Numbered from the whole stretch's first letter, positions 1-63,625 are shown. The stretch is DNA of 63,625 bases, filler included, from Dugesia japonica (GCA_001938525.1; 5 parts of 5 records of this genome joined end to end with filler, not necessarily neighbours in it); one strand, 5' to 3'. Program-made: numbers and translations. Notes: generated by a model not told the origin, from the sequence alone.

Positions 1-60
<60 letters not shown>
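1..60. repeat. (TTA)n microsatellite
   Basis: Pure TTA run at the window start. Confidence 0.95.
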
Positions 61-61
<1 letters not shown>

Positions 62-363
62 GATTGTTATGATTGTTAAAACGAATTTTATTGTTAATGG
101 TAATTTTTAAACGAAAATTATCATATATTACGTTTTACAGCATGAAATCATGGACAATCAAGCTAAATGCTTCGTCCCATAATTATTTCTTAAATTGATA
201 TTTGAGACATTTACAAGTGTTTCGTGTGACTTTGACATATTTTTTTGTTTTAGTTTATAAACAGTTACTATAATTCACGTTTTTAATATATTCAAATGAA
301 CCGAATTCACTTCAATGAAATTCACTATGTTTATGTTGTCTAAATTTAATAATAATACATTTA

Positions 364-366
<3 letters not shown>

Positions 367-432
<66 letters not shown>

Positions 433-482
433 NNNNNNNNNNNNNNNNNNNNNNNNNNNNNNNNNNNNNNNNNNNNNNNNNN

Positions 483-547
<65 letters not shown>

Positions 548-551
548 TAAT
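367..551. repeat. (AAT)n microsatellite spanning an N gap
   Basis: AAT run on both sides of the gap. Confidence 0.95.
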
Positions 552-904
552 ATTTACAGTAATCAGATTAAAATTATTGTTTTTCTATTTTACTAGACTG
601 CTCAATTTTTTGAAGTAGTTTTCATCAATTTGAATATTGTTAATAATAAGAAAAAACAGTTTTGATCTTCTAAATTTTTCAAGTTTTATTTGATATCTAA
701 CATATCAATAGATATTGAATGAAAAGTATTTATTGATAATTTTCTATCTTTTCTCTTTTCTATCTGTCTCCAGTTAGAGCATTTAACATGTAGATACATT
801 CAAACAAGAATACACGATGTGGAAATATAATAGCGTTACATATAGCATGTATACCACTTCAAATAAAGCCGTACGTAACAAGTTTAATCTAATACGTTTT
901 TCTT

Positions 905-1026
905 GTTCATCAAAGTAGGAAAATTACTGTTAAAAGGTGGCAAAGAAAATATTTTTTGTTTTGGGTCACCACAACATGAGCAACTACATTAAAGGGTCGC
1001 GACATTAGGAAGGTTGAGAACAACTG
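905..1026 (+). mobile_element. 3' end of hAT-Charlie element, URR1/hAT1-like
   Basis: GGGTCACCACAACATGAG...TTAAAGGGTCGC..CATTAGGAAGGTTGAGAACAACTG closely matches the recalled URR1 3' terminus, ending in a hAT TIR. Confidence 0.8.
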
Positions 1027-1200
1027 ATCTAAAGAAGCTCAAATAAAATTTACCAAGTAATTAAAATATAATTCAACCAGATATTCAAATTATTATAAAT
1101 GTTCACCTATTTAAAACATACCAATATGTTAGACAAAATCGATAGTAATATTTAAATTTTTAATAAAGTATTTTTTGTGTCCAATTTCAACATTTTGATA

Positions 1201-1657
1201 ATGCCTAATTTACCCACCTATGTCTTAATTTACCCACCTATGTCTTAATTTACCCACCTATGTCTTAATTTATCCACCTATGTCTTAATTTACCCACCTA
1301 TGTCTTAATTTACCCACCTATGTCTTAATTTACCCACCTATGTCTTANNNNNNNNNNNNNNNNNNNNNNNNNNNNNNNNNNNNNNNNNNNNNNNNNNNNN
1401 NNNNNNNNNNNNNNNNNNNNNNNNNNNNNNNNNNNNNNNNNNNNNNNNNNNNNNNNNNNNNNNNNNNNNNNNNNNNNNNNNNNNNNATGTCTTAATTTAC
1501 CCACCTATGTCTTAATTTACCCACCTATGTCTTAATTTACCCACCTATGTCTTAATTTACACACCTATGTCTTAATTTACACACCTATGTCTTAATTTAC
1601 ACACCTATGTCTTAATTTACCCACCTATGTCTTAATTTACACACCTATGTCTTAATT
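1201..1657. repeat. 20-bp minisatellite (TGTCTTAATTTACCCACCTA)n
   Basis: Head-to-tail 20-nt units either side of an N gap, no spacers. Confidence 0.95.
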
Positions 1658-2180
1658 TTTCAACTACATTTTAATTTCAAAGAAGGGTTAATGGGAAAAG
1701 CATTCGCGACATAATAAGAATTTTACAAATTAATCCAACGATTGACTCCAGACATTAAATATTAACTAATATATATTCGGTTTTAATCGAACATAATTTT
1801 GTCAATATAATAACATTTAGAATTATTAATTATATTTTGCATGACAAATGTACAAAAAATACATCCAGCTGGTTTTTTTTAATTAAAATTCGTTTTAATT
1901 ATTATTACTTTGATTAACAGCTGTTAGATCACTCAAAAGCTTGGAATTAATCTCGAAGAATGTGTATAGATAATTTCAATACATTTCATGATTATCATGT
2001 TTTATCAGTGATTTAATTCCCCTTCAGTATTATGTCTTGTAACACTTTCATTTTTAATAGCAATTTCCATGAATTTATGATATTTTCGAAATTAATAACA
2101 GCTGCAATCTAGTATTCCATATTTTTGAATATAAAAACTGATTCCTGACTTTTGAATATCATTTTTTATAATATTATTTA

Positions 2181-2181
2181 C

Positions 2182-2245
<64 letters not shown>

Positions 2246-2405
2246 NNNNNNNNNNNNNNNNNNNNNNNNNNNNNNNNNNNNNNNNNNNNNNNNNNNNNNN
2301 NNNNNNNNNNNNNNNNNNNNNNNNNNNNNNNNNNNNNNNNNNNNNNNNNNNNNNNNNNNNNNNNNNNNNNNNNNNNNNNNNNNNNNNNNNNNNNNNNNNN
2401 NNNNN

Positions 2406-2472
<67 letters not shown>

Positions 2473-2485
2473 GTAATAACAATAA
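2181..2485. repeat. (AAT)n microsatellite with N gap
   Basis: Explains the poly-N/I/L ORFs at 2152 and 2174. Confidence 0.95.
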
Positions 2486-2907
2486 CAATTCTGATGAATG
2501 ACTAACAATTATTATAATACTAAGTATCACTCGTCAAAATGACGGTTTGTAATTGAAATTTTAATAGTCTGAAAAATCTAAAAAGGTCTAAAAAAATACA
2601 AAATTATAAGGATTAAAAAATAAAAATAAACTGAAAATATTTTATTTTTAATTCAATAATTCATTAATAACAATAAATATATATCTTGTAACATTTTTCG
2701 GACGGTTAAAAATCAAACTTTTTAAAATTAAACTGTAGAAACTGATTAAATTAAACTTTCGGGTTTACCTGATAATACTTTATTAATGAAATTTCTTTTT
2801 ATAAGAACAATATGCTTTTCATTTTAGAAAAATATGTAATCATTTTAACAATTATTTTTAATAATTTATCATATTATTTTTCTAATTTAAATTAAAAATA
2901 ATTTTAG

Positions 2908-5900
2908 AACCATCTAATTATCCTCAAGATTTTAAGTTGGTAACTGTTGGAAGTCCCGATGTTCGCAATGATGATGTTTATACAAAAGTCGCTCTTTATT
3001 GGACGTCTCCTGTTAAAAACAACAGCATCAGATATGATGAAATTATGAGATACATCATATATTTTACTTCTGAACCAAAAGCAGATGTAACAAGTTGGTC
3101 GACGCAAGCTCTGCCTAGTGATCAATATTCCTCTGAAATTAGATTGAATGGATTTCAGAAAATTTACTACTTTCGTGTTGGGTGCCAAACAAAGAATTTT
3201 GAATGCCCTTTATCTCCATTACTACTATATAAAACATCTAATAGTAAGTATTATGATTTTCATAATCTTCTATTGTTAAATGTTTTTAGAAATGAAACAA
3301 AATTATGGATTACTCAGAATACCAGAAAAATATCGATACACAGTTGATATTCCACAGAAATACCTGAATGCTCAACCAGTTTCAACTTTGGATATTGTTA
3401 CAGATGAACCAGTCAATCAACCTAAGGATGTTTGGTATATGATGGTTGGAGGATGTTTTGGTGTTGTTCTACTCTTGATTTTGTTGATTATAATAATTTT
3501 TATTTGGTATAGAAGAAGATCCCAATCATCATTGTAATACTTAATGGTAAAACATAGATATTTTATATATTTGATTATAGTACTGGATACAAACTTGGTA
3601 CAAAATCATCTATTCAGCACATAGGCGGTGCAGGTCTACTTCTTTCTAATCAATCTCCTGCTTTGTCTAATGGAAAGGTTAGTCCGCATTTCGTCAGTAA
3701 TTTCAGTCAGTCGTTGAAAACTCCCGATTTATTCCCTCATCCGGAACCACATTTTGGAGATCTAGAAAGTGATAGTAGTATGCTTTATTGTTTTATTTAA
3801 GATTTTTTACTTATTTATTTATATTTAAACCTTTGTGAAATTTATGTATTTAAAAATATATTAATTCCCAAAATATTATCATAAATTTTGTTGCAAAAGT
3901 TTCTTAATATCACATTATAATTTGTGTCATTTATTAAATGTGGTCTTATCATTACTGGATGTAATGAATGAGTGAGTTCTATTATATCCGACATTAGATA
4001 TCCTGTATAAATTGTCTTATTTCTTATCGGAATTGAGATCATTTTACTGAGAATAATATTTAAAACAAAATTTTCCTTCAATTCTTGCCAGTTGGTTAAC
4101 TAGTGAAATATTTCTTATGAAATATACGCTATCAGAACAATTCTATTTTAAAAATTATTATTACTATTATTGAACTTTTTAAAATTATATTTTCGAGGAA
4201 TCTTTAGTTATGTATGTGGAATACTTTCTTTGATGTAATATAAAATTAATCTACAAGGTTTTATGTGAATATATATAAGATTTTTATAATTACAATTATT
4301 GTGAGAATTATTGTTGGATAATTAATCGCATTTCAGATTTCATTAAAATAAAGAAAAAGCTTCGATCGAAATAATATATATATATATATATAAAATAACA
4401 AAATATTTCGACCTTGTCTTCGTCAGGAATTGATTTTTTGTCAAAAAAAAGTCGAAATATCGAATTTTTATCCAATATCAATAAATAAAACCAAAATTTT
4501 GATCTAAGCTTTTATATTAAATTAATTCTATAAAACGATCAATGGTTATGTCTAACAATTATTCTCGCAATAATTGCAATTGTAAAATTATATATTAAAT
4601 ATTTAATTCTCAACCGATCAACATATTTTTGTGACACATCCTGTAAACAAGTGTTCAATGGACACAAGATATTTTCTTTCAAAATTCTGAAAAACTACCT
4701 CAGTATTTATTTATTTTATCAGTATTATATCAATTAGTATTTTATGAATAATATTTACAAGATATTTATCAACTCTGTTATACTATATATACAACATTTT
4801 AATTTACATCCACATATTTTTGTTACTTTTATTTTTTCCCGCGATATTTTCGTTTTTTATCGTAATTTTTACGTCTTTTCGTAATTTTCAAGTGTGATTG
4901 CGTTTTTGTGTTAATGAAGATCTGAGATAATATAGAATCGAAAGTCGCATTATTAGTATAAATGCATTACATCAAATAAGTTATGAGTTATAACCAAAAA
5001 AATAGGTACAGTTAAAACATTTAATTAAAGGAACAAAGCAATTTAATAAGGCCTTGATAATTATTTTTCATTGTATTTATAGTTTTTTTTTAATTAATAC
5101 TTTAATTTATTTCAACATAAAAAGTTAATAAAAAAGAAAATCAAATTCTAATATATATTTTCTAACATCAAACGACTCGAATAAAAGGTTTTTACATGAT
5201 GATAATAATCGCTTAAATGAACTTCTTTCTCAGAAGCTATTAATTCTCCAAATGTCATTTTGATTATTTCGAATTAATATTAGAATTAAAGTCGAAATCA
5301 GTAAGTTTCTTCCTCAATTTCGTTTTTATTTTGGAGAAATAATTTTTAATCGGGTTCAGAAAAGGACTGTAGGGTAGCTTCCAAATTTTGTGACAATCTG
5401 CTGTAGTGAGGACATCATTTTGGATAGAAGCATTATTGTGGATAAGATAATGAAGCTCTGCTTTAAAGATAATACTTTAATCGTAGATAAAATTTTGATA
5501 TATCGGCTGAGTAACAGATCCTTCAGGGACTTCAAAATGAATAGGTCTTTTTTCCCAATCGCCATCAAAATTTATATGTTTGGTTATCTTTGAGATGGCA
5601 CTTGTAAATATGCCGATTGTACCCTAGCTGCTCGTCCTTTAAATTTTTGTGTCCAAATGTTGCAGTACATTTCGTCTATGTAAACACACTGCTTGGAACG
5701 GACAAAGTTACATAACATATTTTTTACATAATCCCTCCGGAGTTCCTTAACTCTGTCTGAATTCTTCTCAACATTTGAATCTTTTAATTTTTTGAAAGTA
5801 TAAAATTTGTTCTTCAAAAAATTTGAAATGGTTCATGAAGAAACATTGCAGGGGTTTTGTGATAAAAACATTTTCATTTCTTCTAATGTTATGTCCGGCT

Positions 5901-7690
5901 GCTTGTTAATTTCTGCCAAAAGTGCATCCCCCATTTCTTCATTAATTTTTTCTTGTATCCTCCAATTTTACCGAATGAAATTTATCCGGTTTTATTAAAT
6001 CGGTGCAATACATTTTTGATAGTATCTTTATTAATATTGAGGAGCTTCCTTACACTTTTCATATTCTCTTCATTTTCATAAGCGCTGATAATTCGCTTTT
6101 TTGTCAATAGAAGAAATCCTAATAATTTTATAATAGTTTTATTGATTTTTCACGGAATTGTTGCTTCCGAGCTAATACTTGATATGCTTTCGAAATCCCT
6201 CTAAATTAATTAATTAATTAATTAATTAAATTAATTATTTAATTTAATTAATTTTTGTTAAAAGAAGGGTATTACTGAAATGAGATGGATCTTTACTAAA
6301 TTGAAAAATAATGAATGTTAGTCTATAGTACAGTTAAATTAACATTATTCTTTAATACGGTATAAAAAGTCTAATAAAAGAATTTGTTTTGCTCTCGTCA
6401 TTTATAACAGATTACGGACTAGTTATTAAAAAATAAAATTTCTATATTTTAAATACTTATAAAACTATTATTTATTTATTTATTTTATTTATAAAACTAT
6501 TAAGTTTGCCAGTTACAATTACTGTGAGAATAATAGTCGGACTTAACAATTGATTGTATTTATGGTTGCATGAATAAATTATAAGCTTCTATTGAAATGA
6601 TTTCTTAATATTTTATGTTTCCTTTGTACACCTAATTCTGTTTTTACTCGAATTTGATTTTACACGGTTCCAAAAATACTATTGGACCCTGTTTTAACGT
6701 GGTTAAAAATGTTTTTGTTAAAAAAAATATGAAAAAAGTTGACGTTTTTATTAATTTTTCTGATAGTTTTTGTGAAACTATGAATATTTTAGTTTTTTTA
6801 ATGTAAAATTATGCTTTTTTTATAAAATAATTGTTAATTGAAGTGTTTCTTTTCTTTTACTTTTTGTTTAAATAAGTGTGTGTATAAAGAACATAATAAC
6901 CATGAATTTACATTATACATTATTCACCTTATTTTAACTTATTTAAAATGGTAACTTATTTACGTGAGTTGCCATGGAACGTATGTATCGCGAAAAAAAA
7001 ATTCGAATTATTAACAACTAACAACATATTTAAAAAACAACAGTTTGATCGAAGCTTATAATTAAATGAAATCAAATGTAAAGTTGTGTATTCCCATGGC
7101 CACCCTATCTTTTCTTTTAATTTACTCAAAATAAAGTAGAAAAATAATATTGCATTGATTTTCCTTAACTTTTTTGTGTTTAATTGTCTTTCAATGGTGA
7201 AGCACATGTGTATCGTAGCACTATGAATAAATCTAATATGAATCATACGTGATTCACACGACCCCAACGTGTTAGAAAATACTTCTTCCAAATAATAATT
7301 TTGATTATTAATATCTGAAATTGGAAATTATAATAAACTTACAAATAGAATTAAAATAATGTTATTCGTAGTAGTGTTTATTTAAAACATTTTATTTCAT
7401 TTAATAATTTTTGATTTTTTTCCAATTTTTTTTTATAAATTTCCCGCATTTAGATCAAGATAATGACTCACTTCGATTTGCATCTGTATCTCAGCATCAT
7501 CTAGCATCCACTTCTGGTGTAACTAATATGTTCAATCCTACAATTCAGAATCATTCCTTGATCAGATCACATCCACAAATGGTTTCTTACTATTCCGATA
7601 TCCCAAGTCATTCAAAATCAGCAATAAATGCCAGCACAATCCTTAATCCTTTAATTAACAATAGTATTTCAATTCCCATTCAAATACAAG
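2908..7690 (+). CDS. DCC: DCC/neogenin/frazzled-family netrin receptor, partial; exons 2908-3243, 3290-3533, 3581-3777, 7454-7690
   Basis: First exon encodes an FN3 domain resembling DCC FN6 (YIIYFT...W...YYFRVGCQTKNFECPLSPLLLYKT). Next exon has a TM helix followed by YRRR, then the cytoplasmic KTPDLFPHPE (cf. KPPDLWIHHE). GT-AG junctions are phase-compatible (1,2,1). Confidence 0.85.
4282..4586. mobile_element. Foldback non-autonomous element with hammerhead-like cores (family A)
   Basis: Arms are imperfect inverted repeats (CAATTATTGTGAGAATTATTGTTGGA / TCTAACAATTATTCTCGCAATAATTG). Related arms at about 6510-7070, 38025-38800 and 44330-44470. Confidence 0.75.
4406..4427 (-). ncRNA. Minimal type I hammerhead ribozyme core (PLE-type)
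   Basis: Minus strand reads CCUGACGA-A-GAC-AAG-GUC-GAAA: CUGANGA and GAAA boxes with a 3-bp stem II. The cleavage-site region of this copy is degenerate. Confidence 0.6.
5150..6190 (-). pseudogene. Tc1/IS630-type DD(E) transposase relic
   Basis: Minus-strand motifs VYIDE, IHNNASI (cf. MDNAxIH) and LPYSPFLNPI, with frameshifts. Confidence 0.8.
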
Positions 7691-8817
7691 GTTTATTCAA
7701 TTTCTTTTATAAATTCGTATTTAAACAGAAATGTATTCTAAAAAATTCTTTCTCATTGTTAGAATTGCTATTTCTCAAATTTAGAGAATTCATCATATTA
7801 AATTAAGTCATAAAATTATATTTAAAATAACTATCCCAACAAAAACATTCTTCAGTGGATTTTGTCATCTGGTAAAAATTGATTCATCATGCATAAAATG
7901 CAAACATTCGAAATTTATCTAAAAATTATTTTTGATATTTAAAGTCATTAATTTTAAAATCTTTTAATTTAATTTAAATACACTAAGATCTCGCTTAGGA
8001 TGTGTTCCTAGATGTGTATCCTAAAAAGCAAACGGCATTTAAAACGAGGTCATTTTAACACTTAATAAATAGGGAAAAGGAAGTGTGTGAACAAAAATAT
8101 AAATATTTAAATTAATTTAAGTTATTTATATATTAATTTGCCTAATTATATATAACATCTAAAATTCCTTAACATAATAGGAATGCATTACCTTTGTTTA
8201 GGTTCTTTCATATTCTCTTTAATAACATAGGTTTCAATAATTGTAGAAATTCAAAAATCATGTTATGGAGAAATAATTAATGCCTAATTCCAATGCTTAT
8301 TATATTGTCACCTGTTATTTTTAGAATATATGACTTTGGCTAAGAGATGCAATAAATAGAAATGAATTTTATAAAGAATGTGATATTAGATCGTTAACAA
8401 TTCCATTTCTGTTGCCTTCTTGGTTTTTAAAATGTTATTCTTGATGAATATGCAATCTTTATCATTGTTATAATTTTCATGAAGCAAGGAACATAATGAA
8501 CATTTTGTACAAATATTTCTAATTAGCAAATCTTTCGTTGTTGTTTCATTAACTCTAACTAATTACCAATTGTAATTAGTTAACATATTGAATAGTAATA
8601 GTAAGATAGCTTATAAAAGCAGATTTGAATTTTTTGTGTTTTGAGCGAAATTTATCTAAATCAGTTTTTGTTAAATATTTAAATTTGTATTATAAAATAA
8701 TCTATAATTAGACAAATTATCGTTTTCATTATTTATAGAAATTACTAAATATGTATTGAACTTTTTGTAATTTTGTTAATATTCTTAAAATTTTCAAATT
8801 TCGATTTGTCAATAAAA

Positions 8818-8917
8818 NNNNNNNNNNNNNNNNNNNNNNNNNNNNNNNNNNNNNNNNNNNNTTAATTAATTAANNNNNNNNNNNNNNNNNNNNNNNNNNN
8901 NNNNNNNNNNNNNNNNN
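8818..8917. other. Artificial scaffold spacer 44N-TTAATTAATTAA-44N
   Basis: Six-frame stop linker inside a gap of exactly 100 nt. Confidence 0.95.
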
Positions 8918-9669
8918 GGAAAATATGTAGCCACTTAATCCTATTACGTAAATTTTCACGGGGATGAAATTAATCTCATGACATAATTTGTATGCAAAAT
9001 AATTCCAATTAAAATTGCATAATAAATTTAATTGATGGATTAAATTACCGATGATGCAATTACATCACAGATTAAGATATCAAATTTCAGATAATCGCAC
9101 TAATTACATCACTAATCGGTGGGGGGGGGGTTCACTGAATGTGTGCTGGCTATGACTGCCACTATCTATCTACTCTAATCAACTTGAATATAAGGATAAT
9201 ATTGTTCCAAACGATATCAAGTCGATAAAGAAGCCAAAAAAGAACAATAAAGAAATCTATTAAGAAGTCGATAAAGCGACAATCAAGGAACCAATCAAAG
9301 AATTTTAGCAAAGATCAAATAATGCATGTGAAAAATAAAAGCCAAAGAAGCAGCCCAAGAAGAATGAAAAGATAAAGATTTTATCAACTGGTAAATGGTT
9401 CAAGCTATAAACAATCTAATCATGAGTTAATTAATAAATATTATGGCATTTCAACAAAGTCTTTCTTATTTAAAATTATTGATAAAGGCGCCACAAGAGT
9501 CTACAATGAAAATGTTGGTCATTTCTAAATTTGTTATTGATAAATTTATTAGAAATAGTTGTAAATATTGTTCGAAGAAATGTATTTCTCAACCAAGATA
9601 AAAAATGTATTTTACAACATCATAAAAAACCATTGCTTTCAATTGTTAAAACTAAGAATAAGAAATTAA

Positions 9670-11533
9670 TGAGTGGTAGAGTGCTGGAATTGTGATAAAA
9701 CAAAACATATAAGTCGAGATTGTCGAAACTGAAAACCAACAAAATGTTTTGGTTGTGGAAACATTGGCCATATTAGAAGGTTATGCCAAGAGGTGAAGTG
9801 TAAACGATGTGGTAATGGTGGACATAGAGCAGAAGAGTTCTACATAAATTTAAAAGCGAAAAGAACAAGTGAGAAATGTATGGCTGCAGAAAGATCAAGA
9901 AACCGAAATAATTGAGTACATGCGATTGAAGATGTCATTACAAACGATGGATATGAAGAAGTACGTGAAAGCGATTCCGAATGGCAGTACCAAAATGGCA
10001 GGGCAAATTGGTTGGAGCCATCCATAGTTAAATGAAGTTAGTAATTATCCTCAAGTGTTCGAAAAGTAGGATGATATAGGACAAGTTACACAAAATGTTT
10101 ACAGGTTCTTAAAGATGAAAAATTTTGTGGATATTACAAAAGTAGAATGGGTTGAAACAGTTGAAGCAGAAAAGTTAACAAATATTTCGTACTATAAATT
10201 GCAAGGCAGACCAAGTCTTACGGTATCAATTCAAAGAAATAAAGTAGAATGTCTATTAGATACAGGGGCTCAAATTAACGTGATGAGTTTGAGTTGTTTT
10301 AATAAATTACGAGAAGTAAATTTAGAAATGGGTGATAAAAGTGTGCAACTAATAGTTCACTTAAAATTGTTGGGAAAGCTAGAACTGGAGTGATAATTGA
10401 TGACGTTTGCAAAGAGATTACGTTCTTAGTTGCTAAAAGAGTCATACTAGATTTGATAGGAGTAATAGATATGCAGAAGATTTTGGGATACCAGCTTATG
10501 CGAAAGGTCGATAGCAAAATGGATGAAAAAGTCGAAAATTACATTTGTAATATTGAAGACAAATTTGGAAGACAAATTAAAAAAAGAGAGTGATTGAGAA
10601 GAGCCTTAAATATTTTGAAGACTAAAGAGGATCAACGGTTATTGAAAATAATTGAAAGTAAATAAGATGCTTATATGGCAGATAAATGGGATGTAGGTCG
10701 CACACACCTGACAAGACACAAAATAATCACTAGTGTTGAACCAATCAATGTAAAACCATATAGACAACCAATAAACTGAGTCTAAAATTGAAAAAGCTAT
10801 CTAAAAATTTGTCAAAAATAATATTATCCGGAAATGCAAGAAAAAAGAAGATTATTTAAAAATTTCTGAGGAAACATATTTTATCAAGAAAATGAAAACT
10901 CAGGATGACAAACTACATGAAACAATAGAAAAATTACATAAATTATTATGTCATGCAGGAGTTTAAAAGGTGTACAAATTTATGAGAAACAAATATATTT
11001 AAAAAACTATGTGGAGCCAAATACAGAAGATAGTTTATAGTTGTGAAATTTGTCAGAAGACCAAGTAGTGACAACAGCAACTAAAGAGAAGACTGAGAGT
11101 TTAGAAGCTACTAATTTATTTAAAGTCATATTCACAGATATATGTGGGCCAATACGGGAAAGAAGTGAACGAAAAATATACATTATTGGAATAATTGACC
11201 ACTACAGTAATTATCTGGTTTTTTTTACCATTCCTTAGACAAGACGAGGAAACAATTCGAAAAGCTATTTTGGAAAAGTGGATACTGAGATTTGGATGTT
11301 CAAGAGAGATAAGATTAGATTATAGAAAAGCTTTTGAATCCAGAGCTATGAGAAAGTTTGCACTGAAACTAGATATTAAACTTTGCTTTTCAAGACCCTA
11401 TCATCATAATGCAAACGGACAAATTGAGATACAGTTCAGGACAATTCGAGATTTAAAAATTTCAACACTTCAGGAAAGAAAGACAACAGATTTGTCAGAT
11501 CTTTTACCGAAAATAGATTTTACTCTTTTCTGA
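9670..11533 (+). mobile_element. Degenerate Ty3/gypsy retrotransposon (gag knuckles, protease, integrase)
   Basis: CCHC-like knuckles (CWNCD..HISRDC, CFGCGNIGHIRRLC, CKRCGNGGH), LLDTGA protease, and integrase motifs TDICGP, IIDHYS, PYHHNANGQIE; many stops. Confidence 0.9.
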
Positions 11534-11559
11534 ATAACTTGCTTAACACTTTCTTCCAT

Positions 11560-11880
11560 TGATAATCTAGATTAGAATATTTTCTTCAGAGCTCTTGTAA
11601 TTCCTAAAGCAAAATTTTCGTATCTTTCACCAGTCTTTTGACTGATTATACTGAAATCTTCAATCATTTATTGAAAAAGATTTATCTATGACGAACTTTA
11701 ATTTGATTGTTGATTTGTCGTCTATTTTGGCTCAAGATTTGCAAGCTAGATTTAAATCCTTATCGTCACCATCTAATAAAAAAATCAAAAGTTGACATGA
11801 GGTCGAAGTTATTTGTGGCTGAGAACGTTTAAATTCCTTGCAACCAGAAAATTGGATCTTCATCATAATTTCCTGAGAAT
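11560..11880 (-). pseudogene. Retrotransposon gag N-terminal fragment
   Basis: FSGNYDEDPIFWLQ and QKTGERYENF resemble capsid-like gag motifs. Confidence 0.4.
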
Positions 11881-12318
11881 TTAGTTATTCTTTGCTTTGT
11901 TTTGATATTTAGGTAAATTTATAATTTTAACAGTTGATATTTCATCTAAAAATATTTGTATAAATATATAAATTATTATAATTGTAATCTTACCATCTAT
12001 TTTTTCTTGAAACATTTTATACAAAATAATAATAAATAAAAATAATGATAAATGAAAATAATGATAAATCAAAATATTAATGATGATATATACTGTCCTC
12101 ATAACATCATAACAATCATTAACTGATTTAATCATTATTATTAGCATAATTATTAAAATTATTGGCATAACAATCAAATCATATAAAAATTAAATGAAAT
12201 ATATTTCTTTATAATTGAACATAATAATTAATCTTTCATTATATTTAAAATTTATATTATATTTAATTATAAAACTTTTTTAAATTAAAGTATTATCACA
12301 TGTATAAATAATATATTA

Positions 12319-12737
12319 TTAATTAATCAAAAAAAATTTGCAAACATAACAAAAAAATATTTTATTATAACAAATAAAGTTATCACACAACATATCATTA
12401 TACATTATTTGCTCGATATCCCATAATGGGATCATAACAAAGTTATTAATCATTTGTTGAAAACCATTAAAAGCATTATTGATATGACATTTTATTGATT
12501 TTTGCATCTTTTTTGATCAATAACATCCAAAGTTGTTATTTTATAACCTGGAAAGTAAAGATAATTCTGTATCAAATCAATAGATTTTTCATCAAAATCT
12601 AAATTAGCATTCAACTGTATCATTGCTTGTCTCATTTTATCCAAATCACATTTGCTCATAATCTTTGTATAAAAAGGTTTGGATTTTTTAATTTCTACAC
12701 TGTCTTCAATATTTACAATAATATGTTCATTCAACAA
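12319..12737 (-). pseudogene. Unknown ORF (probably split) divergent from the Polinton integrase
   Basis: Two overlapping minus ORFs (12492-12737, 12319-12507) directly next to the integrase. Confidence 0.35.
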
Positions 12738-12749
12738 CTGGAAACGACA

Positions 12750-26030: not shown

Positions 26031-28103
26031 AATATAACTTTTAAGTTTATAATATTTTTTTAAATAAAGAAATATTAAAATAATCAATTAAACCACATAA
26101 TTTACTTTAATGTGAAATTTCAAAATCATCACAAATGCTCTTATATTTTCTGCATGTACTAATTTTATCAGTTTACATAGCATTTAGAACATTTATAAAT
26201 TTTTAATTTTCTTGTTTTAATTCTAAGTAAAATGAAATTATTATTTATTAAATAAACAAAAATGAAATATTCAATATTTTGATGCATCTTAATTGGTATT
26301 TTCATAAATAAAAAAGTAATTCTTTTATAATAGATGTTATTCTCTTAAAAAATTAATAATTACGATTTATAAGAGATGCATTTCACTAATGTTATTTTAG
26401 AATTTCAATGCCTTTGCGATGTAATTTAATGAACTCTACAAATTTATTAGATAGAAACATCGAATAAAACAATATTGTTTGAAAATCTGAATAACTCAAA
26501 TTTAATACATTTGCGAATCAAATAGAATTAAAAATTTAATAAATTCTTGTTTTTACCGAAAAATGTAATTGTTTTAGTAATAGTTTTAAGATAACTTTAT
26601 TTTTTCTTTATCCGTGTTATTAATTATTCCGTATTATATATATATATATATATATGGGGTACGGGTAAAATAATATCGGTAGTTATTTTAATAATTTTTA
26701 TTTGGATGATTGGTAGACTGTCTAGGTTTACTTGGCTATACCCACCCATGAGTTACCCGGCAGTCTTAAAATAGGTTCTCGGTGACTCATATAAGTTCAG
26801 CGCGCACCGATTTGGTTTTTAGGTTCATTTGATTTTAGAGCGATTGAAGCCCTGTATTTATAAATGTCACAAATCACTCTTCTGCAGCCAACATCCTGCA
26901 AATTAAAAAAAATTACAATTCATAACACCAGGAAACATTTATTGTATAAACATTCAATCACGACAATATTATTTGTCAGTACATCGGGTCTGTCAAAGTG
27001 AAATAAAACAACTGTCACAGACATCCTTGAGGAAATTGAAAGATTTTCGATAAAAGGAAGCGCTGGTCGTTCACTCCGAATTATTTGTAAAATTATCCAA
27101 CAAGTCTTGAAGAGTAACTGTTAATTATTAATAACCTTTGTTAGAAATAAAGCAAAAATTCGTGGGAAATTCTCCACAACTTCAAATGCAAATAAACTGT
27201 ACATTTGTTTAAAATCGGTTTGAGCAGATTTAGAAATACATTGTTAAAAGCGATTCTGAATTGATTCGGAACGGTTATGGTCCATATTCGTGAATGTGAA
27301 TTGAAAAATTGGATGTTCAATCTGAATAACTATTCAAAATGATTCAATTGTAAAAATATTTTTCCAGAAGTAACAATTTTTTAATCAACAAATTCAACGT
27401 TCAATTTGAATAATTTCAAGTCCAATAATTCACATATTCATTTGGAAATTCATTTGAAATTTTAGCACAATAATTCGCATATTTATTTTAAATTTATATC
27501 AAGAACCAGTAGAACTAAACTTTATTTTTTAAAATTTGATTAATCAATCTTACCAAATTTACAATGATTAACAAAATGGTGGATTCTCAACTACTGGCAA
27601 AAACAATTTTCAAAATTTAACTTGAGAATGAACACTTAACAGAATTTCCGAAATTAATTTCTCTGAAAGCTGGATTAAATATTCTAGCACACGAACTCGA
27701 GAATTTCCTGATTGAGAATGACTTTCCTAAAAGAATTGTCATAGCATTTCTGCGGAGGAACTCACCAAATAACTTGTTGAAATTGAATTTCTTGGAATCA
27801 AACGAAAAAAAATTATTTGTTTGTATTGTTGTATAAGAAGAAACTGAGGAAATTGCAAATGAAATGGTTGCAATTAGTGTTCGATTTCACGTTTACAAAT
27901 TCTCGAGAAATTTTATTATTTTATTTTTATTATTATTTGGATTTTTTTAATATATAGAAAAAATATTACAACCTTAAAATATATTAATTTCGTGTAAAAA
28001 TCATTTTTTAAATATAATTATTTGTATATTGGAAATAATTTTTAATTTTATTATTTGAATTTGATAATTATTAGTTTAGTTTTAATTATTAATTATCAAA
28101 AAA

Positions 28104-28560
28104 ATGAGTAAAACTTATCAAGATCCAAAGGAAATATTTTAAAAAGAATAACAACAACAGAGTATTAGCTGACTGTAATCTCCGTGGTAAACCTATTTCC
28201 ATCAAAGAATCTGCAACAATTGGACTTCGTAGGCACCTTGAAGGTGTACACGGTTTAAAAAGGGAACAAAATGATGCTCAACATAAAGCGAGTAGCAGCA
28301 CAAGCAGTTCGAGAAATATTAAGCGATATCGATGTGGGTCAAAAGTAAATTTATTAGACAAAGTATGTAACAGAGAGGGTATAATCTTTCAAAAAATTAT
28401 ACGGATATAACGAAATCAATGTTTGGATTTTCTGTACAGAAAAAGACAGAGTTAGTACAGAAAATACATAATCTCAAAAAAAATCAGTAAAAATTCATTA
28501 TATCTATTGATAAATGGACTAGTATGAAAAAATATATATATGAATGTATATTCCTTGATC
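28104..28560 (+). pseudogene. hAT transposase 5' relic with BED finger
   Basis: ADCNLRGKPISIKESATIGLRRHLEGVHG and SIDKWTS (cf. DxWTS). Confidence 0.7.
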
Positions 28561-28569
28561 TTGAGGTCT

Positions 28570-29270
28570 TTTTCTTGCAATGTTACGTTACATCGATTAC
28601 ATCGAATTTGTTTATTACTTCCGTTTTGTTTCTCTTTTTGGCTGTAGTTATTTTTATTGCACGCTTTCAGTTAAATTTCTTTGAGCTTTCTTGTTAATAA
28701 CGTTTAATTTAACTTTTAATAAACCATACATACTTATTTAATAGTCCTCTCTTTCTTAGTATCCATCAACCGTTTTTTGATATTTTCTTCGGATATCTTC
28801 TAATTCAATCTTCAATTTTGGTTACGCATTTTTACTTACTATTTTTCTAGTATTTGTCTCTGTATCTCTTGAATAATTAGTCATAGTTCTACTGTATTTA
28901 TCTGCGTGACCATATCTATTGCAGTTGTAACCCTGACTTTGTTCTTTACAATTTATTCTATCTCTTACTTTGTTTGGAAAATATTGTTTTGTTTTTCATT
29001 CCCTGTTATCTAGGTTATTATAGCTTCTGCTTTGTAATTATAATCTCTTTCAGGATTGAAATATCCATTGTATTGATTGTATCTTCTATGATAATATTCT
29101 CTTTTTAGATATCCATCCATATTATAATTATTATAGTCTTTTTCCAGACTTGTATTTCTATTATAATTGTTATACTTTCTAACAGGAATCGCGTTTCTAT
29201 TGAATTTCTATCAGGACTTGCATCATAATTTGGTAACCTATAATTCGATCCACACAAAATGACTGACATT
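28570..29270 (-). pseudogene. Probable LTR-retrotransposon gag relic
   Basis: R/N/Y-rich low-complexity minus-strand coding remnants; no diagnostic motif. Confidence 0.3.
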
Positions 29271-30039
29271 TTTCTATTGCTAACGATTTTTGTTACCAAA
29301 AACAGAACCAGAATGTCAAATTCAACTTTAAATGCCTTATGTTTTTTAAAACGTTTTTTAAATCTATAAAGAAGTAACTTGACTAACAACTTGAATAAAT
29401 GTAAACATTATTTTACATGCACCACANNCCCCCCCCATAAATTTCTTTTATTATTTTATGTGTGTGTAACCATTAAAAAGTGTGAACACTTGTTATTAAA
29501 AATTGTATTTAAATGAAATTGCAAAAAAATTTTTATTTTGGTTTTTCTTTTAAGAAATTGCTTTTAAAAAATGATTATAAGATAGTTTTTTAAAAAACAG
29601 ATTTAAATTTTTTGTTTTTGAAAACGGAAAATTATTAAAATCAAAAGTATATTTAAAATTGTATCAAGAAAATAATTTATAAAATAAATTAGTAAATTTA
29701 AGGATTTTTAAAATATAAAATTAAATGAATAAAAGATATTTATTTTAATGTATTTTTTAAAATCAAATATATTTTAAAAAGAATAAAATATAAAATTAAA
29801 TATTTCGAGTTTTCCGTTTTTAAATATGAATTTTGAAATTTGTTTGTTTAAACAATTAATGATTTTTTAGTTTTTATTTTAATAAATTTATGGAGTTGAA
29901 TTAGGATTTTAAGTATTCGACGAGTTTTCCAAACTCTTCTAAAAATGATGAAATTTACATAAAAACTCAAAAATCATTGGTAATTTGTTTTAAAAAATAG
30001 ATGAACACCATTTCATAAAATATTTATTTACTGCAAATA

Positions 30040-31170
30040 ATTTTGACATAATAACCCTCATCATCAGGAAATTAATGATTATTAAAACAAACTTTTTACA
30101 AAGTTTAAATGATTATATAATTTCAATTATGCAATCTCAATACATAATCAATAAAATAATTTTAAGAGCGATGTTGAATCCGTCAACTGAACATTACTTT
30201 TAGGATTTAATGCACTTAACAACAAAACTTCACACATCACTCTTTCCCAATAATTATTAAATACACAGCATAAAATTTTAAAATCAGAAAACCCTATTGA
30301 TTTTTTAAGTTTTCTCCAATGCTCAGCAATATTACTATTTTCACTATTTCGAAAAGGCTCTTGGATTCTGGTGCTGAGATGATGGGAAGTCTCTCCAATG
30401 TATGTGGCGTTACACCGATTACTTTTAAATTGATAAAACAGATCAAAGCACAAGCCTAAAGAAGTTACAGATTTATTATTTAACATATTTATAACCTTTT
30501 GAGGTTGAGATAAAACTTTTAAATTTAAAATATCCTTAAAAGCATTTTCAATTGAAAGTTTAAATTTTGTAAAACTTTCAGAATAAGGTAAAAATAAAAG
30601 AATTTTAGAATTTGTTTCTACAACCTCAGATACGTCCGCACCAGATAAATTACTATTTAATTTATACAATGTTTCATAGACTAATTTGCCTGTAAACTCC
30701 ATACCCATTATTATGAAGTAATTCAATTAGTTTATTTAGACTCTTATCTGCTTTAATAAAAGTAGACGAGAGGGACAAAGAACAATGAATTAGTCCTTTA
30801 ATTATATTGGTTTTCTATTTTATGTCACAGAAACTGGAAGGATTTGTAAACAAACCGATATCAGTTTTCTTTCTATAAATTTTTGTTTCAAAGGAAATAT
30901 TCTTTCTTTTAATAAGCATATCAAGAAACGGAATAGTTGAATTGATCTCTTCTTCAACCGTTAAGCCTATATTTCGATGCGAGTTATTCGTGTACTCCAA
31001 AAACGGATGTACTTGGGAACGATTTTTGAAAACAAGAAAAATGTCATCGATATAACGTTTATAAACCAGAGTTTTAACAGAAAGATAATCATTAATCTAA
31101 CTCTCTAATTTAGACAAAAAAATAGAAGCTAATGCTGAAGCTAATAGGGATCCCATCGCCACAACATCAA
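30040..31170 (-). mobile_element. Penelope-like retroelement (RT plus GIY-YIG), 5' truncated and degenerate
   Basis: VAMGSLL, YKRYIDDIF, IPFLDMLI...IYRKKT, then CNATYIGETS..LSTRIQE (GIY-YIG); CUGAUGA about 80 nt after the stop. Confidence 0.9.
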
Positions 31171-33769
31171 TTAAAATTAGTAGTTAAGAAGATTATAGAC
31201 TAGAAAAAATCGGGAAGTCAAAAATCTAAGTTAAAAATTCATAGCAAGACTAGGAAAGAATTTACAAGAATCTGAAAGTTCACCAATGGCACTCCAATAA
31301 TGTTGGAATTCCAAAAATTCAACCAATAAGAAGAATCAAGTGACAGAATTAAAATAAACCGACCAATCAAAACACCAAGAATATATATTAACCAATGAAA
31401 TAAACGAGGGTGTAGAAGAAAACTGGTATAAATACCGATGTAATTTTCATCAAAATTATTATAATCTTCATCAACAAAAATTACAGAAATTGAACAAAAA
31501 TCTAGGATATTGAACAAAGTAAATATTGATCTATTTGAGGTTAAAACAGCGATTTCCGACTTGAATATGGAAAACTATGGAGGAGTCGTTAATGGCTACT
31601 GAAAGGGTGTCAATTCAAGTGCTATGCTTGCTCCGGATCAGGATTCAGGTCATGTTAGTTGTATTACTTATCATAATGGTTAAATTAATGTATCATAAGT
31701 GAAATTTGACATATTTAATATGTTTTTTCTTTTTTGTTTTTTTATAACAATAAATTCAGTCCTAGACCCTCATAATGTATTGATTATTAAATTCCAAGTA
31801 TCAAATAAACTAACTCAGTTAAACCTCCCTAACCAGAAATGAGTAAAAATTATAATTAATTAAGATTGAACTAACTAATAAAATAAAATCTAATAAATGA
31901 TTCATAAACGGTAAACTAATGAGATAATAATTGAGAAGGAATAAATATGTCTCAAAATTGAGCGAGACTCATAAAATACGAACCCAAACCAAAGGAATGC
32001 GATCATGCACTCGAACTACGGGTTACGAGTCAACTGCTTTATTATGAACATCTGGATTTTTGGGGACACCAGATTAAATTCTTCGCGGTGTTTTACTAGC
32101 ACACCCACCCTAGACTTAATTACAAAAAATCAAAACACCTAGATAAAACCCCAACATATGGATTATTTTCAATAAATATTTAGAAATTATTTCAATGAAT
32201 CAATATTAATAAAAAATTCTTATTATAAATTAAACATGAATTAATAATTATCTATTTTTAATAAATAGTTAGAAAATTATTTCCAATAAAATAATGCATG
32301 ATAAAAATTTTCATATAAATAAATAATAGTTTAATTAACATTTTTACTATAAAAATAGAACGTGAATTAAAATACACAAAATTTAATTTAATTTCAAAAT
32401 TATAAGTAAAAATTTATTAGAAAAACAGCTTAAATAATTAAATATTAATTAAACAGTTCATTTACCATTAATGAAGAGTGAAGAACTACATTTGGTGGAT
32501 TAAAACCAGTAAGTGATAGGAAAAACTAGCAAAGAGAGAGAAAAATATTGATAACAAAGATCAGTGAGCAGTGTGCAGAGCTTTGATAACTGAGGACTAG
32601 TGAAGAGTCAAAATTGATCCAAATAAATCTAAAAACCACCCAAAAATTGACCTTACCGAATACATTATCATCCTATTTTTATATTCCTTGGATGAGACTT
32701 CGAAATAAAGTACTGTTTTTTTCAAAAATACTTTTTATCTATATAATTTGACGATTTTAGGTTTACATATGCTAGATATAATATTTAAACATATTTGTTT
32801 AAAATTATTGATTTATTATAATTTTAATAAACTGAAAATGTCTACTTTTGAGTTACAAAATCTAACTACATATATGGAATTAGTGTAAAATTTTCTATCT
32901 AGCAGACTGCTTCATAATTAAATTTGAGATGCTTTTCATTTTTAATTAATTATTGAGAACTAAAAAATAAAGAATATTTTCAAAGTAATTTGATTTGTCA
33001 ATTTTTATGGTATATATTCTTAATCAGTGCAATATTCTCTATCATATAATGCATGGATCATTAAATTTGAATGAAAATTATAAATATTTGTGTCTGTTAA
33101 GCATCCTTAAGATTTTAAGCATATTTTTTCAAATTTTCTCTGTCAAAATTAAGGCTTATGATTTTAGGTGATGTTTTCCTTGATCAGTGAAAAAAATTCT
33201 TTCAAAAAATGTATGTTCTGTTACGATTAGAAAAGACAAAATTTCAAAAATTGTCAAAAATTCTCGTCTTTATCCTATTTTTCTCAGCCCCTGACAAGAT
33301 TTAGTTATTTTTAACTAGATCATTCATAATCGGCGGAAAATTCTCTATCAAAAAGACCAGTTTGTAATTTAAATTGAGAACAAATAATTTTCAAATAAAT
33401 TATGTTTAGCTAGAAATTATCCAGAGGTTATTCTGAATCGATTAATGTAAAATCCTCGATAAAAAATAATTCAAAAAAATTTCAAAATTTGGGACGTATT
33501 GGATTCCCATAAAAAATTCATTTAAAAATTTTAAAAACTTTCATATTATTTTAAAAACTTGAGTTGTTCACCCGGATTTCTACAAAAAAATTTAAATTAT
33601 CTTTTAAAACCTTGAAAATTTTAACAAACTCGACTTTTCACATGAATTTCCGTATGAATGCAATCAAAGCTGACCAGCCTAAAGAAATTATTGATTAAAT
33701 TCACCTAAAAGATACTCTTGTGAAAAAATAATTTACCAAATTTATCATTGTTGAGAAACTAATAAACAG

Positions 33770-34060
33770 AAATCTCCCAAACCGACCATATTCAATTCCT
33801 TACCAAATAGTCCAAAAATTACACAAAACAAACTAATTTGAGGAAAAATACGACCAAATCGCTCAAAAATTACCCAAACTGACTTTTCCGAGGAAATAAC
33901 TGACTAAATTGCCCAAAAGTTAATCTAGTTAACCATTCGTGAGGAAAGATTTAACCAAATCACCCAAAAATTACTCTAAACCAGTCAAAAATGTAACCTT
34001 ATTCAATCTCACCGAGGAAATTATCAACCACATTCACCTAAGCCAAAAATCGACCAATCT
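33770..34060. repeat. Dispersed repeat, inverse-related to about 47940-48140
   Basis: Shared CCGAGGAAA and ACCAAAT subrepeats in opposite orientation. Confidence 0.5.
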
Positions 34061-35653
34061 GCCCTCGCCAAGTAAGTATCCAATCAAAAAGCTTTACTAT
34101 CTACTATTAGAGCTTTTTGTCTTGGCAAGAGCAACAAATCCTTTAAATGAGCCTACCAATGACAGGACATTGTATTTACAAATTCCGACACAATTCCTAT
34201 GCTATTTTTTATTGTTCTAAATATGATGACATAGATTCTTGTTGTACGTTTGGTAAGTTCTTTGCAGCATATATACTGATTTTTATAAATGAAACGAATG
34301 AATCGGTTTTATTTTAAATTAATATAAATATGCATATTAATTATAAATTAAAATAAGTGTGTACGTATAAATGTATAATTATATGTAATTTCAAGCTTCT
34401 GAGCTAACCTAATAACATAAAAATATAAAGTAACTTAATAACTTGAATATTTAAAAATCATATTTACAACAGGGAAGAAATTGAAAGAAAAATATTAAAA
34501 TAAAAAGAAAAATTGGTATTAAATAAACTGCAAAACTTTAATCAAAAGAAGACAGATACAATTAAAGCAAATATAAAATGCAGGAATTTAAATAAACATT
34601 AAAATGGTTTTGCAAGAGACCAGAAGAAAAAATAATTAAATGTTGTCAAAATCTGAGAGGAAGAAATAATATCGAAATCCGGTAATCAGAAGGAATCTTA
34701 TATAAAGAAAATTCACAAAGACAAAAATGAGAGAAAATTATTAAGAGATTATTGAAAGATTTACAAGGATAAATTCAGAGAAATTTTGTAAGATATAATT
34801 AAATAAACTTATTAGAAAATTTTAAGAGAGATTTAAAAATTTTTACAAATTGGAATTAAAAGTAAATATGAAATTTGAAAATTTTAGAACAGAAATTAAC
34901 AAGCGAAGCTTAAAAAGAGGTTTGGCGTGCTCATATAAAATAAAAAACTTAAGGAATCTTTCGTAATCTAAAAAAAGAATATTTGAAATTAAGTTGATTT
35001 TTTGATTTCAAGTCCGCTGCAAAGTTCCGTCAATTGATATTGTACCCTTAATATGCAAAATGGAGCAAAGAAATGATTATTGTTATGTGATTTGGATCCA
35101 TTTATTATTATTTGCATCTCGTTACTTTATCAAATAAAACTTAATATAATTGAATTCTATTTAATAAATTAAACAAACACGATATTTTGATTCAAAATTA
35201 TAAAATAAAGCTATCCACCAAAAACTAACATATTCTTGAGTCAATAAATTTATAAATAGTTAAATTTCAAAATAGTCTTGGTGTTTTTTATTCTTTAAAA
35301 CTTCTTTAATTAAAACTCTTTAATTGCAATCAAATTTAATGATTACAATAACTGTTTAATGTTGAAGATCCATAGTCTAAGTAATNATAGGAATATTAAA
35401 AATATTTATATATACTTACAATCTAAACTCTATTTATGATTTTTTCGACTATGCGACCCATTTAAAATATTTTTTGTTGTTGAGAGTAGCCCACTGATTC
35501 ATAAAGCTGGCTGACTTCTGCTTTAAAGAGATATAACTCAATTTTTAATTAAATTATCTACATATAATAAACGTTTTAAAAATAGATTTGTTTAAATATT
35601 AGTTTGTTAAATTTTTAATATTTAAATTTAATAATAATTAATTATACAAAGCA

Positions 35654-36274
35654 ATGATTGAATTTTTACATTTAAGTGAGTGGGGCCTTACAGGTATTTT
35701 GTACAACCATTAATGTAAAGTTTTATTTCTGCAATGAATCAAGGAATTAAATTGCGCAATTATCAAATTGAAGGAATAAATTGGTTTGTTAAATGTGTTA
35801 AGAATAATCATGGAGGAATTTTAGCAGATGAGATGGGGTTGGGAAAAACTGTCCAAGTAACAACTTGACTAGTGCTTGTGTTTAGTGACTTTTATATTAA
35901 TAACTTACTTTAGTATTTTATCTGATATTTTGCATCTTATTTTTTTTTTGAATATTCATTACCTATTAATTAAAATTGTACCAATATTTAAGATAATTTT
36001 TATTTATTAGACAATATGTGCTACTTTAAGTTGTAAAAACTTATTTCAATTTAAAAGTTTTGTTATAATTTCGCCGTTGTCTGTGATAAATAATTGGAAA
36101 AATGAGTTTACAAGGTCTAAATATTTATTAAAAGTGCTTATTTTGAAATAATAAATTAGATTTACTCCACATTTGGAATATTTGATTTACATGGGCAACA
36201 AAGCTGAACGATTGAATTTGCGGAACTCTCGACAATGGAAATCAGATGAAACCATTTTGTTAACTACATATGAA
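35654..36274 (+). CDS. CHD1L: CHD1L/ALC1 SNF2-family remodeller, 5' exons 35654-35693, 35744-35856, 36011-36114, 36160-36274
   Basis: Spliced product [18 protein letters not shown]...[15 protein letters not shown]...[17 protein letters not shown]...LLTTYE. The WGLTGI.LR.YQ start matches recalled CHD1L; junctions are in phase. Confidence 0.85.
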
Positions 36275-36559
36275 GTAAATTTGTATTTCTATCTCGTATT
36301 TATAGAAAAAATGGAAGAATGAGAATTCTCTGCTATTTAAGAAATAATTAAAATACGTTTAATACGTTTAATAATAGAAATTTATCACCGAATCTTTAAA
36401 TCTAAAATAATAATAATTAAATCGAATTTTTCGCAAAAAAAATGGAAAAAATCGCAGTTTTAAAAATACAAATATTTTGTTAAATAAATATTCTATAATA
36501 TCATTTTCTTCAATTATTGAATTTAATTATAGATTGATCAACTTATTAAAATGAATAAA

Positions 36560-37400
36560 TATTTAATTATAATCAATAATAATAAATCATCGATAATAGT
36601 AATTAATATTAATAAATCAATAATAATAACAATAAATAATAATAATTAATAAATCAATAATAATAATTAATAATAATAATTAACAATAATAATAAATATT
36701 ACTTATAATAATTAAAATGTAATAATAATAATAAAAATCAATATTAATAATAATTATAAATTAATAATAATAAGTAATTAATAATCAATAATAATAATTA
36801 ATAAAAATCAATAATAATAATCATCAATAATAATAATAATCAATAATAATAATTTTCAATAATAATAATTATCAATAATAATAATCAACAATCATAAAAA
36901 AAATCAATATTAATAATAATTATTAATTAATAATAATAAGTAATTAATAATCAATAATAATAATTATAAATAATAATCAATGATAATAACTATCAATAAT
37001 AATAATTATCAATAATAATAATTATCAATAATAATTAATAATAACAATCAATAATAATAATTAATCATAATAATCAATAAAAATAATTATCAATAATAAT
37101 ATTAATTATCAATAATAATTAATAATAAAAATCAACAATAATAATAATCAATATTACTTCTAATTATAAAAATTAAATAATTATAAAAAATCAATAATAA
37201 TCAATAATAGTAGTACTCAGTATCAATAATAATAATTAATAATAATAATTAATAATAAAAAATCAATAATAATAATACCAATCAATATTACTTCTAATTA
37301 TTAAAATTTAATAATTAATAAAAATCAATAATAATAATATTAATCAATAATAGTAATAATAATAATCAATAATAATAATTATCAATAATAATTATCATTT
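36560..37400. repeat. Degenerate (AAT/ATCAATAAT)n low-complexity tract
   Basis: About 800 nt of AAT-derived repeats. Confidence 0.9.
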
Positions 37401-37539
37401 TTGTTGAATTAAATTTTATTTATCATCATTGTCATAGTTATATATTTACAAAAGAAAAGATAAAGATAAATAATTTCTATCAATTTTCAATATTCGACAG
37501 AGACGCGTTCGCGCTGTTGAAAAGAAATACATGTAGAAT

Positions 37540-38580
37540 CTGGTAAGACATAGTAAAATTGACTCGGAGTTGCTAATAAGTCATATTAAAAATTTAATAA
37601 TAATCAATAAATAAGCAATTTCATCTCTGTGAACCTCTTGCGATATTTGCTTTGCTGCTGGAATTCTCCTTTGTTTCTCCACTTTATGTTTTTGGAATTC
37701 TTCTTGTTCTTCTTGTAATTTACTAGTTTCTTTGATGCGTCTCTTTCTCATTCTCTATACTCCATTGAACATTGATTTGATTTCATCAAATGAAATAGAA
37801 AACTTTTAACCATTTCATTAATAACATCGTTCCGGAAATCCTGGGATTTCGTGCTGAGGAAATTTAACGACTCGTAAAGTGCTCGTATTTCCGAGAAATT
37901 GCATATGACAAATAATATATTTTGAGNNNNNNNNNNNNNNNNNNNNNNNNNNNNNNNNNNNNNNNNNNNNNNNNNNATCGCACACAAACAAACAAACATA
38001 AACCACTGGGTTTATTATTTTATAATTACAAATAGAATTATTGCGAGAATAGTTGTTGGACGTAACCATTGATCTTTTTTCAGAATTCATTAAAATAAAA
38101 GCTTCGATCAAAAATCAATCCCACCAGTAATACTTTGTCCACTTCAATTCATTTGGTATATCCATTAATTTCAGTTTCCTAAACTCTTAATTTTACGGTC
38201 ATTTGCAACTCATAATCTCTCAGTTGTCATTTCAATAACATTTACTCTAGCTCCTCTATCCAATAAACAATCTATCCAAAATCTGATTCCATTTTTTTTA
38301 AACTAGGCATTCCTTGCATAATGTTATAAACAATTTCTGCTTCTTCCTTCGTTTCATCTTTTGTCAAAATAGGAACATTTTCATGTACATTATTTTTTCA
38401 TTTTTAAAAGATCATTCCAGTTATCAAAATTTTCCAAAATCTCACAATTTTCCTCAAATATCTCATCACAATTTCTTTCAATACTTTTATCCATCATTTC
38501 TAATTCCGAACGTAATATTCTATTTTTATCTATCATTACACTTTGATCTATTGATTTTCTCTTATCGTCTATAAAAGAAT
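37540..38580 (-). pseudogene. Ty3/gypsy gag/protease fragments
   Basis: DCLLDRGARVNV aspartic protease motif at about 38240-38275 (minus strand). Confidence 0.55.
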
Positions 38581-38615
38581 TTCTTCAAGGCATATTTATT
38601 TAAGTTATTATTCTT

Positions 38616-38785
38616 TTCATTAAAATAAAAGCTTCGACCAAAAAAATGGTTTTTGTATTTTTGATAATTCCAATTTTCGACTTTGTCTTCATCAAGTCAA
38701 TTCTTGACAAAGACAAACTCGAAAATTAGAATTATCAAAAACACAAAAAAAGTCTTTTTGCTCGAAGCTTTTATTTCAATGAATT
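38616..38785. mobile_element. Foldback element with an inverted hammerhead-like pair (family A)
   Basis: About 80-bp inverted arms; minus UUGAUGA-A-GAC-AAA-GUC-GAAA and plus UUGACAA-A-GAC-AAA-CUC-GAAA. Confidence 0.75.
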
Positions 38786-38804
38786 CTGAAAAGCAATTAA
38801 TCAT

Positions 38805-39881
38805 TTATATAATTAACATCATTTTCAATAACTCTTTACTATCAAACGAATGAATACCATCCGAATAAAATTTGACTTCTTTTCCAGCAAAATAGTTAGA
38901 GAGATCCAATTTCATGTCTTCTAAAGTTTTATAGGTTTTACCTCTTAAAAAGGGTTCGCAATAACAGAAAAGATAATAATCTGATGGGGCAATGTCGGGA
39001 CTATATGATGGATGTTGTAAAACTTCAAACCCTAAATCTCTGATTTTTGATTGAGTTATCTTTGAATAACGCAAGAATAACGCATTTTCAGTTAATCAAT
39101 TCATGACGTTTCTTTGCCAAAACCGATTTTAAAGTATCTAATAGAATAATTCACTGTTGATCGTTTGTCCCGATTCCAATAACTCCCAATGCACTTGTCC
39201 TCTAAAATCCCACCAAACAGATAGTAATGCTTCTTTTTCGATGAAAATTTGGTTTTGAAGACGAAAATGCTTATTGATCTGGACTTAACTATTGGTTTCC
39301 TTTATATATGAATTGTCATCGAATGTTATTATTTGCTTTAGAAATGGGTTCTTTTCATTACGAATAAAGTTTGAATTGCAAAGAGTAATCCTTAAAAAAT
39401 TTTTAAAAATACATCCAAATTCTTGCCTGAAAAGACTTTCCGATTTGAGTTAAATGGTCTCATAGTTTCTCTATTGACTGACATCTTATCGGNTAACTCT
39501 CCACAACTTTACCTCGTATCTAATTCAACCAATTCTCTAAAAAAATGATTGTCCACTAATGACGGTCTTCCTGACATTAGATTGTCCTCAAGACTTCTAT
39601 TGCCAATTCGGGATCTTTCATACCAACGATAGCATTGGGCAACACTTAGACTATTATCATGATAAATTGATTTTAAACGATTGGCTACATCTGAAACATT
39701 TGTGCATAAATCGAATCCATATAACAAACATATTTCTTCACAAAATCCTTGTTAGCTATTTTTTTAATACAAATTTTAAACAATATTTTCACTAAAATTT
39801 ATTAACTGATACATTTAAACATAAAATCAATTTTTGTTACACCAACAACTATTTTCTCATTACTTTTCTGCACCCCTAGTA
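38805..39881 (-). mobile_element. Mariner transposon, degenerate
   Basis: SGRP linker, LLSVWWDF, HPSYSPDIAPSDYYLF; candidate 5' TIR near 39855-39880. Confidence 0.9.
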
Positions 39882-40519
39882 ATACTTGTAGTCTTAGTTT
39901 TCCATTAATTAACGTTTAAGGTTAATGCAAGGTTTATGAAGCATTTTAACGCAATTACATTTAAAACAAATTATAAACAAACATATAAACTGAATTATTT
40001 GCAGCTGTAATAGAACTTTTCGAACAAACATAATATTTTTCTCAAAATATGACATTAACAAAATCATTTTTAACGTAAAATAGACAAAGTTGTTTTTTGG
40101 TAATATTTTATATCTCGGCTTGAAAAACATTTTAGTGACGTAGTGAGTGAATTTTATGAAAATATTTTATATCCAATTTCTATAATGCAGGCATGAGCAA
40201 CTTTATTTTTTTAACTTTTAAACGGTTTGGAGAGACTGGATGTAAATCGCTCCAATTTATTAATATATTTGTTTACGAATTTCAATAACCAAATTAAATT
40301 GAAAGCGTGTAGGTATGTAGAATGCTAAAACTGTGAAACGTCCAAAGTTTAATTTGAATAAAATATTATAAATGGATTTTATTTTCACAATGCCCCTGGA
40401 ATCTTCATAATTATGATAATTGTACTCTTATCAAGTTTATTACAGTTTGTAAATACATTCAGTCCGTGATAGTCCAACAAATTAATATCAATCTAGTTCT
40501 AGTTTCGGTCAGTGTGACA

Positions 40520-63625: not shown

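Follow-up and report, generated by a model that had tools for sequence, protein, structure and literature searches.

A foldback repeat family with predicted Penelope-type hammerhead motifs in Dugesia japonica

The foldback, its hammerhead core and neighbouring features

The window, i.e., the whole stretch of 63,625 nucleotides (filler included) that was analysed, is AT-rich with approximately 25% GC and contains much transposon debris. An inverted repeat of 306 bases, copy A, was recognized near its start and is listed with its parts and relatives in Table 1. As the original prediction had claimed, this palindrome of about 300 bp is free of ORFs, i.e., no ATG ORF of 20 aa or longer overlapped 4200-4700. 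The RNA fold of copy A was predicted at -78.6 kcal/mol (z -9.1), and none of 100 shuffles matched it. The terminal arms, 4282-4318 and 4551-4587, were 86% complementary, and self-BLAST gave 68% over 343 nt (E 1e-22). Read ends pile up at 4282 and at 4587/4588, and the flanks beyond these edges are unlike. Both arms carry full tails, not a one-sided tail. The candidate target duplication of copy A is weak, because 11 or more matching letters were reached by 88 of 5000 random pairs, and by 146 of 5000 when the left flank was fixed. Beyond this match, no clear target duplication was found in the five family loci examined in the window.

Table 1. Coordinates of copy A, its hammerhead parts and related features in the window
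Feature	Position	Strand	Remarks
Whole foldback, copy A	4282-4587	.	Two head-to-head arms, 3' tails outward
Left arm, ~158-nt unit	4282-4439	- (hammerhead sense)	Inner boundary in the family is a T run ending at 4438/4439
(TA)n run disrupting left arm	4374-4392	.	Just downstream of the hammerhead; depth near 0 in four runs
Hammerhead core, left arm	4403-4431	-	Matches family majority at every position
Left-arm stem I, 5' strand	4431-4427	-	
Left-arm CUGACGA, then extra A	4426-4420, 4419	-	
Left-arm stem II	4418-4410	-	GAC/GUC, loop AAG
Left-arm GAA, then palindromic helix III	4409-4407, 4406-4403	-	
Centre junction and right-arm start	4440-4453	.	Apparent core loss of 22 nt between GTC repeats at 4451-4453
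Hammerhead second half, right arm	4454-4466	+	GAA-AUAU-C-GAAUU
Right-arm palindrome AUAU; C17; stem I, 3' strand	4457-4460; 4461; 4462-4466	+	
Right-arm 3' tail	4467-4587	+	8-bp stem-loop at 4556-4576; fixed end GTAAAA
Candidate target duplication, weak	4268-4281 vs 4587-4600	+	11/14 letters
Two partial arms	6504-6606, 6998-7078	-, +	Tails outward, ~400 nt apart
Decayed Penelope-like ORF pieces	30030-31096	-	GIY-YIG-like 30148-30726; RT-like 30815-31096
Outer left arm	38018-38114		Separated from 38616-38804 by a ~500-nt decayed coding piece
Related foldback	38616-38804	.	Arm identity 85%; AAUU palindrome; right arm U3 with A8; left arm U3 with G8, plus G17
Arm terminus outside profile training	43634-43695	-	E 0.0066; TA absent beside the terminal motif
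Diverged foldback	44154-44293	.	Hammerhead at 44243 (+)
Solo arm, decayed hammerhead	44330-44474	-	Ends in (TA)n
Distantly related foldback	59157-59462	.	Core at 59289 (-), stem II GAU/AUC

The two hammerhead pieces that had been read from the sequence, i.e., a CUGACGA-A-GAC-AAG-GUC core on the minus strand (4426-4407) and a decayed half on the plus strand, are both present. In the left arm the stem I 3' strand is gone, beside the (TA)n run; reads leaving the left core run on into C17 and the stem I 3' strand. In the right arm, the cut site is predicted 3' of C17 at 4461. This arm seems to have lost 22 nt between two GTC repeats, since the loose-end consensus before 4451 carries the missing core (78 and 79 contigs in two runs). 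Neither of the two arms of copy A is therefore whole, and the strict descriptor misses it for this reason.

The relaxed core descriptor gave five window sites, against a mean of 0.32 and a maximum of 2 in 60 block shuffles. Of the six tight palindromes in the window, four have one of the five sites at their centre; these four elements are mutually related and do not represent four independent origins. The strict descriptor stayed near the shuffle level (one window site, one in eight shuffles) because the window copies are decayed. In the Rfam search of the window and of the five metagenome loci described below, no hammerhead family was detected, and the only matches were miRNA hairpins below the gathering score. 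The centre hairpin of the 59157 foldback (59263-59355) scored 28-42 bits to several miRNA families, below their gathering thresholds, and such foldbacks could be mis-called as miRNA precursors. An isolated CUGAUGA followed by GAAAC at 22472 (+) does not match the descriptor.

Related arms had been predicted at four further places. Homologous arms were confirmed by BLAST at 6504-7078, 38018-38804 and 44154-44474, but the fourth site, 16520-16576, was discarded (profile E 4.2, level with the reversed-window control at E 2.7-4.4). The palindromes 22889-23133 and 45832-46007 were also rejected as members, being degenerate and without CUGANGA. Full arms extend 137-143 nt from stem II to their end and a short arm extends 93 nt; the 38804 arm stops approximately 45 nt short. 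The foldback centres differ among the window elements. In the natural arm of 44154-44293, stems I and II fold on their own. Helix III and stem I fit less well in the 59157 element, and its helix III is poor. No head-to-tail tandem array was found among the window loci.

A decayed coding piece lies between duplicated 29-nt arm segments at 38114-38616, and we take a motif in it to be aspartic-protease-like. The last ~22 codons of the arm at 38018-38070 (-) are open from an ATG and are stopped in the 44330 copy; this open stretch could be the start of a parent ORF or chance. A Pol III B-box-like word in the arm was dropped, as T runs flank the word.

Several other features were found in the window. 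A decayed mariner at 38805-39875 (-) lacks its 3' TIR. A family foldback lies directly against its stop codon, and 31 of 44 letters in its 5' subterminal 45 nt agree with the 38018 arm. A second decayed mariner with 33-bp TIRs is located at 56259-57436 (-). Short AT-rich ORFs, of which one matches an integrase core, are clustered at 12492-16004 and 49174-54833 and are presumably Polinton-type debris; a triplicated ORF was found at 50519-52504. A 382-aa exon of a gene of the wax ester synthase/diacylglycerol acyltransferase family is located at 44661-45809 (-), and the named homologues of a host gene were an annelid and a spider protein (30-35%).

The arm family and its hammerhead motif in public reads

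The family was described from the window loci, from public runs of the same species that were placed twice, and from six loci found by pattern. In the first placement, a 571-nt region was used with 80% likeness and exact seeds. The predicted abundance is well supported, with more than 23,000 contigs per run on the element (23,740 and 23,363 in two runs). A 52-nt query of the core placed about 2,800 per run (2737 and 2852), with a summed depth of 0.74-0.87 million. The summed family depth was highest on the right-arm tail, 4467-4587, reaching 2.7-2.9 million versus approximately 10-20 on the unique right flank. Read depth is not copy number, and the family size, roughly tens of thousands of arms, is a rough reading; it agrees with the density of about 7 loci in the 63 kb window.

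The arm of approximately 158 nt begins about 12 nt ahead of the core and runs to about 140 nt past stem II. Beyond the T run at the inner boundary, copies are unlike each other (agreement 0.42-0.52). The unit of the family is the single arm, not a fixed palindrome.

The original prediction described two inverted hammerheads. Such pairs exist, but they are a minority of the read evidence, and those of copy A are not whole. Tight joints between opposite strands fell at four different junctions. They made up 14 of 296 and 5 of 215 RNA reads, and among contigs 5 of 2737 and 11 of 2852; hairpins are probably under-sampled in reads. Arms more often meet a variably shortened partner or unrelated DNA than a whole partner. 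Among the 15 joints listed, with 79 more outside the listing, 13 connect an arm that carries the core with a shortened partner starting at 4486-4554, and 9 of these 13 leave the first arm at 4437-4441. Some of the shortened partners could also be deletions at hairpin tips, and the copy A right arm appears to be such a deletion.

The motif combined from the two arms of copy A proved to be the majority form of the family. This form keeps CUGANGA, GAAA and UH, as had been expected of the consensus, and has the G10.1-C11.1 pair, an unpaired base between A9 and 10.1, and a helix I of 4-5 bp. The predicted 4-nt palindrome in helix III was found as AUAU and as AAUU, both in four runs. AUAU with C17 was counted in 145, 110, 122 and 131 reads or contigs (loose ends of runs X22, X23, X2 and X3, respectively), AUAU with U17 in 35, 30, 30 and 25, and AAUU in 55, 26, 53 and 53, of which three consensus lines have C17 and one has A17. 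These are the displayed rows; 56 loose-end rows lie outside them, and single-change intermediates between the palindromes may be among those.

A dimeric helix III requires a palindrome, and both forms are palindromic; the bases allowed at position 17 are C, U and A. In the aligned part of the motif, loop II was the only common change (32% of contig depth). G12 and C11.1 varied by 3-5% and the other core letters by under about 2%, a low variation that is partly built in, since 80% likeness and exact seeds favour conserved cores. The diverged window elements showed changes at N7, the extra base, loop II and one stem II pair. One window arm has U3-A8, a pair that is reported in the hammerheads of PMC4209133, and one has G17; most window arms are decayed. 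The variation thus appears to follow hammerhead rules, i.e., palindrome swap, position 17 and loop II. By its sequence features, the family motif is assigned to the minimal type I hammerheads of Penelope-like elements (PLEs).

The predicted fold of the hammerhead is very weak, i.e., -2.6 kcal/mol for the monomer and -0.8 kcal/mol for the dimer, versus -74 kcal/mol for the whole hairpin. If the motif cuts, it likely does so as a protein-assisted dimer in the source RNA, not in read-through transcripts of the foldback. A search across sequencing runs listed no RNA run with the element, which has no bearing on its expression. RNA reads of the same species, from fragmented poly(A)/cDNA libraries, covered both strands with no pile-up of ends. 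Reads ran across the predicted cut site in 235 of 296 and 166 of 215 cases, a read-through that is uninformative on cleavage with fragmented libraries and embedded copies.

Two observations were made at the arm ends. Past 4587, the loose-end consensus begins with the same few letters in four runs, with overall agreement of 0.45-0.57; some copies possibly run into a parent element, in which case the arms would be abortive copies of the 5' end of an autonomous RNA. One contig of run X2 joins the arm head to the tail end (4438 to 4282) across 38 extra nt and is a possible head-to-tail precursor junction.

Head-to-head analogues in metagenomes

A generic head-to-head pattern was searched in metagenome contigs and gave five loci (L001-L005). 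All five are palindromes of 100-280 bp, a shape that the pattern itself favours. The strict descriptor was matched by an arm in four of the five loci, in features that the pattern had left free. These loci from other animals are analogues of the copy A family, not homologues (best profile E 0.24). The exact family motif gave no match in viral and metagenome contigs, and the generic pattern gave none in viral contigs. Its single match in prokaryote genomes was rejected as chance, with no palindrome present.

L002 and L005 belong to one family placed at different sites. Each has a target duplication of 14 of 15 letters and a one-sided tail of approximately 32 nt, whose end resembles the arm end of the copy A family. 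Their centres are nearly the same and are flipped relative to the tail. The distances from stem II to the end in L005 are 135 and 100-104 nt. In the other three of the five metagenome loci, no target duplication was found. Duplications of 12-15 bases and a one-sided tail, as read in the analogues, are marks of Penelope insertion.

The element at 1377-1661 of L002 and 1377-1657 of L005 is a young head-to-head element of another animal. Both of its hammerhead motifs are intact, it has a target duplication and a tail, and it would suit bench work better than copy A. No core is present in the second palindrome of L003, which was rejected. The reading frames flanking L003 and L005 are presumably vertebrate genes.

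Origin of the foldbacks and comparison with known systems

The minimal hammerhead of PLEs, as described in PMC4209133, has a short helix I, an unpaired base after A9, G10.1-C11.1 and a palindromic 15.2-16.2, and in Schistosoma, hammerhead pairs were reported 100-700 bp apart on opposite strands in the same source. Descriptions of PLE insertions include an inverted 5'-truncated copy (PMC8557442; PMC3846280), and the core-bearing arm with its variably shortened partner fits such a copy. The PLE literature, taken together, describes minimal hammerheads in pseudo-LTRs, 8-10-bp duplications and an optional 30-40-bp tail (PMC4209133, PMC11167929, PMC3846280, PMC8557442, PMC6765202, PMC7229834, PMC5753468, PMC6431247, 10.64898/2026.07.22.740005). 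For the anole PLE, it is reported that reverse transcription starts 111-118 nt past the start of stem II, that both strands are extended and that hammerhead cleavage is not needed (PMC11167929).

It is reasonable to consider that the foldback is probably a stump-sized insertion, made by a PLE reverse transcriptase/endonuclease that primed on both strands. A PLE protein dimer would nick both strands of AT-rich DNA, and each nick would prime reverse transcription, which would begin inside the RNA tail at a fixed position. The cDNA would extend across the uncut hammerhead as far as the RNA 5' end. The two cDNAs would be joined where they meet, giving a foldback with tails outward and a variable centre, and one-sided events would give solo arms. 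Selection would act on the hammerhead in the source RNA, where it would work as a dimer, probably with the aid of protein. In most inserted foldbacks the hammerhead would be inactive, the arm being mutated or locked in the long hairpin. The source RNA may be a short transcript that is non-autonomous, or it may be the 5' end of the message of an autonomous PLE.

No autonomous partner was found in the window. The decayed pieces at 30030-31096 were rejected for this role, as arm homology was absent and their hammerhead is different (a decayed hammerhead-like motif at 30067). The GIY-YIG-like piece had a feature score of 0.96 to GIY-YIG clusters, and Pfam and homologue searches of the 30-31 kb pieces were blank. 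The RT label of 30815-31096 is our assumption from a motif.

A bolder idea on the hammerhead itself, which we hold to be rather unlikely, is that it serves as a clamp between RNAs and not mainly as scissors. The palindromic helix III would hold two template RNAs near their 5' ends, one reverse transcriptase-endonuclease dimer would copy both into the two nicked strands, and the cDNAs would meet just upstream of the hammerheads. If true, this would explain why the head-to-head junctions are centred on ribozymes, why the palindrome is selected although the predicted fold is weak, and why insertion is reported to proceed without cleavage. A share of the "MITEs" in animal repeat libraries would then be retro-insertions.

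Compared with insertion from both strands, it is improbable that a palindromic non-autonomous retroelement was re-copied whole as a unit with two hammerheads, its shortened partners being later deletions. Four tight foldbacks in 63 kb, a copy A centre that is common to other contigs (at least 8 per run cover 4403-4447), the nearly identical flipped centres of L002 and L005, and the probable under-representation of hairpins in reads would suit a unit of this kind. However, the four tight junctions occur at low counts with mixed sequence past the inner boundary, the window centres differ, and a read-through transcript would be a hairpin of -74 to -79 kcal/mol that hides the motif.

More doubtful still is a DNA transposon, i.e., a mariner-type MITE or foldback, with long TIRs and a captured PLE hammerhead as passenger. 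Its ends would be the sharp and symmetric ones seen here, which can be read as TA within TTTTA/TAAAA; one foldback abuts the stop codon of the mariner at 38805-39875, and the arm terminus resembles the 5' end of that mariner. The likeness is partial and subterminal with different terminal bases. The shuffle fractions for five arms were 0.003, 0.009, 0.023, 0.19 and 0.33, of which the best (3 of 1000) was found after the fact, and the ends of the second mariner showed no similarity. Against a transposon, the 6504 and 43634 termini lack TA, no conserved TA follows the terminal A run in reads, and length and centre are not fixed. The swap of palindromes and C/U/A at position 17 are also unexpected for a passenger, and the analogues show duplications of 12-15 bp with one-sided tails. 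A MITE with fixed TIRs and TA duplications fits worse; fixed TIRs and TSDs matching a DNA transposase family had been named in the original prediction as grounds against its own reading.

It is very improbable that a retrozyme-like circle of approximately 160-195 nt was opened at an A run and inserted in monomers of unit length. In its favour, an A run stands at both arm ends, one contig is joined head to tail across 38 nt, and tandem hammerhead retrozymes are reported to derive from PLE pseudo-LTRs (10.64898/2026.07.22.740005). Against it, the window loci include no tandem array, and what follows the inner boundary is not the end of the tail. Retrozyme hammerheads are also described as canonical with loop-loop contacts (PMC7229834), which the 3-bp stem II here lacks.

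The insertion of PLE stumps from both strands is thus preferred. The component features are already known, and the locus reveals no new class of ribozyme or mobile element. The abundant ORF-less head-to-head hammerhead family was not found described in the full-text literature searched, which largely excluded subscription papers and did not include Repbase or Dfam. The role of the hammerhead in PLEs and the origin of inverted arms are open questions in the literature consulted. The family, which is reduced to the module from hammerhead to tail and has thousands of independent junctions in one genome, is a natural data set for both, and it offers the existing in vitro PLE assay a minimal RNA. 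In annotation, hairpin repeats of this kind resemble MITEs and would be classed as DNA transposons.

Palindromic Tc1/mariner MITEs, e.g., MADE1, are like the present family in size, hairpin shape and abundance. The family differs from them in its variable centre, in having no invariant TA duplication and in a hammerhead that seems to vary by ribozyme rules.

Animal non-LTR retrozymes, as described in PMC7229834 and 10.64898/2026.07.22.740005, are similarly short, non-coding, PLE-linked and high in copy, with a type I hammerhead. They are head-to-tail tandems by definition, whereas the arms here are inverted or solo.

The hammerheads described by Cervera and De la Pena in 2014 (PMC4209133) share with the family type I topology, a helix I of 4-5 bp, the extra base after A9, G10.1-C11.1, the palindromic remnant of helix III, the U3-A8 variant and a location mostly away from ORFs. 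Unlike the examples given there, the family has a helix II of 3 bp (7-8 bp in Schistosoma), arms that lie about 0-25 nt from each other, and a copy number of roughly tens of thousands.

In the PLE insertions described in PMC3846280 and PMC8557442, head-to-head arms of about pseudo-LTR size with tails outward, a variable junction and AT-rich sites are found as they are here. The present family has no ORF and no direct pseudo-LTR pair, and consists of the inverted junction module alone.

Biochemical tests are reported for the anole Poseidon element PAc (Frangieh et al. 2024, PMC11167929), which is autonomous, unlike the family here, which is known from sequence. PAc and the family have in common a fixed end approximately 100-140 nt past stem II, a hammerhead that is uncut in inserted copies, and a stem-loop at the end.
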